From IMG/VR virus record IMGVR_UViG_3300038345_000144: a stretch of DNA of 64,000 nt. One strand, 5' to 3'. Of this stretch, positions 1 through 64,000 are shown one piece after another; position 1 is the stretch's first letter, and the number at the start of each line of letters is the position of its first letter. The stretch is from a virus. Taxonomy: Duplodnaviria; Caudoviricetes. The notes beneath the pieces were generated by a model, which was not told where the DNA came from, ran no database searches, and saw only the letters and a list, made by a program, of their open reading frames with translations. The position numbers and the translations under genes were made by a program.

Positions 1-231
1 GTTGATATTTGTTGCATTGAACCAAACATCATTACCAGCCTTGAGATTTTTCTCAAGTCTTTCGTAAAGCATAGAAAATACCAGTTCATTCTGGGACTGG
101 TCGTTCACATCGCCTAATTCAGCCCTAATACCATCTGAAGAAAGCACAATATCTGTGTCCTTCTTGTTATGTTCAATGTAATAGTCCTTTCCTGCACCAG
201 GAATTCCAACCATAATGTAAAGTGTTGACAT
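1..231 (-). CDS. PNK-like P-loop kinase (AAA_33 type), 3'-truncated by window edge
   Basis: Not in ORF track; manual translation MSTLYIMVGIPGAGKDYY...SSDGIRAELGDVNDQSQN...VWFNATNIN; close paralogue of 3958-4422. Confidence 0.8.
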   Translation of the reverse strand, partial: MSTLYIMVGIPGAGKDYYIEHNKKDTDIVLSSDGIRAELGDVNDQSQNELVFSMLYERLEKNLKAGNDVWFNATNIN

Positions 232-285
232 AAAATCTTCCTTTCAAATTACCCCCGCTTTGATTTTCTCTCTGCGGGGGCTGTT

Positions 286-528
286 TTATCCTATTTCGTC
301 AAAGGTAATCTGCTGTTTAGCGGGTTCCTTTGGCTTTCTTTTCTTGTCTTGGGGCTTATACGGCTTACCTGTCTCAACATCACCCAAATCAGATAGAGCA
401 AATCCTTTGCAGTTATTTGCCCTGTTTATGTCCTGTCGGGACATATGTAACTGCTTTTCAGGGTATTTTGAGCATCGGAAGTCGTCAGCCTCAAAACAAA
501 ACGCACAGTAGCGACAATATTGTTTCAT
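286..528 (-). CDS. small Cys-rich hypothetical protein
   Basis: AGGAGAG before MKQYCRYCAFC; C-terminal QITFDE. Confidence 0.65.
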   Translation of the reverse strand: MKQYCRYCAFCFEADDFRCSKYPEKQLHMSRQDINRANNCKGFALSDLGDVETGKPYKPQDKKRKPKEPAKQQITFDEIG

Positions 529-538
529 ATTGCTCTCC

Positions 539-1666
539 TTACACAATCTCGTTCATCCACTTAACAACTCTATCCATAGCGGAAAAGTTGAGTGACCTTC
601 TGATATAAGCGTCAGCAGTAACAGGCTCTTCTCTATCATTGTAATAGAAAGAAGTAGCCCACATTCCCCACTTCTGCTTTGCGTGAGCCTTAACGAAGGT
701 ATGTCTATCCATAACCTCGGCATCTGCCTTGCAGTAGTCGAAGTATGTCTCAATAGACTCTACCAATGCGTCAATCTTTGCCTCAACAGCGTCTACCTTC
801 TCCTTGAAGGAAGGAATATAAGTAGCAATCTCGTAGGCATTTCCCTCTCTGATGAACCAGATAATCTTCTTCTCGGAAGGGTTCTTATATGTAGAGCAAT
901 AGTGAGCCTGAATATAGTCAGGCGACTTTACCTTAACTCTATTCCAGTTTCCGTCTACTACTACATATCCCTCTCCGTTAAGAGCGTCTGCCTCGGCGTT
1001 CTCGTTCATCATCTTTGCAGAAGCAATACAGTCCTCAAGGGAGTTCAAATTGTACTCCTTTGGCTTCTTTACTCCAATATCAGTAACCAACTCAACACCA
1101 GTTGCATTACATCTTGTTCCAGTATGATAGATAGTTGTCTTCTCATAAGGAACAACAATAGTGCAGTCAGGTGATACCAACTCAAAGATATATGTGTTTG
1201 CAGGGTCAAGTCTGGAGTAGTCCAATGCTACATCCTTTGCTCCCTCGTCAAACAACTGTCCGAAAGACTTTCCAGTAGAAGTATAGGAACCTACATTAGC
1301 ATAAGCGTCAATAGTACCATTAGTAGCCAACTCCCACTTTCCATTGTAGAAATACAACTTCATAATGGAACCGTCTACCTTCTCCTGTACTCTTGCAGTA
1401 TTCCAGTCAATATGGTCAGCATAAGGCTCACCATAATTACCGAACTTTCTGAAAGGGAAGCATACTACATCAAGAGTGTTGAGGTCCAAAATGATACCTC
1501 TTGCCTCCTGAACGATAGGATTTGCAAAGTCGCATCCTATTCCATAGTTAAATATAGCCCTACCGTCGGCAGACTCCTTTACACCAATTCCCAAGTCCTC
1601 GAAGTCCTGTCTCCAATTAGCAGGGTGGTTTGAAATATAAGTAGCAATTAAAGAATTCTCGTTCAT
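539..1666 (-). CDS. T4 Rnl1-like RNA ligase
   Basis: ARGII, FxKFGN, motif I EKVDGS, FELVSP, EGYVV, RVKVKS; AAGGAG RBS before ATG 1666. Confidence 0.85.
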   Translation of the reverse strand: MNENSLIATYISNHPANWRQDFEDLGIGVKESADGRAIFNYGIGCDFANPIVQEARGIILDLNTLDVVCFPFRKFGNYGEPYADHIDWNTARVQEKVDGSIMKLYFYNGKWELATNGTIDAYANVGSYTSTGKSFGQLFDEGAKDVALDYSRLDPANTYIFELVSPDCTIVVPYEKTTIYHTGTRCNATGVELVTDIGVKKPKEYNLNSLEDCIASAKMMNENAEADALNGEGYVVVDGNWNRVKVKSPDYIQAHYCSTYKNPSEKKIIWFIREGNAYEIATYIPSFKEKVDAVEAKIDALVESIETYFDYCKADAEVMDRHTFVKAHAKQKWGMWATSFYYNDREEPVTADAYIRRSLNFSAMDRVVKWMNEIV

Positions 1667-1695
1667 AACAACATCTCCTTTTGTGTTATGAACAA

Positions 1696-1725
1696 ATGAT
1701 AGCATAACACATCAGGAGTTGTCAA
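1696..1725 (-). promoter_or_regulatory. sigma-A promoter of RNA ligase
   Basis: TTGACA-18-TATCAT with TG extension; -10 bracketed by 9-bp inverted repeat. Confidence 0.65.
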
Positions 1726-1751
1726 TAGGTTTAATAAGAAAATAAAGTAAA

Positions 1752-2522
1752 TTAAAGAGTATTTATATATTCGTCTTTAATTGGGTTTAACATAGTGAAC
1801 CCAATATACATAGAATTTTTACGGAATTTTACCCTAAAAAATAAGGGTTCTATTCCATAAGCCTGTAACTTTACCATAATCTTATCAGTTATTGCCGAAT
1901 TATAATACCAGTGTTTAGCGGCTTTTTTGGTTAATCTTTCACGAATAAAGAAATCTTCACCAGAAAATATAAAATGAAGACAGTGCTGACAAGGTTTGTG
2001 TACCCATACCCCGTCACCCATTTTATCGCCACAATTCTCCCAGTCCTCGAAGTTAACATCACCTTTATTTATGCCAAGTCCATATTCAAGAGGTACTTTC
2101 TGAAAAAACCAATCATTAGGGTAAATCTCACACGATGGTAAGTTATCATCGACATCCTCATAATCATATACATCATATTCAGATGTATAATAACACTCTA
2201 ACAAACACTCTGTCTTTTCAGGCTTCACGATTTCTTCAATATTGAAATCAGGTTTCTCAAATAAACCAATTTCAGGGTAATAAAACTTAAATCCAACCCA
2301 CCAGAAGTTATCATCGTCCATTACTAACTTCCCCAATGCGTTGTCTAACTCCTGCGGGGCATACTTTGATAAGATAAAATCTTCAAAGGCTTTAAGAATT
2401 AAATCAGTATTCTGGCGAACAAAATGAGACACCCTCATCATCTTTCTTTTGGGGGTCTCTGACTTACCCCATTCTTTATCCAGATTATCTTTTCTCACCC
2501 TTGCTAATTTGCATTTATCCAT
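1752..2522 (-). CDS. hypothetical protein
   Basis: 256-aa ORF; C-terminus resembles 5321-6139 and 59848-61101. Confidence 0.7.
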   Translation of the reverse strand: MDKCKLARVRKDNLDKEWGKSETPKRKMMRVSHFVRQNTDLILKAFEDFILSKYAPQELDNALGKLVMDDDNFWWVGFKFYYPEIGLFEKPDFNIEEIVKPEKTECLLECYYTSEYDVYDYEDVDDNLPSCEIYPNDWFFQKVPLEYGLGINKGDVNFEDWENCGDKMGDGVWVHKPCQHCLHFIFSGEDFFIRERLTKKAAKHWYYNSAITDKIMVKLQAYGIEPLFFRVKFRKNSMYIGFTMLNPIKDEYINTL

Positions 2523-2630
2523 ATTCGTACAACATTCCTTTCAAGTGAATATTTACATTGTATAATAATACAATTACCTTCGTAAATATTCATATTTAAC
2601 TTTAGTACACTAAAGTCCTCTATTCACAAG

Positions 2631-2713
2631 AAACCCCCAACCATAACTGGCGGGGGCTTCATCACCATAATAACAAGGAGGAAAGCATATGAAAACCATA
2701 AGATGCTTTCGCA
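2631..2713 (-). ncRNA. candidate small RNA with anti-SD segment
   Basis: TTGACC-18-TACTAT promoter at 2719-2748; hairpin, UUCCUCCUUGUU, then GC-rich terminator 2634-2656. Confidence 0.4.
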
Positions 2714-2731
2714 TAATTATAGTATCACACT

Positions 2732-3961
2732 TTATCCTTCGAGGTCAATAGTTTGATTTGATTTCTTCCTATTTTTAACTAAAAAGATACAAAGTAAGAG
2801 TGAAACTACATAAAGTACCGTAGCCACAGATACTATCAATAAGTAATTGTCATTAGACGCTTTAAGCAGTAACTCGGAGGTATTGTTACCTGTAATACCC
2901 GCAACTGCCCACGCTGACAGGGTGATACCGTGAATTTTTGAGATATTCTTCATACCAAAGCGGGACTCAAGGAGTGCAGGTAGCGTGGAGAAACCACCAC
3001 CGTAGCCCAAATTAACAATCATTAACAGGGCAATAATCAGGAACCCGTCATAGCCCGCAATACCCGTAACCATACAGATTACAATGCAAGATATGAAGAT
3101 AATCAGGTAAACCGTGCTTCTATCCTTCATCTTATCAGACACCGTAGAGTAGCCGATACGACCAAGAGCGTTACATACAGCAGTTACCGACGGTACTACA
3201 CTGATAATGGTAGCCAAGATTGCCATTCCTGCAAAAGTAGTGTTCAAAAACTGCTTCTCATAGGTAATAAGCATCAGACCGCAGTGAATATTCAGGTAGA
3301 AAATGAGCCAAATACCAATGAAGGTCTTGTTCTTAAACAGGGACTTAACCTGAAATTCGTTATTTGTAGCCTTATTTTCGACCCAACCTTCAGGCTTTTT
3401 CAGGAGAAGGTGTCCAGCGAACATCATTATGAAGTAAATACCGCCTAAAATTATAAACATAGCGGAAATACCTACCGTATTCTGGAGATATTCCATTATA
3501 GGAGTAGCAATAGCCTTTGCCAGACCAAATCCCATAATAGAAATGCCCGTTGCCAAGCCCTTATTGTCCTTAAACCATAACATCAAGGTCTTAACAGGGG
3601 TTAAATAACCAATTCCCAGACCAATTCCCATAATACAGCCGTAACAGATATACAGCAAAATCAGGGCTAACGGTCCAGTGCAAAATTTTATAGTAAGTCC
3701 AGTACCAATCATACCTGTTGTGAAGCAAATCGCTGAAATCAACGAGGATTTATGGATGTTTAACTCCACCAATTTGCCCGCAAAGGCGGCAGACATTCCC
3801 AAGAAGAATATTGCCAGTGAAAACGCCCAACCAACAGCAAACGGGGACATCCCTATCGCTGTGGCGATACTCTGCTTAAAGGTACTCCAGCAATAAACCG
3901 TTCCGATTGAACAGTGAATGAGCAACGCTGGAATTGCCGACCTAATCCATTTTTCCATCAA
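2732..3961 (-). CDS. MFS transporter, oxalate:formate antiporter (OFA) family
   Basis: ~12 hydrophobic segments; CSIGTVYCWS, GIGLGIGYLTPVKTLMLWF..KGLATG, GYGGGFSTLPA, IHGITLSAWA. Confidence 0.85.
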   Translation of the reverse strand: MMEKWIRSAIPALLIHCSIGTVYCWSTFKQSIATAIGMSPFAVGWAFSLAIFFLGMSAAFAGKLVELNIHKSSLISAICFTTGMIGTGLTIKFCTGPLALILLYICYGCIMGIGLGIGYLTPVKTLMLWFKDNKGLATGISIMGFGLAKAIATPIMEYLQNTVGISAMFIILGGIYFIMMFAGHLLLKKPEGWVENKATNNEFQVKSLFKNKTFIGIWLIFYLNIHCGLMLITYEKQFLNTTFAGMAILATIISVVPSVTAVCNALGRIGYSTVSDKMKDRSTVYLIIFISCIVICMVTGIAGYDGFLIIALLMIVNLGYGGGFSTLPALLESRFGMKNISKIHGITLSAWAVAGITGNNTSELLLKASNDNYLLIVSVATVLYVVSLLLCIFLVKNRKKSNQTIDLEG

Positions 3962-4422
3962 TCTGCCTCCACTTCTACACCGTTAACTATAATTTTTATC
4001 TCTGAAAAGCCCTCTTCAATGGACGGGTTCTCAAATCTACGAGCAAATTTCTGGATAACTTCCCTACCAACCTTACGGTCACGGAGGTCCTCGTTAGAGA
4101 TACATCTCTCCGTAGGGGTAGCCATTACAACGCCAATAATCTTGGCATTATACTTCTTTCCCAGTGAAATTGCCCTCGACCTGTTATCAACGGTAACATT
4201 TGTGGCGTTAAACCACACATTTTTACCCTCCGAGAGAGCCTTTTCTACTCTTTCATACAACATCTGGAAGACTAATTTATTCTTTGTCTGGTCATTTACA
4301 TCTCCCAGTTCCTCTCTGATACCATCGGAGGAACAAACAACATCGCCGTCCTGCTGGTGAGTGCCAATATACCAGTCTTTGCCACTACCAGGTACGCCAA
4401 TCATAATATACAGGTTTCCCAC
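3958..4422 (-). CDS. PNK-like P-loop kinase (AAA_33 type)
   Basis: MIGVPGSGKD, SSDGIR, NATN, RxxRDRKV, PSIEEGF. Confidence 0.8.
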   Translation of the reverse strand: MGNLYIMIGVPGSGKDWYIGTHQQDGDVVCSSDGIREELGDVNDQTKNKLVFQMLYERVEKALSEGKNVWFNATNVTVDNRSRAISLGKKYNAKIIGVVMATPTERCISNEDLRDRKVGREVIQKFARRFENPSIEEGFSEIKIIVNGVEVEAD

Positions 4423-4426
4423 ATAC

Positions 4427-4831
4427 TTACCTCGCTTTTTTAATTGCTAAAATACCATCATCAATCATAGATGTTAACCAACGGATTGTATTTACCTGAA
4501 CATTCAGGTCCATCCAGTTCTCGATTTCCTTCATATCGTAGAACTTTTCAAACTCGTAGCCACACATTCCACCATAACAAGTGAAATGGAAGTCTACTTT
4601 GTTGTCATCTTCCCTGAAACCTATCCAGAATTCATCTTCATCATTGAAATTTTTATTAGAATTAGGCTCCTGACAGCCTTCCAGATGGCAATACCAGGTT
4701 CCGTTGGTCATAGCCTCGTTTTGCCAAGTCTTTTCTTTCAATCTCTCCCAATCCATTATAACCAATTTCGTGATTGATTTGGGAGTTAATTTGTATTTAT
4801 TAGGGTACTGTGTAAATAATTTTGTATTCAT
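4427..4831 (-). CDS. hypothetical protein
   Basis: 134-aa ORF in operon. Confidence 0.7.
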   Translation of the reverse strand: MNTKLFTQYPNKYKLTPKSITKLVIMDWERLKEKTWQNEAMTNGTWYCHLEGCQEPNSNKNFNDEDEFWIGFREDDNKVDFHFTCYGGMCGYEFEKFYDMKEIENWMDLNVQVNTIRWLTSMIDDGILAIKKAR

Positions 4832-4846
4832 AGAAATATTCCTTTC

Positions 4847-5233
4847 TTACTCTAACGGTTCTGCTATACAAACTCTTTCTTTGCCATTGGGCATAGTGAG
4901 ATATGTCCAGTATTTAGGGGTTGCACCTTTCCTGAAACGGAGCAACCTTTCTTCATTATTGTCGTCAAAGATATACCAGCCGTCCTCTTCTACCTCGTAA
5001 GTAGCGTCGTACAAATCAGCGAGGGCTAACATCAAGTTAGTAACAGGGCTTTTTGGTAAATCATTGGAGATGTCCCTCTCTACATTGAGTAAAGTACCCT
5101 TTTTCAGGTAGTACAGGTAGGGAGCAATATCCTCAAACCCGTCTACATCATAAAGTCCCATCACCTCTCTGTTTTCTTCAGGGAGTTCCTCGGAGGTTAA
5201 ATGCCACTGCATCATAACAACATTCTTCATCAT
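4847..5233 (-). CDS. hypothetical protein
   Basis: 128-aa ORF, RBS. Confidence 0.65.
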   Translation of the reverse strand: MMKNVVMMQWHLTSEELPEENREVMGLYDVDGFEDIAPYLYYLKKGTLLNVERDISNDLPKSPVTNLMLALADLYDATYEVEEDGWYIFDDNNEERLLRFRKGATPKYWTYLTMPNGKERVCIAEPLE

Positions 5234-5320
5234 TGTTCGTAAGTTCCTTTCATTTATTTATATACATATGTAATATGAGGACAAATGTGGCATTTGTAAA
5301 CCCTCTTTTTTGTAAATTTT

Positions 5321-6139
5321 TTATTGTGCATTAGCAATCGGGTTCTTTATAGTTATATAATAACTAATCGAAACATCGTGATAGTAATGATAGAATGTTC
5401 TTCTCTTTATTTTAGTAACCGTAAGCCCATATTCAGTCAGTCTATCCTTAATCTTCTCCATAATATGATGTTGTTTAAGCCATCTTTTCAGGGAACTCGT
5501 AGACGCATAAAACATTGGACAGTCGGTTTTACTGCCTCCGTAACCACGCCTAAAAGCCAAATAAAAGTCATTAGGGCATTGTCCATAATCCTTAAAATTA
5601 ACAGGACAAACCCAAAATTTGCTGTGCTTTAATAGGTCTAACCACTCAAAATCACCATTACGGTTTAATCTACGGTTATTGTCCCACTTATCAAACTCAT
5701 ACATTACCCCATTAAATACTAATTTTTCAGTAACCGTGTCATTATAGGGAAGTTCTAATTCTCGAACTGCTCGTCCACCAACTCCAGATACCTGAAATAA
5801 ATGGATAAATTGTTTTGTACCCATTCCTGCATTGTCCATAATTTTAGGAGCATCGCATCGAACCTCCAGTTCCCAGAGGGGCTTATTTGCAATTTTAGAA
5901 GAAGAGGCACACTGTTTCATTAGGTTATCTAACGCCTCATCAGTTATCTGTTCAAGAATAAACTCTTCATATCCCTCAAACGCCAGATTATCGAGGTCCG
6001 TGAAAAACTTATCAATATCTGCTTTGATTTTTTCCTGCTCTGCTATCTTACGAGCCTGCTTTTCATCTCTTTTCTGCTGGGCTTCATCTCTAACCTGTAT
6101 TAACTCATTTGTTTTAATCATATAAATATACCTCTCCAT
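5321..6139 (-). CDS. hypothetical protein
   Basis: 272-aa ORF with upstream promoter; start may be the second Met. Confidence 0.7.
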   Translation of the reverse strand: MERYIYMIKTNELIQVRDEAQQKRDEKQARKIAEQEKIKADIDKFFTDLDNLAFEGYEEFILEQITDEALDNLMKQCASSSKIANKPLWELEVRCDAPKIMDNAGMGTKQFIHLFQVSGVGGRAVRELELPYNDTVTEKLVFNGVMYEFDKWDNNRRLNRNGDFEWLDLLKHSKFWVCPVNFKDYGQCPNDFYLAFRRGYGGSKTDCPMFYASTSSLKRWLKQHHIMEKIKDRLTEYGLTVTKIKRRTFYHYYHDVSISYYITIKNPIANAQ

Positions 6140-6157
6140 TATAATAGGGTAGTTCTG

Positions 6158-6187
6158 ATTATATCAAATCTACCCTATATATGTAAA
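6158..6187 (-). promoter_or_regulatory. sigma-A promoter
   Basis: TTTACA-18-TATAAT, TG extension, -10 bracketed by inverted repeat. Confidence 0.6.
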
Positions 6188-6203
6188 TGGTTATAATTAT
6201 CAA

Positions 6204-6587
6204 TCAACTTTTCAATTTTTCGACGATGCTTTCCAACTTTCTATTGAAGTGGTCCTTTGTGCAGGTCTGATATTCTTCATAAAACTGCTTAAGCGGGTCA
6301 TCATAATTAACCGCCCTACTAAATAGGGTAGTTTTATCAATAGTATCATCTTCTAAAACAACAACTGGGATTTGATACGGATTAAATTCAAAGCCCACGG
6401 AGAACATTTGCTCCTGTGGGACATCTATTACCTTATAAACAGTACCTTTACTGATTACGCAGGCTCCAACTAAAACCTTCAGTTTTTCCTGCTGTTCTGC
6501 CATTAACTGTTTTTCTAAATGAAAACGCTCGTTTCTTAAATCCTGTATCTGCTCATCAATTTCGTCAATTCTATCTTCTGTATTCAT
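6204..6587 (-). CDS. hypothetical protein, N-terminal coiled coil
   Basis: GGAGAG RBS before ATG 6587. Confidence 0.65.
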   Translation of the reverse strand: MNTEDRIDEIDEQIQDLRNERFHLEKQLMAEQQEKLKVLVGACVISKGTVYKVIDVPQEQMFSVGFEFNPYQIPVVVLEDDTIDKTTLFSRAVNYDDPLKQFYEEYQTCTKDHFNRKLESIVEKLKS

Positions 6588-6591
6588 TAAA

Positions 6592-6975
6592 TTACTCTCC
6601 AAATACATATTCAGCAATCTGTCTACGCTCACATTCGGCAATAAATTCATCTTCCGAACTGGCTGAAAATCCTGTTTCACAGCGATTTCCCTTAATATCT
6701 TTATAAAACTGACTGAATGTGTATAGTCTTTTCTTATTTTTCAGGTATTCTACCTTAATAATCACGGATTTATATGATGGGAACTTATAAGTGATACGAC
6801 CCACGCAGGCGGGATTATCATTTTTATCTTCTTCCTCATCTATTTCTTCCTGATTTTCCTCATCATCATCTTCGTCATCATAAGCGGGTTTGATGTATTC
6901 GTTTTTAGAACGGGACTTCGCCCAAACAATATCCTTCTCTTTAAGCCAATTTTCAATCTTAAGAGGTCTTATCAT
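6592..6975 (-). CDS. hypothetical protein with acidic insert
   Basis: 127-aa ORF with RBS and promoter. Confidence 0.6.
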   Translation of the reverse strand: MIRPLKIENWLKEKDIVWAKSRSKNEYIKPAYDDEDDDEENQEEIDEEEDKNDNPACVGRITYKFPSYKSVIIKVEYLKNKKRLYTFSQFYKDIKGNRCETGFSASSEDEFIAECERRQIAEYVFGE

Positions 6976-7012
6976 AGACTTTCCTTTCTTTGGTTACTCG
7001 CTCTCTTTTTTC

Positions 7013-7041
7013 AGTGTAGCATATCCTGGTCAAATTGTAAA
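7013..7041 (-). promoter_or_regulatory. sigma-A promoter
   Basis: TTTACA-17-TACACT with TG extension. Confidence 0.6.
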
Positions 7042-7127
7042 TAAAAAAATCAACTAACTCGGAAAAACTTGTTTATATCATATTACTTAAACAAGTTCAA
7101 GGCAAGTATTACCCAGAAGTTTTAGTC

Positions 7128-7167
7128 AAAAAATGATATAGGCACGGGGAGAACTTCCGTGCCTATA
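7128..7167 (-). terminator. intrinsic terminator of large ncRNA
   Basis: 11-bp stem TATAGGCACGG/CCGTGCCTATA followed by T-tract on minus strand. Confidence 0.75.
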
Positions 7168-7191
7168 CCTATTGAGAGGAGAATACTGTAC

Positions 7192-7793
7192 GATTTGTAC
7201 CTTGAAAACTATATATAAAGAACGAGCCTTCGCTCTACCCGACTATATCTTCACTGTTATTAGGTCACATACGAAGTACAGGCTGTGCAACAGGGAGCTA
7301 CCCTATTACATCTGTACCCCACCTTGCGGTCAAGGTATGGGGGGAGTGCTTACCCCCACCTTTCAGGGACCATTCAGCAATTTCCTAAAGATACATTCGT
7401 AAATGTAAGAAGTTGCCCTTACCCTACTCGGAAAGTTCGCAAGTGTTATATCAGCATTTCTGCTGTTTCACGGCAAATCCCCTTATTGATATTCCCAAAG
7501 GTGTCAAACAGTCATCGGCTAATCGTCCTTTTTGGGTTCTTCTAACCTTTCGGGTTAGCGTCTATTACGGAGACCACTCGCTCTCTACCCTACAATGCAA
7601 TATAGTGAGTGCCATACCTTTTACTTATGACCTTTTGAGTCTTCACCTAACCCATCGCTGAATTAGGTGCGGACCACCTTTACTGGCTATCGTCAGTATC
7701 AGTGCCGAGCACTTTTCGGTATGCCTCGACGAAGGTGGTCAACCCCCGTCTGCATCGAGTTGTAAATTATATACAGATTTCAAGGTGCAAATC
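7192..7793 (-). ncRNA. large (~600 nt) structured ncRNA, ROOL-like candidate
   Basis: No credible ORF; 27-nt terminal arms 7192-7218/7767-7793 pair (24/27 Watson-Crick); many tetraloop hairpins; own promoter and terminator. Confidence 0.7.
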
Positions 7794-7828
7794 TTCAAAT
7801 CGAGGTTGTGCCTCAATTCGATAATGGT

Positions 7829-7857
7829 ATCTTAACACAACACTTTTACCTTGTAAA
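7829..7857 (-). promoter_or_regulatory. strong sigma-A promoter of ncRNA
   Basis: TTTACA-17-TAAGAT, TG extension, A/T-tract UP element 7861-7895. Confidence 0.7.
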
Positions 7858-7889
7858 GTGTTTTTTGAAAATTTTTTCAAATTTTTTTC

Positions 7890-7922
7890 AAAAAATCCCC
7901 CATAGCCTAAAAACTACGGGGG
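7890..7922 (-). terminator. intrinsic terminator after lipoprotein gene
   Basis: CCCCCGTAG/CTATGGGGG stem plus T-tract. Confidence 0.65.
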
Positions 7923-7931
7923 AGAAATTGT

Positions 7932-8486
7932 TTAATCAGTTTTAATTAAAGCCTGAACATCGGCAAGTTCTGTATTTATATAATACCTATAAAAGAACTG
8001 GGTATCATAAGCATTATAGATGTCTCTGGTATAATTTGTGTCCTGATGTTCGCAGTCAGGGCATCCAATCCACGAAATCTCTAAAACATATACATTTCCG
8101 TCATTCGGGAAGATGTCCGACAACTTATATCTTTGACCATTCAGGTTCGCAATATCATATTCGCAGTAGTCATCAAAAGCACTTCCAAGAGGGGTACTGA
8201 CTATGTAATTGTACTGGGCAGTGAATTCCTCAACAGGAATATCTCCTCTTATAAGTCCCAAAACCTTACCTTGTGTGCAAATCAGGTATGAGGGAACCCA
8301 GTTGAGTCCGACACCATCTTCGTTCATCATCCATAAGTCAAAGTCTGACTTGTTTTTAGGATTATCACACACAAAAACGTGAGATTGCACCATTTCGTGA
8401 TGAGGTTCGTAGGTGTTTGGTCTGCCACACGAACATAGCCCGACCACTATTGCCAATGTTAAAAATAATGCTGTTATCTTTCTCAT
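7932..8486 (-). CDS. lipoprotein with circularly permuted thioredoxin/TlpA-like domain
   Basis: Signal peptide with lipobox LCSC; WVPSYLI..GKV...RG precedes NLNGQRYKLSD...WIGCPDC. Confidence 0.6.
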   Translation of the reverse strand: MRKITALFLTLAIVVGLCSCGRPNTYEPHHEMVQSHVFVCDNPKNKSDFDLWMMNEDGVGLNWVPSYLICTQGKVLGLIRGDIPVEEFTAQYNYIVSTPLGSAFDDYCEYDIANLNGQRYKLSDIFPNDGNVYVLEISWIGCPDCEHQDTNYTRDIYNAYDTQFFYRYYINTELADVQALIKTD

Positions 8487-9544
8487 AAGTTGTCCTCTTC
8501 GGTGGAGATAATCTCCATAATGTCCTCGGAGTCTATTCTCAAGAAGGAGGTCTTACCATCTGGGCAGTTACCATAATAGAGGGTAAACTCATCGTCCTTT
8601 ACAAACAGCATCCTGCTTAAAAGAGCAACAGATACCTGATAGGTAAACGGCTCGCAAGCCTCCGAACTAATCTTATAAATAAACTCTGAATTATCAACCT
8701 TTAAGAATACACCCTTATCGGAGAATACCAGTCTGGGTTCATAGTTGAACAACTTACTGGCGTTAACAGCCTGCATAAATGTATTCTTTGAAATCTTTAC
8801 GGTATGTTCAGGTCCACTCTGGAACAAATCAGCAAAATCATCATACTGATAGTTGTCCATTTCCTCGGTGTGAGCATAAGCACGATAAGTTAACTTATCA
8901 GTAGTAACGACAATCTTCTTACGCTTGTCCTTTGACTTGACATCTACCTTACCCTTGCCAATCTTGTTGAGTATCTCAACTGTTCTGACATCGAGGATAA
9001 TTCTTTCACTAAAGAAAAACTTTGCAATAAGGGCTACATTATCAGTATCGGTAGCCATAATGCCTCTGGGTCCAAAATAGATGTACTTATAGCACTCTTC
9101 TACAAAGTCCTTTTTAATAACCGCCTTACAAACAGGCAGAACTGTTGCAATATTACTAAAATCTATCTCATCACCAGTAGCATCCTGCGGATGAGGCATA
9201 CCTTTACCACTCTGGATAGGATAAATAGGCAACTTACACTTCATAATAGCCGACTTAATCCCAAGTGACTTATCATTCATTGTAAGTTCAATAGCACCTT
9301 CGCCACAAGACTTAATTATGCTGTAAAAGTTCTCAAAGTTAATGAGGCAATCAAAAGACTCATCACACTCTGCAATCTTTACCTTCATATTATGAACTGT
9401 TGACCAAGTATAGCCATAAAGATAACCGTCCTCGGTAATCAACTGAAGTAATGAAGCAAGGGGCTTACTAATTCCCTCTGTCTTTGAGGTTGCCAATCCT
9501 AAAAGTCCAAGACATTCTTTTAATGTTGTTGCGTCTGTTGTCAT
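8483..9544 (-). CDS. dnaN: DNA sliding clamp (beta subunit)-like protein
   Basis: 353 aa; IMATD motif; three-domain length; adjacent to polymerase and clamp loader. Confidence 0.6.
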   Translation of the reverse strand: MTTDATTLKECLGLLGLATSKTEGISKPLASLLQLITEDGYLYGYTWSTVHNMKVKIAECDESFDCLINFENFYSIIKSCGEGAIELTMNDKSLGIKSAIMKCKLPIYPIQSGKGMPHPQDATGDEIDFSNIATVLPVCKAVIKKDFVEECYKYIYFGPRGIMATDTDNVALIAKFFFSERIILDVRTVEILNKIGKGKVDVKSKDKRKKIVVTTDKLTYRAYAHTEEMDNYQYDDFADLFQSGPEHTVKISKNTFMQAVNASKLFNYEPRLVFSDKGVFLKVDNSEFIYKISSEACEPFTYQVSVALLSRMLFVKDDEFTLYYGNCPDGKTSFLRIDSEDIMEIISTEEDNL

Positions 9545-9554
9545 TTTGTACTCC

Positions 9555-9806
9555 TTATTGTATGTTTATGTCTTGTATAAATAACTTAAGTAACATCTCA
9601 CCAAACGACTTGTCAGTGTTGCTGTCCATACACTCGGTATCGGCGTACCACTTTCCGCTTTCCGTATCTTTATAGATAACATATTCGCCAAATCCGATGT
9701 TTGCTGACCAGTAGATAGTGAAGCCTTCGACGTTTTGTTCTTCATTCTTAAAAACTGATACCTCATCTATTTGTAAGTTTTCAATTTTTAATCTTCGCTC
9801 GGACAT
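9555..9806 (-). CDS. hypothetical protein
   Basis: 83 aa; WSANIGFGEY...DTECMD. Confidence 0.65.
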   Translation of the reverse strand: MSERRLKIENLQIDEVSVFKNEEQNVEGFTIYWSANIGFGEYVIYKDTESGKWYADTECMDSNTDKSFGEMLLKLFIQDINIQ

Positions 9807-10303
9807 TACTTAACTCCTGAACTACCAAATCCACCACCCTGTCTGTCAGACTCGATAGCAGATACATTAGAAATCTCTGTAATTGTTGCCTCTACATAAG
9901 AAGCCACTACCATCTGGGCAATTCTATCACCCTTTCTAATGATGTAAGTGCCTCTTTGGTCTGCCTTTGCTTCTGATACCTCAATCATATTTGTAGCGGT
10001 ATGTAGAGGAGAAGTGTTTTCCATAATAACACATACTTCATTACGATAACCACTATCAATCGTACCAGGGGCATTAGGAATTCTTAACGCTGTCTTCAGA
10101 GAAATTCCACTTCTGGGTCTAATCTGAACCTCTTTGCCAACAGGAATTGCCATCTTCAATCCAGTAGGGATTAACTTAACATCACCAGGGGTTAGGATAA
10201 TCTCTTCGGCTGATGATAAATCCATTCCTGCATCACCTTCGTGAGCGTAAAAAGGTAATTTAGCATCGGGTCTACACTTTTCAATCAAAATCTCTGTACT
10301 CAT
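9806..10303 (-). CDS. dut: trimeric dUTPase
   Basis: AGMDL, RPRSG, GTIDSGYR, GDRIAQ, GGFGSSG. Confidence 0.95.
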   Translation of the reverse strand: MSTEILIEKCRPDAKLPFYAHEGDAGMDLSSAEEIILTPGDVKLIPTGLKMAIPVGKEVQIRPRSGISLKTALRIPNAPGTIDSGYRNEVCVIMENTSPLHTATNMIEVSEAKADQRGTYIIRKGDRIAQMVVASYVEATITEISNVSAIESDRQGGGFGSSGVK

Positions 10304-10336
10304 TTTTTACTCCATTTAATATAAAATTACTGTAAT

Positions 10337-10365
10337 ATTATAACAAAAAATATGATTTTTGTGAA
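10337..10365 (-). promoter_or_regulatory. sigma-A promoter
   Basis: TTCACA-17-TATAAT with TG extension. Confidence 0.6.
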
Positions 10366-10374
10366 GAATTTTAC

Positions 10375-11010
10375 TTACTTTTTAGGTAGTTGATATACGC
10401 TAATCCAGTGGTAAATAGTAGCAGTTCCGCACTTATACTTTTCTGCTAATTCACCCAATGTCATAGAATTGTAATCTTTCTCAAAGACTGCCTTCTCTGG
10501 CATTTCAGTAACAGATTTCTTCGGCTTGTTCTGTCGAGGGATTTCATAATAATCCAACCACTTATAGAAAGTATTTTGAGCACAGCCTAATTCCTCAAGT
10601 ATCTGGTGAACACTCTTCTTACTATTATAGAGTTTTAAGAGTTTCTCTTTACTCGGCATCCTCTTATACTTAAAATGGACGCTATGAATTTGGTCATACA
10701 CCTCTGATAACTCATACTTCTTAATCAGTGCTTCTACAATGTCTTTTCTCTCGCCTGACTCTTTACTGATTTGCTTAACTGATAACCCTGATTTGACATA
10801 TTTAGTCAAGGTGGATTTATTCAGTTTCGTGTTTTTCAATGCACGGTCATAATTTCTATTGTGAATTCGCTCTATTCCATAAAAATCAATCCACTGCATC
10901 GCTCGTTGTCGAGTAACGCCATATGCGTCACCGATTTGCTGAAGTGTCATAAACTTTTTACAATATAAGTCTTGTAACACCTCTTTCGATGGTCTGTTTC
11001 CTTCCAACAT
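10375..11010 (-). CDS. multi-HTH DNA-binding protein
   Basis: Four ~55-aa repeats (PSKE.L..LY...T...I...G.....WI..Y.I); AAGGAG before ATG 11010. Confidence 0.7.
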   Translation of the reverse strand: MLEGNRPSKEVLQDLYCKKFMTLQQIGDAYGVTRQRAMQWIDFYGIERIHNRNYDRALKNTKLNKSTLTKYVKSGLSVKQISKESGERKDIVEALIKKYELSEVYDQIHSVHFKYKRMPSKEKLLKLYNSKKSVHQILEELGCAQNTFYKWLDYYEIPRQNKPKKSVTEMPEKAVFEKDYNSMTLGELAEKYKCGTATIYHWISVYQLPKK

Positions 11011-11053
11011 ATCTTTATACTCCTTTCGTATTGTTGGCTCTCTTTCTTTTGTA

Positions 11054-13807
11054 TTAAACCACAGGAAGTCCCTGTAATTCGCTTTCAATATCGAGTTCTT
11101 CACCGTACCACTTGTCCGAGGAAACGACATCGCAAGTGATAGGGATAGTAAGTGTAGGCTTTGCGGCGGTCTCCATATCATTCGCAAATCTCGCACCTAC
11201 AAATCTCGCATATCTTAATGGAGTCTCAATCAAGATTTCATCGTGAACAGGAATGATTGCATAAGCCATATGTCTAATCAATTCCTCGTCATTATGTATC
11301 TTAATCAAGGCTAACTTACTCATATCTGCGGCACTACCCTGAACTCGGCTGTTGATGATTTCTCGCTCTGCCGCCGCAATTCTGGCGTTGTTATCTACAA
11401 CTTCAATATCCTCAAATACGAGCAACTTATCAATGAACTTCTGCCTTTCTTTTGCATACATCGTTGCCATCTTATTGATGTAGTTTTCAGCATCGGCAGT
11501 AGGTACTTTCATCTTGTTATTTCTAACATAACTGAACTTTTCTTCACACCATTCAGGTGCTCTGTCAGGATGTTTCTTTGTAATCTTACACTTTGTAATA
11601 TAGTGGAACTCATAAGAAGGGAGGTTATAGTTAGGAAGTCTTCTCTTTCTACCCCAAAGAGTAGTAACATAACCCTTCTCCTTAACATCCTTCTTGGACT
11701 GTTCCTCAAAAGGCTTAATGCAGACGAACGCCGCATATACATTGTCCTTAATCTCTTGAGCCTTATCCATATTTTTCTTCTGCAACTCTTTGTTGATGGA
11801 ACCATCTTCATTGAGAGGCTGTCCGAAAATCTGTTCAGCAATAGATTTAGCACCACGACCATACATAATACCCAAGAGGATTTTCTTTGCGTCGCCTCTT
11901 GTATTCTTACCGTCCTTATAGGTGTCTTTTTCACCATCGGCAAGTTTATCGTAGTCGTAGTCTTCAGGATTTATATTGGAATAGTCCAAGTCCTCAAAGT
12001 TCTGCTTATCGTCCTCTTCACCTGTCTTGAGTAAGGCATAATACCACTTACCATTTTCGTGTTGCTTAATAGGAGCACCCTTTGGGAAGTGTTCAAGACA
12101 GTGCTTATAAGGCTTATTGAAGGAAATAGAAGCGATTTCTGCATACAAATCCTTACCGTCCTCGTATGCTTTCAACATAACAGGGTCGGCACAAAGTTGT
12201 GACAATACACGGGGTTCCTGACCTGAATAGTCAGCACCCTGAATAATTCTACGAATTCGGCAGAGAATTTCCTTACCTTCGTCACCTTCAAGTGCCAGTA
12301 AAGCCTTGAGGTCCTTAAGTCTGGTGGCTCTTACTACGCAACCGTTTGCAAGAACTTCGCCTTCAGCAACGCACTCAACCCACTTCCAAGTACCATCTTC
12401 CATTCTGACTTCTTCGCATCTGTCAAAGACATAGCCCTTATCAGAACGCATTTTAGCATTACGGTAAGTTACCTGTCCTACATACATCTTACGAATATCC
12501 TCGTTATGGGACGGAATATTCTGGAGGTTGATAGGTTTACTACTGGACATTCTACCTGTTCTTGCACCGTTTGAATTAAAGTGCGTATGAACTCGTCCAT
12601 CAGTAAAGACAATATTAGGGATATTATCAATATAAGTAGAGATTAACTTCTTTGCCTTACGATAATCAGAAATAGCGTGGCAAACAGGGTGTTTCTCTGC
12701 GAAATATGCCAAAATGTCACTGTCTACACATCTTTCCTTCTTATCCTTCAAGTCGTGCTTGAGTCCAAGAATATCATAGAAAAGAATAGCCAACTGGTCA
12801 TCTGAACCAACATTGATAGGGTCTTCAAGTCCCTTGTTGTGGTGCAATCTCCAATCGTCAATTAAATCCTGGTATGAGTTAATGGCTTCATAACACTTTT
12901 CAAGAGCAACATCCAAGTCCTTATTGTACTTCTGGGAAAGAACCTTAACATAATCCAAATCTACGGCAACGCCCTTTTCCTCAAGGTCAACAACGACATC
13001 AATCATAGGAATTTCGATGTTTCTGTAAAGCCAGTTAAGTTTAACCATATCTTCACGCTCTGTATTGCAAAGATACTTCTTCTGGAATTCATACAAATCC
13101 CAAGTATCAATAGCGTCGTGAGAAGCATAAAGGTATGCGAAGGCAATAGGGATTAAGTTCCAAGTAACCTTACCGTGTAAGTAATCCGAGAAACTCTTTT
13201 CTACTGTATGGCTGATGTACTTACCGTGTAAACCTTTAAGGTCGTGGTCCTCATTCTCGTTCAAGAGAGTAGCACCAACCTGTGTCTCCCACCAGCAAGA
13301 CAAATTAACACCTAACCAACGCTTGATAATTCGGAGGTCGAATGGAGCGTTATGGAACAGGTTTTTAGTAGTAAGTCGCTTCATTTCTTCAGCAACCTGC
13401 TCTCTGGTCAACTGTGGCTCAATTCTCGCCTGCGTGATGTAGTCAATATGGTTAATAGGCACATAGACAGGTTTTTCTTCAGGGAAATACATTGAGAGTC
13501 CGACAATATCGCACCTCAAAGGGTCAAGTCCCATAGTCTCCGTATCTATTGCTACGATGCCATAACGGTTAGCGTGGTCAATATAATCGTGTAACTCTTG
13601 CAGGTCTGTAATACATCTGTAATCATCTTTATGTTCACCGAGGTTAGTCTCGATGTCTTGTCTAATTTCTTCAATAATATCAAGAAGGCTATTACCCTTT
13701 GGCTTACCCTTCTTCTGTTCTTTCTTCATTCTTTCCAGAGCCTTTTTATCATCGACTTTGGATTTTACGCCAGCATTTAGTTTAATCAATGACATCTCAC
13801 GCCTCAT
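11054..13807 (-). CDS. polA: family A DNA polymerase with 3'-5' exonuclease, no 5'-3' exonuclease, with insertions
   Basis: ExoI DTET, HNAPFD, YASHDA; TGRMSS..INLQNIP; motif A ADYSGQEPR; motif B AKKILLGIMYG; motif C VHDE. Confidence 0.95.
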   Translation of the reverse strand: MRREMSLIKLNAGVKSKVDDKKALERMKKEQKKGKPKGNSLLDIIEEIRQDIETNLGEHKDDYRCITDLQELHDYIDHANRYGIVAIDTETMGLDPLRCDIVGLSMYFPEEKPVYVPINHIDYITQARIEPQLTREQVAEEMKRLTTKNLFHNAPFDLRIIKRWLGVNLSCWWETQVGATLLNENEDHDLKGLHGKYISHTVEKSFSDYLHGKVTWNLIPIAFAYLYASHDAIDTWDLYEFQKKYLCNTEREDMVKLNWLYRNIEIPMIDVVVDLEEKGVAVDLDYVKVLSQKYNKDLDVALEKCYEAINSYQDLIDDWRLHHNKGLEDPINVGSDDQLAILFYDILGLKHDLKDKKERCVDSDILAYFAEKHPVCHAISDYRKAKKLISTYIDNIPNIVFTDGRVHTHFNSNGARTGRMSSSKPINLQNIPSHNEDIRKMYVGQVTYRNAKMRSDKGYVFDRCEEVRMEDGTWKWVECVAEGEVLANGCVVRATRLKDLKALLALEGDEGKEILCRIRRIIQGADYSGQEPRVLSQLCADPVMLKAYEDGKDLYAEIASISFNKPYKHCLEHFPKGAPIKQHENGKWYYALLKTGEEDDKQNFEDLDYSNINPEDYDYDKLADGEKDTYKDGKNTRGDAKKILLGIMYGRGAKSIAEQIFGQPLNEDGSINKELQKKNMDKAQEIKDNVYAAFVCIKPFEEQSKKDVKEKGYVTTLWGRKRRLPNYNLPSYEFHYITKCKITKKHPDRAPEWCEEKFSYVRNNKMKVPTADAENYINKMATMYAKERQKFIDKLLVFEDIEVVDNNARIAAAEREIINSRVQGSAADMSKLALIKIHNDEELIRHMAYAIIPVHDEILIETPLRYARFVGARFANDMETAAKPTLTIPITCDVVSSDKWYGEELDIESELQGLPVV

Positions 13808-14601
13808 ACTTTCTTTCTATACTTCATAATTAAATAGTCTATAATGTTATCTATGTCAATAATGCCCTTCTTTACCGAACAGTCTAAATAAAAGCAATCA
13901 TTGATAATACTAATCAACTCTGCCTCCGAACGGTATTTCAATAAACCCTGCAAGTTACTGATACGATAAGGGTTCATACCTGCCGTCTTGCCTTGCTTAA
14001 TCTTCAATAAATCTTGACAATTCGTAGTCAACACCGCCATTATGCTGATTGCTGACTCTTCTATGTTAGGGAGGGACTTCCCCATAACAAATCGGTCTAC
14101 CCAAAGGTAAATGTCATTTGAGGTATCGGCTATCTTATACTCGCCGTCGCTCAAATTATAGATTTTCAGGTTGTTTATGATAGTTCCCAAGTCGTTATTG
14201 CTCTTACGCACAAAGTTACGGGCTTTCACCTCGTCCATATCGCTATGTTTCATTACATAAGGCACATAATCGTTCTCTAACTCTATAAAACAATCCTTAT
14301 TATTCTTGTAAACAGCAGTTCTCTTATCCACCGACTCGGTATATATCAAGGTATATCCACGCTGTTGCTTAAAGATTTCCTCATCAAGTTTAGGCATATA
14401 GATTACATTCAGAGTAACCTTCTTCAAAAGACCTACGCCTGTCTTGATTGTACCGCTATAATTAACATTATTGGCTCCGATGGCTTCCTTGAAACGCTTT
14501 ACATAAATATCCACTAACCCGCTATCTATGGTAACAAGGCAGTAAATATGCTTTGGAGACTTTAGGCTTTCCTTAAATTCTTTGCCATTCATTACTCTCA
14601 C
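13804..14601 (-). CDS. clamp-loader delta-like subunit
   Basis: DKRT motif, length, position in DnaX operon. Confidence 0.5.
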   Translation of the reverse strand: MRVMNGKEFKESLKSPKHIYCLVTIDSGLVDIYVKRFKEAIGANNVNYSGTIKTGVGLLKKVTLNVIYMPKLDEEIFKQQRGYTLIYTESVDKRTAVYKNNKDCFIELENDYVPYVMKHSDMDEVKARNFVRKSNNDLGTIINNLKIYNLSDGEYKIADTSNDIYLWVDRFVMGKSLPNIEESAISIMAVLTTNCQDLLKIKQGKTAGMNPYRISNLQGLLKYRSEAELISIINDCFYLDCSVKKGIIDIDNIIDYLIMKYRKKV

Positions 14602-15175
14602 CTCGCATATCTAATTCCCAGTTAACTATAAACTGCTTCTTATTAAGGGCTTTCAGGTTTTTAGCGGAATTGTACTTACTGCAAATGAGGTACTCCCTCT
14701 CCAGGTTTTCCCCACCCTTAATCCTCTCTAAAAGACGATTGCAGAGTACCGTAAAGAATACATCAAAATCGAACTCTTCAGAATACTGGAAGTTGTCAAC
14801 TGCACGGAGCATCTTATAGGAAAAATAAGGTAACTGTCCCTCAAAATCACAATATCCAGCCTCGGTAGGCTCCATTCTCTGAACTACACATCTTGACTGG
14901 ATAGAACGGGGCAGGTTCATCAGGTTCCTGCAAGTAAGTACCATATGCTGGTTCTCATTCTGCTCTAAAAAGGTCAATAAAGCACTAAATGATGCAGGCG
15001 ACCAGTTATCTATATCTATAAAGGCATAATCTGTATGTTTATCCAGTTCCCTAATATCTCCAACATTACCAGTTTCTACCCATACAAAATCGACAGGAAG
15101 GCTCTTAACATACTCCTTCTTGCCACTGTATTTAGCACCAACTAATATTAAATTATTAGGTAACTCTTGGGTCAT
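14573..15175 (-). CDS. clamp-loader delta-prime-like subunit
   Basis: Degenerate GAKYSGKK, SALLTFLE, LPRSIQSRC. Confidence 0.6.
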   Translation of the reverse strand: MTQELPNNLILVGAKYSGKKEYVKSLPVDFVWVETGNVGDIRELDKHTDYAFIDIDNWSPASFSALLTFLEQNENQHMVLTCRNLMNLPRSIQSRCVVQRMEPTEAGYCDFEGQLPYFSYKMLRAVDNFQYSEEFDFDVFFTVLCNRLLERIKGGENLEREYLICSKYNSAKNLKALNKKQFIVNWELDMRGESNEWQRI

Positions 15176-16056
15176 ACAATAAGTCTCGCTATAATCATAT
15201 TCTTCGGGGTATCATCGTATCTAATCTCGTTAGTGATGGTCAAAAGAGTTTCAACCAACTTGAGATTATCACACTTCAGGCAATAGTCTAAAAACTGCCT
15301 AATGAACAGGTGTAACTCATATCCGTTGTTATACACCTGTTCCACCAGTTCAATAATCTTTAGCCTATTATCATCGTTATAAGCGTCATACAACTCCTGC
15401 ATAACATCATCGGACACGATATTAAGGGCTTTACAAATATCTTCATCGGAGGTTCCGAACAGGAGGCACTTATCAAGGTTTGTGAGTGCCTGACGCATAT
15501 TTCCATTAGCGGATTTAGCAATATACTCAATTCCCTTGTCAGTAATGGTAATGTTCTCTTTAGAGCATACATAGGTCAAACGATTGATGATGTTTGCCTC
15601 CGACATAGGGGTAAAATTAAATCTCTGAACACGGCTCATAATGGTATTAGGTATCTTTTGAACATCCGTGGTGCAGAGAATGAAAATAGAGTGCTCTATT
15701 GCCTCCTCAAGGGTCACAAGCATAGCAGACCAAGCCTGTGCTGACAATGTATGGCACTCGTCAAGTACAAACACTTTATACGCCTTAACAAGGGGCTTTG
15801 TTTTAGCAATTTCAAGTATGTCCTTAATAGACTCTACGCCGTTGTGTGATGCACAGTCTATCGGGAATATCTCTCCGTCTACCATAGACGCAAAAATGTT
15901 GGCACAGGTTGTTTTACCCGTACCAGCAGGACCAGTGAATAGCATCGCATTGGGGAATATATCTTCCTCAATTTCTTTATTCAATACTTTGCAAATTACT
16001 TCTTGTTGTATTACATCCTCGAACTTTTGTGGTCTGTATTTGTTTGCTAATGTCAT
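15172..16056 (-). CDS. dnaX: clamp-loader gamma/tau-like ATPase
   Basis: LANKYRPQKF, GPAGTGKTT, LDECH, TLEE, IMSR. Confidence 0.9.
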   Translation of the reverse strand: MTLANKYRPQKFEDVIQQEVICKVLNKEIEEDIFPNAMLFTGPAGTGKTTCANIFASMVDGEIFPIDCASHNGVESIKDILEIAKTKPLVKAYKVFVLDECHTLSAQAWSAMLVTLEEAIEHSIFILCTTDVQKIPNTIMSRVQRFNFTPMSEANIINRLTYVCSKENITITDKGIEYIAKSANGNMRQALTNLDKCLLFGTSDEDICKALNIVSDDVMQELYDAYNDDNRLKIIELVEQVYNNGYELHLFIRQFLDYCLKCDNLKLVETLLTITNEIRYDDTPKNMIIARLIV

Positions 16057-16065
16057 TTTACTCCT

Positions 16066-16356
16066 TTAAGCGATTTCCCAGTGATACTCGGCTTCCGCTA
16101 TATCATTAAGTATTATTGGGGGTATTTCTATCGTTATACCATCAATATTAACCGCCTTAAGGCTCTCATATTTGAGAGTATCGTAATTGAAGTGGTTTAT
16201 CACTTCATCAAAGGTAATAAAAGCAGGATTAAAGTCTCCTACCCATACACACATCATATTATAGTTAGCATCACAAACTGACCACCCACCGTCAAATCCG
16301 TCACAGTGAGCAAAGTATTTACCACTTGCAGTTTTCCATAAATCATTATTACCCAT
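16066..16356 (-). CDS. hypothetical protein
   Basis: 96-aa ORF downstream of promoter. Confidence 0.55.
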   Translation of the reverse strand: MGNNDLWKTASGKYFAHCDGFDGGWSVCDANYNMMCVWVGDFNPAFITFDEVINHFNYDTLKYESLKAVNIDGITIEIPPIILNDIAEAEYHWEIA

Positions 16357-16383
16357 AGAAAAAGCCCCTTATAGATATGCCTT

Positions 16384-16412
16384 ATTATAACACTCTATAA
16401 GGGGTCTGTAAA
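16384..16412 (-). promoter_or_regulatory. sigma-A promoter of replication operon, nested in hairpin
   Basis: TTTACA-17-TATAAT, TG extension; 11-bp arms 16365-16375/16394-16404. Confidence 0.7.
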
Positions 16413-16430
16413 GACTTCTAATAGTTCTTT

Positions 16431-18305
16431 TTAGAGAACTCTGTCAAGAAGGTCACAAACGGCTGATGTAAACTCGTCCATATATCTCTTGCAGTAGTGA
16501 ACCTTTGCGGTATGAACGGAAGGCTCAATGTACTTTCTGTTCTGTTCGTCTGTTACGATAATGCTGTGTCCACCATCAAAAATTCTGAATGTATCAGAAG
16601 CGGAAGGAACAACATTGTACTCACCATAATGAGCGTCACCATCGAAAAGAACTACAAGATAGTTTTCTGCGTTTGTCTTTCTATGCCTCTTGAGCAAATC
16701 AGGAATGTTTGTCATCTGCTTTGTTGCTCTATCCGTCATATTTTCCTTGAAAATACTGTTTTCTTGGAAAGAACAGAACTTTCTATCTATTGTTGTCCAT
16801 TCTTCGATATAACTGGAAATAGTGATAATATCGAAAGTAAATGCGGGATAGTTCTGTGCCAGTCTTTCAAGAGTTCTGATAAAGACATTCATTCTGGTAT
16901 CGTTATTTCTGAAAGACCACGATGTATCGAGGAAGAATGTGATATGAGTAGCACCAAAGCGTCTTCCGTTGCCCTGTGTGTTAGGTCTTTCCCAAACCTT
17001 CCAATCGTCTCTTGTAAGGAGGTTACGATAGTTCATTACACCGCTATATGCCGAAATTGCGGCACTTCTCTGCTGTGTCTTACGCAACTTCTTTTCAAGA
17101 ATGTTACGGAGTCTCGTTTCGAGTTCAGGGTCAGTAAACTTCTCAAAGGTATCGTTAAGAACGCTATCAACGGCACTCTTCATTTCGTCCTTTGTAAAAT
17201 CGTCAACATCTAACTCATCAATATCTGCGAGTGTTTCTTCGAGTTCAGGGTCAATACCCTCGTCCTCTTCATTTTCTACACGGCTCTTATCCTCTTCTTC
17301 GCTCTCTTCTTCGTTAGAGCCTTCGGAGTTTTCGGGGTCCTCTTCATCACCCTCATCACCCTCGTCCTCTGTGGCATCGGGATTGTAAGAAACATCGTCT
17401 TCCTCGTCATTTTCTTCGTTCTCTTCATCAGAAGAACCATTGGAAGACTCGTCATCTTCTTCGTTCTCGTCAGACTCTTCATCAGAACCCTCGCTGGAGC
17501 CTTCAGAACCATTGTCCTCGTCCTCGGAACCTTCGTCCTCATTATCCTCGCTCTGCTCGTTAGAAGACTTATTCTGCTCGTTCTCCTCGTCTTCCTCGGA
17601 GTTGTTGTTGGACTCTGTGGACTCGTTGTTCTCCTGCTCATCAGACTCTTCGGACTGATTGGACTGGCTCTGCTGTTCCTGCTCCTGCTGTCTCTTCTCT
17701 TCCTGCTCCTTCTCCCAATCCTCTGTGAAATCGTTATAGAAATCCATAACAGCCTGTGTGTACTGCTTAACCTTCCACTCATCTGCGTTTGCGGAGAGGT
17801 ATCTGTACTCCATAATAATATTCATAAGTCTTGTAAGCCACTTTGTTTCGCCCTTGTGGAACCTTACGAGATTGTAAAAAGCGGAAAATGCCGTTCTTGC
17901 TTCTTCGCCCTTGTAGTTGTTGAGCAAAACAATATTTCTTCTGAAATTAACTTCGAGAAAATAGTTCTTCAGAAGGGTCTCAATACGCTCGTCCTCAAAG
18001 ACATTAAGAACTCTGTGGTGGTCCTTATTCTCTTCGGTCTCAACGATTGCCGTAGGAGTAAGGATTGCGTGTGCTACTTCGTGATAGAGGAGACCACGGA
18101 TAACGCTGTACTGAATGTTGCCAGCAGGAACATCCTTGAGCATACGCTGAATTGTAGGAAATGAAACAACAATCTTATCCTTGTAAATGTCATAAGATGT
18201 AGACATTGACTCACGGCTTAATTCGTGAGGAATACCTCTACCAGAATAGAAACTAATAGGCAGTGTATCGAACATCCTTGAAACTTCTTCGAATGTAACC
18301 TTCAT
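16431..18305 (-). CDS. CobT-like metallopeptidase-motif + acidic linker + VWA protein
   Basis: YHEVAH, NVFEDERIE, long D/E/N/S linker, MIDAS DTSWS, FDGD. Confidence 0.8.
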   Translation of the reverse strand: MKVTFEEVSRMFDTLPISFYSGRGIPHELSRESMSTSYDIYKDKIVVSFPTIQRMLKDVPAGNIQYSVIRGLLYHEVAHAILTPTAIVETEENKDHHRVLNVFEDERIETLLKNYFLEVNFRRNIVLLNNYKGEEARTAFSAFYNLVRFHKGETKWLTRLMNIIMEYRYLSANADEWKVKQYTQAVMDFYNDFTEDWEKEQEEKRQQEQEQQSQSNQSEESDEQENNESTESNNNSEEDEENEQNKSSNEQSEDNEDEGSEDEDNGSEGSSEGSDEESDENEEDDESSNGSSDEENEENDEEDDVSYNPDATEDEGDEGDEEDPENSEGSNEEESEEEDKSRVENEEDEGIDPELEETLADIDELDVDDFTKDEMKSAVDSVLNDTFEKFTDPELETRLRNILEKKLRKTQQRSAAISAYSGVMNYRNLLTRDDWKVWERPNTQGNGRRFGATHITFFLDTSWSFRNNDTRMNVFIRTLERLAQNYPAFTFDIITISSYIEEWTTIDRKFCSFQENSIFKENMTDRATKQMTNIPDLLKRHRKTNAENYLVVLFDGDAHYGEYNVVPSASDTFRIFDGGHSIIVTDEQNRKYIEPSVHTAKVHYCKRYMDEFTSAVCDLLDRVL

Positions 18306-18339
18306 TGTTGTAATCTCCTCTCAATTGATTTACACTGAT

Positions 18340-18369
18340 ATTATAATATATAAATTATAATATTGTCAA
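18340..18369 (-). promoter_or_regulatory. sigma-A promoter
   Basis: TTGACA-18-TATAAT within AT palindrome. Confidence 0.65.
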
Positions 18370-18440
18370 GGGTGAGAACCATAAAATAAGCAAAAATAAA
18401 GGAAAGTTTTTAGGCTTTCCTTACTTTATTCTCCACTCAA

Positions 18441-18680
18441 TCACTTATAGATTAAATTCTCGGCTCGTTGTATATTTAACGCCGTAGCCTTATTGTTCTT
18501 CAGGTCCGTTATAAAGGTCTTGAGAAAGACTCTATCGCTGTCTGTAAGCCTTGTATCGCTTATAATTGCCTTGCGTATATCCGTTATCAGAATTTCCTTT
18601 CCAATGGACGAGAGATAGCGTTTTAGACCATATACGAGAAATGGAATAGCAAGGATAAATACAATAGTTAAAACAATCAC
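18441..18680 (-). CDS. small membrane protein
   Basis: N-terminal hydrophobic helix; GGAG RBS. Confidence 0.6.
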   Translation of the reverse strand: MIVLTIVFILAIPFLVYGLKRYLSSIGKEILITDIRKAIISDTRLTDSDRVFLKTFITDLKNNKATALNIQRAENLIYK

Positions 18681-18696
18681 TGGTTACAATCTCCTA

Positions 18697-18933
18697 TCAG
18701 TTATTAAGTGCTTCCCACTGTGCAAGCATTTCTGCTCTCCTGCCTTCAGGATAATCTGAAGTACCATAATACAGTTCTCCGTCTGCATCACGGTTCTCGT
18801 CTACTGTGGTCTCTACGGATGTTTCATATACATTAGCAGAAACCTCATTACCCTTAATAACAGTACAACCTAATACAGCACTTAAACCCAAAATAGCGGT
18901 AAGGATTGCTACTGGAATTATAACCTTCTTCAT
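18697..18933 (-). CDS. small secreted or lipoprotein-like protein
   Basis: MKK + hydrophobic stretch ending VLGC. Confidence 0.6.
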   Translation of the reverse strand: MKKVIIPVAILTAILGLSAVLGCTVIKGNEVSANVYETSVETTVDENRDADGELYYGTSDYPEGRRAEMLAQWEALNN

Positions 18934-18998
18934 TGTATTTTCCTCTCTCAACAAACGCCTTATTTTATTATGTTTCTCTCACTTGCGAATGTAAGCAA

Positions 18999-19027
18999 AT
19001 CATAGCAAATTTTTATGGCGATGTAAA
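18999..19027 (-). promoter_or_regulatory. sigma-A promoter
   Basis: TTTACA-17-TATGAT, TG extension. Confidence 0.6.
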
Positions 19028-19112
19028 GCGAAAAATGGGCTTTTTTGCAAAATGTAATATTACATTTTCAAGACCTTAAAACCCAGTAAAATCAAGGGGT
19101 TTAGGCATAGTA

Positions 19113-19160
19113 ATACCCCCACGGAGAAAGCGAGACAAAAGGAAAAAACCGTGGGGGTAT
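19113..19160 (-). other. 12-bp stem hairpin whose loop is antisense to the AAA gene's own 5' UTR
   Basis: ATACCCCCACGG/CCGTGGGGGTAT arms; loop complementary to 20214-20240 leader. Confidence 0.5.
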
Positions 19161-19193
19161 CGAGATATATTTTATTGGAATAAAACGCTTACT

Positions 19194-20204
19194 TTAGATA
19201 CAAGCCTCGAAGAGGTCTTCGGGTGAAAGTTCGAACTTCTTAATGCAATCACATCTGTCTACGAGAGGACCAGGAAGAGGGCATACACCAAAGTCTTCAA
19301 GATAAAGGTTCATTGTACCGATAATCTTAAAACCTTCCTTGATGTGAATACGCTGACCCATAAAGTCAATGTAGTCCTTATTGTCGAGAATACCCTGCAA
19401 GAAACGAACTGTATCGAACGGAAGGAGGTTAATCTCGTCGAAAAGGATAGGCTTGCCAAGTTCCATAGCCGTCCAGAGAGCAGACTTACCGAACTTCGGC
19501 TGACCCTGTTCAAAGTCAAAATCTCTAAAGAGGTCAACAGGGAGCATACTTGAGTTGCATACGATAGTGTTCTCTGTAAGGGACTTACCAAGAGTGGTCT
19601 TACCTGTACCAGCGTCACCATAGTAAACTGTGAGACGCTTGTTAATGCGTGTGGAAGGCTTTGTAATGCCTGCCTGTGCAAACTTTGTTACAATCTGCTG
19701 AAGTTCAGGAGACTCTACGAGGGAGCAAATCTTACCGAAATCGGGGCTGTTCTTAACCTCAAAGTAGTTCCTGATAAATGCCGCCTTATTATCTGACCAC
19801 AGGAATGTGTTAATCATACGATAAGAAGGCTTATAACTTGTTTCCTTGAAGAAGTCAACAAACGCTCTTGATGCTTCAACGCCAAGCGTTCTATTGATGT
19901 TCTTAATAACAGAACCTACTGTAACCTGCTCAACAGCCTTATCAATAGGGTATCTCTCATCAAGTTCGGCTCCTGACAGACCAAGAAGCAGGAAGTTTGA
20001 GTTCAGATTGCTCTTTACTGCTTCGAGGGTTAAAGTCTTGCTATTAACCTTCTTTACGAGGTCATAGGTTGCCTTTACTGCGGCATACTCCATATCTGTA
20101 CTTACAAACTTTGTAACCTTGTCCTTATCAATAAGGTTGGTCTCATAAGAACCGTCTGTGTTCTTGATGATGTAATATGTGGGGTTAATTGTTACCTTTG
20201 CCAT
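19194..20204 (-). CDS. MoxR/CobS-like AAA+ ATPase
   Basis: GDAGTGKT, LFDEINL, IIGTMN, PLVDR; partner of VWA gene. Confidence 0.85.
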   Translation of the reverse strand: MAKVTINPTYYIIKNTDGSYETNLIDKDKVTKFVSTDMEYAAVKATYDLVKKVNSKTLTLEAVKSNLNSNFLLLGLSGAELDERYPIDKAVEQVTVGSVIKNINRTLGVEASRAFVDFFKETSYKPSYRMINTFLWSDNKAAFIRNYFEVKNSPDFGKICSLVESPELQQIVTKFAQAGITKPSTRINKRLTVYYGDAGTGKTTLGKSLTENTIVCNSSMLPVDLFRDFDFEQGQPKFGKSALWTAMELGKPILFDEINLLPFDTVRFLQGILDNKDYIDFMGQRIHIKEGFKIIGTMNLYLEDFGVCPLPGPLVDRCDCIKKFELSPEDLFEACI

Positions 20205-20261
20205 TGTCTTAATCTCCTTTGTCTCAATAATTCGCTTTCTGTCATTTCCTTTGACAGCATC

Positions 20262-20291
20262 ATATTACCACACTTTAATATCAGTTGTCAA
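20262..20291 (-). promoter_or_regulatory. sigma-A promoter
   Basis: TTGACA-18-TAATAT, TG extension. Confidence 0.6.
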
Positions 20292-20302
20292 GTGTCTGGA
20301 GC

Positions 20303-20337
20303 AAAAAATAATTAGTAGTTATGAAATAACTACTAAT
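20303..20337 (-). terminator. intrinsic terminator
   Basis: ATTAGTAGTTAT/ATAACTACTAAT stem plus T-tract. Confidence 0.55.
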
Positions 20338-20359
20338 CATTACTTCCTATAATAAGGGG

Positions 20360-21163
20360 TCAATATCGGATAATCTGGTTCTCTATAACCGAGATAACAT
20401 TCTTCGGAATATCTGCTACGGGCATACGATAAGCGATGTTAAATCTTGGGTTATAAATACCAATATACTTTACTCCACCAAATACGGCTCTGCCTGAATG
20501 TTTGCTCATTACCCATTCAGACGCTACCAAAAGGGTATGCTTTGGGTTCGGAGGGTTATAAGATACTCTAAAGTCCCAAATAGTATCTTCGGTCAGATAG
20601 GCACAATCACCATCATTTATAGAAGGAGAATACCCGCCAAAGTTCTCTTTGATTTCTAACCATTCTTTAGGGTTGGACATATCGGCAGGGGTAAACTTGA
20701 TGTTTCTTTTCAATTCGCCGTTCTTCTTGAAGAAAACAACACTACGATTGATGAGGTGCATCAGATTGATGATTGTTGCCCTCTCTAAATGGACCTTGTA
20801 ATAAGGCACAAAGTTAAAGGCATTTGTGTCTTCCTGCTCGAATGTGATTAACTTAACGGCGTTTACAATAGACTCGTCATCCAGTCCTTTGATATTCTCA
20901 AAACATACCTTTGCGACGGCTTCAGCGTCAGGTGTCTGCTGGTGAGGTGCATTTGTCATAGCCTTCAAGAATGAGGTCATCTTCTCTCTGCCTAACAGAA
21001 AGTCCGTCATACAGACTACTGTTCTATCTACGAGAAATGCAGGAATATTCTCTTTTCTGCACAAACTACCTATGAGTTTTTGTGGCATAGGTTCAAAAGT
21101 GGTCACAGGAAGATAACCACCCTTCGGTTGCTTAAATACTTTTATCTTATCTTCTATCGTCAT
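20360..21163 (-). CDS. PD-(D/E)XK nuclease-like protein, possibly inactive
   Basis: GDCAYLTEDTIWDFRVS...HTLL...GIYNPR pattern. Confidence 0.4.
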   Translation of the reverse strand: MTIEDKIKVFKQPKGGYLPVTTFEPMPQKLIGSLCRKENIPAFLVDRTVVCMTDFLLGREKMTSFLKAMTNAPHQQTPDAEAVAKVCFENIKGLDDESIVNAVKLITFEQEDTNAFNFVPYYKVHLERATIINLMHLINRSVVFFKKNGELKRNIKFTPADMSNPKEWLEIKENFGGYSPSINDGDCAYLTEDTIWDFRVSYNPPNPKHTLLVASEWVMSKHSGRAVFGGVKYIGIYNPRFNIAYRMPVADIPKNVISVIENQIIRY

Positions 21164-21294
21164 ATATCTTTACATAGTAGCAAGCGTGAAAATGATAAAG
21201 CCTACTACAATTACTCCAATAACTATTTTCAGTATCATAAAAAAGAACCCCAGTTTATTCAATACATAAGTAAAACCTATATGTTCTACCTTTT

Positions 21295-21323
21295 ACTGTA
21301 TCAGTAAACTGGGGATTTGTAAA
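21295..21323 (-). promoter_or_regulatory. sigma-A promoter nested in terminator-like hairpin
   Basis: TTTACA-17-TACAGT; arms 21248-21257/21305-21314 plus T-tract. Confidence 0.55.
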
Positions 21324-21340
21324 GGGTTTATCGAGTTGAT

Positions 21341-21844
21341 TTATTTTTCAAGACGGCGAATATAGTACCATTTCGGGTTCTCGATATACAAAATAGGCTC
21401 TCCGTCTTCGTTGAAGTCGCTTGCTGGGCATAAGAAGTCAATCATACGATAGCCCTTGCCCTTCTCATCTTCAACTATGCTGTGGACTTTACCATAACAC
21501 TCGCCATCCGAGTCAAAGATAATATCTCCTACCTGAATGTCTCCGAGGGCTTCCTGCTGTTCGTCCTCGTACTTCTTTATGGCTTCAAATACCTTGTCAT
21601 CCATAGCATCTATAATTGAAACAATGGTATCTACTGCTTCTAAAGACACCCTCTCACGGAAGTTTTCTACCAATCCGTCAGCAATTTCAGAAGCAATATT
21701 ACATAGTGTTTTAGAGCCTCTGTAATTGTCTAACACATCAGGGTCGGAGGTCATCATATTGGCTCCCCACCACATACCGTCAATAAAGATTTTGTCTTTC
21801 TCGCTTAAATACCTGTAATTATAGATGTCCGTATCAAAATACAT
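21341..21844 (-). CDS. hypothetical protein
   Basis: 167-aa ORF, RBS. Confidence 0.7.
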   Translation of the reverse strand: MYFDTDIYNYRYLSEKDKIFIDGMWWGANMMTSDPDVLDNYRGSKTLCNIASEIADGLVENFRERVSLEAVDTIVSIIDAMDDKVFEAIKKYEDEQQEALGDIQVGDIIFDSDGECYGKVHSIVEDEKGKGYRMIDFLCPASDFNEDGEPILYIENPKWYYIRRLEK

Positions 21845-21868
21845 TGGTATATTCTCCTTTATGCTTTA

Positions 21869-23029
21869 TTAAGTCGCTTGACTTTCTTCTTGTTCTTCTG
21901 TAACAACTGTTGTCTTCTCAAACGGGTTACTTGTAAGGAGTTTAGGGTCATAGATAGATACAATTCTGATAATACCGTTTCTACCCTTTCTATCCATAAA
22001 GAAGCAACAACCTTTCGGAAGTTTTGTTACTGATGACTCAATGGAGTCAAGGTCCATACCATATGCCGAGTCTTTATCGACGAATTTCTCCAAGAACAAA
22101 TGGGCTTCTTCAGCCGAAGACTTAAACATAAATTTAGAGGTGATATAGTTGGCAATACCATCAGGGAAGTGTGAAATACCCTGTGAAGCCAATACAGTTG
22201 CACAGTTAAGTGAACGACCAAGTGTTAAGAACTTGTCGATGACTCCCGCCATCTGCGGGTTACTGAACAATAAGTGAGCCTCATCACAGAAGAGTGTAGT
22301 AGGCACACGGCTCTCCAACTGTAAGATTTCAAGCAGTTTGCTGGTAACAATATAGATAATTGCAGAAGTCAAACGCTCGTTAGCGTCATAGGCTTCAGGC
22401 TTCTTATTGTAGTCAGGCATAGGGAGACCAAACAAGGTGATAACCATTGACTCTGTTTGTGATAACTGCATAGGCTTTGCTTCGCTTCTTGAACACAATA
22501 ACTTGTAGAAGTCGTTATCCTTGAACAGGTTAATCATAGAACCGACATTCTGGGCATCCAGATTATCTCTGGAGAGCAAGTAAGTAGCGACATCGTTAAG
22601 GTCGGCATAAGCATCTTCCAAACGAACCTTTTTACAGAAGTCCTGTACGATAGGTGTGATTTTGGTATATGCTTTCGGGTCTAACTTACCAGTACCAACC
22701 AAGATTTCTATGATAGTCATAATGGTTGCGGCATCAACATACTGTACCGTACCGTCAGGGTTAGTCTTCTTTAAGAACTCAAACGGATTTAACGCTCCGT
22801 CTGCGGCGTTACGCAAGTCGATTAACTTAATATTACGGTTAACATTGTATAATCGGTTAAAGTCGTTTTTAGGGTCAAGTACAATAACTCTCTGTCCCAT
22901 TCCCAAGCAGTTCGCCGCAAAATTCATCATCGCAAAGGTCTTACCACTACCTGGACTGCCTGTAACTACTGTACCTGGTGCGTCATTACACATATGAGCC
23001 GTTGTTGGCATCCAATTGATTGTTGACAT
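21869..23029 (-). CDS. VirB4/HerA-like secretion-type ATPase
   Basis: GSPGSGKT, LDPK, LNPF, FCDEAH, LGRS, ASQ. Confidence 0.8.
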   Translation of the reverse strand: MSTINWMPTTAHMCNDAPGTVVTGSPGSGKTFAMMNFAANCLGMGQRVIVLDPKNDFNRLYNVNRNIKLIDLRNAADGALNPFEFLKKTNPDGTVQYVDAATIMTIIEILVGTGKLDPKAYTKITPIVQDFCKKVRLEDAYADLNDVATYLLSRDNLDAQNVGSMINLFKDNDFYKLLCSRSEAKPMQLSQTESMVITLFGLPMPDYNKKPEAYDANERLTSAIIYIVTSKLLEILQLESRVPTTLFCDEAHLLFSNPQMAGVIDKFLTLGRSLNCATVLASQGISHFPDGIANYITSKFMFKSSAEEAHLFLEKFVDKDSAYGMDLDSIESSVTKLPKGCCFFMDRKGRNGIIRIVSIYDPKLLTSNPFEKTTVVTEEQEESQAT

Positions 23030-23054
23030 TTATACTCACATTCCTTTCTATAAG

Positions 23055-23246
23055 TTACTTTATTTTTTCATCACAACGATAAAGAACAATCGGCAGGCTG
23101 TCGTCGTGATTTTTGCGAACTACATAGTCCACTCCAAAAATGTTGACAATGCCTGTCGAATAAGCAATTCCCCCACCTGGTTGCCCAATAACTAATGACG
23201 GTTGCTCATTTATTTTTACATTTACTGGGTTCCATTTTAGTGCCAT
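23055..23246 (-). CDS. short protein resembling the N-terminus of the adjacent ATPase
   Basis: LKWNP...PSLVIGQPGGG vs INWMP...PGTVVTGSPGSG. Confidence 0.45.
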   Translation of the reverse strand: MALKWNPVNVKINEQPSLVIGQPGGGIAYSTGIVNIFGVDYVVRKNHDDSLPIVLYRCDEKIK

Positions 23247-23298
23247 AAAGTAAATTCCTTTCAACTAAATATAATTATAACTGTTTATTTGTAAAGAC

Positions 23299-23658
23299 TC
23301 AATCAAATATTTCTCTCTGACGAGAGCCTTTATCTAAAACAGCAACTCTTAAACAATTTTCATTAAGACGCTTGGAAAGCATATTAAGAAAAGTAAAACT
23401 ATCTTCAGGAAGTTCTTTTGCTTCACCGAATTTTACTGTATCAATATTGCCGTCATCAACCTTAAAATCCCTGTGATAAAAGGCTTTATACTTATAACAA
23501 TCTTCTTCTGGTAACTCTTTTTTGTCTTGATACTCTTTGACGGTTTTATTCCAGCATTTTTCAAAAACGCCACCAACGCCACCCTCAATATAAGGACTCC
23601 AGCCGTCCATAGTTACTATGGAAACACTATATAAAACAGTTATAAATGTAGTTGCCAT
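23299..23658 (-). CDS. hypothetical protein
   Basis: ORF with GGAG RBS. Confidence 0.65.
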   Translation of the reverse strand: MATTFITVLYSVSIVTMDGWSPYIEGGVGGVFEKCWNKTVKEYQDKKELPEEDCYKYKAFYHRDFKVDDGNIDTVKFGEAKELPEDSFTFLNMLSKRLNENCLRVAVLDKGSRQREIFD

Positions 23659-23673
23659 AATATTTTCTCCTTT

Positions 23674-24048
23674 TTATTCCTCATAGTCCTCGGTAAAGGC
23701 TTCAAAAGTCTCTTTTAATTGGGCTACATTTATACCAATAATAAGAGACATATTTAGTTTTCCTGTTTCAATGTCTGCTGACTCTAATTTAATCTCTCCA
23801 CTATCAAAATCAGCATTTTCCACCAAACTAACGCCCAGTTCTGTGCCTACATCGTAGTCTCTTGGATGTTTGGACACCCAATCATATAAGGCTTTGGAAA
23901 ATTCATCATCTTCTTTGGAAATAGCCTCACAAAGACCCTCAAGGTCGTTGTCTAAAATATCTGCTAAATCTTGTTCAATCGCATCTTCAAAATCACGACC
24001 ATACATATATTTAATGTAATCAAAAAACTTGAGTTTATATTGAACCAT
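23674..24048 (-). CDS. acidic hypothetical protein
   Basis: Paralogue of 39673-40014. Confidence 0.7.
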   Translation of the reverse strand: MVQYKLKFFDYIKYMYGRDFEDAIEQDLADILDNDLEGLCEAISKEDDEFSKALYDWVSKHPRDYDVGTELGVSLVENADFDSGEIKLESADIETGKLNMSLIIGINVAQLKETFEAFTEDYEE

Positions 24049-24060
24049 AATTTATTCTCC

Positions 24061-25119
24061 TTAATCAGTCGGAAGGGCTTTTACTTTGACGCAGTGTGTT
24101 ACATCAGCGTCGCCTTCCCAGTGCTTTTCTGTTATGCTTACTTCGTTCCAGCCACTATAATAACGAGTGATGTCTTTTTCCAGTACACCGTCAAGAATAT
24201 CCTTAATCAAGACGCTGTACCAACCAGCACTCTCAATAGCCCTGTGTGAAGAATTGCTATACGACTGGTAACTCTTTTCACGGAATAATACCAACTGGTC
24301 TATATCCTGATATATACCAGTAAGTCTTTCCTTGAGGTCAGCCAAGTCTTCCTTTTTCTTTTCAGATAATTCACCCCAAGTGATGTCTTTCCACGGACGA
24401 GCCTTGATTTCCTCAAGTTCCTTTTGCTCTTTCTCCTGACGGGCTTTTTCAGCCTGTTCTTCACGGAGTTTCTGGGCGTAAAGCCTATGCTGTAAGCATA
24501 AATCACCGTACTCATCGTCAGTAATCTGCTCAATAAGGTTATACTCCATATCGAACTTCAAATACCAAGAAATATTAGATGAGCCGTAGTTAGAAATACC
24601 ATAAGTTAATGTCTTATCTGGGGATTTTGAGCAGTACAAATAGACTACTCGGATTTCTTTTTCAGCAATCTCCTGTTCGGAGTAACTGATTTCCCATTTA
24701 GGATTACCTAATTCCAGTGCTTTTAACTGGGCTTCCAGATTTTCCTTAATAACAGCCAATTTAGTGCCTTCAATCTGGAATTTTCCTGCTTTGATAGCGT
24801 CCTGAATGATATTCTTATCAAATACTTCCTGCACGGTAGTTGCTTTGATAGAGTATCTGGGAGTACCATCTCGCTTATCTTCGTATGCAGTCAGTTCACA
24901 GGAGATGATTTTATATCCTTCAGAAAAACTCTTCTTGATTTCAACCTTTTCTCCTGCGACCAACTTTGCACAGTCTTCCTCGGTTAACTCCAATTCAGAC
25001 TTCTTGAAATTCTTTTTGTACGGTGTCCAGTCAGGTATCGTCTGTAAAGATACCCTTTTTACAGTACCATTATCAGTCCATTCGTAATAAGTTCCATATT
25101 GTCCATTCTTAATAGGCAT
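24061..25119 (-). CDS. hypothetical protein
   Basis: 352 aa; N-terminal segment weakly like topoisomerase C-terminal repeat. Confidence 0.7.
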   Translation of the reverse strand: MPIKNGQYGTYYEWTDNGTVKRVSLQTIPDWTPYKKNFKKSELELTEEDCAKLVAGEKVEIKKSFSEGYKIISCELTAYEDKRDGTPRYSIKATTVQEVFDKNIIQDAIKAGKFQIEGTKLAVIKENLEAQLKALELGNPKWEISYSEQEIAEKEIRVVYLYCSKSPDKTLTYGISNYGSSNISWYLKFDMEYNLIEQITDDEYGDLCLQHRLYAQKLREEQAEKARQEKEQKELEEIKARPWKDITWGELSEKKKEDLADLKERLTGIYQDIDQLVLFREKSYQSYSNSSHRAIESAGWYSVLIKDILDGVLEKDITRYYSGWNEVSITEKHWEGDADVTHCVKVKALPTD

Positions 25120-25206
25120 TTTGAAAATCTCCTTTAACTCTAATTATTACAAATCCTCTGCTTGTCAATACTGTAATATTATAACACAATTAGCAAAAAA
25201 CTGTAA

Positions 25207-26208
25207 TTACTCGTACATCTTTAAGTACCACTTGTGGTTGTTCAAATCACCAACTGCTCTTGGGATATTTCTGTTCTCAATAGCGGAAATACCTGCATTG
25301 GAGAGTTTGATATACATATCGAAAGGTGCGTCAATATAAACTCTGTGCAAACTTCTGCAACGGAACTGAACAGCACACTTGTCATTATCAGCCCAAGTAA
25401 TCTGCTGGATTTCGATTTCCTCAAGAACCTCTGGGTGCTTGTCTCTCAAACTCTTCTCAACAATAGCAATCTGCTCCTGCTCTGGCTTGCCTTTGATACT
25501 ATCAAAGTTGTTACGGTCAACATAAGTGTAGATACCGCAGTAGTTATACTTGAGGTACTCTTCTACTCTGTTTTCCTCGATGATGTCCTCAATCTTGTGG
25601 ACTAAAGCAATATTACCAGTAACATTGAATGAAGACTGCTCCATAAGTCTCAAATCACCCTTATCGTTAAAACGGTCAAACTGGGCATTGTACTTGGTGA
25701 TTTCTTCTACTAACTTCTGGTTGACAATCCTCATATCAACGCCAATGTAGAATACGCCATTGTGACCAACATACCAGTCAGTAACCTCGCCGTCAGGGAG
25801 CAAGTTAATCAATTTTGCTGAAACAACCTGCATATTGTCTCTGGTGTTAATGATAACGATTTTACCATTATCTCTACTAATCAGACCAGAAAACATAACT
25901 CTCCAGTCGTCAAAACGGCTATTACCACCGCCACCTTCCTGAATTTCGAGTGTAATCTCGCCATTCTCAAAAGTAACCTTGTTGATTGCTGTGTTAAAGC
26001 AGTCCATACGACAGTTGTAGAGCAAGTCCTTGAAAGACCTATAATCCTCAAAGACATCATACTCCCTCTCACTCTTTGTATCACAAATTGTACGCTCTAA
26101 ATCCAAGATACTCTGGTGAAGCGGGGTGTCATTGTTGATTTTGATGTTAATGTCATTACCACGCTCTTTAGTGTCGTACAACTGGATAAATTCTCCTAAA
26201 TTAAGCAT
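25207..26208 (-). CDS. hypothetical protein
   Basis: 333-aa ORF, RBS. Confidence 0.7.
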   Translation of the reverse strand: MLNLGEFIQLYDTKERGNDINIKINNDTPLHQSILDLERTICDTKSEREYDVFEDYRSFKDLLYNCRMDCFNTAINKVTFENGEITLEIQEGGGGNSRFDDWRVMFSGLISRDNGKIVIINTRDNMQVVSAKLINLLPDGEVTDWYVGHNGVFYIGVDMRIVNQKLVEEITKYNAQFDRFNDKGDLRLMEQSSFNVTGNIALVHKIEDIIEENRVEEYLKYNYCGIYTYVDRNNFDSIKGKPEQEQIAIVEKSLRDKHPEVLEEIEIQQITWADNDKCAVQFRCRSLHRVYIDAPFDMYIKLSNAGISAIENRNIPRAVGDLNNHKWYLKMYE

Positions 26209-26222
26209 AACTTATTCTCCTT

Positions 26223-26597
26223 TTACTCTAACTCAAACTTGTAAATGGTATTGAACTGTAACAAGCCACAAATCTTTGCAACCCAACGGTAAACATTGTT
26301 GCTGAACAAGTCATCACAACCAGCGTTCTCGGTAAGGTCGTAAGCAGGAAGGTGTATCATTTCCAATGTAACCTTTACAGTAAACGGGTCAGTAGGATAG
26401 GTCTTTGGCTGTTCTGCTACATTCAAAACAACATAGCCCATCTCATTTCCACCACCGTAAGGAATGTTGAAACGAATTTTACAACCGTTAACGCCCTCCT
26501 GAATAATAGGGTCCAAACCTGTGTCGCCTGCCAATAACGGTGCTAATCCGTCCTCATACGCCTTTGCCTTTGTCTTGTACTTAATCGGTGTTGCCAT
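26223..26597 (-). CDS. hypothetical protein
   Basis: AGGAGG RBS. Confidence 0.7.
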   Translation of the reverse strand: MATPIKYKTKAKAYEDGLAPLLAGDTGLDPIIQEGVNGCKIRFNIPYGGGNEMGYVVLNVAEQPKTYPTDPFTVKVTLEMIHLPAYDLTENAGCDDLFSNNVYRWVAKICGLLQFNTIYKFELE

Positions 26598-26636
26598 AAA
26601 AAATTTTCCTCCTTAAATGTAATTTATTTGTAATAT

Positions 26637-27044
26637 TTATTCTTCCGCAAAGTCCCTTATCGGGTCATCATCAAAATAAATACTGTAACGATGTCCATTT
26701 GAGAGATTGAACTCAAAAGGATTTTCATTATAACCGTCAGTAATCTGTCCTCTGGTCTCATTAGCCATAATATCCAATTCTTGCTGTGTGAGAGGCTCCT
26801 CGGATAAGATTTCTACATAACCCTTCTGGGTATTCTTCAAAAACCAGTTCCAACCCTTGATTTTCTTGTCCATCTCAACGGGAACTTCCTTCCAAAATCT
26901 ATCCCTGACACACTTGTGAAAACACTTGTTAATTGAGGGATTGAAATACTTGCCTGTTCTAAAAATCTCATTAACTTCGGCTACATCGTCAGCCTTCATA
27001 ACAGGACTGCTATGATACGAGTAATATGCAACATATCTATACAT
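26637..27044 (-). CDS. hypothetical protein
   Basis: GGAGG RBS before ATG 27044; GQITDG. Confidence 0.65.
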   Translation of the reverse strand: MYRYVAYYSYHSSPVMKADDVAEVNEIFRTGKYFNPSINKCFHKCVRDRFWKEVPVEMDKKIKGWNWFLKNTQKGYVEILSEEPLTQQELDIMANETRGQITDGYNENPFEFNLSNGHRYSIYFDDDPIRDFAEE

Positions 27045-27048
27045 TTTT

Positions 27049-27372
27049 TTAATCCTCCATAAGTCTGTCAATGTCAAACCATACAGGAATGACATACCTG
27101 ATAATCTTACCGCCGTCATCAACATAGGCAGTTAACTGTTCCATATCCACCGTTATATACTTCATAATGAACTCAATACCTAAACTCTTGTAGATATTGT
27201 ATATCTCAATGTCGTCATCTTCGGTCAAATCTCCATCTTCATAGAAGCAGATATATTCCTCCGAAAAAGCCTCATCAAGAGTATCTTGTACGGTGTCCAT
27301 AAAGTCCTCTGCCTTGACAAAAACCTGGTTAACAGGTAGGGCGGCGATTAAGTTGTAAGTAAATCCAGCCAT
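27049..27372 (-). CDS. acidic hypothetical protein
   Basis: ORF with RBS. Confidence 0.65.
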   Translation of the reverse strand: MAGFTYNLIAALPVNQVFVKAEDFMDTVQDTLDEAFSEEYICFYEDGDLTEDDDIEIYNIYKSLGIEFIMKYITVDMEQLTAYVDDGGKIIRYVIPVWFDIDRLMED

Positions 27373-27373
27373 A

Positions 27374-27649
27374 TCAGCCCTCCTCTAACTCTAAAGCCAT
27401 ATACTTTCTGGCATTAAACTGCTCTCCTGCTTCCTCACCAAATTCCTCTGCAATAAAGGACTTGATATGTGACATTGTGGTAGTAGTTGGAGCGTCTGTG
27501 TCCCAATGTCTATGGAGTTTTCTCTCTGGGTCAATAGACAATACCAATGTGTTATAAGAATATAACTTTCTGGTTCCGTCTGGAGTAATGTCTACAAAAG
27601 CCTTGCCATAAAAAGACTTTCTTCCATTGTGTGGTCTTAATTCGTACAT
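27374..27649 (-). CDS. phage-type hypothetical protein
   Basis: RKSFYGKA...LYSYNT...TTMSHIKSF. Confidence 0.7.
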   Translation of the reverse strand: MYELRPHNGRKSFYGKAFVDITPDGTRKLYSYNTLVLSIDPERKLHRHWDTDAPTTTTMSHIKSFIAEEFGEEAGEQFNARKYMALELEEG

Positions 27650-27660
27650 AGTAATCTCCT

Positions 27661-27876
27661 TTACTTGATGTCTTCTGCTAAATAACGCTCAACTGCCTTA
27701 CCAACATCTTCTACGCTGTCAACCTTGTAAACAATCTGGTTAGTACCACCGTCTTCACCCATAATCAAAGCAATAAACTTGCCGTCATCAGTAGGGTTGA
27801 TGCCAATATGAATTAACAATTCCTCGGAGGCTCCTGCTTCCTGCCAAACTTCTGAAATCTTTTTAGCCATAATCAT
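27661..27876 (-). CDS. hypothetical protein
   Basis: Coupled ORF. Confidence 0.6.
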   Translation of the reverse strand: MIMAKKISEVWQEAGASEELLIHIGINPTDDGKFIALIMGEDGGTNQIVYKVDSVEDVGKAVERYLAEDIK

Positions 27877-28304
27877 TCTCCTTTAGCCTTTTTGTAAAGT
27901 TTCATTCCTGCTATTTTGTCATCAGACTCGGCTATGTCAGCAGACTTTACGCTGTTCATCCATACCCATCTGATTGTTCCCGTGCTGTAATCATAGACAT
28001 ATAAATACTTTTCCCAGTTTAAGTGTTCCAAGTAAATCTCAATTACTGCAAACTTAAAGTCATCAATGATACAAGCCCTTCTTGTAGGAATATCGTAGAT
28101 GTCTTCATCTTCATCACTGTCATACCACATCTCGATACTATCCTTAAAACGATTTGTCGTCGTATTGAACGCCGCCTCATAAAACTTGTTTAGCGATGGA
28201 TGGTCGGTCAAAATTGTCCCATCGCTGGCAATAACACAAATATTTATCTCAATTTTGTGTTCTTCTTGGTCTAAAATATCGGTCCAAGTCTGTAATAAGC
28301 CCAT
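27873..28304 (-). CDS. hypothetical protein
   Basis: ORF with RBS. Confidence 0.65.
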   Translation of the reverse strand: MGLLQTWTDILDQEEHKIEINICVIASDGTILTDHPSLNKFYEAAFNTTTNRFKDSIEMWYDSDEDEDIYDIPTRRACIIDDFKFAVIEIYLEHLNWEKYLYVYDYSTGTIRWVWMNSVKSADIAESDDKIAGMKLYKKAKGE

Positions 28305-28314
28305 AAATTCTCCT

Positions 28315-28875
28315 TTACCAACTCCAGTTTATTTCGCCCTGACAGTATTTCCAATGCTTCTGAATATCCTTAACACGAACACCTTTCAGGTGGGCAATAT
28401 CGAATAATGCGTTGGTAATGATATTGTCTGCTCCTTCTCCGAAAAAGTCTTCATCTCTCGGAGGTGCATCTTCTTCATCACTTACAGCGTCACATCTTAT
28501 TCTAATATAAGACCCCCAACCATTGTTCGCATTATCGTCCCATTCAACCTCCATAGCATTAAAGAAAGAAACAAGACAGCACTCGCTCATAGCGTCCAAT
28601 AAAGGCTTCTCGTTCCCTAAAATAGCACCTACCAACGAACCAATCTTATTGCTGTAATAAGTACGGATAGCACCACTTACCCTTATCTGCTTGCTTTCCA
28701 TTTCATCATCTCTGGGAACCTGGTCAAACAGGGAAGCACCCTTATATTTTCTGATTGCCTCTAACTCTGCCATATCTTTAACATAGCCGTTCTTGATTAA
28801 ATACTCATCAGCATCGTGCCACTCGTCGGTAAATTCCAACGGTATGACTATATTTAAGGTTTCTCTAAAAATCAT
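28315..28875 (-). CDS. hypothetical protein
   Basis: ORF with RBS. Confidence 0.7.
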   Translation of the reverse strand: MIFRETLNIVIPLEFTDEWHDADEYLIKNGYVKDMAELEAIRKYKGASLFDQVPRDDEMESKQIRVSGAIRTYYSNKIGSLVGAILGNEKPLLDAMSECCLVSFFNAMEVEWDDNANNGWGSYIRIRCDAVSDEEDAPPRDEDFFGEGADNIITNALFDIAHLKGVRVKDIQKHWKYCQGEINWSW

Positions 28876-28886
28876 ATCAACTCTCC

Positions 28887-29633
28887 TTAAAAGGTTGTAA
28901 GTAATTTGTAATACTGCTCGGCTAATCCTTGTCTTTGGTGGTTCAACAAATCCCAGCAGGACTTATCAGCCCTTAAAGCCTCACCCTCGGCATATAACTT
29001 CTGCCTGAATTGAGCATCAGTCTTTACTGGAGTGACATCTGTAAACCAGCCAACTCTCATCAAAGTTCTGTCGTCTTTATCCATCTCATAGCGGAATACT
29101 GGATTACCGTAGAGATTGAAGTTAATTCTGCCATTAGGGGCTGGAGGCATAATACGAGCCACTCCCAGTCGTAAGAAATCACATCTGAACTTCAATAACG
29201 ACCAGTAAGGTTCCAGTTTGTCTTTCTGGTTAGCATAATAAGCCAACCTGTTACCAGAAACATAACCAATAAGCCCAGAAGCAAAATCCTCATCAGCACA
29301 GATGTACTTGAAACACATATCAGCAGTCTTGCCAGTATAGTCAAGAGCAAACCTGTCCATAAAGATATAATATCTGGCTAACTCATAACGGTCATAGTCC
29401 TTACCAGAGTCCTCAATCATTCTCAAAATATCAATTGACTTATCTGACAGGTTCTTGGTCTCAAAATTAGCATCTCGGAGTATCAGTTTAATCAGATAGT
29501 TGATTTCATCAGCCCCGTGTTCATATACCAATTTCTTAATTTCAGCCTCATCGTGAGTTTTCCAAACGGCTTCGGTAAGTTGAATGGAATTTATAATCTT
29601 ACCGCCGTCTTTCTTTTTGAAGTTAAAAAACAT
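28887..29633 (-). CDS. hypothetical protein
   Basis: ORF with RBS. Confidence 0.7.
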   Translation of the reverse strand: MFFNFKKKDGGKIINSIQLTEAVWKTHDEAEIKKLVYEHGADEINYLIKLILRDANFETKNLSDKSIDILRMIEDSGKDYDRYELARYYIFMDRFALDYTGKTADMCFKYICADEDFASGLIGYVSGNRLAYYANQKDKLEPYWSLLKFRCDFLRLGVARIMPPAPNGRINFNLYGNPVFRYEMDKDDRTLMRVGWFTDVTPVKTDAQFRQKLYAEGEALRADKSCWDLLNHQRQGLAEQYYKLLTTF

Positions 29634-29645
29634 ACCCAGTTCTCC

Positions 29646-30014
29646 TTAAACTAAATAAGCATCAACGAGGTCATCTATTGAGTTTAATCCCTCATTCTTG
29701 GCAAATTCTTCCATTAACTCCTTAAACATAGACTGTTCCTCGTCGGTAAGTTCCCAGTCATTCTCACAATCCCAGTCACCATCAGGTTTTGAGATGTTGT
29801 AATAGGAGGTAATCTTCTTTGTAATCTTGTTATATCTTACATAGAAGTCTACCCAGTCGGTCTCTGACTCATCGGTATCTGTACCAAAGTAATAGTCATA
29901 ATTGACCTCTAAACATACAAAGAAATCAACATAACCGTCATCATATCCATAAGGGTCTTGGATTTTTACTCTATCTTTTGTTAGTTCAACTCGTCTTGGC
30001 TGTGACATAAGCAT
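29646..30014 (-). CDS. acidic hypothetical protein
   Basis: Paralogue of 32032-32421 (YFGTD, WELTDEE, EGL.SID). Confidence 0.7.
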   Translation of the reverse strand: MLMSQPRRVELTKDRVKIQDPYGYDDGYVDFFVCLEVNYDYYFGTDTDESETDWVDFYVRYNKITKKITSYYNISKPDGDWDCENDWELTDEEQSMFKELMEEFAKNEGLNSIDDLVDAYLV

Positions 30015-30081
30015 ATTCTCCTCATACTACATATTGTGGGATGATTAACCACTTTTACTAAAAACACACAATATATTGTGT

Positions 30082-30276
30082 TTATCTTCTGTTATTATCT
30101 GCTACACTCAATAAGCACCAATACTTATCCTGTGCAAACTTTTCTTTAGTTCGCTCGATTGCTGTATTCAAAGCGTCCTGCCAAGCATCAGCAAACGGCT
30201 TAACACTAAAGAACTCCTCGTACTCTTTTTCACCTGTTTTCTGGTTCAAGAAAGTAATCATAAAGTGAAATCCCAT
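30082..30276 (-). CDS. hypothetical protein
   Basis: ORF with RBS. Confidence 0.6.
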   Translation of the reverse strand: MGFHFMITFLNQKTGEKEYEEFFSVKPFADAWQDALNTAIERTKEKFAQDKYWCLLSVADNNRR

Positions 30277-30288
30277 ACTGCTTCTCCT

Positions 30289-31188
30289 TTAATCTTCCGT
30301 TATCCAACCTTTAGACAGGGAGCCGTCCTCATAAAGAACGGTATAGCCCAAGTCTGGTCGTGTATGCTGTAAAAACTTCTTTGCTTCTTCTTTGGTAGCA
30401 ACTATATGCTGTGGTTGAACACAGAAACAGGCTCTTTTGAGAGTAATTCTCATATTGTAAGGCAGTTCAATATCTCCCTGACAGCCATACACATAAGGTA
30501 CGGGCAGTTTCAGGTTGTATAAATCCTTAAAAGCAACATACAAGTCTGGTTCGTGCTGTAACTCATTGATTTTAGTGTGTTTTACGCCTATTTTCTCCAT
30601 AGTGGTCAAAAATTCATCTAACTTTTTACGGGTATCAATATAGCCCCTGACCAAATTGATAGATACTCGGACCTTATCAGCATACTTGGTGCAAATCTTC
30701 TCCAAAAGTTTAATCCTGTTAAACTTACTGGTAGCGTGTAGCACTTCGTTATTGATTTTCCAGTCATAGTGCTGTAAAGACACATTCAGGCAAGTAATGT
30801 TATCCATTATTTGCTCAAATATAGCATAATCTTGCTGTATGGCAATATGTAAAGATGTCGTGATATAGATGTTTTTTACAAAGGGCTTAATCCCAGTAAC
30901 ATACTCCAAAAGGGCAGTCGGATTTAGCATTGGTTCGCCGCCCAGTATGAGAATATCAGTTTTACCTGATAATTTTGTGGCTTCTATCATTTTAGGCACA
31001 TTCTGGGGCTTCCCAGTAATACCCTTACGCTCAATGCAGAATTCACAACGGTTATCACACGCCTTTGTAAATCTAACATCTAACGAGTCTTTATAAATCC
31101 CGTCGCAACTGTTTAATCTTGAATACATATTATTAGTGACAGTTTGTGCTATCGTTGACATCGTGACTTCCCCAGTGACATCTCTCAT
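30289..31188 (-). CDS. radical SAM protein
   Basis: CDNRCEFC (CxxxCxxC), GGEP, NVSLQH; start uncertain. Confidence 0.85.
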   Translation of the reverse strand: MRDVTGEVTMSTIAQTVTNNMYSRLNSCDGIYKDSLDVRFTKACDNRCEFCIERKGITGKPQNVPKMIEATKLSGKTDILILGGEPMLNPTALLEYVTGIKPFVKNIYITTSLHIAIQQDYAIFEQIMDNITCLNVSLQHYDWKINNEVLHATSKFNRIKLLEKICTKYADKVRVSINLVRGYIDTRKKLDEFLTTMEKIGVKHTKINELQHEPDLYVAFKDLYNLKLPVPYVYGCQGDIELPYNMRITLKRACFCVQPQHIVATKEEAKKFLQHTRPDLGYTVLYEDGSLSKGWITED

Positions 31189-31588
31189 TTACTGCTGAAT
31201 AATTACGGGAACTATTGCTACTATTGCTGTATCTTTCTTCCATAAGTTTTCTGTTGCGGGCTTCGTTGGACTGGTTGTTTCTCTTATAAATGAGGTCAAC
31301 CTTTTCTACGATTTCTTCCAGAATGTCTGAATAGTAACTTGCTACAAACTCATACATCTCGTCATCATCAAGTAAATCAGGGTCTTTTCCGTGTGTCCTG
31401 ATAAATCTATTAACCACGCCAGCAAATTCTTTAGCATCATAGTACCAGCACTCGACTACATCTTCGGACAAAGGCTTCTCTACCTTTATATACTTACCGT
31501 ATTTTTTAGAGTCACCAATGATAAAGGCTGTGCCTCTCCAATGACTTTCGCTGTCTTTAATAGCAGTCGTTCTATTATAATAAGCCAT
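31133..31588 (-). CDS. hypothetical protein
   Basis: ORF with RBS. Confidence 0.6.
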   Translation of the reverse strand: MAYYNRTTAIKDSESHWRGTAFIIGDSKKYGKYIKVEKPLSEDVVECWYYDAKEFAGVVNRFIRTHGKDPDLLDDDEMYEFVASYYSDILEEIVEKVDLIYKRNNQSNEARNRKLMEERYSNSSNSSRNYSAVNERCHWGSHDVNDSTNCH

Positions 31589-31600
31589 AATTTATACTCC

Positions 31601-31957
31601 TTAAATTGAATGTTCTGCGGATAGATGTCGGACAAACTCCACCTGATTTTGTGTCAGATTATCCAACTGCTTTTGAACTTCGGCAATCCTTTTCTCTCTA
31701 AAGGACTTTAAGGCACATTCAACAAAAGACCTATCGGTTGAATAAATAGCCCAATTGCCTCCTGTTAACTTCTTAACTACCTCAACTTCTCGGTTCCAGT
31801 CAATATATCTGGTGCTATACAGGTCGCTTAAAAATATAGGAGTGCAAACATAATTATTACCACGCTCATCTTGTAAGATGTCATAAGAGTATATGGAAAA
31901 ACTTTCGCACTCTGCGTCATAAAAACCGCCGTATAAAATTCCAACTGGCTCGCTCAT
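31601..31957 (-). CDS. hypothetical protein
   Basis: ORF with RBS. Confidence 0.65.
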   Translation of the reverse strand: MSEPVGILYGGFYDAECESFSIYSYDILQDERGNNYVCTPIFLSDLYSTRYIDWNREVEVVKKLTGGNWAIYSTDRSFVECALKSFREKRIAEVQKQLDNLTQNQVEFVRHLSAEHSI

Positions 31958-32031
31958 AATTGCCTCCTATTATCTTCTAAATGTACTTAATAAAAATAAC
32001 AACGCTAACCGCATTGTATTACCCCCAAATC

Positions 32032-32421
32032 TTAATAGTCTTCGTCTTCAGTGCCGTCAGCCATCTCATACATATACCACTCGTCGATGCTTAACAACCC
32101 TTCAGCACGAACATACTCATCCATCAACTCTTTGATGAATTCTTTTTCTTCATCTGTAAGTTCCCAGTCGAAACTCTCGATATGACCTTTTCCGTCATCA
32201 ACGGCGTAATTGGCTGAAATTTCACAGGTGTCTGGGTCAAATACTACCCAGAAACCCATCAGGAATGAGTCTTCGTTATTGGCGATGTCTGTGCCAAAAT
32301 ACTTATCCTCATCAAAGAGGCACTCGGCGGTAAACTCAATCTCGGAGTCACTATGTATTAAGTGTCTGTCTCTCAACCTGATACTATCCTTGTTGATTTC
32401 GATTTGTCTTTCTCTACCCAT
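32032..32421 (-). CDS. acidic hypothetical protein
   Basis: Paralogue of 29646-30014. Confidence 0.7.
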   Translation of the reverse strand: MGRERQIEINKDSIRLRDRHLIHSDSEIEFTAECLFDEDKYFGTDIANNEDSFLMGFWVVFDPDTCEISANYAVDDGKGHIESFDWELTDEEKEFIKELMDEYVRAEGLLSIDEWYMYEMADGTEDEDY

Positions 32422-32433
32422 AGTTAGTCTCCT

Positions 32434-32778
32434 TTATATCAAGTTATAATCTTCTCCTTCAGAATAACCGATTAACGCTGTATTAAGCGTAACAGGGAGA
32501 GTAATCAAATAGATGGTATCTCCGTCATCTGGGTCAGTGTCATAATAATCTTTCTCACCATCATCCTCATCATAAGTAAGAGCCTTCATAATCTGGTCGC
32601 CATCCAAAGACTTTAAGAACTCAAGTAATTTTTCATCGTCGATGTCTTCCATCTGGTCTTTAACGATGTCTTCCCAGTCGTTTGAAACGGTATATCTAAT
32701 ATCGTCCTCATAATCAGCACCAGCAATTAAAGATGATGCACACATAGTAAATTCAAGATTAAAAGTAATTTTAGCCAT
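32434..32778 (-). CDS. acidic hypothetical protein
   Basis: ORF with RBS. Confidence 0.65.
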   Translation of the reverse strand: MAKITFNLEFTMCASSLIAGADYEDDIRYTVSNDWEDIVKDQMEDIDDEKLLEFLKSLDGDQIMKALTYDEDDGEKDYYDTDPDDGDTIYLITLPVTLNTALIGYSEGEDYNLI

Positions 32779-32792
32779 AATGTTGTTCTCCT

Positions 32793-33257
32793 TTAGTCAT
32801 AGTCTTCAATATCAATTTCACCATCGCCGTCAACTTCCCCAACATTTACATTGAGTTCCTCAATTTCAGGGAGAAGTTCAGCAAGTGTGTCTTCGCCAAC
32901 ACACGCAGAAGTAATCATACCTTCCTCGTACTCTACATCGTCGATTTCAGGCGGGTAACAGTCCTCTGGAGGTCCATAAGTCTTACCAGGGTCGTAGTAA
33001 CAAGTTCCCCAGCACTTAACTCTTGCTCTTATTTCGATACAATATTCAGTATTTGTCAAGAGCAAAGTATCATTTGTATCACTATCGGTAATTTCCCAGT
33101 CAATGATTTCTCCATCGGCGTTCGCCATTACCAAATTGGCAATCTTTTCATCAAATTTCTCGGAGGTATCATAATCTTCAGGGTGAAACTCCCTATTTGT
33201 TTTGACAGAATAATAAATCTTTATTGTCTGCCAGTCAGTAGTAGAAAATCGTGCCAT
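32793..33257 (-). CDS. acidic hypothetical protein
   Basis: PGKTYGPPEDCYPPE; related to 42424-42873 and 53240-53674. Confidence 0.7.
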   Translation of the reverse strand: MARFSTTDWQTIKIYYSVKTNREFHPEDYDTSEKFDEKIANLVMANADGEIIDWEITDSDTNDTLLLTNTEYCIEIRARVKCWGTCYYDPGKTYGPPEDCYPPEIDDVEYEEGMITSACVGEDTLAELLPEIEELNVNVGEVDGDGEIDIEDYD

Positions 33258-33268
33258 AAGTAATCTCC

Positions 33269-33820
33269 TTATTCATACTTATAAAGGTTTCCATCGCTAT
33301 CTACAAAGTAATCCATACTTGCCAGTTCCTTATCAAGTACCCTGTGTAACTCATTATAATCTGCATATACATCAGGGGTAATTCCTGTAAGTGTAGTAAG
33401 TAAACCTTGTCCGTTAATATAAATATCCAAAGTTTCACTGGCATCATTATATTCACAAGACATTTGACCAACAGGGTCTTCCTGTGTAGCAATTACTTGC
33501 TTAATTTTTTCAATGTTAAGTCTGTAAAGCGGGTAAGTGCAATATCCTGACTGCTTTCTCAATCCTGCAAACTCGGCTAACCCATTCTCGGTAAGCCAGT
33601 CTTCAACTTCTGGAAGATTGTTGGTGTCCAGATATGCACATCCTTCTGGGGCGGGTATATTATCTACCTCAATCAAATTAACAGTAAAAGTAGCATAACG
33701 GTCCCAGAACCTCAAATCTTCGTCCCAGCAGAGTGCTGATAAAGCCAACTGCCCATCATAATATGTCGATAACTGTAATTTAATGGTGTAAGTACCATAA
33801 CTTGACTTGTATTTTAACAT
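33269..33820 (-). CDS. DUF4313-like protein
   Basis: YATFTVNL, AYLDTNN, WLTENGLA, SGYCTYPLYRLN. Confidence 0.7.
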   Translation of the reverse strand: MLKYKSSYGTYTIKLQLSTYYDGQLALSALCWDEDLRFWDRYATFTVNLIEVDNIPAPEGCAYLDTNNLPEVEDWLTENGLAEFAGLRKQSGYCTYPLYRLNIEKIKQVIATQEDPVGQMSCEYNDASETLDIYINGQGLLTTLTGITPDVYADYNELHRVLDKELASMDYFVDSDGNLYKYE

Positions 33821-33829
33821 AGGGTCTCC

Positions 33830-34273
33830 TTATATTGTGGTAGTGGAAAGATTATCCATTCCGTCCTGAAGTATATCGGATTGTACGATTTCATCTACGG
33901 AGTCATAACTGCATTTATAGTCATAGTTTTCATAGCCGTTTTCTTCATCATAGTCAGCAATCGTTTTGAGTACCTCTACGATTTTATACTTGGCTATCAT
34001 CTTTTGAGGGAACAACCTGTCATCACCCTTATAAGTAAATCCATATTTTTCCTCAAAGTAATCAATGAGGGCAGGGTAATAGTCTATCTGTTCGTGCTCA
34101 ATAAGATTACAGCCCTCTTCGGGTTCATAATCCTCATTGAGGTTCTCTTGTACTCTTAATATATGTACGCTACGAACATCAAAAGCGATGAAGTATTTTA
34201 CATACATACCGCCTGACTTGGCATTACCGTACTTGGAGCAGTCATAGGTCGTATTAAGTAAATCCATACTCAT
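33830..34273 (-). CDS. hypothetical protein
   Basis: Coupled ORF. Confidence 0.65.
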   Translation of the reverse strand: MSMDLLNTTYDCSKYGNAKSGGMYVKYFIAFDVRSVHILRVQENLNEDYEPEEGCNLIEHEQIDYYPALIDYFEEKYGFTYKGDDRLFPQKMIAKYKIVEVLKTIADYDEENGYENYDYKCSYDSVDEIVQSDILQDGMDNLSTTTI

Positions 34274-34539
34274 TCTCCTTTTTCATCACAATAGTCTGTA
34301 AACCATTCGCAAGGGTCAGGACATTCAGAACAAAGTTCATATACTTCCTCAAGCAAATCGTCAGCAACTATTCTATCATAAATCTTATCAAAATATCCAT
34401 ACCATTTTTTGAAGTCTTCCTCAAAGGTTGTAGGTAGACCAATTTTTTCAATAGCGGGAGTAAATGCCTCCGCACCGTTCCAAATCTGCAACATCTCACA
34501 GATTGTTTCAATAACATCAAAATAGTCTTGGGCTTGCAT
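34270..34539 (-). CDS. acidic hypothetical protein
   Basis: ORF with RBS. Confidence 0.65.
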   Translation of the reverse strand: MQAQDYFDVIETICEMLQIWNGAEAFTPAIEKIGLPTTFEEDFKKWYGYFDKIYDRIVADDLLEEVYELCSECPDPCEWFTDYCDEKGE

Positions 34540-34555
34540 ATATTCTCCTTTTCAG

Positions 34556-34589
34556 AAAAAAGGTGCATATCGTATTGATATACACCTTC
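34556..34589 (-). terminator. intrinsic terminator after FtsK-like genes
   Basis: AAGGTGTATATC/GATATGCACCTT stem plus T-tract. Confidence 0.55.
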
Positions 34590-34613
34590 CATTCCATAAA
34601 TTATTCTCCTTAA

Positions 34614-35702
34614 TTAAAAGTATTGCATCGCTCCAGCAAACATCTGGGTCTCGATGATTTCATTACCAATTCCAACAAATCCTCTGCACTTAATTTCAGG
34701 TCTGCAAAGGTTGGAAATATCTTTCTCAAACATAAGAGTTGATGCACCGTCATCAAAACCACCCATCAAAATACCCATCTGGATGTTATTCTTCAAATCC
34801 GTACTGATTGTAGAACCAGAAGGTCTGATACATCCGAGTACCAAATGAATACCCGAAGCACGACCCAAACGAGCAAGTGAACCTAATGCAGTCTTAATGG
34901 TATCAACAGCCTTATAATCATCGTTATCCATAAGCAAAGACATCTCATCTACCATAAAGATAATTGTCTTCGGCTGGAAAATTCCATCAACTTTCTTAAT
35001 ATCCTTATCCTTAAAAGGAACACCATTAACCGTAACGCCCTTGAATTTTCCGTCTTTCAAACCGTTAGCCAATTCTTCAATAGTCATAATGGTTTCCCTC
35101 TTGCCGTCGGGATAAAGGGTAAGGTAGTAAGCGTACTTCCTGTCGTCAGTATCAATGTCATACTTAACAGGGAGCAAATTATCAAACTGCAATCTGCCAA
35201 CAGGTGTATCATAATAATCTACCAACACACCTCTATCGCAATTACTGTTACTGACCTTATAGATATTATTAACCCTATTTGCTTCCATCATCCTAAAACG
35301 GGTCATCATAAGTCTCTGGAGAACCTCCAAAGTAGAAGCAACAGCAACAACATCAGTCAATACATCAACAAACCTATGACGGACATCGCCAAAACTTATT
35401 CTGCTCAAGTCAGCACCGACCAACTGGAACTTATTACTAAACTTCGAGATATGGTTAACGATACATCTCTCAACAACATCTCTACCTGAACCTGTGCCTC
35501 CAGCAATTAAAAGTGAAGTGCTGGGGAAAGTGCCATAGTAACCCTTTTCCATCAAATTCTGGTCATTAAGATACCAGCCTACGATTTCTTCTTTACCTTT
35601 AGCATTTAATGTTACTCCCAACGGAACATAAGACCAAGCCTGGTCCTGATTGGGAAACAATAATGCTTCTTTAGTTAAGGTCTTCTTCTTATCTTTGCTC
35701 AT
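34614..35702 (-). CDS. FtsK/SpoIIIE/coupling-protein-like ATPase with degenerate Walker A
   Basis: VPLG, LLIAGGTGSGRD, FMVDE, ARLGRASGIHLVL, KNN. Confidence 0.8.
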   Translation of the reverse strand: MSKDKKKTLTKEALLFPNQDQAWSYVPLGVTLNAKGKEEIVGWYLNDQNLMEKGYYGTFPSTSLLIAGGTGSGRDVVERCIVNHISKFSNKFQLVGADLSRISFGDVRHRFVDVLTDVVAVASTLEVLQRLMMTRFRMMEANRVNNIYKVSNSNCDRGVLVDYYDTPVGRLQFDNLLPVKYDIDTDDRKYAYYLTLYPDGKRETIMTIEELANGLKDGKFKGVTVNGVPFKDKDIKKVDGIFQPKTIIFMVDEMSLLMDNDDYKAVDTIKTALGSLARLGRASGIHLVLGCIRPSGSTISTDLKNNIQMGILMGGFDDGASTLMFEKDISNLCRPEIKCRGFVGIGNEIIETQMFAGAMQYF

Positions 35703-35734
35703 AAATATATCGTCCTTTCGTATATTAAAATAAT

Positions 35735-36181
35735 TTACTTTGACTTAAAAATACGCCAAGATTTAATCGTGTCCCAGATTGACCCTTTAACTTCAACCAT
35801 TGTGTCAATACTTAACGGGTTATTTTGGATAACACCAGGCAAAATCGTAGCATCGTTTCTCTGGGTACACAAGATACAGTGAATACCCGCAGAACGACCT
35901 AACTGGGTTATGGACTGAATATTACTTAAAATTTCATCTTTAAGAGCGTCTTCTGCCTTACCCTCTGTGGTCTTAATACCTGATTTACCTGTCAACTCCG
36001 CAATCTCATCTACAACGATGAGTAATCTCGGCATATCGTCTGTGCAGATTTTATCCACACAATTCTTATTAACTGGGACCCAGTGTTCATCATCCAAACA
36101 GATGTCCAACTCTGGAGCCACTACGGAAACCTTCTTTGCTTTTGCAGAAGTTCCGCTATCTTGATGGTCTAACCAACCCAT
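35735..36181 (-). CDS. FtsK-like ATPase middle fragment plus short intein N-fragment
   Basis: LLIVVDEIAEL, LGRSAGIH, TQR, IQNN then PLSIDTMVEV (35738-35818). Confidence 0.75.
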   Translation of the reverse strand: MGWLDHQDSGTSAKAKKVSVVAPELDICLDDEHWVPVNKNCVDKICTDDMPRLLIVVDEIAELTGKSGIKTTEGKAEDALKDEILSNIQSITQLGRSAGIHCILCTQRNDATILPGVIQNNPLSIDTMVEVKGSIWDTIKSWRIFKSK

Positions 36182-36201
36182 AAATTCCCTCCTAAAAATT
36201 A

Positions 36202-36456
36202 TTAAGTAACAAGTTGTACTTTTGTCGTCTTGATTTCAAGTACCCTGTTGATTATCAGATTACCGCCATTTTCCTTGATATAGTTCTTGGCACTCAAATA
36301 AGCATCGCACCAAGCAGTCTCTTCAAGTTCAATTACTTCTTCCCAGCGTGGAATTGTTTTTTGTTCTTCGGCGTAGGACTCAACAACATAACCCGACTCA
36401 TCAACGATGTCATAGCGTTCATTAACTACAAAGATTTCACTTTCGGTCTTAATCAT
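36202..36456 (-). CDS. hypothetical protein
   Basis: ORF with RBS. Confidence 0.65.
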   Translation of the reverse strand: MIKTESEIFVVNERYDIVDESGYVVESYAEEQKTIPRWEEVIELEETAWCDAYLSAKNYIKENGGNLIINRVLEIKTTKVQLVT

Positions 36457-36468
36457 ACTGCTTCTCCA

Positions 36469-36912
36469 TTAAGGTAATTTAAGAACATCATATCCTGAAA
36501 GAAAACTGATTATCCTCTCACTCAAATTACACGCTTCTTCTAATAAAGCGATGTACTTTTTGGTGGTAGGAATGTCATAATAAACCGAAGGACTCATACG
36601 AATACCGTGAGTAATCTCAACGCCCTCGTATCTCTGATAATAATGATTATTATTATCAAGTTCATAAACATCAGGGTCAGTGGTTAATTTGATGCTAATG
36701 GCGTGTAAATCAGCCTCACCTTTAGAAACGACTTCGAACTTAATTTCAGTAATCGTTTCTTCCTTATCGTCCTCTTCTTCATAGTCTTCTTTTTCGACTG
36801 TAAGCACTCTGGTTATCTTCCTGAACTCAAAGTTGCCGTTCTCCGAGGCATAAATCACCTCAATATTGCAGTCTTTCTCATCTAAAATTCCAAAGCGTCG
36901 GTATTTTCTCAT
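36469..36912 (-). CDS. hypothetical protein
   Basis: GGAGG RBS. Confidence 0.65.
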   Translation of the reverse strand: MRKYRRFGILDEKDCNIEVIYASENGNFEFRKITRVLTVEKEDYEEEDDKEETITEIKFEVVSKGEADLHAISIKLTTDPDVYELDNNNHYYQRYEGVEITHGIRMSPSVYYDIPTTKKYIALLEEACNLSERIISFLSGYDVLKLP

Positions 36913-36951
36913 CTCTCAAACCTCCGAATTTCTTTACTTTCAATGCTCATT

Positions 36952-36972
36952 TATTATAATTAAATAGTCTTT
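36952..36972 (-). promoter_or_regulatory. 21-bp motif AAAGACTATTTAATTATAATA, copy 1
   Basis: Identical copy at 53213-53233. Confidence 0.55.
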
Positions 36973-36979
36973 CACGAAG

Positions 36980-37011
36980 TAAAAACAGGAAAACCTTTCG
37001 GTTCTCCTGTT
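36980..37011 (-). terminator. intrinsic terminator
   Basis: AACAGGAGAACC-GAAA-GGTTTTCCTGTT plus T-tract. Confidence 0.65.
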
Positions 37012-37017
37012 ACTTGC

Positions 37018-37644
37018 TTAATTAACTGCTGTATAAGGCGGGTGGCAGACATAATTCTTACCATTCCAAGTTATGTGTCCACACAACCATTTCTTACCTT
37101 TGTCTGTACGCAACTCATTAGGGAATGAACACCAATGAAGTCCGTTTTCACCGTCATCATATTGAGCACGGAGTTTATGCTTCGAGTAGTCCTCTACGAT
37201 AGTTACTACATATTTTTGCTGAATAGGTCTATTTAAGGCTGGAGCCTGATATACCGCTTTGGTCTTATCCCAGTCAGTGATAGGGGCAAATTCAAGTGGG
37301 TTCTTATCAGCATCACTTATAGCATAAAGATGAAACTGGGTATAGTCCTTATACTTGGTAGAGTTGGTTACGGGTTTCAGGGTCATAGCCGACTCGTCAT
37401 ATACAGCATATACATCTACGGCTTTGTTGAAGCCAAAAGTATAGCCGAAATAGTCCAAATAATTGAGACCTAACTCCTTAAATACCTTTTCAACATCATA
37501 CTCCAGAAAAACTCCAGGTGGAATGGTAATCCAGTCCTTGAAATTAGAACTCTCTGTACGAACAACAAAGGTCGAACTAAAAGCCACTAATCCTTTTCTG
37601 GTTAAGACAAACTCGCTATCTGTCATCCTGATTATCTGTGACAT
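37018..37644 (-). CDS. hypothetical protein
   Basis: 208-aa ORF, RBS. Confidence 0.7.
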   Translation of the reverse strand: MSQIIRMTDSEFVLTRKGLVAFSSTFVVRTESSNFKDWITIPPGVFLEYDVEKVFKELGLNYLDYFGYTFGFNKAVDVYAVYDESAMTLKPVTNSTKYKDYTQFHLYAISDADKNPLEFAPITDWDKTKAVYQAPALNRPIQQKYVVTIVEDYSKHKLRAQYDDGENGLHWCSFPNELRTDKGKKWLCGHITWNGKNYVCHPPYTAVN

Positions 37645-37817
37645 ATACTTGTCTCCTTCTTACTTAAAAAATCGCTTTGATTTTTTCTCTCATTTCTCTC
37701 TATATTCTCTCTTTATCTGGATATTATCTGGTAGAAATTTCTGGTTAACTATATACACCTATTAACCATTCTTACCTATATCTATACCCATAAATTATGT
37801 AACTTTTTTTGCACATT

Positions 37818-37853
37818 GTTACAATTAGATTACAATGTTACAATTAGATTACA
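37818..37853. repeat. two tandem TGTAAT-N5-TGTAAC boxes
   Basis: GTTACAATTAGATTACA twice at 19-bp period. Confidence 0.75.
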
Positions 37854-38523
37854 TTGGTCCCAATTTCAGTTCGGTCATAATTTTATTTAATTCATACTCC
37901 CAAACTGCTTTGAAAGTACCGAGGGTATCTTTTTCAACGATTTTCTTGCTGGCTTCAAGGAACTCGGTAGGTGTTTCGCAGTTGCTATAACACTCATCTA
38001 ACTCCTTAATAATGTCTTGACTAATCTTAAGTTCTTCTTTGGAATAGTCAGAATAACCATTAGGGTAGATTTGCATTGACTTTTCTATATCAATGTCATT
38101 TCTCTTGAATTTCCAAATAAGACTATAAAGTTTGGACTCTAACAAATAATCCGCATCAGACTGCACTTCATCGTTAGGACCGTCATCAGAAACATCGTTA
38201 ACAATGCCCTGTTCCTCGGCAATCTTCAAAATCCTTCTAACTGCGTAGTCATAAGGCTTACGAGCCGTTTTACAGAAGTTAAATCCTGTTTCAAAATGCT
38301 CACAATCAGTGTTTGGAATAAAGAAGGTTTCGTGTCCGAGGTCGTTTGTTTCAGGACCATTCAACCAAATCCTGTCCATATTAGCAACGGGGCTTCCCTC
38401 ACCAAAACCATCAGCAAGTGATATGCCCTTTGAAGTACAATCGGCTATAATAGCGATTACCTGATTAACAAAATCCTCATCATAAGGCTTATCAGTTCTG
38501 TTCCAGTATCTTGTGTAACCCAT
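37849..38523 (-). CDS. phage-type hypothetical protein
   Basis: MGYTRYW...HETF...FNFCKTARKPYD. Confidence 0.75.
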   Translation of the reverse strand: MGYTRYWNRTDKPYDEDFVNQVIAIIADCTSKGISLADGFGEGSPVANMDRIWLNGPETNDLGHETFFIPNTDCEHFETGFNFCKTARKPYDYAVRRILKIAEEQGIVNDVSDDGPNDEVQSDADYLLESKLYSLIWKFKRNDIDIEKSMQIYPNGYSDYSKEELKISQDIIKELDECYSNCETPTEFLEASKKIVEKDTLGTFKAVWEYELNKIMTELKLGPM

Positions 38524-38534
38524 AAAAAATCTCC

Positions 38535-38705
38535 TTATCTCTCTGTGACATCTCCATCGTCATAAATGCGATAGGTTAAAACATCTCCTCCTGCTCGGCA
38601 GGTAAACTCCCAGAACGACCTGTCCTCATAAGAGTCAACAACCCTATCGGCAGGTGTCTTTTCAAACAAAATCTTCTTTGCTTCTTCTTCATCTAATCTG
38701 CTCAT
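38535..38705 (-). CDS. small hypothetical protein (56 aa)
   Basis: Not in track; coupled to upstream stop; MSRLDEEEAKK... Confidence 0.55.
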   Translation of the reverse strand: MSRLDEEEAKKILFEKTPADRVVDSYEDRSFWEFTCRAGGDVLTYRIYDDGDVTER

Positions 38706-38944
38706 TAGAAATATACCTCGTCGATTGCTACATCATAAACAACGGCTCCTTCTTCCTGCAAACGAGCCTTCAAACCTTTTTCAGAGTCGTCAACAGCATC
38801 AAACCATATACCTCGTTCGTCAGCCTCAACCCACACAGCAGTAACATCATCACAAATTTCCTGAATTTCGTCTACTGTTAAGTTGTCAACTACGCAAAGT
38901 AATTCTTTGGTGTCTTTATCATATACAGGTACTAATCCTCTCAT
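38705..38944 (-). CDS. hypothetical protein
   Basis: ORF with RBS. Confidence 0.65.
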   Translation of the reverse strand: MRGLVPVYDKDTKELLCVVDNLTVDEIQEICDDVTAVWVEADERGIWFDAVDDSEKGLKARLQEEGAVVYDVAIDEVYF

Positions 38945-38983
38945 AAAATGTCTCCTTTATTGTTATTTAATAAAAATATATTG

Positions 38984-39148
38984 TTAATCAATATAAATCT
39001 CCGCAGGAATGTCTCCTACCTCGTCGTGAAATTCTCCTGCTTCATCGTAATATTTGATGTCGCACCAGTTGTTTTCTTTTATCTCGATACTAACAACTTT
39101 AGGAAATTCCCACTGCCTACCATCTTTGTCAATAAGTCTAACTTTCAT
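38984..39148 (-). CDS. small hypothetical protein (54 aa)
   Basis: Not in track; AAGGGGG RBS; MKVRLIDKDGRQW... Confidence 0.55.
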   Translation of the reverse strand: MKVRLIDKDGRQWEFPKVVSIEIKENNWCDIKYYDEAGEFHDEVGDIPAEIYID

Positions 39149-39160
39149 TGGTCATCCCCC

Positions 39161-39583
39161 TTAAATTTCCTCGAACTTCTGGTCTTTACGCTTATCAATC
39201 TCGGCGTGTTCGCCATCGAAATCAATAACGGTCTTATCATTGAAGTTACCAAGTTCTTCCTCGCCTCCGAGTTCTTCCTCTGCGAGTTCCTGCTTGTTTC
39301 TGTAACCCAATTCGTCCAGACCTCTCTGCTTGAAATAGGTGTCAGTTATCCACTTCTGCTGTTCAAAGTAATACTGAACACGGGAAATCTGACCCTGCAT
39401 CTTGGTAATACCAGCACCCTTATGCGTACCATCAATAGTAGTAGCAAGAGTGGAGTTCAAAGCCATCATAGAGGCAGTTGTTTCCAGACGACCTGCAACG
39501 ATTTTCGCCGCACAATTATGTGTAAATATAGCATCTTCAGGTATCTGGACCTGCTTGCATTTATTTTTGTTAATCTTAATCAT
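39161..39583 (-). CDS. short intein C-fragment plus FtsK-like ATPase C-terminal fragment
   Basis: MIKINKNKCKQV...IFTHN|CAAKIVAGRL; remainder aligns gap-free with C-terminus of 34614-35702. Confidence 0.7.
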   Translation of the reverse strand: MIKINKNKCKQVQIPEDAIFTHNCAAKIVAGRLETTASMMALNSTLATTIDGTHKGAGITKMQGQISRVQYYFEQQKWITDTYFKQRGLDELGYRNKQELAEEELGGEEELGNFNDKTVIDFDGEHAEIDKRKDQKFEEI

Positions 39584-39672
39584 AAGCAAAATTCCTTTCA
39601 ACTTATTTTACTAATATTTCATACCGTAGTTTGTTGAAAAAGTTAGTCACTATTTTCAACTACCACCATAGG

Positions 39673-40014
39673 TCAGCCTCTTGCTTGCCTAACTATTTTT
39701 CTCAAACCCTCAACACTGATGACAATAGGGGCATAAAGGATTATCTTATCCTCTACAAACTCCTTAAACTCAACATTATCAAAGTCATATTTACTAACAG
39801 ATAAAATGTCTGAAGCCTCGCAGTCATACTGACCAGCAACTTCCTCAAACTGCTCTGCTAATTTATCATCAACTTTAGCGATGGCACTAACAATACCATC
39901 AAGGTCATCATATAAAGCCTGGTCAAGGTTATACTCCAAATCCTCTTCAAAATCGTTCTTGTAAATGTTAGAGGCATAAACTGTCAATTTTACTTTATAT
40001 TCTATATTAGCCAT
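39673..40014 (-). CDS. acidic hypothetical protein
   Basis: Paralogue of 23674-24048. Confidence 0.7.
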   Translation of the reverse strand: MANIEYKVKLTVYASNIYKNDFEEDLEYNLDQALYDDLDGIVSAIAKVDDKLAEQFEEVAGQYDCEASDILSVSKYDFDNVEFKEFVEDKIILYAPIVISVEGLRKIVRQARG

Positions 40015-40026
40015 AGTAAATCTCCT

Positions 40027-40356
40027 TTAGCCTTCTTCTCTTAATCCGTCTTGGATTAGTTCCCTGATTTTTTGCTCTGTTTCAGGGTCCAAATCAAAGA
40101 ATTCTTCGCAGACATCTCCTAAAACTCCAGCAAAAACCTTATCATCTTCAGGACACCAGCCCATATCATAGCGATAATACTCCAAACCCATCTCATCAAT
40201 GAATTCCTTTGCCTGGTATTTATAGAGTTTAGGTACTTTGATATATACAAAGTATTCTTCAGCAAACTCTACTACTTTGATGTCCTTACCTGTTAATTTA
40301 TCCAGCATCTCTTTCAAATTCTGATAGAGAGCCGCTTCAGCCACTTTTTTATCCAT
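40027..40356 (-). CDS. hypothetical protein
   Basis: ORF with RBS. Confidence 0.65.
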   Translation of the reverse strand: MDKKVAEAALYQNLKEMLDKLTGKDIKVVEFAEEYFVYIKVPKLYKYQAKEFIDEMGLEYYRYDMGWCPEDDKVFAGVLGDVCEEFFDLDPETEQKIRELIQDGLREEG

Positions 40357-40358
40357 AA

Positions 40359-40808
40359 TTAGTCCTCGTATGGGTCAATACTATCTATGCCGCCATCCAG
40401 ATAATCTGCATCAAGGTCAGCCAAAATAATAGTCAACTTATCGCCGTCAGGATTAGGATGTAAGCCCTGTCCGACCTCAATCTTTAATTTCAAGATGAAG
40501 TCAATAAAAGCCCTTAATTCCTTCTCCATCCAGACATAAATCTCATCGGAGATACCTGTTTGCTCGACATCATCGTTACAAATCAGGTAGAAGAAGAACT
40601 CAATATCACCAAAGTCGTTAATTTCAATTTCGGTGGTATCAAAGGAAATTGTTACTTTACCATTGGCAGAAGTTTCCATCTCAATTTCAGGTCTTGAATA
40701 TTCCTGAATTTTCTCATTGATTTCCTGCTGGATTTTTGCATTAACCTCTAAATCCCCCTCTTCAGGAATATTAGTAGGCATATTTATAATATAATTAACT
40801 CGCTTCAT
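40359..40808 (-). CDS. acidic hypothetical protein
   Basis: Shares TNxPE and NGKVT with 41178-41579. Confidence 0.7.
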   Translation of the reverse strand: MKRVNYIINMPTNIPEEGDLEVNAKIQQEINEKIQEYSRPEIEMETSANGKVTISFDTTEIEINDFGDIEFFFYLICNDDVEQTGISDEIYVWMEKELRAFIDFILKLKIEVGQGLHPNPDGDKLTIILADLDADYLDGGIDSIDPYED

Positions 40809-40810
40809 AA

Positions 40811-41131
40811 TTATTCTCCTTTAGGAACATAAGCGTCTAATACCAAACAGAAAGATACATTGATGGCAACGCTCTCTTCATCGCAGTCATTGGCGGGTTC
40901 AAATCTAATAATATGATTTACACCATACTTAACAAACTGCTCTTCATTGAATTCCATATGGTCAATTTCTCGACCTGCAAGTTCAGAGATTTCATCTAAA
41001 ATCTCGCCATAAGTATCATCATCCATATTTGTATAAATAATATGTAAAATCTCCTCGTCGGTATAACCCCTTCTGAACGCCCACTCACAATCAATCCAGC
41101 ATTTTACTGTGTAAGTCTGACTAACTACCAT
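40811..41131 (-). CDS. acidic hypothetical protein
   Basis: Paralogue of 56815-57153 (WxDCE, NMxDDTY). Confidence 0.7.
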   Translation of the reverse strand: MVVSQTYTVKCWIDCEWAFRRGYTDEEILHIIYTNMDDDTYGEILDEISELAGREIDHMEFNEEQFVKYGVNHIIRFEPANDCDEESVAINVSFCLVLDAYVPKGE

Positions 41132-41177
41132 AATTTGTTCTCCTTTACTGTGAATTTATATTACATTTTCATTACAA

Positions 41178-41579
41178 TTACACATTATCTTGTCTTAATT
41201 TTGTAATAAAGAGCCTGTCAAATGCTTTTTTATTAGTAATCTGTAAGGTCTCATCAACACTAATCGGAATTTTAGCACCTTCCAGTGCCTCAATAATTTC
41301 CATTGTCTTTTCCAAAATATATTCTTCAACCTTAACTGCCATACCAAGTCTTGAGGTATCAGTTTCACTAACGGTTGTGGCTCTGAAAGAATAGACACCG
41401 CCGACAAAACTACCGTAATAAATATGTACGGTTACTTTACCATTAGTGCCTGTGTCAATTTCCTTGTCCAAGTCCTTAATATCTTTCAAAGCAGTCTCAA
41501 ATCTTGATAAAAACAGGCTGTTTAGAACATAATTTTCAGGCAAATTAGTAATCAAATTGATATTGTAATATGACAGCAT
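41178..41579 (-). CDS. hypothetical protein
   Basis: Related to 40359-40808. Confidence 0.65.
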   Translation of the reverse strand: MLSYYNINLITNLPENYVLNSLFLSRFETALKDIKDLDKEIDTGTNGKVTVHIYYGSFVGGVYSFRATTVSETDTSRLGMAVKVEEYILEKTMEIIEALEGAKIPISVDETLQITNKKAFDRLFITKLRQDNV

Positions 41580-41581
41580 AT

Positions 41582-42055
41582 TTATTCTCCTCTGGATAAA
41601 TATTCTTCAACTGACGCTTCTGTTTCATCATCATTGAGTTCGGCATCAAAAGTAACATATTCTAAATCTAATGTCTTTTGTCCTATGGCAATAGCCACGA
41701 AGAATTTATTATTCTTAAAAACCACATCGGCTATTGGAACCTTAACATCTTTAATAGAACACTCTCTAATATCGGTAAGAATGGGTCCGTTACCAAGTGC
41801 CTTTACTGCCTCTAACAAGGTTGATTTATCAATTGTTTCAGGAATAACAGCGACAGTCATTCTAACAGGGGATGTCCACGCCTGACTGAACTTCAGGGTA
41901 TTTCCCTTATATGTATATGTCTTGTTTTCCAAGTCCATATTGATAATTTCATCGCAAGTATCAGCAAAATCATTTATGCTGTCGGCATCTACAAACTGAT
42001 TGAAAAATTCAGGATTAACGGAATATTCAATCTCGAAAAAATTATTCAAATCCAT
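41582..42055 (-). CDS. hypothetical protein
   Basis: ORF with RBS. Confidence 0.65.
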   Translation of the reverse strand: MDLNNFFEIEYSVNPEFFNQFVDADSINDFADTCDEIINMDLENKTYTYKGNTLKFSQAWTSPVRMTVAVIPETIDKSTLLEAVKALGNGPILTDIRECSIKDVKVPIADVVFKNNKFFVAIAIGQKTLDLEYVTFDAELNDDETEASVEEYLSRGE

Positions 42056-42058
42056 AAT

Positions 42059-42376
42059 TTATCTCCTTCTATACAGTATCTCCTGCGGAAATTGTCCTTC
42101 AACTAATTCAAATACCAACTGACTTCCAGCCTCAATATCTTTCTGGGTTACTTTGAGATTATTTTCTTTTACCCATTTCTGGACCAGGTTGATAATATCC
42201 TGTTTAGTAAAGGCATTTTCTCGCTTTACAGCCCCATCTTCGTATGCAGTTTCAGGAATATAAATGATGATGTCATCTGGAGAATTCTCCCAGTCCAGCA
42301 GTTTATATCCCAAACTATCATTAGATTTGGGCATATTTTTGAGCCTGTTATGCTCATTAAATTCTTCTATTGTCAT
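42059..42376 (-). CDS. hypothetical protein
   Basis: Paralogue of 53687-54055 (IYIPE, VKRENAF.KQD). Confidence 0.7.
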   Translation of the reverse strand: MTIEEFNEHNRLKNMPKSNDSLGYKLLDWENSPDDIIIYIPETAYEDGAVKRENAFTKQDIINLVQKWVKENNLKVTQKDIEAGSQLVFELVEGQFPQEILYRRR

Positions 42377-42423
42377 AAAATTCCTCTCAACTAACTATTA
42401 ACTTCCTTATATATAAATAGCCC

Positions 42424-42873
42424 TTAATAGTCGTCCACATTGATTTCTGCGTCATCAGGGAGCGTCGGAGGATTTACCTGAATAGACAATGCCTCAAGAC
42501 CCAACTTCTTGATAACCTCTCCTGCTATATTGAGGTCTTCAGGGAGGCAGTCACTACCATCATCTTTAATATTGACCACGCCGCCGAAACGGGGTTCATT
42601 TTCATCATAATCTACGGTTCCTCTAACATAGAGATTACGAACCTTAATTACGCCCTTATATTCTGTTTCAGGGACCAGGTTCCCCTCATCGTCCCAGTTA
42701 TTGTACTCAAAATCCCACTGGTCATAGCCATCATAGTCGTCTAATCCCAGTTCGAGGATATTTTCTACAATGTCATTTACCAGCATATAAGCATCGCTTA
42801 ATTCCTGCTTAACCTTAAATACAATTTTGAAAATCTGTTCGCCTTCGTGTGATGTGAAATTTCTGTAATACAT
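42424..42873 (-). CDS. acidic hypothetical protein
   Basis: Related to 53240-53674. Confidence 0.65.
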   Translation of the reverse strand: MYYRNFTSHEGEQIFKIVFKVKQELSDAYMLVNDIVENILELGLDDYDGYDQWDFEYNNWDDEGNLVPETEYKGVIKVRNLYVRGTVDYDENEPRFGGVVNIKDDGSDCLPEDLNIAGEVIKKLGLEALSIQVNPPTLPDDAEINVDDY

Positions 42874-42885
42874 AGTATTCTCCCC

Positions 42886-43080
42886 TTATATTTGTTCAAT
42901 ATATAATTTATGAGTGTCAGAGTCACTATAACAGTCGGCTTTGACCTCTCTAAATCGTATGTTTATATTTACAATATTCTTTGACATACAAATATTTGCG
43001 TCATCAGGTATTTCGGCTAAAAACCTTTTAAGGTCTCCAACCGTAGTATCATCTTTGATATTAAAGACGGGTTGTTTCAT
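42886..43080 (-). CDS. small hypothetical protein
   Basis: TVGDLKRFLAEIPDDA. Confidence 0.6.
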   Translation of the reverse strand: MKQPVFNIKDDTTVGDLKRFLAEIPDDANICMSKNIVNINIRFREVKADCYSDSDTHKLYIEQI

Positions 43081-43118
43081 ATAATTCTCCTATAATTTAT
43101 TACAATTTAATGACATTT

Positions 43119-43280
43119 TTAATCAAAACTGCTATCCCTTTTATCAGGGTCAAGAAAAACAGGAGTTCCATCTTCGCTAATAAGAATAGAATTTCCCTTA
43201 TTGTCTGAAATTATAGAACCCCTTTTGGCTTTTGCTACTTTCTCGTCAATATTAGCAGTTGGCTCTTTTTTCTGACACAT
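43119..43280 (-). CDS. small hypothetical protein (53 aa)
   Basis: Not in track; AGGAGG RBS; MCQKKEPTAN... Confidence 0.55.
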   Translation of the reverse strand: MCQKKEPTANIDEKVAKAKRGSIISDNKGNSILISEDGTPVFLDPDKRDSSFD

Positions 43281-43328
43281 AATTATCGCCTCCTTCTAAT
43301 ATGAATATACTCTTTTATTTTCTATTTG

Positions 43329-43691
43329 TCAAAATTTGGTAATGTACTCCTCTGCCAATTTGACTAAATCAATCTTAATAGGAATTTTATAGCGTAGAGT
43401 ACCACCAGTATCACCAATATATTCCAGTCCGTCTGTACGGTATGCTAACCAGTTCGAACTATTGATTATCCAAGATGACTGGGGGAATACATCTTCAATT
43501 ACATTTTTATACTTCTCGACTATCCCTTCTTCTTCAGCAGATAGGGTGCTGTTCTCGATAATATTCATCCAACCTGCCTCTGTCATCACATTACTCAACT
43601 GGTCATAAATCTCTGTATATAGGTCTTGAGCGTGTCCAAACACCTCGGTAGGCACAACATATAGTGTTAAGTCGTATAACATCTCCGTCAT
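43329..43691 (-). CDS. hypothetical protein
   Basis: ORF with RBS. Confidence 0.6.
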   Translation of the reverse strand: MTEMLYDLTLYVVPTEVFGHAQDLYTEIYDQLSNVMTEAGWMNIIENSTLSAEEEGIVEKYKNVIEDVFPQSSWIINSSNWLAYRTDGLEYIGDTGGTLRYKIPIKIDLVKLAEEYITKF

Positions 43692-43695
43692 CTCC

Positions 43696-44154
43696 TTATG
43701 TTAAATTTTCCAGCCAACAGCCCGTTAAAGTCGTTTCATACATACAGTCAGCCCTTACTTTAATGGCATCGGTCTTTTCAAAAGTATAGCCCTCTTCGAT
43801 GAGTTTCTGGGTAAACAGGTCCAGTATCTCTCGACAGACTGCTTCTTTCTTCTCCTGTGGGCTATTTTCCCACTTTGGTATAGATACAAATAAATTCTCT
43901 GTGGCTACTTGTTTTGCTAATGTCATATCTTTGTAATATTGTATTACGGCTCTGATACGACCAAACTGGGGCTGATAATATAAAACCACCTGAATATTTT
44001 TTGATTTAGGGGCTACCCAAGAGAAATTATTTGCAAAATTCTTTTCAACTATGTCTCTCTCCAACAACTGCTTATGCGTAATTTGCCCCTGCATAAATGG
44101 AACTAATTGTTCAATTTCAATGGTTGGAGCCTTATTTATTGTAGGATTATTCAT
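43696..44154 (-). CDS. hypothetical protein
   Basis: GGAGG RBS. Confidence 0.65.
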   Translation of the reverse strand: MNNPTINKAPTIEIEQLVPFMQGQITHKQLLERDIVEKNFANNFSWVAPKSKNIQVVLYYQPQFGRIRAVIQYYKDMTLAKQVATENLFVSIPKWENSPQEKKEAVCREILDLFTQKLIEEGYTFEKTDAIKVRADCMYETTLTGCWLENLT

Positions 44155-44177
44155 AGTAATTTACCTCCTAAAATATA

Positions 44178-44402
44178 TTAAATATATATGGTATCACTCA
44201 AATAATGGAAAACGATGTCCTGGTCCTCATATTTACTCTGGAAAAAATCAAGTAAATCCTCTTCCTTATCGCCTGCTTCCCATTCTTCTCTGGCTTTTTT
44301 GAACATTCCCTCAATGTCAAGGGTATAATCTGCCTCAATTACGCCAATAATCTCCTGATTTTCTCCGTCAAAAACGGCGGTAAAATTATGTAAACTGCTC
44401 AT
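44178..44402 (-). CDS. acidic hypothetical protein
   Basis: ORF with RBS. Confidence 0.6.
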   Translation of the reverse strand: MSSLHNFTAVFDGENQEIIGVIEADYTLDIEGMFKKAREEWEAGDKEEDLLDFFQSKYEDQDIVFHYLSDTIYI

Positions 44403-44405
44403 ATA

Positions 44406-44876
44406 TTATTCTCCTGTCGATTTACGGAAAGTTGCTAAATAGTCCTCACAATCATATAGTAATTCGTCATTGGTTTCGCCACCACACTCAATTACATCAG
44501 AACTACCTGTCCACTCGCCAATTTCTCCGTCTTCGGTCACATACCAAACAAAGATTTCAAACCAATTATTATTGCTGACATACAAGCCCTCATCTGCATC
44601 ACCACTATACCAATTATTAGGGTCTCCAAGAAGTTCTAATAACTCTTTAGGCATATCACTTGCTTGTCTGTAATTTTTGCCATTGTAATCTACTTCTACT
44701 TCGCCTCTAACCTCAATAGTTACAGCAAATTTATTATCAGCACTATAATAAGCACAAATCTCGGTATTACTGTCCAACTGCATAGCATCTTTGATTTGTG
44801 TTAAATCTTCATACACATCAAAAGTTGCACCATTTTTTGTAATCATACTTAATCGTCCTCCTTTAAGATATAACAA
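44406..44876 (-). CDS. acidic hypothetical protein
   Basis: NNNWFE motif; real start likely MITKN at 44846. Confidence 0.65.
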   Translation of the reverse strand: MLYLKGGRLSMITKNGATFDVYEDLTQIKDAMQLDSNTEICAYYSADNKFAVTIEVRGEVEVDYNGKNYRQASDMPKELLELLGDPNNWYSGDADEGLYVSNNNWFEIFVWYVTEDGEIGEWTGSSDVIECGGETNDELLYDCEDYLATFRKSTGE

Positions 44877-45196
44877 TAATCGACTTCCCAGATATGGTCA
44901 TAATCAATATAATCATCAAGTCTGGGCGTATCACTATTATCCTCTGGGTTGACTAAATTATAAGACCAAATGGACGCACCAATCATACCATCAAGAAAAG
45001 CCTTATTGTTGTTGGTAAATACATAACTTCTCTCTTGTTCTGTATAATCATTACGGTTAAAGCCCTTATTCTTCATAACAGCAACTATCTGGCACTCTGG
45101 GTCGCCTTTAGTTGGGGTATTACCGTGCCTAAATCCGTGTTTTCTGTTAAAATCCACCATATATTTCTTGGCTTCTTCCCAAGTATATCTCTGCAT
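44849..45196 (-). CDS. hypothetical protein
   Basis: RSY...NNKAF...GASI. Confidence 0.7.
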   Translation of the reverse strand: MQRYTWEEAKKYMVDFNRKHGFRHGNTPTKGDPECQIVAVMKNKGFNRNDYTEQERSYVFTNNNKAFLDGMIGASIWSYNLVNPEDNSDTPRLDDYIDYDHIWEVDYCYILKEDD

Positions 45197-45212
45197 AAAT
45201 TAACCTCCAATA

Positions 45213-45608
45213 TTAGCCTGTAAATTCATAGATGAATGACTTTAAGCCCATATCTTTGAGAGTCTGGCTATTGTCAATAACCTTTTTAATTTCATCAAGA
45301 AGATACCTCTCCTGGTCAGTACGGCTCTCACCAAGAACATTGGTATAGCACATAACGGACCCGTTACTGTCGTGGTGATAATCCCCGTCAAGTCTTAACT
45401 CAAACTCCAAGTCCGAGTATTTAGGACGGAAAGAGTGTTCTTCCTTCTTACATAGTTCCTTTAATCGTTTATTGACAATTTTAGTCATTTGCTTAACTAA
45501 TTCATCAACTTGAGCCTTATCAAATGTCCTGTTTCGAGAAGTGATAATTGATAAGTCCAAGTCCATAAATGTAGTCTGATAATCCACAACCCAATGCTTA
45601 TTTTCCAT
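45213..45608 (-). CDS. hypothetical protein
   Basis: ORF with RBS. Confidence 0.65.
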   Translation of the reverse strand: MENKHWVVDYQTTFMDLDLSIITSRNRTFDKAQVDELVKQMTKIVNKRLKELCKKEEHSFRPKYSDLEFELRLDGDYHHDSNGSVMCYTNVLGESRTDQERYLLDEIKKVIDNSQTLKDMGLKSFIYEFTG

Positions 45609-45651
45609 TATAAATTCTCCTCTTTTTTATTACATTTTGATGACATTTAGA

Positions 45652-46104
45652 TTACAACCATCTTGACGGAGTAGTAAACACAGCAAGAACTCTAAAATTA
45701 GGTGCAATTTTTACCTTTCCCTGTATTTTTGTTACTCCCCAATCTTGTAGGTCAGTTTCATCTTCTTTAGTAATAGTTTCAATAAAATCTAACACTTTAT
45801 CGCTAAAATAATCACATTCCTCAAAAAGAACAGTATTACCATTAGCCATAGCCTGTACTAATGAACTCTCTCTAAATACAGGTTTTCCATCTTCAAAGGC
45901 AAAGTCTTCAAGTATCTCTGATAAAGTGGTCACATCACGACCATTAAAAATGCGGGGAAGAGAATATTTTGCAGTAACTTCATTTACCTTACCACTACCC
46001 GCAGGACCACCGCTAACCCATAATTTATTATTGATTTTCTCGGTATGGTTTTGGTCGTCATTGATTTTGTTAATCTCTATCATTGTGTCTTTAATAATTC
46101 CCAT
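45652..46104 (-). CDS. degenerate MoxR/CobS-like AAA domain
   Basis: GPAGSGKV, DFAFEDGKPVF..S.L..AM..G..VLFEE; paralogue of 19194-20204. Confidence 0.7.
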   Translation of the reverse strand: MGIIKDTMIEINKINDDQNHTEKINNKLWVSGGPAGSGKVNEVTAKYSLPRIFNGRDVTTLSEILEDFAFEDGKPVFRESSLVQAMANGNTVLFEECDYFSDKVLDFIETITKEDETDLQDWGVTKIQGKVKIAPNFRVLAVFTTPSRWL

Positions 46105-46137
46105 AATTATTCTCCTTTATATTACATTTGTATTACA

Positions 46138-46500
46138 TTATATAGGGTAAAAACTCAATGTCACCCTTATTGTAATTTCTTCTCCAGTTGACACCTTAAC
46201 GATGCCTTTTCCAACAGTTTCCGATAATTGTTTTGGGTTATCTCCTATCCAATTATTTATATCCACCGTTTGTAGTTTTTCTATAACTTCGGATATAGGC
46301 AATTCCTGATTATTGGGGTGATTTAACTTATAATAATCAGCAATACCCTTAAAATCTTGTATTGTATTTGGATATAGTCCCCAGTTCAATATTGGCACAT
46401 TAGCAAAAGATAAGGTAGCCCTGACTTTGCATTTCACATCAAATGGAGCCAACGCCATATCAATTGTGGTTCTTTGGTCTAATATTTCCTGAATTGTCAT
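46138..46500 (-). CDS. hypothetical protein
   Basis: GAGGAG RBS before ATG 46500. Confidence 0.6.
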   Translation of the reverse strand: MTIQEILDQRTTIDMALAPFDVKCKVRATLSFANVPILNWGLYPNTIQDFKGIADYYKLNHPNNQELPISEVIEKLQTVDINNWIGDNPKQLSETVGKGIVKVSTGEEITIRVTLSFYPI

Positions 46501-46501
46501 A

Positions 46502-46726
46502 TTACTCCTCTTCCATACCAAAATACACTTGTCTTAAATGATTAAGTTTGTTTTGGCAGTTTTTGATTTTCTGAAGTAACTCATTTACCGTAGCGGTGGG
46601 TAATAAAGCAGATTGTTTACTACCATACGGGTAATCTTTCATAAGTTGTTTTATTTGACCATTGAGGTCTTCTAATTCCTGCTCTTTTTGGTCAATCGCT
46701 CTTTTGATTTCTTCTCTACTTTTCAT
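46502..46726 (-). CDS. coiled-coil hypothetical protein
   Basis: GAGGTG RBS before ATG 46726. Confidence 0.6.
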   Translation of the reverse strand: MKSREEIKRAIDQKEQELEDLNGQIKQLMKDYPYGSKQSALLPTATVNELLQKIKNCQNKLNHLRQVYFGMEEE

Positions 46727-46733
46727 AAGCACC

Positions 46734-47426
46734 TCAACAACAGTCCCAATTATAAAGAATGTCGGAAAAGTCCAGATTTGCCAGTTTCTCACTATTGATG
46801 AAGAAATTAGCCACGCCACTATCTCCCCACATCAAATACTTATTAGTATCTAACTGGAACAGCAAGCGGTCATATTTCTGGCTCACACCATTATCTCTGG
46901 GGTCATACTGGGTAAAATAGGGATAGCCAAGCAGTTTGCAACCACTACCGTCAAATGCCTCCCAAATCTCGTCCACCATATCATCATCATAGTCTTCAAA
47001 GCGATAATCGGCGGCGGTCATATATTCCTCTGATAATGCAAAGGTCATACCAATATTTTCCTGATATAACGGTGTATTTTCAGCAGGATGATATACAGAA
47101 TATCCGTCGTCCTCAATATTTTCGTGGTAAACTACTTCAAAGCCCTTACAGTCAGCAAATAATCCATAACAGTCGTCATCCAGTACAAAGAATTGCAAAA
47201 GTCCTGTCTTTGGAAAAATATCATTAGCAGGCAGTTCGGAGAAGTTAATCTGGGCTAAAAATACAAATCCCTCAAGCCCTTTTTCGTCTTTCCAGTAGTA
47301 ATTTCCACCTATTTTACTATTTTTATAACCTACTTCTTCTCCTGTAAAGTCAATTCTAAATACAGGCAGTTTCGGCAACTTCGCTTTTAATTCATCTACG
47401 GTCATTTTTTGTAACTCCTTATTCAA
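46734..47426 (-). CDS. YwqG/DUF1963-family protein
   Basis: SKIGG, FLAQIN, GLLQFF, KLLGYPYFTQYDPR, LLFQLD, MWGDSG, YNWDC. Confidence 0.85.
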   Translation of the reverse strand: MNKELQKMTVDELKAKLPKLPVFRIDFTGEEVGYKNSKIGGNYYWKDEKGLEGFVFLAQINFSELPANDIFPKTGLLQFFVLDDDCYGLFADCKGFEVVYHENIEDDGYSVYHPAENTPLYQENIGMTFALSEEYMTAADYRFEDYDDDMVDEIWEAFDGSGCKLLGYPYFTQYDPRDNGVSQKYDRLLFQLDTNKYLMWGDSGVANFFINSEKLANLDFSDILYNWDCC

Positions 47427-47472
47427 GTTTTAGGAATTATATTTTACCAAATTTCTCTGGCAGAAGTCAATA

Positions 47473-48135
47473 TTAAATTCCTCTAACTTTAATTGCAGTA
47501 AGTACCATTTCGACCTTACCAACTGCATTATTGATAATATCCGTACCAGTAGCGATAGGGTTCTGGGAAATAAGCATTAACTGGTGATTGAGTGCCTCAA
47601 AAATTGAAGCAACAAGGTCAATCTCATCAGCCCTGCTTAACATCAGATATAAGTCCTTTTCATTCTCTTTAACCATATATACGGGCTTCATAAATACATT
47701 AGCATAATCACTGCCCTCGCTTAATACCTTTAATTCAACTCCCTCATCTTTGAGAGATACAGAAATGTCCAGTCTGGTTACAATGCTGTTATCGGCATTT
47801 TCCTCTTTGGTCTTTCTCATCTGGTTAATGGTTAAGTCATCAGAAATGTGGGACTTAAAAAATGCGACAACTTCTTTCTTAAAGGCAGAATAATCCATTA
47901 TGTTCTCTTTGCAGGCAGTTAATGTCAGCCCGTAAAGATTAAATAACGGGGTTTCCATAGATTTACTGCCTAAAATTGGCTGGATTTTCTCAACAAACTT
48001 TCCCTTGCCTGCCTCATCTAAAGTCAGAACACGGTTATGCTTGAAATCCTCTTTAGCAATAAATTCGATGTCGTCAAGCATCTTGGCATAATTTTCCATC
48101 AACTCTTTTTTATACTGCTCAATATTTACAGCCAT
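47473..48135 (-). CDS. hypothetical protein
   Basis: 220-aa ORF, RBS. Confidence 0.7.
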   Translation of the reverse strand: MAVNIEQYKKELMENYAKMLDDIEFIAKEDFKHNRVLTLDEAGKGKFVEKIQPILGSKSMETPLFNLYGLTLTACKENIMDYSAFKKEVVAFFKSHISDDLTINQMRKTKEENADNSIVTRLDISVSLKDEGVELKVLSEGSDYANVFMKPVYMVKENEKDLYLMLSRADEIDLVASIFEALNHQLMLISQNPIATGTDIINNAVGKVEMVLTAIKVRGI

Positions 48136-48138
48136 AAT

Positions 48139-48426
48139 TTAGTCCTCCAATTTTCTAATATAATGGTGATTTGAAGAATAACTATCTTCTATTGCATAAC
48201 CCATAACATCAAAATCTTTATCCAGCGTAATTTTTCTTGTTTCTTCTACTTTTTCAAATCCTTGTTTCTCAAGTAGTTGGTCTAAATATTGATGGTGGTC
48301 AGGAGACCCTGTTATACCTGACACTACTAAAGTTTGATTATCTATTGTATAGATATTACCAAAACTAAAGTGCATATCATCACGCACATACCTTATAAGT
48401 TTATCAACATCTGTTTGGGTAATCAC
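48139..48426 (-). CDS. hypothetical protein
   Basis: GTG start with RBS. Confidence 0.6.
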   Translation of the reverse strand: MITQTDVDKLIRYVRDDMHFSFGNIYTIDNQTLVVSGITGSPDHHQYLDQLLEKQGFEKVEETRKITLDKDFDVMGYAIEDSYSSNHHYIRKLED

Positions 48427-48438
48427 GGTTTATTCTCC

Positions 48439-48975
48439 TTACTTAATCTGAAATTTTGGATTAACTGCGGTCCAGATGTCAATTCCTGTCTGGGCTACAC
48501 CCTTTTTCCATTCCTCTGCAAAAATACCCAACTGCTCGGCTTCTTTTATCATATCCTGCTCGTTGCTTGCTGTTTGGCTCCAGTAATGACATCTCATCGG
48601 GTCTAATGTAACCTGCCATAAGCCTAAATTCGAGTTATAGAATATGTCAGCCCCAGTAACCTTCTGTCCATCATAGTTCAGGAAGATATGGTTTTGGTTA
48701 ATAAATGCAATTACTTGCCTCTTTAATTCTTCGAGTTCTTCACCAACAAGGGTACGACTACCGCCTCCCCAGTGAAAACTGAATGAATGTCCATCAGCGT
48801 AAATAACCTTACATAAATGAGACTCACCACGGGTTACGGTAATATACGCATAATCTTTTGAAACAAACGGGTATTGTGCTACTTTTAACGGGCTGTCTGC
48901 CAGCACTTTAATAATTACCTGATTATCGTCTATTTCCTCTATTGAAAAAATACCATCTAAATCATAGTTTTTCAT
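48439..48975 (-). CDS. hypothetical protein
   Basis: ORF with RBS. Confidence 0.7.
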   Translation of the reverse strand: MKNYDLDGIFSIEEIDDNQVIIKVLADSPLKVAQYPFVSKDYAYITVTRGESHLCKVIYADGHSFSFHWGGGSRTLVGEELEELKRQVIAFINQNHIFLNYDGQKVTGADIFYNSNLGLWQVTLDPMRCHYWSQTASNEQDMIKEAEQLGIFAEEWKKGVAQTGIDIWTAVNPKFQIK

Positions 48976-49012
48976 ATAAGTTCTCCTTATTTTTATTACA
49001 TTTTTATTACAT

Positions 49013-49921
49013 TTAGTCTACAAAACGCTGTGCAATACCATTATCAGCATCCAAGAAAATATCCATCATTAAATCTACCGTGGAATTTTCCGTCTGTAAA
49101 TTTAATTCATATTCAGCAGTCTGTAACGGGGATAAATCATCTTTAGTTAAGCCATACTGCTCCACAAATTCTGTAATAACATCGTAATAATGCTTGGCTG
49201 TTTCCCAGTCTTGCACTTTTAACAGACAATCTAAAGCAATAATGCTGAATACATAGGCTTCATATCCATCTGCGACTTGAGCCATTTTTTTACTGTATTC
49301 AAAGCACATAGCCAGCAGTTCCATATAGCCCTCGCTTTTATTGTCAAAGGCATATTTAGATACAATTTTCAGGGCGAATACTGCTAAATCATAATATCCG
49401 ACCACCATCATACAATTATAAAGTCCTGTCCATAATTGGATTATTGGGTCTTCATCAGCAGTTTCTCGTAAAAAATTCTGGTAAGTCTCTCCTGAAACAA
49501 ACTCACGCAGTTTAGTAATATCCTCATCACTTAATTCCAAATGGGTCCATAAAGTTACACACTTACAGTCAGGACACATTAACGGTAATTGAGGCTCATC
49601 TGAATTTATCTCCATAGTAAGCAATTCTTCGGGGCTTGTGATAGGAAAATCGTCCAGTTCCGACCAAGCCCTGTGTAACTGCTTACCACAACATATACAG
49701 GTTTTAGTGTAATCAGGGTGGGTTAAATCCCTATATGTAGTAATTTCAGTAACAGTTCCATCTTCCGATACTTCGGTACGGGTTTCTGCTACAATATTCT
49801 CATCATTCTCTTCGGAATAATCTCCTGACATAGAAAATACCATTGACCTATTGACCGTAGTTTTTTCCTGTTGTTCAGGTTTATTATCGTCAGAATTCTT
49901 CAAATTGAGTTTAATTTTCAT
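49013..49921 (-). CDS. Zn-ribbon plus helical-repeat protein
   Basis: CICCG...CPDC; similar to 61782-62489. Confidence 0.65.
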   Translation of the reverse strand: MKIKLNLKNSDDNKPEQQEKTTVNRSMVFSMSGDYSEENDENIVAETRTEVSEDGTVTEITTYRDLTHPDYTKTCICCGKQLHRAWSELDDFPITSPEELLTMEINSDEPQLPLMCPDCKCVTLWTHLELSDEDITKLREFVSGETYQNFLRETADEDPIIQLWTGLYNCMMVVGYYDLAVFALKIVSKYAFDNKSEGYMELLAMCFEYSKKMAQVADGYEAYVFSIIALDCLLKVQDWETAKHYYDVITEFVEQYGLTKDDLSPLQTAEYELNLQTENSTVDLMMDIFLDADNGIAQRFVD

Positions 49922-49952
49922 AGTAATTTACTCTCCTTTTATTACAATTAGA

Positions 49953-50363
49953 TTACTTCCAAGTCATTTCACCAGTAAAACTGTTTGACATTTTTGCACC
50001 GTACTTTTTAGCAAAGGCAGTAAACGCCTTAATTTCTTCCATAGAAGTTCCAGTCGATGTCATCATTAGTCTGGTGGATTGAATTGCCCAAATATAAATT
50101 GTGAATTTATCAGTCATACCAATAAATACATAATTCTCTGTACCCCACTTTTTGACGAATTTCATCAGGGTATCAATAGTCGGAGCATCATAAGGTGTGG
50201 TGTCAGGCATTAGACTTAATAAGTCCTCATCACATAATTTCTTCAACTGCTTATATGTGAGATTATTAAAGTGTCTGTCGCCTCTGCTTTCACCTTTATA
50301 AATTTCAGCGTCAAAATCACCATAAATGATTTCATCTCTCTTCTGAAGGTCGTTAATATTCAT
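49953..50363 (-). CDS. hypothetical protein
   Basis: ORF with RBS. Confidence 0.65.
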   Translation of the reverse strand: MNINDLQKRDEIIYGDFDAEIYKGESRGDRHFNNLTYKQLKKLCDEDLLSLMPDTTPYDAPTIDTLMKFVKKWGTENYVFIGMTDKFTIYIWAIQSTRLMMTSTGTSMEEIKAFTAFAKKYGAKMSNSFTGEMTWK

Positions 50364-50375
50364 ATAAATACTCCT

Positions 50376-50741
50376 TTATTCTTGCTCGGCTCTTAATTTC
50401 TCTGCTATCATCTTTACCATCTGGAACTCAATAGAGCGTTCGCTGACGGTAAAAGATAAATCAACATAGCAGTTCTTAACTGCCTCCCAGCCGTCTTTCG
50501 GATAAGCAATAGAAGCCAGTATGTCATCGGCGGCATCAATTCCCAGCCATATCCAGTCGGGAAATTCTCTATCAACTCTGACATATCCTGCTGGTACTTC
50601 TATATTTATGTCGTCAAAAGTGATTTCTTTATGATTGGGTTCGTCGTTACCACAATCTGTCCACTTGACGATTATTTTATATTTCTCCAGTATGGGTTCA
50701 GCCTTCTTCGCTTCATCCTGTAATTTTGACCAGTCATCCAT
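50376..50741 (-). CDS. hypothetical protein
   Basis: ORF with RBS. Confidence 0.65.
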   Translation of the reverse strand: MDDWSKLQDEAKKAEPILEKYKIIVKWTDCGNDEPNHKEITFDDINIEVPAGYVRVDREFPDWIWLGIDAADDILASIAYPKDGWEAVKNCYVDLSFTVSERSIEFQMVKMIAEKLRAEQE

Positions 50742-50751
50742 AAAAAACTCC

Positions 50752-51216
50752 TTAACTTAATGCCTTCAAGATACAATCAACTCTCGTTTGAATTTCAGGG
50801 CTTTTAATCTTGGTGCGTAAATATGTGAGGTTCTGCTCAAGCATAAGTGCAAAATCCTGTGGAGTTTCAGCCGTCTGGGTAATCTTAAATGCTGTCGGAC
50901 CTGCCTCATAAAGAACTGTGACTGTAAATAACGGAATATTCCACTCAATAAGGTCTTTATTATCAGCATATTTGTCATCAATATAGGCAAACCAGATTAA
51001 GAAAGTAGGCTCTACTGTACCCATTGAAAGAGTAACGCTACCCTGGTCGTGGCTACCAAAATCACCAATATTTTCCTCTACATACGGAATTTGGCAGTCT
51101 GTTGCCTCTGAATTGTCCCTGAACCTTATTTTCCAAAGGCTCCTATCAATTCTGGATAAAAAATCATTCAAGTAGTCCTTAAATACTGCTTTCATATTAT
51201 ATCTACTCCAAAACAA
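50752..51216 (-). CDS. hypothetical protein
   Basis: ORF; start likely MKAVF. Confidence 0.6.
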   Translation of the reverse strand: MFWSRYNMKAVFKDYLNDFLSRIDRSLWKIRFRDNSEATDCQIPYVEENIGDFGSHDQGSVTLSMGTVEPTFLIWFAYIDDKYADNKDLIEWNIPLFTVTVLYEAGPTAFKITQTAETPQDFALMLEQNLTYLRTKIKSPEIQTRVDCILKALS

Positions 51217-51889
51217 TCACATTATAGCCCTCATAATTCTCGATAGGGTTTAATGCAGTAATCATACCGTTGATAAGGAAAGCATAATCCTCGCCATCGG
51301 TTACAATTCTTACTTCAACTTCGCTGTCTGTGGGAAAATCAGTAGCGTATGATAAATCATCAAAATCAATCAAGTCTAAATCCCAAACTTCGCCCTCTGG
51401 TGTCCACTCAATATGTAATCCGCACCAGTCAAGTTCTGCACCATCTTCAGTAAGGTCAATTTCATTGATTTCACGAATTTTGTCACCAATTTCATTTAAT
51501 TTTTCTTTAGAAATGAGGTTTGCTGGTAAATGTTCAAAGAAATAGTCAAAATAAATGCCTGCAATATTCTGGGCGTGAACATACCTATTTAATTCCTCAA
51601 TAAGTCCTAATTCTTTCCAAGTGTCCCAATATTCTGTTAAATCGAGAACCTCGCCACAAAGCATCGGGTTTTCATAAAACAGATAATGACCACCATTTGT
51701 AAGCAAAAATCCTGCATAAGCGGGTTCATCTAAAAAGGTTACTCTATAAGCCTTATTTTTATCTGCCTGCCTGATAAATTCATCAATCTCAATCGGTTCA
51801 TTAAATTGCATAATGGGTGTACTCCTTATATATATACTTAAGGGAAAAGATAATTTTTCATCCCGTCTATCAATCAATAAAATCTTCAA
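51203..51889 (-). CDS. hypothetical protein
   Basis: 228-aa ORF; start uncertain. Confidence 0.65.
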   Translation of the reverse strand: MKILLIDRRDEKLSFPLSIYIRSTPIMQFNEPIEIDEFIRQADKNKAYRVTFLDEPAYAGFLLTNGGHYLFYENPMLCGEVLDLTEYWDTWKELGLIEELNRYVHAQNIAGIYFDYFFEHLPANLISKEKLNEIGDKIREINEIDLTEDGAELDWCGLHIEWTPEGEVWDLDLIDFDDLSYATDFPTDSEVEVRIVTDGEDYAFLINGMITALNPIENYEGYNVIVLE

Positions 51890-52259
51890 CTAACTTGCCG
51901 TCAATATATGCTACGGAATATACAATATTGTCAACTATATATTCGTCATAATCGACATCCTGTTCTTCAATAGGCATATCCTCATCGTAGTCATCTTCAT
52001 AGCCCGCATTAAGAACTACGCAGTAACAACCAGCCCACTGACCAGGTTCAGCCTGATTTAAGTTCTCAAAATTCTCAAGTAACAATTTTGCACACTCTCT
52101 GGCTTTTTCCTTTACAGCACTTTCAGTTAATACCGAATATTGCTGTTTAGTGTCAAAATAACCGTACTTGTGGTCATAATCGGCACTATAATCCATAAAA
52201 CGAGGGCTACCTTCCTTTAACAAATAGCCCATATCTATTAAATATACTCTATTTGGCAT
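51870..52259 (-). CDS. acidic hypothetical protein
   Basis: ORF with RBS. Confidence 0.65.
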   Translation of the reverse strand: MPNRVYLIDMGYLLKEGSPRFMDYSADYDHKYGYFDTKQQYSVLTESAVKEKARECAKLLLENFENLNQAEPGQWAGCYCVVLNAGYEDDYDEDMPIEEQDVDYDEYIVDNIVYSVAYIDGKLVEDFID

Positions 52260-52298
52260 AATAATTTCTCCTTATATTACAATAAGATTACATTTATC

Positions 52299-52547
52299 TT
52301 ACGCAAATCTTACAAAATTACCCTCATCGACAACCGTTAAATAATCATCACACTCATCTTCAGGGAAAGTCTGGTCCGTTCCATAGCAAATTTTACCTTT
52401 AGGATTAGTGTCGGTAATATATTCACGGTCATACTCAATTGAGTCAATTTTCAGGATATGCTCAATATAATCGTGGGTATATTGGTCGTAACATACCACG
52501 CAGTCGCCTACTTTAATGTCTAAAAATGTCTTTTCTTCTCTCTGCAT
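52299..52547 (-). CDS. hypothetical protein
   Basis: ORF with RBS. Confidence 0.65.
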   Translation of the reverse strand: MQREEKTFLDIKVGDCVVCYDQYTHDYIEHILKIDSIEYDREYITDTNPKGKICYGTDQTFPEDECDDYLTVVDEGNFVRFA

Positions 52548-52559
52548 AATAAATTCTCC

Positions 52560-53144
52560 TTAATCTAAATAACCGTAACAAATATCTTTTACTTCACCGT
52601 TACTCATTAAAACCTTTGAAAAATCACCAGTACCGTTACCCCACGGACCACAATATTGATAACTTGCTACCTCGATAACCTCGCCTTTTCTCCAGCGAGC
52701 CATTTTCTCGACTTTAGCCTCTCTTGCCATACCGCCGTAAAAATCTCCATTAACTCCCTTTTCAGCATCAGTTATTGCTTTATTCAGGAACATTTCGATT
52801 TCTTCTTCTGTCAAAGGTCTGCCCTCATAATTAGAGAAATCATACTTGGCATTTTCACGCTCAACTTCTTCTCTTGCCTGCTGGTGTAATACCTTGAGCC
52901 TTTCCCACTCTTTCTTTGTCAAAGAACGATAAGGCTCGCTTAACGCATAATCACTTAAATAAAAACCTGCAAAAGTATGCTTATGTCCAGAGTCCTGCCA
53001 GCCATAAGTAACCTTTTCTGCATATTTAAGAATTTCAGCGTCGGTGGTCATTTCACCAAATCCTCTTGAGGCAAAAATAAATTCATCACGGGAATATACT
53101 GCTTTTCCATTAACATAACCATATACATTAGGGTCGTGTTCCAT
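52560..53144 (-). CDS. hypothetical protein
   Basis: AAGGAGG RBS. Confidence 0.7.
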   Translation of the reverse strand: MEHDPNVYGYVNGKAVYSRDEFIFASRGFGEMTTDAEILKYAEKVTYGWQDSGHKHTFAGFYLSDYALSEPYRSLTKKEWERLKVLHQQAREEVERENAKYDFSNYEGRPLTEEEIEMFLNKAITDAEKGVNGDFYGGMAREAKVEKMARWRKGEVIEVASYQYCGPWGNGTGDFSKVLMSNGEVKDICYGYLD

Positions 53145-53160
53145 AATAATTCCTCCTTAA

Positions 53161-53199
53161 AATAAAAAAGCGGTAACAGTCTTCGATTACTATTACCGC
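53161..53199 (-). terminator. intrinsic terminator
   Basis: GCGGTAATAGT/ACTGTTACCGC stem plus T6. Confidence 0.65.
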
Positions 53200-53212
53200 A
53201 TCCATACCTATC

Positions 53213-53233
53213 TATTATAATTAAATAGTCTTT
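53213..53233 (-). promoter_or_regulatory. 21-bp motif AAAGACTATTTAATTATAATA, copy 2
   Basis: Identical to 36952-36972. Confidence 0.55.
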
Positions 53234-53239
53234 GATAGG

Positions 53240-53674
53240 TTATACTCTTTGAATTACATCAGCACCTTCAGGCAGTTCTGGGGCGTATGCCATAATTTTC
53301 GTAATATTGTACTTGGGAGCAAAATAATGATTAAGTGAATAAACCAAACTTGCCGTATTTTCCTGAAGTACATTACTGGACTCGTCCCAATTTATTTTAT
53401 AGTCGCCCGTTATTTTATGCTCATTATAATTGTAGGTTTCGCCCCTAACAAATAAATGACTTAACTCAATTAACTGATAATATTCCACGCCTGGTTTTAA
53501 TGTCTCCCCAGTTGACCAGTTTTGGTCTAATCGGGTGGAATAGCATACATCATCTGCCTCACATAATTCTTTCCTGATATATTCTGTCACATCAGTTAAT
53601 TCGGTTACTGTCGGTGCATTTACCTGAAAACTGATAGAATATGTCTGTGTACCTTGAAAACTGGCAAATCTCAT
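53240..53674 (-). CDS. hypothetical protein
   Basis: Related to 42424-42873 (C-terminal P.LP..A). Confidence 0.65.
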   Translation of the reverse strand: MRFASFQGTQTYSISFQVNAPTVTELTDVTEYIRKELCEADDVCYSTRLDQNWSTGETLKPGVEYYQLIELSHLFVRGETYNYNEHKITGDYKINWDESSNVLQENTASLVYSLNHYFAPKYNITKIMAYAPELPEGADVIQRV

Positions 53675-53686
53675 AGGTAGCCCTCC

Positions 53687-54055
53687 TTAATCGTCATCTT
53701 GAAAATAATCATCAAAAATACCATCTCCGTCTAATAGAGATGACGGAAATTGCCAGTCACAAAGGTCAAATAATACCATAGCCATATGGTCAATTTCTTG
53801 GTCAAAGAACCTTTTATCAGGAAAATTATCTTCAACCCAGTCTTTCACAAGGTCAATGAAGTCCTGCTTACTGAAAGCATTTTCTCTTTTTACCGTGTCG
53901 TCCTGTTCATAACCATATTCAGGGATATAGATAATGTCTGAAAAACTACCCGTATTCCAGTCAAAATCTGCGTCTTTGTACCCAAAACCCTGTCCGATAT
54001 TCTCTTTTGGCATAGATTTTGCACTATTACAGGCATTAAACTTCTCAATTTTCAT
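53687..54055 (-). CDS. acidic hypothetical protein
   Basis: Paralogue of 42059-42376; LFDLCDWQFPSS. Confidence 0.7.
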   Translation of the reverse strand: MKIEKFNACNSAKSMPKENIGQGFGYKDADFDWNTGSFSDIIYIPEYGYEQDDTVKRENAFSKQDFIDLVKDWVEDNFPDKRFFDQEIDHMAMVLFDLCDWQFPSSLLDGDGIFDDYFQDDD

Positions 54056-54094
54056 AATAATTTCTCCTTGAAATATTACATTTTGATTACATTT

Positions 54095-54553
54095 TTAATA
54101 ATCAAGGTTTTTATACTCTGTTGTGACTGAAATGGCTCCTAAATAATCCGAAACAACATCTTCGGACTGGTCAAAAATTACCCCATTATCTTCCATATTA
54201 CGCATAACGGTATAGAAAATTCGGAGGGCAATTCTCTTATAAGTAGCCTCATCAAAATCACGGCAAAGACCAATTTCGTCCTCTACTGTCAATGTTGTAA
54301 CACCAATAACGCTATCGTCCTTGTAATATCCGACATCTACGCAGTATTCCTGATTATCGAAGTCATAATAACAACTGACCTTAATGTTCTTGCTGTCATA
54401 ATTTTCGATAGATTTACCCATAGTCGTAAAAACTCTATTCAACTCGTCTTTGGTGAATAAGTTTCTCAACTCGATTTGCTTTTGAATACTATCCCTACTC
54501 TCAATAATGAAAGTTAAGGTTTGTTTTTGCTGTGTTTCCTCTTGCGTTTGCAT
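54095..54553 (-). CDS. hypothetical protein
   Basis: ORF with RBS. Confidence 0.65.
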   Translation of the reverse strand: MQTQEETQQKQTLTFIIESRDSIQKQIELRNLFTKDELNRVFTTMGKSIENYDSKNIKVSCYYDFDNQEYCVDVGYYKDDSVIGVTTLTVEDEIGLCRDFDEATYKRIALRIFYTVMRNMEDNGVIFDQSEDVVSDYLGAISVTTEYKNLDY

Positions 54554-54581
54554 CTTTATATAGGTCTCCCTTCAAATGTGT

Positions 54582-55022
54582 TTAATACCAACTTCTATGG
54601 TCTTCTTCGACGGTTTCCATACCATCATATTCGCTAATATGCCACTGGACATCATCAGGAACATCTACAATGTGAATTTCGGCATAGTCACCGTTAGCCT
54701 CCGAACCCAGTTCCTTAATAACTGAAATCAAAAGCGGGTCGGTACGATTATCGTATGAGCATACTTGGTGGCTAAACAAGATAATATCTTTGCAGTCGTT
54801 ATATTCGACCTCTTCGCCTGCATCCTGCTTGAGAACATATAAGCGGTCAGTTGGCGTATTATTCTTCTCATAATAATCGTTTGGAACCTTTTTGAATACT
54901 TGAGTGTCATAACTCTTCCTTAAATAAAGGTGAGCCTCGCCATACTTTCTCTCACAATAAAGCATAAGTGCCTTTGTAGATAATCCAAATCCACCGTATC
55001 TCTCATTTATTGCTACTTCCAT
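54582..55022 (-). CDS. phage-type hypothetical protein
   Basis: INERYGGFGLS...RTDPLLI..I.ELG...EYDG.E. Confidence 0.75.
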   Translation of the reverse strand: MEVAINERYGGFGLSTKALMLYCERKYGEAHLYLRKSYDTQVFKKVPNDYYEKNNTPTDRLYVLKQDAGEEVEYNDCKDIILFSHQVCSYDNRTDPLLISVIKELGSEANGDYAEIHIVDVPDDVQWHISEYDGMETVEEDHRSWY

Positions 55023-55040
55023 AGTAATTTCTCCTTAATT

Positions 55041-55682
55041 TTAGTCCTCTTCTGGTCCTGGGTCGTTATAATAATAATTCTTCAAGTTATTTTCCCCGTC
55101 TGAAGTATCAAACTTGTAGTCCAGTATCTTAATAGTATGTGTGTTATTGCATAATTTTGAGAAAAAAGCAGTTAACTCACTCATAAGAGCCTTATCATCA
55201 GTTATTTTACCAACAAGACTGTAACCAGTTGTGTCTTCGGGGTCATTAGGATTGCCCCAAGAGTCAATAGCACTGTCATAGTCCAAATCAAAGGTAACAA
55301 GGAACTCCTTTGACCCATCTTCGTTTTCCTTAACGGAAACAATGTGAGTATTATCCCACCACTCAACCTTACACAAATCCATATATTTGTTAAGGATAGT
55401 TAAAAACTCTTCGTCAGCATCAAGGCTGAAATCATAATCATCCAATCTACGAAGTAAATCGGCTTCATATTCAAAGCCCTCTAACTCATATTTTAATGTC
55501 CAATCATCTTTGCGGGCTTGTTTGAATTCTTCCTCGGTCATTTCCTTTTGAGCCAAAAATTCATTTAACAAGGGTTCCTGTAAAAAGTTAATTGTAAGTT
55601 TTGCAAGAAACTTAACTCCCTCACGGTCCCAATTTATCATAGTTTTCTCCTTATTATAAGCAATTTTCCAGTTCATCAGCAT
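55041..55682 (-). CDS. acidic hypothetical protein
   Basis: ORF; start likely MINWD. Confidence 0.65.
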   Translation of the reverse strand: MLMNWKIAYNKEKTMINWDREGVKFLAKLTINFLQEPLLNEFLAQKEMTEEEFKQARKDDWTLKYELEGFEYEADLLRRLDDYDFSLDADEEFLTILNKYMDLCKVEWWDNTHIVSVKENEDGSKEFLVTFDLDYDSAIDSWGNPNDPEDTTGYSLVGKITDDKALMSELTAFFSKLCNNTHTIKILDYKFDTSDGENNLKNYYYNDPGPEED

Positions 55683-56436
55683 ACTTATAAAATGCCTTGA
55701 ACTCCTTTAGGGCATTTATAGTAGCCGACACTAATGACTTAAATTTATCCTGACTGTCAAAAGTAGTCCTGATACGGAAATCGTCACCGTCTTGGTTAGT
55801 AATATCCACTATAAATCTGAACATTTCATCGCCGTCTTTTTCTACCTTTTCCAGCGTAATAATCGGCATTTTGGTATCTACTGCCATAATGGTAAGAGTA
55901 TCGTTGAATTTGAAATCACTCTCAAAAAATCCTTCAATAGTGCCGTGGTTGGTTACGACCTTTAATGTCTTGGAAGAGTCATCTACCTTGCAGATAAAGT
56001 CCTTAACCAAGTAAACAAAGTCCTTAATACCAAATTTCGGGAATTTCGTGTATTTCGTGTGCTTGGCTATCCAATTCTGTACCTCTTTAATACCATCGTT
56101 TGACAGGTCGGTATGTAGATGTTGGACAATTCTCGATGTGGAGCCTTTTCCCCACGACCAATGACCAGGGTGTACCAATGAGTCCCAAAATATCTTTCTA
56201 ATAACAATACCGTTGTTAGAATAGTCCGATTTACCCTCTGAAAAGTCTAATAATTTCAGGATAAAATATTCACCTTCGTCACACTCGCCAATGAACATTA
56301 TCTCATTTTTAATAGGATAATATCCTAAATTCGGGTGGCTACGGTCACTTCCACAAGTATGTCTTATCTCATCATTCAAGGAAAGTCCATTATCTTTGCA
56401 CCATTTATCAAATTTTGCAACAGTGGTATCTTTCAT
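55654..56436 (-). CDS. two-module hypothetical protein
   Basis: N-module like 56463-56828, C-module like 57144-58055. Confidence 0.7.
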   Translation of the reverse strand: MKDTTVAKFDKWCKDNGLSLNDEIRHTCGSDRSHPNLGYYPIKNEIMFIGECDEGEYFILKLLDFSEGKSDYSNNGIVIRKIFWDSLVHPGHWSWGKGSTSRIVQHLHTDLSNDGIKEVQNWIAKHTKYTKFPKFGIKDFVYLVKDFICKVDDSSKTLKVVTNHGTIEGFFESDFKFNDTLTIMAVDTKMPIITLEKVEKDGDEMFRFIVDITNQDGDDFRIRTTFDSQDKFKSLVSATINALKEFKAFYKYADELENCL

Positions 56437-56462
56437 ACAGTATTCCCCTTTCTATATCTCCT

Positions 56463-56828
56463 TTAATCCTCAAACTTTGCTGTTGGAAACGGAGTATATT
56501 CCGTGTTCTTTGCTAATAAACTCTGGATAGTTTCTACTCCGTCTTCATCAAATTTAATCTCTGTTGTGCCTAATCTATACCAACCATCGTCGCCATTGGT
56601 TAAATCGCCAATAACAAACTGGTCATAGTTCAAATTAAGAGCAAGAGCCTTACGGGAGCCGTCTTTTGCTGTATATAACAAGCAAAACGCACTATCTTCC
56701 GCAAAGGAATATCCATCGTGGTCATAATTATCAATACCACCCTCGTCTTCAGGGATATTATTGGCTAAACACCACTTTTTAATCTTATCAAAATAAGTCA
56801 TATTAAACTCCTCTTCAAGTATTTTCAT
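56463..56828 (-). CDS. hypothetical protein
   Basis: KWC..N motif. Confidence 0.65.
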   Translation of the reverse strand: MKILEEEFNMTYFDKIKKWCLANNIPEDEGGIDNYDHDGYSFAEDSAFCLLYTAKDGSRKALALNLNYDQFVIGDLTNGDDGWYRLGTTEIKFDEDGVETIQSLLAKNTEYTPFPTAKFED

Positions 56829-57153
56829 CTAATGAAATGCTAAATCCTACTATAATAGGCACACAATCATTATATTTATCTAAAACAGATTTGTCTAACA
56901 CAAAGGAGTTAGGACCTAAACTGATACGAGAGGAAGCAATAAATTGTTCTTCAGTAATCTTTGGCACATCAAAGTCTTCTTTGATTTTCTCATAGGTATC
57001 ATCAGACATATTTTTCCAAATAAGTTCCAAAATATCATCATCCTCATATTTATGAATAAAACAATACTCACAATCTAACCAAACGGTCACAAAATACTCT
57101 TTTCCCATATTAGTATCTCCTTTACTCTTCCTTATTCTCCTTTTTATAGACAA
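56815..57153 (-). CDS. hypothetical protein
   Basis: Paralogue of 40811-41131; start likely MGKEY. Confidence 0.65.
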   Translation of the reverse strand: MSIKRRIRKSKGDTNMGKEYFVTVWLDCEYCFIHKYEDDDILELIWKNMSDDTYEKIKEDFDVPKITEEQFIASSRISLGPNSFVLDKSVLDKYNDCVPIIVGFSISLDENT

Positions 57154-58055
57154 TTTTCTAAATCTTCTGCATATTTGTAAAATTGAGGATAGGTTTTAAG
57201 GCTTTCTATCGTTTGTCTAATGAGATTTTCTAATTGTGTTTCATTGTCTATATAACACTTTAGACTAAATCCTTCCCCATCTTCGGTATTTATATCAACA
57301 ATAAATTTATATCTAACTTCCTCTGGAAAAACTTTTTTCTCAATTTTCATTATTGGGTCACTAATACCAATAGCATATAAGCATAAAGTATCTTCAGCCG
57401 TATTAGTAGTATCAAAAAAGTAATCTCCTGATGGAATAGTAATCTTAAGTTTATTAGACTGTTCATTTATACGATATATAAAGTCTTGAACTACTTTTTG
57501 CGGCTGACCTCTAATTTGCCATTTTTCTTTGCCTGATTTAGTTAAGACTTGAATATATATTTTTGGTGTATCATTTCCAGTATTACTTTGGCTTTTCTCT
57601 ATATCAATATAAATATCTAAAGCATTATTCATTGTTCTAATGGTACGCACATATATTCCTAAACTTCTTAAATGGTTAGCAATAGGGTCAAGAGTTTTTT
57701 CCATTACCTTATAAAAATCATCTCGGCTCCAATCATCATCATTCACCATACTATAAAGGTCTTTAGGCACACCACCCAGAAAATCAGCAATAGTATAATC
57801 AAAAACAGAAAAGTCGTGTTCTGTTTCTCCAACTACGCCATAACAAAAATCATAATCTTCTGGTTCATCACTATTATAGCCCTCCCACGCATCCATACTC
57901 ACCATATATAACTGTGTTCGACATCTATTATTATGTTCTTTGAACTTTTTAGAACACAACGCTATGGTATCTAATACATCACTACGAGTTACGGATTTAC
58001 AAAAGGATTTACCTATACTATCTGCCATTATGGTAATTGCTTCAGATTTGTTCAT
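57144..58055 (-). CDS. two-module hypothetical protein
   Basis: Ends FYKYAEDLENCL like 55654-56436. Confidence 0.7.
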   Translation of the reverse strand: MNKSEAITIMADSIGKSFCKSVTRSDVLDTIALCSKKFKEHNNRCRTQLYMVSMDAWEGYNSDEPEDYDFCYGVVGETEHDFSVFDYTIADFLGGVPKDLYSMVNDDDWSRDDFYKVMEKTLDPIANHLRSLGIYVRTIRTMNNALDIYIDIEKSQSNTGNDTPKIYIQVLTKSGKEKWQIRGQPQKVVQDFIYRINEQSNKLKITIPSGDYFFDTTNTAEDTLCLYAIGISDPIMKIEKKVFPEEVRYKFIVDINTEDGEGFSLKCYIDNETQLENLIRQTIESLKTYPQFYKYAEDLENCL

Positions 58056-58060
58056 TTGTC

Positions 58061-58957
58061 TTATCCTCTCTGTCTGATTTTTTGTACCTCATTAAACATA
58101 TCGTCAACAGTCATATCGGGCGTATAATCGTACTGGTCCTCGGCTAATGATGATACGGCAAATTTCTTATTAACTGCGTCAATGAAGAAGGTATATGAGC
58201 CTTCATCACCCATATAATTCTCCTGCCACATCTTTTCAGGGATTTTCTCCTGAAGTTTCAGATGCTCAATAGCGAGGTTATCAAATGAGATTACAGCAAA
58301 ATTCTGTCTATATTCTGTCAAGATATTTTGTAAATTCTCGATATTTTCCAGAATTTCTGACTTATGCTCTTCGTAATAATCCCTACCTCTGCCTAAAATC
58401 TTATAGCCAAGAATTAAAAGTCGGAGGTTATGGTCGGATAAATTCTTCATATCCTCTTTGGTAATAACACCGTCAATGCAGTGAATAACCGTATTTTTGA
58501 GACCATTATTCCATAAAATATCATCTCTGGAGTTAATCAGGGAGATGCCAACACCATAAATGAGTTCTCTATCCTGCCAGTCCTTTAATGTCTGGAGATG
58601 GTCTTTGAGATGTCTCTGGTTGATGGTAAGGTTGCAAATTACTCCCTTTTCCTTCATTCTCTCTAAAAAAGCCTCCAAGTCAGGATGGGACAAATCGTTC
58701 GCATTGAGAGCAATTTCCTGTCCTCTATGGAGAGTATCAAAAAGAGGCTGGCTCAAATCAGCGTGTTGACCCTGTTCATTACAGCCTAAATAACAATATT
58801 TACAGCCACCGTTACATTTAGTAGTGATGGTTATATCGTTACTTTCTGCAAAGTCAGGTGTAAGATTATCCAAGTCATTTGCTCTAATCTTCGTACCGTT
58901 GCTGAAGAGTGTTACCTCATAATTTCCATTCTTGTAATGTGCTAATAATTTAGGCAT
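58061..58957 (-). CDS. radical SAM protein
   Basis: YKNGNY, CNGGCKYC, NLTINQ, LILGYK..GRG, SFDNLA, YMGDEG. Confidence 0.85.
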   Translation of the reverse strand: MPKLLAHYKNGNYEVTLFSNGTKIRANDLDNLTPDFAESNDITITTKCNGGCKYCYLGCNEQGQHADLSQPLFDTLHRGQEIALNANDLSHPDLEAFLERMKEKGVICNLTINQRHLKDHLQTLKDWQDRELIYGVGISLINSRDDILWNNGLKNTVIHCIDGVITKEDMKNLSDHNLRLLILGYKILGRGRDYYEEHKSEILENIENLQNILTEYRQNFAVISFDNLAIEHLKLQEKIPEKMWQENYMGDEGSYTFFIDAVNKKFAVSSLAEDQYDYTPDMTVDDMFNEVQKIRQRG

Positions 58958-58975
58958 AATTTCTTATAATTCCTT

Positions 58976-59272
58976 TCAACCTTGTATCTTTTCAAATTCA
59001 TCTTCTGTATAAATATGTAAGTGTAGTTCTTTTACAATATCCGCATATTCTTTAGAATACCCTTCAACTATTCCTTTGTAAATGGGTCCATAAGCCCCCT
59101 CTTCAAAATAATAGCAATTTGGACAATGATAGTGTGCTTCTACCACACCCCAACATTCTTCTGTATATTCTGAATACGGGTTAGATGTACCACATACGGG
59201 GCATTTCTTTTCCATATTACTTACCTCTATATTTTTCAAACTTTTCGATGTCGAGAGCATCTTGCAACTCAC
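58976..59272 (-). CDS. Zn-ribbon protein
   Basis: CPVC...CPNC; start likely MEKKC. Confidence 0.65.
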   Translation of the reverse strand: MSCKMLSTSKSLKNIEVSNMEKKCPVCGTSNPYSEYTEECWGVVEAHYHCPNCYYFEEGAYGPIYKGIVEGYSKEYADIVKELHLHIYTEDEFEKIQG

Positions 59273-59489
59273 TAATCAATTCTTCAACATTATACCACCA
59301 AATAGTCAACTCACAACGGTCAGAATTACTGCCGTTAGCATATTCTTTGGCTAAACTGCAAAATCTGACAGGCTTATCGTCAAATTTCACAACTTCTATG
59401 GTTGTATATGTTTCGCAGTAATCTCCAATTCCAGGTTCAGCCCCTTCGTGAATAATAGGTTGTCTTAATTTGATTTTTTCAAGTACCAT
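59217..59489 (-). CDS. hypothetical protein
   Basis: AGGAGG RBS. Confidence 0.65.
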   Translation of the reverse strand: MVLEKIKLRQPIIHEGAEPGIGDYCETYTTIEVVKFDDKPVRFCSLAKEYANGSNSDRCELTIWWYNVEELISELQDALDIEKFEKYRGK

Positions 59490-59503
59490 ATAAGCCTCCT
59501 TGT

Positions 59504-59833
59504 TTAGGTTTCATAGTTTTTCAGACCATTTTCAATCATTTCAGCACGGTATTGCCTGCCTGTAATCTCTTTTTCATCACGATGAGATATTAGAGGCAAG
59601 GTGTCCTCATATACAGCCTCAAGGTCTAAATCCGAGATATGAACATCGTTTGTAGAGGCAATTCCCCTACCTTCAGGGCTTAATAAGAAAATATTGAGAA
59701 TATTGTACTCATCACCCTGTATATAGTCACTGTCCTTCAAAAACGCATATTGCTGTCCTCGTCTTGACTTCATATATGCCTTTTTGCCTGCTGGAAGATT
59801 GTATAATTCATCATAAAAAGCCTTTAAGTCCAT
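59504..59833 (-). CDS. hypothetical protein
   Basis: ORF with RBS. Confidence 0.65.
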   Translation of the reverse strand: MDLKAFYDELYNLPAGKKAYMKSRRGQQYAFLKDSDYIQGDEYNILNIFLLSPEGRGIASTNDVHISDLDLEAVYEDTLPLISHRDEKEITGRQYRAEMIENGLKNYET

Positions 59834-59847
59834 AAAAATCTCCTTTT

Positions 59848-61101
59848 TTAGTCTTGAGGTGGGTAGGCAGGGTTTTTAACCGTAATACTTACCTCAAAAG
59901 TTCCTTCTAAATCATCATAGGTGCATTTTGTTCCTACAATTTTTAATCCAGTATCTTTAACACGGTCAACATATACTTGTTCTACTCTGTCAGAAAAATC
60001 ATCATTTCTATAAGCATAAATATCGCTATCACATATACCATAAATAATATCTTTTACGATTTTTTGCTTATCCTCACATCTCCAGAACATCTCTGATAAT
60101 TGTTGGATAGAATAACAAGGCTTGGGATATACCGTTACTAACGAGTGAGTATCAGTATCACAATCAGGCTGACTTATACAAACTATCACAGGACGGTGTG
60201 TGATTATACAATCTGGTTTCTCAAAGGTTATATCACAATTACCGTATATATCGTGCCAAACGCCAAAATTCAAATCAAGCGTAGGTTCATCTGCCATATC
60301 AGGGTTTTCTTTGAAAAATTGGCATAAATACTCCTCTAACTCTTTATTAAAGTCCGATGCCTCAATAGCGTCTATAATACTATCCCCTAATTTGGTTTCT
60401 AAAACATTACGGTCAATTTTTGACTTAACTTCTTGAGCACTTACTCGCCTTTCCCCTTCAACACTACCCTCGGCATACATTGAAATATCTACTTCCAACC
60501 AATTTCTATTGTGTTTATTTCGAGGTAAACATCCGTGAATTGTGTGTGCTATGATATTCTGTCCTTTAATATAAGGGTTCATAATGCCCATTTCATATAA
60601 GTCACAAACCGCCATAATATTTTTTGTATCAAATAATTTAGGCAGTTTTCTTTTAGCGTCTGGGTCACATTTTTTGAGTTTGTCTACTTCTGCTGGGGTT
60701 AATTCAATACTATGAACGGGAATATCTACCATATTAGATAAAACCTTTGGCGGGTAATGCGTATTGTCTGAAAGATATATCTGCTTACCATAACAAATCT
60801 GCTGAAGAGTTGTTTGATTTTTGTCTAATACATACCAATAATCTTTCGTTTGAAAATACACATCGTCAAAATGTGGTTCAAAGATTTTATTTTCTACAAA
60901 ATTAAGGAAAATATGATAATCTGGACTGCCCTCTAATTTGTGGGTATAATCAGGCTGAAGTTTCTTTATTGCGTCTTCAATTTTCGTTTCTTCATCAGGA
61001 AAACGCTTAACCAGCAACCTCAAAAACTCCACATCCTCCTTCGTCTTATCAGGAGCAGGGGGTTCTGGTATAGTTGATTGTTTAATTTTATCAAAGTCCA
61101 T
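59848..61101 (-). CDS. hypothetical protein
   Basis: 417-aa ORF; AHTIHG...LVTVYP. Confidence 0.7.
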   Translation of the reverse strand: MDFDKIKQSTIPEPPAPDKTKEDVEFLRLLVKRFPDEETKIEDAIKKLQPDYTHKLEGSPDYHIFLNFVENKIFEPHFDDVYFQTKDYWYVLDKNQTTLQQICYGKQIYLSDNTHYPPKVLSNMVDIPVHSIELTPAEVDKLKKCDPDAKRKLPKLFDTKNIMAVCDLYEMGIMNPYIKGQNIIAHTIHGCLPRNKHNRNWLEVDISMYAEGSVEGERRVSAQEVKSKIDRNVLETKLGDSIIDAIEASDFNKELEEYLCQFFKENPDMADEPTLDLNFGVWHDIYGNCDITFEKPDCIITHRPVIVCISQPDCDTDTHSLVTVYPKPCYSIQQLSEMFWRCEDKQKIVKDIIYGICDSDIYAYRNDDFSDRVEQVYVDRVKDTGLKIVGTKCTYDDLEGTFEVSITVKNPAYPPQD

Positions 61102-61113
61102 AGTAATTACCTC

Positions 61114-61329
61114 TTATTTTATGCTAATAAACACCGTATTATCATTGATGTCAATATCGCTTACCTCACGCTCAAACCATTCCTTCTCTTCATCGGAGGC
61201 TGGAAAGTTCATCTTCTTCTTGAGTTCGTGAATTCTTCCTGAATAATAGATGTTATTGCCTATTTCATCTGATAAACAGCAATCCATAAGAACGCTGTGC
61301 CATACCTTCAAAAGTGCTTTAAGGGTCAT
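61114..61329 (-). CDS. small hypothetical protein
   Basis: Paralogue of 63443-63643. Confidence 0.65.
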   Translation of the reverse strand: MTLKALLKVWHSVLMDCCLSDEIGNNIYYSGRIHELKKKMNFPASDEEKEWFEREVSDIDINDNTVFISIK

Positions 61330-61331
61330 AA

Positions 61332-61769
61332 TTAGTCCTCCTCAATTTCATAGTCAGGATTGCCTCTATAACTCTCTAATTCCCACGGCTCACCATCTTC
61401 CCAAGTAAAGTGAAATCTACAATACATTCCAAACAAATAACCATTGAACCAAGTTAGATAAGGTCTGCTTTGGTAATAATTGTCCCCCGTGTATTCAGGA
61501 ATATCAACGGGCTTACCGTCAACAAATACCTTTTGTACTCCCTTATAGCCTAAATATGCTAAAAAATCAGACAAGCGACCCTCTTTCTCTGCACTTTGAT
61601 ATTCAAGGGAGGGACCATCCATTTCTTCACCGTCCCAGTCATAATCATCTTCCTTTATAGAAGTATCAATTTTGATTACTTTGGGTATGGTATATCCTGC
61701 AATTTGAGTTACAAAAGCACAACTGGACGAACTATTTGTCTCAAAAACTTCTCCTCTAATTTGTATCAT
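61332..61769 (-). CDS. FETNSS-motif protein
   Basis: MIQIRGEVFETNSSSSC. Confidence 0.75.
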   Translation of the reverse strand: MIQIRGEVFETNSSSSCAFVTQIAGYTIPKVIKIDTSIKEDDYDWDGEEMDGPSLEYQSAEKEGRLSDFLAYLGYKGVQKVFVDGKPVDIPEYTGDNYYQSRPYLTWFNGYLFGMYCRFHFTWEDGEPWELESYRGNPDYEIEED

Positions 61770-61781
61770 ATAGTATTCTCC

Positions 61782-62489
61782 TTAACCAATTTTCACTACC
61801 TCAAATTTAGTAGTAGCGTCTTTATCCTGAATTAACTTACTTAATTTTTCAATCATTTCTACCATTTGATTGCCCTCATCGCCTTCAAAATTAAAGTTTT
61901 TCAGGAGCGTACATAATCGCTCTGCTGTCTCAAAGGAACCACCTCGTCTGCATACATCGGAGGCAACTAAAATCACAAATAATGTGCCAAAGGATATTTG
62001 CTCATCAGATTTTTCTGCTACTATTCTTTGAAGCGTATTGTCAAAATCTATGTAGTCCATATAGGTATTATAGACATCAATGGCTTTTTTCAAAAAGGAA
62101 AAGTTTTCCCCGTGTTCATAGAGTTTTACATAGTCAAAGCACTTTATCCAACAGAAAAATGCCAGTTCGTAATTCTCTTGAAGTTCACTTATATAACCCT
62201 GTGCCATCCATTTTCTCAAATATTCAGGCATCTCTTTAGCGTTAATAATATTCTGGTAATTATCGGAAAATACATAAGCCCTTACGGTCTCATCTACTTC
62301 CGTATTACAAGAATACACAAAATGACATATAGGGCAAATTCCTACTAACTCCAGAAATTCGCCCTTATCATCATTATAAATATCCTCGTAGCGGAGGTTT
62401 TGTTCCCACTTCCATTTACGAGGTTTTATTGCCTTGTTACAACAAGGACAGAGTGTTTTATTACCGAAATCAAAACTTACCTTAAACAT
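61782..62489 (-). CDS. Zn-ribbon plus TPR-like protein (DUF2225-like)
   Basis: CPCC...CPIC, helical repeats, RRGGSFETA. Confidence 0.65.
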   Translation of the reverse strand: MFKVSFDFGNKTLCPCCNKAIKPRKWKWEQNLRYEDIYNDDKGEFLELVGICPICHFVYSCNTEVDETVRAYVFSDNYQNIINAKEMPEYLRKWMAQGYISELQENYELAFFCWIKCFDYVKLYEHGENFSFLKKAIDVYNTYMDYIDFDNTLQRIVAEKSDEQISFGTLFVILVASDVCRRGGSFETAERLCTLLKNFNFEGDEGNQMVEMIEKLSKLIQDKDATTKFEVVKIG

Positions 62490-62503
62490 AATAAATTCCC
62501 TTC

Positions 62504-62974
62504 TTATGTGAGCCTAATGTGGAACGATTTAGCGTCTGGACCGTATTTTTGGGTAATACCCCATTCATAATGGTCGCTCTCACAAAAAGCGATTGACTTT
62601 GAGCCAAAGAAGATATTAGCAAAGGTACTGCTACTTCCTGCAATAAATCTACCACTAAAACCGTTTTCCTGAATATCCTTTACAATTTCCATTACTTTAG
62701 GGTCATCACATTTAATGTCCTTTACACCAATAGCATATAAAGAACCGATAATGCGTGTGATGTAATCCCACTCGTCCTTGAGGCTATCAGCCCACAAATA
62801 GTGGACATTAAAGTAATAGTCAATCAGGTTTTTGCCCTTGCCTATTTCAATAAAATCCTTATCCGTAGGCAGTTCAATGCTTGTAGGAATATTGACTGTA
62901 TCATTTTCAAAATACACAAACACATTACAGTCAGAACTGTTAGTCTCAAAGGTATTACTTCTTATAACAAACAT
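62504..62974 (-). CDS. FETNSS-motif protein
   Basis: MFVIRSNTFETNSSDC. Confidence 0.75.
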   Translation of the reverse strand: MFVIRSNTFETNSSDCNVFVYFENDTVNIPTSIELPTDKDFIEIGKGKNLIDYYFNVHYLWADSLKDEWDYITRIIGSLYAIGVKDIKCDDPKVMEIVKDIQENGFSGRFIAGSSSTFANIFFGSKSIAFCESDHYEWGITQKYGPDAKSFHIRLT

Positions 62975-62979
62975 ATGGA

Positions 62980-63432
62980 TTAGCCTCCACCTAATAGAAT
63001 ATACGCTATATTTTTATATTCACCTAAATAACCGTCGTGACCATAATAATCTCTATTTTCGGTTCCAAAAAACAGATTAAGTATGTCAGACTCACCAGCA
63101 CAATGCCACATACAGCGAGGCTTTGGATAACCTAAATCTCTTTCAGGGTCTCTCTCAAGTTCCTTTTTCTCGGTCTTGATAGCCTTAATAAAGTCGGTAT
63201 TTGAGCCATTATAGATGATTTTATCAACACCGTGTCTATATAGCCAGTTGGCTAATTTTTCGGACTCTTCTGCATCCAGTTCTCTAACAACTTTACGGAA
63301 AATATCTCCCGTATCATTATCAGCCGACAAATCAATTGTTTTAGTAAGTGATACCTCTTGCTCTTTTGGAATAATAAGAGCGTGGCACTCGGAACTATTA
63401 GTCTCGAATAATCCATATCTAACATTAAACAT
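62980..63432 (-). CDS. FETNSS-motif protein
   Basis: MFNVRYGLFETNSSECH. Confidence 0.75.
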   Translation of the reverse strand: MFNVRYGLFETNSSECHALIIPKEQEVSLTKTIDLSADNDTGDIFRKVVRELDAEESEKLANWLYRHGVDKIIYNGSNTDFIKAIKTEKKELERDPERDLGYPKPRCMWHCAGESDILNLFFGTENRDYYGHDGYLGEYKNIAYILLGGG

Positions 63433-63442
63433 AAATATATCC

Positions 63443-63643
63443 TCACTTCAGCATAATAATTGTAACGCTGTCATCTGACCTAATTCTATCAACTTCACTC
63501 TCAAGGATTTCCGTCTTATCAGGACCATCATAAGTAGCACGAAAATCACAACAATTTCCCTTATAAACTACTCTTCCGATAGTATCGTGGACAGCAATCT
63601 TGTCGTAAGCACTAATTAAAGCAATAACCTGTTCCATTTTCAT
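63443..63643 (-). CDS. small hypothetical protein
   Basis: Paralogue of 61114-61329. Confidence 0.65.
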   Translation of the reverse strand: MKMEQVIALISAYDKIAVHDTIGRVVYKGNCCDFRATYDGPDKTEILESEVDRIRSDDSVTIIMLK

Positions 63644-63657
63644 AAGCCAAATTCTCC

Positions 63658-63999
63658 TTAATTGCCTTTTTCAATGACATCGTACTTATCGTGGTCATAA
63701 TCATCTGCATCAGGCGGGTCGTCACTATTATCGTTTCCTGTGTCTACCCAACCACCGCCAAATAAAAATCTATCTAACAAATTCTCATTGGCAAATAGGT
63801 CATTTAACGGGATTTCGTAGCCGTGGTCAATATAACCTGGGTTATTCTCGGCATATTCCCCGTCGCCCCACGCAGTCCATCTTAATTCTGGGCAGTCAAT
63901 CTCTTCAACGCCCTTACTCTTGAGATATGCAATAAAGCGTTCAACTTCTTCTCTACCACTATCCACGCAGGCTTGATAAATATAATTGATGGTATCACT
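63658..63999 (-). CDS. probable FETNSS-family protein, 5'-truncated by window edge
   Basis: Frame open to edge; YQACVDSGR..FIAYLKSKGV, GYIDH, FLFG, GNDN resemble 61332-61769. Confidence 0.65.
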   Translation of the reverse strand, partial: SDTINYIYQACVDSGREEVERFIAYLKSKGVEEIDCPELRWTAWGDGEYAENNPGYIDHGYEIPLNDLFANENLLDRFLFGGGWVDTGNDNSDDPPDADDYDHDKYDVIEKGN

Positions 64000-64000
64000 C

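Follow-up and report, generated by a model that had tools for sequence, protein, structure and literature searches.

What does a large phage keep in a 956-bp stretch that has no protein-coding gene and lies directly behind its replisome operon? The stretch occupies positions 6976 to 7931 of a 64,000-nucleotide sequence from a member of the Caudoviricetes (IMG/VR record IMGVR_UViG_3300038345_000144), here referred to as the window, in which all large ORFs lie on the minus strand. A preliminary description, made from the letters alone, had seen in this gap (put at 950 bp) a transcription unit for an ornate RNA of about 600 nt and had left two options for it, a ROOL-like RNA or a new class. Here, we report that the structured RNA belongs, over its full length, to the known ROOL family, of which it is a real but ordinary example. 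We are highly confident in the explanation taken as a whole, namely, a bona fide ROOL RNA of a large phage that would be made as its own transcript, has a conserved fold, and, by homology, is expected to form a cage. What is new is a divergent member; the family is already well described, and its own model detects this RNA with a score three times the threshold.

Identity and size of the RNA

We searched the whole 64-kb window with cmscan against the 4227 families of Rfam 15, a check that had been suggested in the preliminary description, and obtained a single match, to ROOL (RF03087). The RNA is delimited as follows.

7205..7783, minus strand: ROOL RNA core (Rfam RF03087), from cmscan, model positions 1-574 of 574
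7192..7793, minus strand: ROOL including a lineage-specific extension of the closing helix P1, from the minimum free energy (MFE) fold, which pairs 7793-7767 with 7220-7192

The match (7783 to 7205) is untruncated, and its score of 324.7 bits (E = 5.7e-74) lies far above the gathering score of 99.1. This result bears out the ROOL-like option and refutes that of a new class. None of the other 4226 Rfam families, including GOLLD, OLE, group I and II introns, RNase P, and tmRNA, matched the window at its gathering score, and ARAGORN found neither a tRNA nor a tmRNA in it. Because the same search found GOLLD in another locus (L005), a GOLLD RNA in the window would have been detected.

The RNA is 579 nt long as matched by the model and 602 nt long when the extended P1 is included, compared with 556 to 672 nt (median, 596) for a set of 52 ROOLs and a family mean of 581 nt (PMC5737381). 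For comparison, we retrieved 53 IMG/VR loci with a conserved ROOL motif. All 53 gave a ROOL match, at 213 to 350 bits and at full length in 50, and the score of the window ROOL falls in the upper half of this range.

A predicted stand-alone transcription unit

A protein search with the neighboring clamp identified a near-identical relative, L054, where a 98%-identical clamp is encoded on a 178-kb Logan contig; its gene order agrees with that of the window, and a ROOL (318 bits) occupies the corresponding position. In the window, the gap is bounded on the minus strand by a 184-aa gene (7932-8486), at its stop codon, and by a 127-aa ORF (6592-6975), at its start codon, and there is no minus-strand ORF of at least 40 aa between 6975 and 7932; gene calling left the corresponding gap of L054 likewise empty. 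The following signals were predicted around the RNA.

7896..7923, minus strand: intrinsic terminator of the upstream 184-aa gene, 12-bp stem and U-tract (MFE, -19.7 kcal/mol; z = -5.1)
7858..7895, minus strand: A/T-tract block upstream of the -35 hexamer, by direct reading of the sequence
7829..7857, minus strand: sigma-70-type promoter TTTACA-17-TAAGAT with a TG extension, by consensus scan
7795..7821, minus strand: 5' leader hairpin with an 11-bp stem (MFE, -13.3 kcal/mol; z = -4.8)
7128..7169, minus strand: intrinsic terminator of the ROOL unit, 13-bp stem 7169-7157/7147-7135, 9-nt loop, and U6 tract ending at 7128 (MFE, -22.1 kcal/mol; z = -4.6)
7013..7041, minus strand: promoter-like site for the downstream 127-aa ORF, TTTACA-17-TACACT with a TG extension

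The first of these terminators is predicted to insulate the RNA unit from the replisome operon, and the A/T-tract block that follows is a possible UP element. The promoter coincides with the one proposed previously and places the transcription start near 7822; in L054, it differs by one spacer base. Between this predicted start and the ROOL closing helix stands the leader hairpin, whose sole change in L054 turns a G-C pair into G-U. At the other end, a 22-nt spacer separates the structured RNA from the terminator of the unit, which is identical in L054 and had been recognized, as 7128-7167, in the preliminary description; our consensus scan missed it because the scan's loop limit is 8 nt and the loop here has 9. 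The promoter-like site at 7013-7041 marks the end of the RNA unit. Both the coordinates and the signals given in the preliminary description are confirmed by this analysis. Read together, these signals suggest that the ROOL would be made as its own transcript of about 690 nt, from the promoter at 7829-7857 to the terminator at 7128-7169, with limits set by sequence signals.

A conserved fold under selection

The 609 nt from 7800 to 7192 fold with an MFE of -209.7 kcal/mol, compared with -166.3 ± 7.4 kcal/mol for shuffled sequences (z = -5.8). The closing helix, described earlier as 27 nt long, is formed in this fold by 7793-7767 and 7220-7192, with about 25 pairs and two bulges. When the Rfam consensus pairs (nested pairs only, taken from the cmscan structure line) were projected onto the window RNA, 130 of 159 were standard, 25 were nonstandard, and 4 fell on deletions. 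At least in the P17/P18 arm, where the MFE fold is a clean 9- plus 10-bp hairpin, the misses are due to a register shift.

Over the 579 nt, the RNA of the window is 95% identical to that of L054, with 28 differences and one insertion. Five pairs are changed on both sides with pairing kept, as follows.

7745/7733, minus strand: compensatory pair, G-U to C-G
7601/7247, minus strand: compensatory pair, A-U to U-A
7531/7499, minus strand: compensatory pair, A-U to G-C
7524/7506, minus strand: compensatory pair, G-U to U-A
7523/7507, minus strand: compensatory pair, A-U to G-C

Another three to five changes in L054 are one-sided and keep the pair. Two seemingly broken pairs, 7533/7497 and 7532/7498, adjoin the 1-nt insertion and, by eye, re-pair one position over as U-A and G-C. 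The compensatory substitutions imply ongoing selection on the structure.

For the family as a whole, we scored a structure-blind MAFFT alignment of 52 ROOLs with the projected structure, using as controls 500 shuffles and structures slid by 1 to 3 columns. Standard pairs were formed in 76.1% of cells, compared with 54.5 ± 0.4% in shuffles and 40 to 47% in slid structures, a percentage inflated somewhat by the derivation of the structure from the first row of the alignment. The counts of cells changed on both sides, which extend across 50 independent sequences and are free of this inflation, were 1407 observed, 593 shuffled, and 379 to 655 slid, and the covariation scores were 0.488, 0.177, and 0.11 to 0.19, respectively. 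The observed values were reached by none of the 500 shuffles, and two-sided changes occurred in 120 of the 130 pairs. Covariation among homologues, the other check proposed at the outset, was found both across the 52 ROOLs and against L054. We conclude that the window RNA has the conserved multi-junction secondary structure of ROOL and that this structure is under selection.

Most of the internal helices listed in the preliminary description have a place in this structure. CACCTAA/TTAGGTG, CTAACC/GGTTAG, CAGCA/TGCTG, and GAGC/GCTC are Rfam consensus hairpins that covary across the family; pairing occurs in 87% of cells for CAGCA/TGCTG and in 97% for GAGC/GCTC, with covariation at every pair of both. 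ACCTTG/CAAGGT is formed in the MFE fold, in an arm that differs greatly among family members, and TACATT/AATGTA fits the predicted fold and lies in the family's variable linker. The longest of the proposed helices, GACCACCTT (7740-7732) with AAGGTGGTC (7680-7672), is present in the sequence as 9 bp but is not conserved. It competes with two consensus hairpins, and we rejected it as a conserved element because three of its nine pairs are lost in L054 and because in other ROOLs 40% of cells pair, which is the background level. We take it to be a chance pairing or, at most, an alternative fold.

Architecture by homology with solved ROOLs

Cryo-EM has shown that the solved members of the ROOL family assemble on their own, with no protein, into closed hollow cages of dihedral symmetry (PMC12286853; reviewed in PMC12990946). 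The env-120 and Efa ROOLs are octamers about 280 Å across, and the Lsa ROOL is a hexamer; kissing loops and A-minor contacts act within each half-shell, and an adenosine-stacking contact and a 4-bp symmetric kissing loop act between the halves (PMC12286853, PMC12990946). ROOL was described with three pseudoknots (Weinberg et al. 2017, PMC5737381), and P10 and P13 appear in the cryo-EM model. Three features of the window RNA can be set beside this architecture.

7378..7423, minus strand: variable linker of 46 nt, aligning to the unpaired long loop of the Rfam model
7392-7407, minus strand: linker hairpin UACAUU-UACG-AAUGUA, inside the variable linker
7273..7320, minus strand: long hairpin in the MFE fold, P17/P18 in the Kretsch numbering by position

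In solved ROOLs, the variable linker is disordered inside the cage (PMC12286853), and by analogy the linker at 7378-7423 would correspond to that segment; linker length in the 52 ROOLs ranges from 42 to 94 nt (median, 56.5). The apical loop of the long hairpin, UAGCU at 7296-7300, contains the self-complementary AGCU. Mapped by position, it is a candidate for the symmetric kissing loop between half-cages (L18/L15). A census of this loop in the 52 ROOLs found UAGCU in about a third of them. As a family-wide test of the kissing loop, a uniformly palindromic L18 did not give a clean result and was set aside, the loops varying among UAGCU, UCGCU, CGACG, and others.

By homology with the solved ROOLs, the window ROOL should form a hexameric or octameric cage. 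In the sequence of events that we envisage, the transcript would fold into the multi-junction ROOL architecture indicated by the covariance-model match and the covariation, and 6 or 8 copies would then self-assemble without protein into a hollow cage of dihedral symmetry, held by kissing loops and A-minor contacts, with the variable linker pointing inward. In solved members, the copy number (6 or 8) is set by an apical stem, which is variable among ROOLs, so that of the window ROOL is not predictable from sequence. Published ideas on the role of ROOL include encapsulation of tRNAs, ribosomes, or other macromolecules. Our best guess, a weak one drawn from the genomic setting at the head of a block with Pnk/Rnl1 RNA-repair genes and then tRNAs, is that the cage might sequester or shield translation-related RNA during infection.

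Genomic setting

The RNA lies between replication genes and an RNA-repair module, as follows.

15172-16056, minus strand: clamp loader, upstream of the RNA
11054-13807, minus strand: family A DNA polymerase (PolA), upstream of the RNA
10375-11196, minus strand: HTH-rich protein with matches to PHROG HNH endonucleases, upstream of the RNA
replisome region upstream of the RNA, minus strand: dUTPase
8483-9544, minus strand: clamp-like processivity factor, upstream of the RNA
7932-8486, minus strand: 184-aa gene, directly upstream of the gap
3958-4422, minus strand: Pnk-like kinase, downstream of the RNA
2732-3961, minus strand: 409-aa protein between the kinase and the ligase, with PHROG 2034 (unknown function) as its sole match
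539-1705, minus strand: T4 Rnl1-type RNA ligase, downstream of the RNA

The replisome operon pairs a family A polymerase with a clamp-like processivity factor and a clamp loader (8483-16056). As listed, the HTH-rich protein overlaps the 3' end of the polymerase ORF; the L054 version is shorter (211 aa), and this protein may be a homing-endonuclease-like insertion after polA. PolA is at most 37% identical to that of any INPHARED phage, and its nearest relatives, in Clostridium, Streptococcus, and Bacillus phages, suggest a host among the Bacillota. The clamp has only four relatives among 5.8 billion proteins. Searches of IMG/VR for related loci with the clamp and PolA found no relatives, and a search among contigs for the exact Rnl1 protein of the window gave no match.

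Downstream of the RNA, five small ORFs without a family match precede the repair genes, and the kinase and ligase lie 2.8 to 6.7 kb from the ROOL. The repair genes of L054 are at 15127-15591, 17885-19012, and 19320-20198, with a second kinase paralogue (54% identical) beyond the ligase. There, the counterpart of the 409-aa protein is 98% identical and has a match to the MFS_1 transporter family, which is odd in a phage RNA-repair block.

The preliminary description had set the RNA beside a replisome operon and not beside tRNAs. This is half true: the replisome genes do lie upstream, but an RNA-repair module comes downstream, and a tRNA follows in L054. ARAGORN detected no tRNA in the window, that is, within 7.2 kb downstream or 56 kb upstream of the ROOL; in L054, however, a tRNA-Gln starts 8.3 kb downstream of the ROOL, just before the end of the contig. 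The usual link between ROOL and tRNAs is thus weakened here without being lost. In the majority of the IMG/VR ROOL loci examined there are tRNA genes, frequently no more than about 1 kb from the ROOL; tmRNA or drum RNA is present as well in some, and GOLLD in one. In L005, ROOL and GOLLD lie 4 kb apart in a single tRNA array (7558-8229 and 12269-12780). The tRNA array of L021, on a 402-kb IMG/VR contig with a ROOL, contains a short partial match to OLE (2050-2137; model positions 437-594), which scores 53.4 bits where the gathering score is 50 and is probably due to chance or fragmentary.

In two more distant loci (L055 and L056; clamp 32 to 33% identical), a tRNA and not a ROOL directly follows the pair formed by the clamp and the ~180-aa gene, and in a third (L057; clamp 51% identical) the 431 nt of sequence available after this pair contain no ROOL. 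Among these loci, only the window and L054 thus have a ROOL at precisely this place. In L055, the clamp region is closely followed by a DUF2828/DUF7788 protein with tRNAs on either side (14936-16408). Overall, the context of the window ROOL is mildly unusual, a stand-alone unit after a replisome operon, not far from the tRNA array and adjacent to RNA-repair genes, and this placement would be compatible with a role in translation or related to tRNAs.

Alternative explanations

Could the RNA belong to a new class of large ornate RNAs that merely resembles ROOL? Nucleotide similarity is low: among the IMG/VR members compared, the best blastn hit has about 73% identity over 239 nt, and neither the RNA unit nor the first 20 kb of the window had a blastn match among INPHARED phages. 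Yet the covariance-model match is full length at three times the gathering score, the ROOL pairs covary, and conserved blocks stand in register with those of 51 other ROOLs. These blocks comprise GAUA, GUAG, CAG, AAUAGAC, and CGAAG, conserved in the ROOL alignment, as well as CUGAAUG, UGAAAG, and GGUAA, the invariance of which carries no information because the comparison set was selected by these three. We consider a new class to have almost no chance of being correct. No more credible is a small protein gene, or a cis-regulatory leader of the downstream genes, in place of a stand-alone RNA. The plus strand of the gap does hold ORFs of 40 to 86 aa, including those of 76 to 86 aa at 7172-7402, 7285-7545, and 7413-7661, but 1-nt indels between the window and L054 fall inside them, so they are unlikely to be coding. 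The transcribed strand lacks any ORF of at least 40 aa, gene calling found none in the gap of L054, and a strong predicted terminator and a separate promoter stand between the RNA and the next gene.

Two further explanations accept a ROOL but differ on its present state or role. The RNA might be a decaying relic that has lost its function: it stands apart from a tRNA array, the usual ROOL location, and 25 of its consensus pairs are nonstandard. Against decay, the RNA is full length and scores among the upper half of the IMG/VR ROOLs, the predicted promoter and terminator are intact and, save for the one spacer base, the same in L054, and its substitutions relative to L054 are compensatory; we judge a relic very improbable. 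Less improbable, although still unlikely, is that in this huge-phage lineage the ROOL has split from the tRNA array as an insulated unit heading an RNA-maintenance block (small ORFs of unknown function, "heal-and-seal" Pnk/Rnl1 genes, and tRNA array), where its cage would work with repair. Two unrelated IMG/VR loci (L047 and L052) encode homologues of both the kinase and the ligase within a few kilobases of a ROOL, and a third (L017) encodes only that of the kinase there, a recurrence that would then reflect a functional link. If this were true, the cage might, for example, protect tRNAs or serve as a decoy for anticodon nucleases of the host, and the presence of Pnk/Rnl1 near ROOL would be more than shared residence in tRNA islands. 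We favor the account of a bona fide phage ROOL.

Comparison with known systems

As a full-length ROOL, the window RNA shares with the family described by Weinberg et al. (2017; PMC5737381; RF03087) its length (579 to 602 nt, against a mean of 581 nt), the full model with its conserved blocks, hairpins, multi-stem junctions, and variable internal linker, and carriage by a phage. It differs in lying outside a tRNA array, directly after a replisome operon, in having a predicted promoter and terminator of its own and a leader hairpin, in the extension of its closing helix to about 25 pairs, in a linker of 46 nt at the short end of the range, and in a sequence with no more than the ~73% identity over 239 nt noted above to the IMG/VR members compared. 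GOLLD (RF02032) is likewise a large ornate RNA of phages and prophages that occurs near tRNAs and forms an RNA-only cage, but it has its own sequence and fold, exceeds 800 nt, builds cages of 10 to 14 copies, and has no match in the window. OLE (RF01071) is also a large (~600 nt) ornate bacterial RNA that forms homo-oligomers; unlike the window RNA, it is chromosomal, belongs to extremophilic anaerobes, forms a dimer, and works with Oap proteins, and it too has no match in the window.

Only a few natural RNAs, ROOL among them, are known to form cages that are free of protein and exceed a ribosome in size. The copy described here leaves that picture unchanged and offers a clean case for experiment, with defined limits, its own predicted signals, and a divergent sequence. 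It adds a data point for guesses at function that are based on context and provides a compact construct for assembly work. That it was called from the letters alone also shows that an ornate RNA of this kind can be recognized in raw sequence.

Follow-up and report, generated by a model that had tools for sequence, protein, structure and literature searches.

The question raised by this locus is why, in a giant phage from the rumen, two small genes that encode parts of one FtsK-like ATPase carry short additional coding segments at the very ends at which the two parts would be joined. Both genes lie on the minus strand of the window, i.e., the whole 64,000-nt stretch of DNA analysed here. ORF A (35735-36181; 148 aa in the ORF list, stop codon at 35735-35737) encodes, as proposed in a preliminary description of this DNA, only the part of the ATPase from Walker B to TQR: its match to the PF01580 (FtsK_SpoIIIE) profile is confined to positions 168-218 of 221 (E 9e-4). 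The putative N-extein, residues 1-121 (35819-36181, minus strand), spans Walker B to TQR...IQNN of an FtsK/SpoIIIE-like ATPase. Beyond ...VIQNN, ORF A continues with 27 added residues, PLSIDTMVEVKGSIWDTIKSWRIFKSK (35738-35818), which begin with PLSIDTMVEV and are directly followed by the stop codon. ORF B is given as 39161-39601 (minus strand) in the ORF list, and the public gene calls place its ATG at 39583, which results in a protein of 140 aa. It starts with MIKINKNKCKQVQIPEDAIFTHN, a 23-aa leader (39515-39583) consisting of the Lys-rich stretch MIKINKNKCKQVQIPED and of AIFTHN (39515-39532), and continues with CAAKIVAGRLE; the putative C-extein (39161-39514, stop codon included) comprises the Cys at 39512-39514 and the C-terminal domain of the ATPase. 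The 27-aa tail and the 23-aa leader are thus present where they had been described. Since ORF B is located upstream of ORF A on the same strand, the order of the pieces is permuted. Seven unrelated small ORFs separate them (36202-39148, minus strand), among which we found no significant Pfam match, no match to profiles of inteins or of the middle fragment discussed below (IntM), and no Hint-like or endonuclease-like gene. The Walker A motif of the host protein resides on a separate piece, which a window-wide search confirmed to be absent from the window; in relatives, this piece is a membrane-anchored protein of 421-440 aa, and the break that parts it from ORF A is a plain one bearing no mark of an intein.

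Immediately downstream of ORF A, an unsplit FtsK-like paralogue (34614-35702, minus strand; PF01580, E 2e-9; Walker A GGTGSGRD in translation) provides context only and is not a part of the split protein. The BLASTP alignment of ORF A with this paralogue stops exactly at NN121 = NN306 (E 1e-5), which indicates that the tail starts precisely at the end of extein homology, as had been claimed. The accompanying claim of a gap-free alignment between the ORF B extein and the paralogue did not hold, as the best BLASTP match was not significant (E 3.9) and fell in a wrong region. A proper reference for ORF B is provided instead by P0338, a relative of 746 aa in which Walker A, Walker B, and TQR occur together and which contains one contiguous 145-aa class 3 intein at 480-624, exactly between the counterparts of the ORF A and ORF B exteins. 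ORF A 25-144 aligns to P0338 383-502 (E 8e-38), with the N-extein part 25-121 corresponding to 383-479, and ORF B 17-140 aligns to 618-746 (E 1e-25). The gap is filled by a free-standing protein, IntM, represented by P0078, residues 1-122 of which align to 493-618 (E 5e-19), so that ORF A, IntM, and ORF B span the relevant region of P0338 end to end. When the contiguous relative is modelled with AlphaFold2 (pLDDT 94.5, pTM 0.88), loops are seen at both natural break points (model residues 15-18 and 139-143), and the top Foldseek matches of the model are class 3 DnaB inteins (6bs8, TM 0.86 by target). A complex prediction for the pieces is weakly supportive (0.43 vs. 0.02 for the best control).

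IntM is a protein of 123 aa with the HxW of intein block B and the Cys of block F, and it contains neither block A, nor block G, nor exteins. A free block-B ORF, of the kind that the preliminary description recommended looking for, exists as a gene for a protein of about 120 aa outside the window; a search of the 64,000 nt with the IntM profile gave no match, and the near-identical strains in which it was traced are 95-97% identical to the window. In the contig of a 95%-identical strain, the IntM gene (P0085) lies at 65.8 kb and shares its strand with the exact ORF B of the window, at 136.4 kb; ORF A is encoded by this contig as well, and IntM and the two extein genes are about 70 kb apart. 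In each of the five complete genomes of related jumbo phages, IntM is a free-standing gene. Its 76 homologues, obtained in a search that took in proteins of 66-210 aa only, are all of 75-137 aa. H53, W55, and C104 of IntM are invariant, and a profile of 71 sequences matches the class 3 intein of Mycobacterium chimaera DnaB1 (6rix/6riy, E 7.6e-10) and that of M. smegmatis (6bs8, E 8.5e-8); the match begins at about residue 16 of the class 3 intein, with block F at 110-134 of 145.

The motifs of the two short ends are kept across 74 homologues of ORF A and 55 of ORF B, which argues against their being a product of chance. In ORF A, Q119, N120, and N121 are invariant, as are P122 and T127 of the tail, with L123, V129, E130, and K132 conserved in at least 90% of sequences. 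The majority of homologues terminate exactly after a 12-residue tail; the universal N-fragment is only the first ~12 of the 27 tail residues, PLSIDTMVEVKG (35783-35818, minus strand), corresponding to intein residues 1-12 of P0338 and to block A from Pro1, with no N-terminal nucleophile. The 15-aa extension, SIWDTIKSWRIFKSK (35738-35782, minus strand), is limited to the lineage of the window and a few others; when mapped onto P0338, it overlaps with the initial ~10 residues of the stretch matched by the N-terminus of IntM. Related tails of 26-37 aa recur, and their amphipathic pattern is conserved, as in KEPFWEKIKSWR[IV]FKTK. In ORF B, H22, N23, and C24 (Cys+1) are invariant, and F20 and T21 are at least 90% conserved. 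Leader length ranges between 13 and 35 aa, the net charge averages +3, and no Cys is conserved. In functional terms, the C-fragment amounts essentially to the final six residues, x-I/V-F-T-H-N, preceded by a variable Lys-rich leader.

These patterns bear on the proposal that the block-F Cys is that of the ORF B leader (KNKCKQ). This residue is missing from almost all of the 54 other leaders and is a chance one, the invariant block-F Cys being C104 of IntM. With this Cys, located 15 residues ahead of the terminal Asn, as nucleophile, the ~50 residues on ORF A and ORF B might have sufficed for splicing as an ultra-small intein of two pieces, and some activity without a middle fragment is known for an engineered three-piece system (bioRxiv 10.1101/2023.01.30.526203). 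However, the block B His is present in neither end, most relatives carry just 12 and ~6 core residues, and a dedicated, conserved IntM gene exists; we regard splicing by the two ends alone as highly improbable. Another conceivable origin of the tail, namely translation running on into an intron or another insertion, draws on other truncated ORF A homologues, whose short tails (TQR|CETF.., LPG|CDLL.., SITQ|VRDV..) run into ORF-less group II introns. In the window, however, there is no intron match near either gene; in G003, the exon that follows the intron encodes the NN-PLSIDTLVEVKD tail; and the tail is conserved as protein, not RNA, its codons varying synonymously among phages (including Ser AGT/AGC/TCA) and its sequence matching block A of the contiguous intein. 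The intron search, the exon position in G003, and the synonymous changes exclude read-through at this site, and it can hardly be entertained as an explanation.

Among the relatives, the intein is contiguous at the NN/SN|C site in P0338 and P0340, which answers the check, proposed in the preliminary description, for relatives with an unbroken intein at NN|C. It is split at the C-side loop only in P0334 and P0346, at the N-side loop only in P0332, P0335, P0336, and others, and at both loops in the window and in G001-G005. The four forms constitute a full evolutionary series. In G005, the pieces are still collinear, in the order ORF A, IntM, homing-endonuclease gene, ORF B, with a Zn-finger endonuclease gene directly upstream of ORF B. 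Mobile elements, including homing-endonuclease genes, group II introns, and a TnpB-like gene, are abundant throughout this locus family, and together with the scrambled gene order in the window they could suggest that an old intein gene was broken by rearrangements and that its pieces are pseudogenes on the way out. This reading is disfavoured and very unlikely: IntM is under strong purifying selection (dN/dS 0.04-0.43 at dS above 1), the genes of ORF A, IntM, and ORF B are intact in all five complete genomes and in many metagenomic strains, and the 12-residue tail is kept through synonymous change. A three-piece layout, with a middle gene of its own, is also seen in relatives at another site of this ATPase, GGGK|S in the P-loop; the phage family has the design at two sites of one protein.

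Taken together, the tiling of P0338, the distribution of IntM, and the split series support the option, one of two left by the preliminary description, of a naturally split class 3 intein with a third, trans-acting middle piece, which is present in five of five genomes and on the same contig in the 95%-identical strain. Probably, a class 3 (Pro1, Trp-Cys-Thr) intein has been broken at two loops and distributed over three genes, of which ORF A and ORF B encode the fragments with the exteins. The Hint fold is indicated by the profile match to 6rix/6riy, the Foldseek results, and the tiling. No Cys, Ser, or Thr occupies intein position 1, where Pro122 of ORF A is invariant, and the class 3 intein of mycobacteriophage Bethlehem DnaB likewise begins with Pro1 (PMC2807308). 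The Trp-Cys-Thr triplet is spread over two polypeptides, with W55 (block B position 12) and C104 (block F position 4) on IntM and T21 (block G position 5) on ORF B; the block B His (H53), the C-terminal His-Asn (H22, N23), and the +1 nucleophile (C24) are all invariant. The +1 residue is Cys, against the Ser or Thr found nearly always in class 3 inteins (PMC2807308). The two exteins are encoded by separate genes and are contiguous in P0338 when its intein is left out, and the extein-free middle fragment is encoded separately in related genomes.

With the gene anatomy, homology, conservation, co-occurrence of the pieces, and evolutionary series as the observed part, we infer their assembly and splicing chemistry as follows. 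IntN (12 core residues and the 15-aa extension, at the end of ORF A), IntM (the 123-aa product with blocks B and F, encoded ~70 kb away in near-identical strains), and IntC (the Lys-rich leader and AIFTHN, at the start of ORF B) would form one Hint fold, to which IntN would contribute the first beta-strands and IntC the last one. The block-F Cys of IntM would attack the N121-P122 bond to give the first branched thioester, the N-extein would be transferred to Cys+1 of ORF B, and cyclisation of Asn23 with an S-to-N shift would yield ...VIQNN-CAAKIVAGR..., a single chain of ~238 aa with the predicted junction peptide NDATILPGVIQNNCAAK. Splicing would in this way restore the C-terminal half of the FtsK-like ATPase. 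Three-body assembly from core fragments of 12 and ~6 residues should be kinetically weak, and among engineered splits near the N terminus (S1) or the C terminus (S11) only about half work (PMC11766414). Ligation may be dispensable in some lineages, as T-H-N is lost in a few ORF B homologues (P0273, P0275, and P0281) and ORF B of G002, G003, and G004 contains a TAG-led insert or a frameshift 5 codons past the junction. Such cases suggest that the split ATPase can work without ligation and, like the plain split between the Walker-A half and ORF A, would fit a module in which the fragments, or the two short ends alone, hold the ATPase pieces non-covalently or only cleave, with intein chemistry unused. 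Mere docking, however, needs no terminal Asn, Cys+1, or block-F Cys, while His53, Trp55, and Cys104 of IntM, Thr21, His22, and Asn23 of IntC, Cys+1, and Pro1 are invariant or nearly so in dozens of diverged sequences; we therefore consider a docking role unlikely and favour the splicing three-gene intein.

The Ssp DnaB mini-intein was reportedly cut both near its N terminus (S1) and near its C terminus (S11) by Sun, Yang and Liu in 2004. Three-fragment inteins (Rma DnaB, Npu DnaE, and gp41-1) have also been engineered, and the same 2023 preprint states that three-way fragmentation is not proven in nature (bioRxiv 10.1101/2023.01.30.526203). The intein described here resembles the engineered ones in an N-fragment of ~11-12 residues, a C-fragment of ~6 core residues, an extein-free middle with most of the Hint fold, and breaks in the same two loops, but those are laboratory products of class 1, while this one is natural, of class 3, and conserved in many phages, with pieces encoded at distances of up to ~70 kb. 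AceL NrdHF (PMC7891396), the one split class 3 intein reported from nature, is likewise phage-like, with no N-terminal nucleophile, a block-F Cys, and a branched thioester (this chemistry being presumed here), and it shares a fractured-gene context with a homing endonuclease. It consists, however, of two pieces (98 + 48 aa) broken at the canonical endonuclease site, with a deviant Met-Cys-Thr, as opposed to three pieces, S1- and S11-type loops, and the canonical Trp-Cys-Thr. The best matches in both sequence (E 7.6e-10) and fold are the mycobacterial DnaB1 class 3 mini-inteins (6bs8, 6rix, 6riy), alike in the HQW of block B, the xRC of block F, and the size of ~145 aa; those are contiguous, inserted in DnaB, and followed by Ser/Thr, in contrast to the FtsK-like ATPase, Cys+1, and three genes found here. 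AceL-TerL (25 aa), GOS-TerL (37 aa), and VidaL (PDB 6vgv), also from phage metagenomes, have a very short IntN completing a large, partially folded partner, but they are two-piece class 1 inteins with the large fragment fused to the C-extein; the window form differs in this respect, while the relatives split at S1 only, P0332 and P0335, share such a layout. In fractured genes, a free-standing homing-endonuclease gene parts the split-intein halves (Dassa et al. 2009, PMC2677866), as it does in G005; in the window there are two breaks rather than one, the pieces have been scattered and their order changed, and the interval between them contains no endonuclease gene. The Burkholderia vietnamiensis IcmO intein, described as the one class 3 intein with Cys+1 (PMC2807308), has as its host a coupling-protein ATPase from within the broad superfamily of the present one; it is contiguous, whereas that of the window is in three genes.

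Known inteins are contiguous or two-piece, three-piece versions having so far been engineered tools only, and no report of a natural three-piece intein was found in the literature. As the catalytic middle is a separate 123-residue gene ~70 kb away, the two small genes of this phage together with the middle gene look like the first natural three-piece intein. If so, it would offer engineers a naturally optimised tool, with an N tag of 12 residues and a C core of ~6, for semisynthesis, internal labelling, and three-input logic. It would also mean that evolution can break the Hint fold at two loops with selection still maintaining the fold, and the contiguous, N-side-only, and C-side-only intermediates would document the origin of the three-piece form. 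The distance of ~70 kb between IntM and the extein genes could allow the phage to time motor completion through IntM expression; we suggest, tentatively, that IntM might be a diffusible, separately transcribed "splicing factor" timing the covalent completion of a membrane-anchored FtsK-like motor, a natural three-input protein AND gate. For annotation, the three-piece intein would account for a class of genes in the genomes of jumbo phages, "orphan" Hint genes that stand free and truncated fragments of ATPases.

The genes around ORF A and ORF B, which lie in AT-rich, phage-like sequence, are all on the minus strand. ORF A (35735-36181, minus strand) encodes 148 aa, and its FtsK/SpoIIIE match (PF01580 positions 168-218, E 9e-4) is confined to the last quarter of the family, from Walker B to the TQR motif, which agrees with the claim of the preliminary description that only this part of an FtsK-like ATPase is present. 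The alignment of ORF A to the adjoining unsplit paralogue (34614-35702, minus strand) breaks off exactly at Asn-Asn 121, so that the extra tail begins where the extein homology ends; past this point, ORF A consists of 27 residues opening with PLSIDTMVEV, followed by a stop. ORF B (39161-39583, minus strand, ATG at 39583), located 3 kb upstream of ORF A, encodes 140 aa and opens, as had been described, with a 23-residue Lys-rich leader that ends in AIFTHN and is followed by Cys. A family search gave no informative match for the seven ORFs between them, and the Walker-A piece was, as claimed, absent from the window. The observation is correct as written, with one exception: the alignment that had been claimed between the paralogue and the ORF B extein is not significant. 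In the paralogue itself, Walker A reads GGTGSGRD, Arg replacing the usual Lys, and CIRP replaces TQRP, so that the protein may be catalytically impaired. A full-length ROOL RNA (RF03087; 324.7 bits, E 8.6e-74) is encoded elsewhere in the window (7205-7783, minus strand).

Peptide-guided scans of IMG/VR allowed us to find homologues of both ORFs in five related jumbo-phage genomes, G001-G005 (250-467 kb, CheckV 100% complete, n=5). The ORF A tail in these genomes comprises only 12 residues, NN/PLSIDTLVEVK[ED]-stop (a slash marks the junction), with the variant SN/PLSLDTLVEIEE-stop in G005, and the ORF B leader ends in [MA][IV]FTHN/C. Searches of large databases revealed 207 homologues of ORF A and 144 of ORF B, the best 120 of each being retrieved. 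Residues Q119, N120, N121, P122, and T127 are invariant in 74 aligned ORF A sequences, as are H22, N23, and C24 in 55 ORF B sequences, in which F20 and T21 are at least 90% conserved. Ahead of their last six residues, the ORF B leaders are 13-35 aa long and Lys-rich, with a mean net charge of +3. A comparison of these leaders revealed no conserved Cys, and therefore the Cys in the leader of the window's ORF B, previously taken for that of block F, is incidental. The 12 codons of the N-terminal intein fragment (IntN) vary between phages almost only synonymously, including switches of Ser between AGT, AGC, and TCA, which rules out conservation at the RNA level. The 15-residue extension of the IntN tail in the window lineage is conserved in a subfamily. 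Three clusters of ORF B homologues (P0273, P0275, and P0281) have leaders ending in RIIS/C or TRFS/C and not in FTHN/C, and appear to represent lineages whose C-fragment lost the catalytic His-Asn.

The preliminary description proposed that these short ends either need a third, trans-acting piece or form a non-splicing docking module, and a free-standing ORF with block B was to be sought. The profile of a class 3-like intein that is contiguous and resides within the P-loop of the Walker-A piece of the split ATPase was run against all stop-to-stop ORFs of three complete genomes, each of which proved to contain a free-standing ORF of ~120 aa, assigned by us as the middle fragment, IntM. Such an ORF therefore exists, and a protein search indicated exactly one IntM gene per genome in 5/5 of the relatives G001-G005. 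Pfam intein models applied to the related genomes missed IntM and barely detected the contiguous P-loop intein, while finding other inteins, and thus custom profiles were needed. IntM starts with MKK-x-I-x-D-[IV]-K-x-GD, corresponding to the segment after block A in inteins, contains block B (C-S-x-T-H-Q-W) and block F (V-Q-C-I-T-T-D-x-x-D-x-Q-F-x-I-Y), and ends a few residues past the latter, with no block A, block G, or exteins. The 76 metagenome homologues, sought among proteins of 66-210 aa, all have lengths of 75-137 aa; H53, W55, and C104 are invariant in 71 aligned sequences, and pairwise dN/dS values are 0.04-0.43, with dS saturated. The best solved-structure match of the IntM profile is the class 3 DnaB1 intein of Mycobacterium chimaera (6rix/6riy, E 7.6e-10), followed by that of M. 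smegmatis (6bs8) (for the identities of these entries, see PMC7664689). Position 4 of IntM aligns with intein residue 16, and its block F with residues 110-134 of 145. As judged by these alignments, IntM is a class 3 mini-intein that lacks only the first ~12 and the last ~6-10 residues, and the missing ends are those carried by ORF A and ORF B.

When the IntM profile was used in an exhaustive search, a series of relatives emerged at the same insertion site, including those with a contiguous intein at the junction that had been sought. P0338, which is complete and 746 aa long, is a membrane-anchored FtsK-like protein in which the P-loop is intact and a single contiguous intein of 145 aa is present (SN/PLALDTLVET...THQW...VCITT...IYTHN/C), and P0340 is similar. 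The split concerns only the C-side loop in P0334 and P0346, which comprise the N-extein, IntN, and IntM and stop past block F. It concerns only the N-side loop in P0332, P0335, P0336, P0348, P0353, P0356, P0363, P0365, and P0366, which start with IntM and run through the C-terminal fragment, IntC, into the C-extein. Both loops are split in the window and in G001-G005. In BLASTP comparisons, the pieces tile P0338: ORF A residues 25-144 align to 383-502 (E 8e-38), IntM P0078 residues 1-122 to 493-618 (E 5e-19), and ORF B residues 17-140 to 618-746 (E 1e-25). The N-terminal region of ORF A thus aligns to extein sequence, block B is located on IntM, and the 15-residue tail extension overlaps a fold region likewise covered by the IntM N-terminus. 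In the AlphaFold2 model of the contiguous intein (pLDDT 94.5, pTM 0.88), the closest solved folds of which are class 3 DnaB inteins, both natural break points fall in loops between beta-strands. G005 has kept the pieces collinear, all on one strand of an 18.5-kb stretch, where the Walker-A piece and the middle fragment of its own are followed by piece 2, ORF A, and IntM, then by two unrelated genes and a gene for a Zn-finger homing endonuclease, and lastly by ORF B. This arrangement points to an ancestral contiguous gene that was fragmented by insertions and then dispersed.

In the window itself, a profile search of the ORFs did not reveal IntM; the best match, ORF 52302-52559 (E 0.056), covers only ~27 N-terminal profile positions and was rejected, as it contains neither HxW nor block F. 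GenBank phages yielded no megablast match to the region, nor did an exact-word scan reveal any in JGI metagenome contigs. A protein identical to that of ORF B is encoded by many contigs of rumen metagenomes, including a 407,848-bp ENA scaffold (L094) and a 178,316-bp Logan contig (L095), respectively 97% and 95% identical to the window. The IntM cluster P0072, P0077-P0090 comprises proteins of 123 aa with the motifs SSDIHLW and PVMCITTD. One of its members, P0085, lies on the above 178-kb Logan contig, on the same strand as ORF B (65.8 kb vs. 136.4 kb), and another, P0078, co-occurs with the exact ORF B in four samples. A three-chain complex prediction for ORF A 45-148 and ORF B 1-90 with IntM as the partner gave a median score of 0.43 (runs 0.65, 0.37, and 0.43; best control 0.02), graded as weak support on a calibration in which the mark was reached by 58/80 solved complexes and 2/110 mismatched pairs, with scores of 0.60 or less including only 7 of those 80 solved complexes, yet both mismatched pairs. 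The partner pLDDT was at least 71, and the runs agreed in at least 77% of contacts; this prediction was counted neither for nor against assembly.

By analogy with the established class 3 splicing pathway (PMC2807308, PMC7664689), IntN, IntM, and IntC would assemble into one Hint domain, in which His53 and Trp55 would activate Cys104 of IntM for attack on the Asn121-Pro122 bond. The N-extein would then be transferred to Cys+1 of ORF B, Asn23 of ORF B would cyclise, and an S-to-N shift would yield ...VIQNN-CAAKIVAGR..., the tryptic peptide spanning the junction of the ligated product being NDATILPGVIQNNCAAK. The IntM tails are mildly acidic, opposite in charge to the Lys-rich IntC leaders, which may help fragment capture. 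The spliced chain, of ~238 aa, would have as its partner the Walker-A half, which is encoded separately and divided from it by a plain split that bears no intein signature.

Walker-A pieces of the relatives (L037 1093-2355, minus strand; L038 688-2007, plus strand; G005 72870-74168, minus strand) are membrane-anchored proteins of 421-440 aa. Their P-loop contains a contiguous class 3-like intein (G[SA]/PLGL[DN]T...VRC...Y[TI][YR][NQ]/TGGGK) and, five residues on, the short N-fragment belonging to a second intein, of the three-piece type, so that a single P-loop accommodates two inteins. The Walker-A piece of G001 and G002 ends in GGGK/AIYI[ED]Q.VEV..., the next extein piece starts with M-STNKGLISHN/S, and the rest of this GGGK/S-site intein, including block F (LPCFCISTNTGKYET-stop), comes from a free 194-aa gene. 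The second-site break of G005 falls instead before block F. In P0338, GGGKS is uninterrupted.

Mobile elements accompany several of these genes. ORF-less group II introns of ~590 nt (Rfam RF02004, RF00029) interrupt ORF A homologues in G003 (L003 8389-8968) and G004 (L004 8325-8916 and 9587-10161). Their presence indicates that other tails in the family (TQR/CETF.., LPG/CDLL.., and SITQ/VRDV..) represent read-through into the GUGCG intron start and are not intein ends. Directly downstream of ORF A in G003 lies a Zn-finger homing-endonuclease-like ORF (L003 9035-10102, plus strand), the terminus of which is a diverged duplicate of the last 17 residues of ORF A (..LVQNNPLSADTLVKTKD-stop) and resembles a partial duplication of the target. 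Endonuclease genes of this kind are located beside many pieces of the same protein in G001-G005. In G005, extein piece 2 is immediately preceded by an endonuclease-like gene and a TnpB/OrfB-like, transposon-associated gene of 408 aa (63790-65013, minus strand).

Five codons past the splice junction, certain relatives contain short TAG-led inserts or a frameshift (L010 ~8019-8072, L011 ~8004-8057, L108 1407-1560, and G001 52781-52894). The TAG contexts are ATT TAG ATC in G002, ATT TAG GTC in G003, and ATT TAG CTC in piece 2 of G001; the insert of G004 is of 16 nt, frame-shifting, and flanked on both sides by GTA. Inserts at this position in other homologues are in frame and start with CAG (Gln). 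Stop-codon recoding of the in-frame TAGs gained no support, as a search of G001, G002, and G005 for suppressor tRNAs was negative, and a stop/start pair was rejected, the next codons being GTC, ATC, and CTC. The TAG-led inserts could be read through, could be bypassed over a short distance in translation, or could be scars of repair. Together with the loss of T-H-N in a few lineages, the inserts and frameshift of G002-G004 suggest that ligation may be dispensable in some phages.

Full-text literature searches revealed no natural three-piece intein, only engineered versions. According to a 2023 preprint (bioRxiv 10.1101/2023.01.30.526203), the inteins found so far are encoded either by a single gene or by two, and none has been proven to be naturally fragmented in three. 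The only natural split class 3 intein reported, AceL NrdHF, differs in that it has two pieces, of 98 and 48 aa, with the break at the canonical site. Compared with these systems, the split intein of the window would be a natural three-piece form of the class 3 intein, the splicing of which is predicted.
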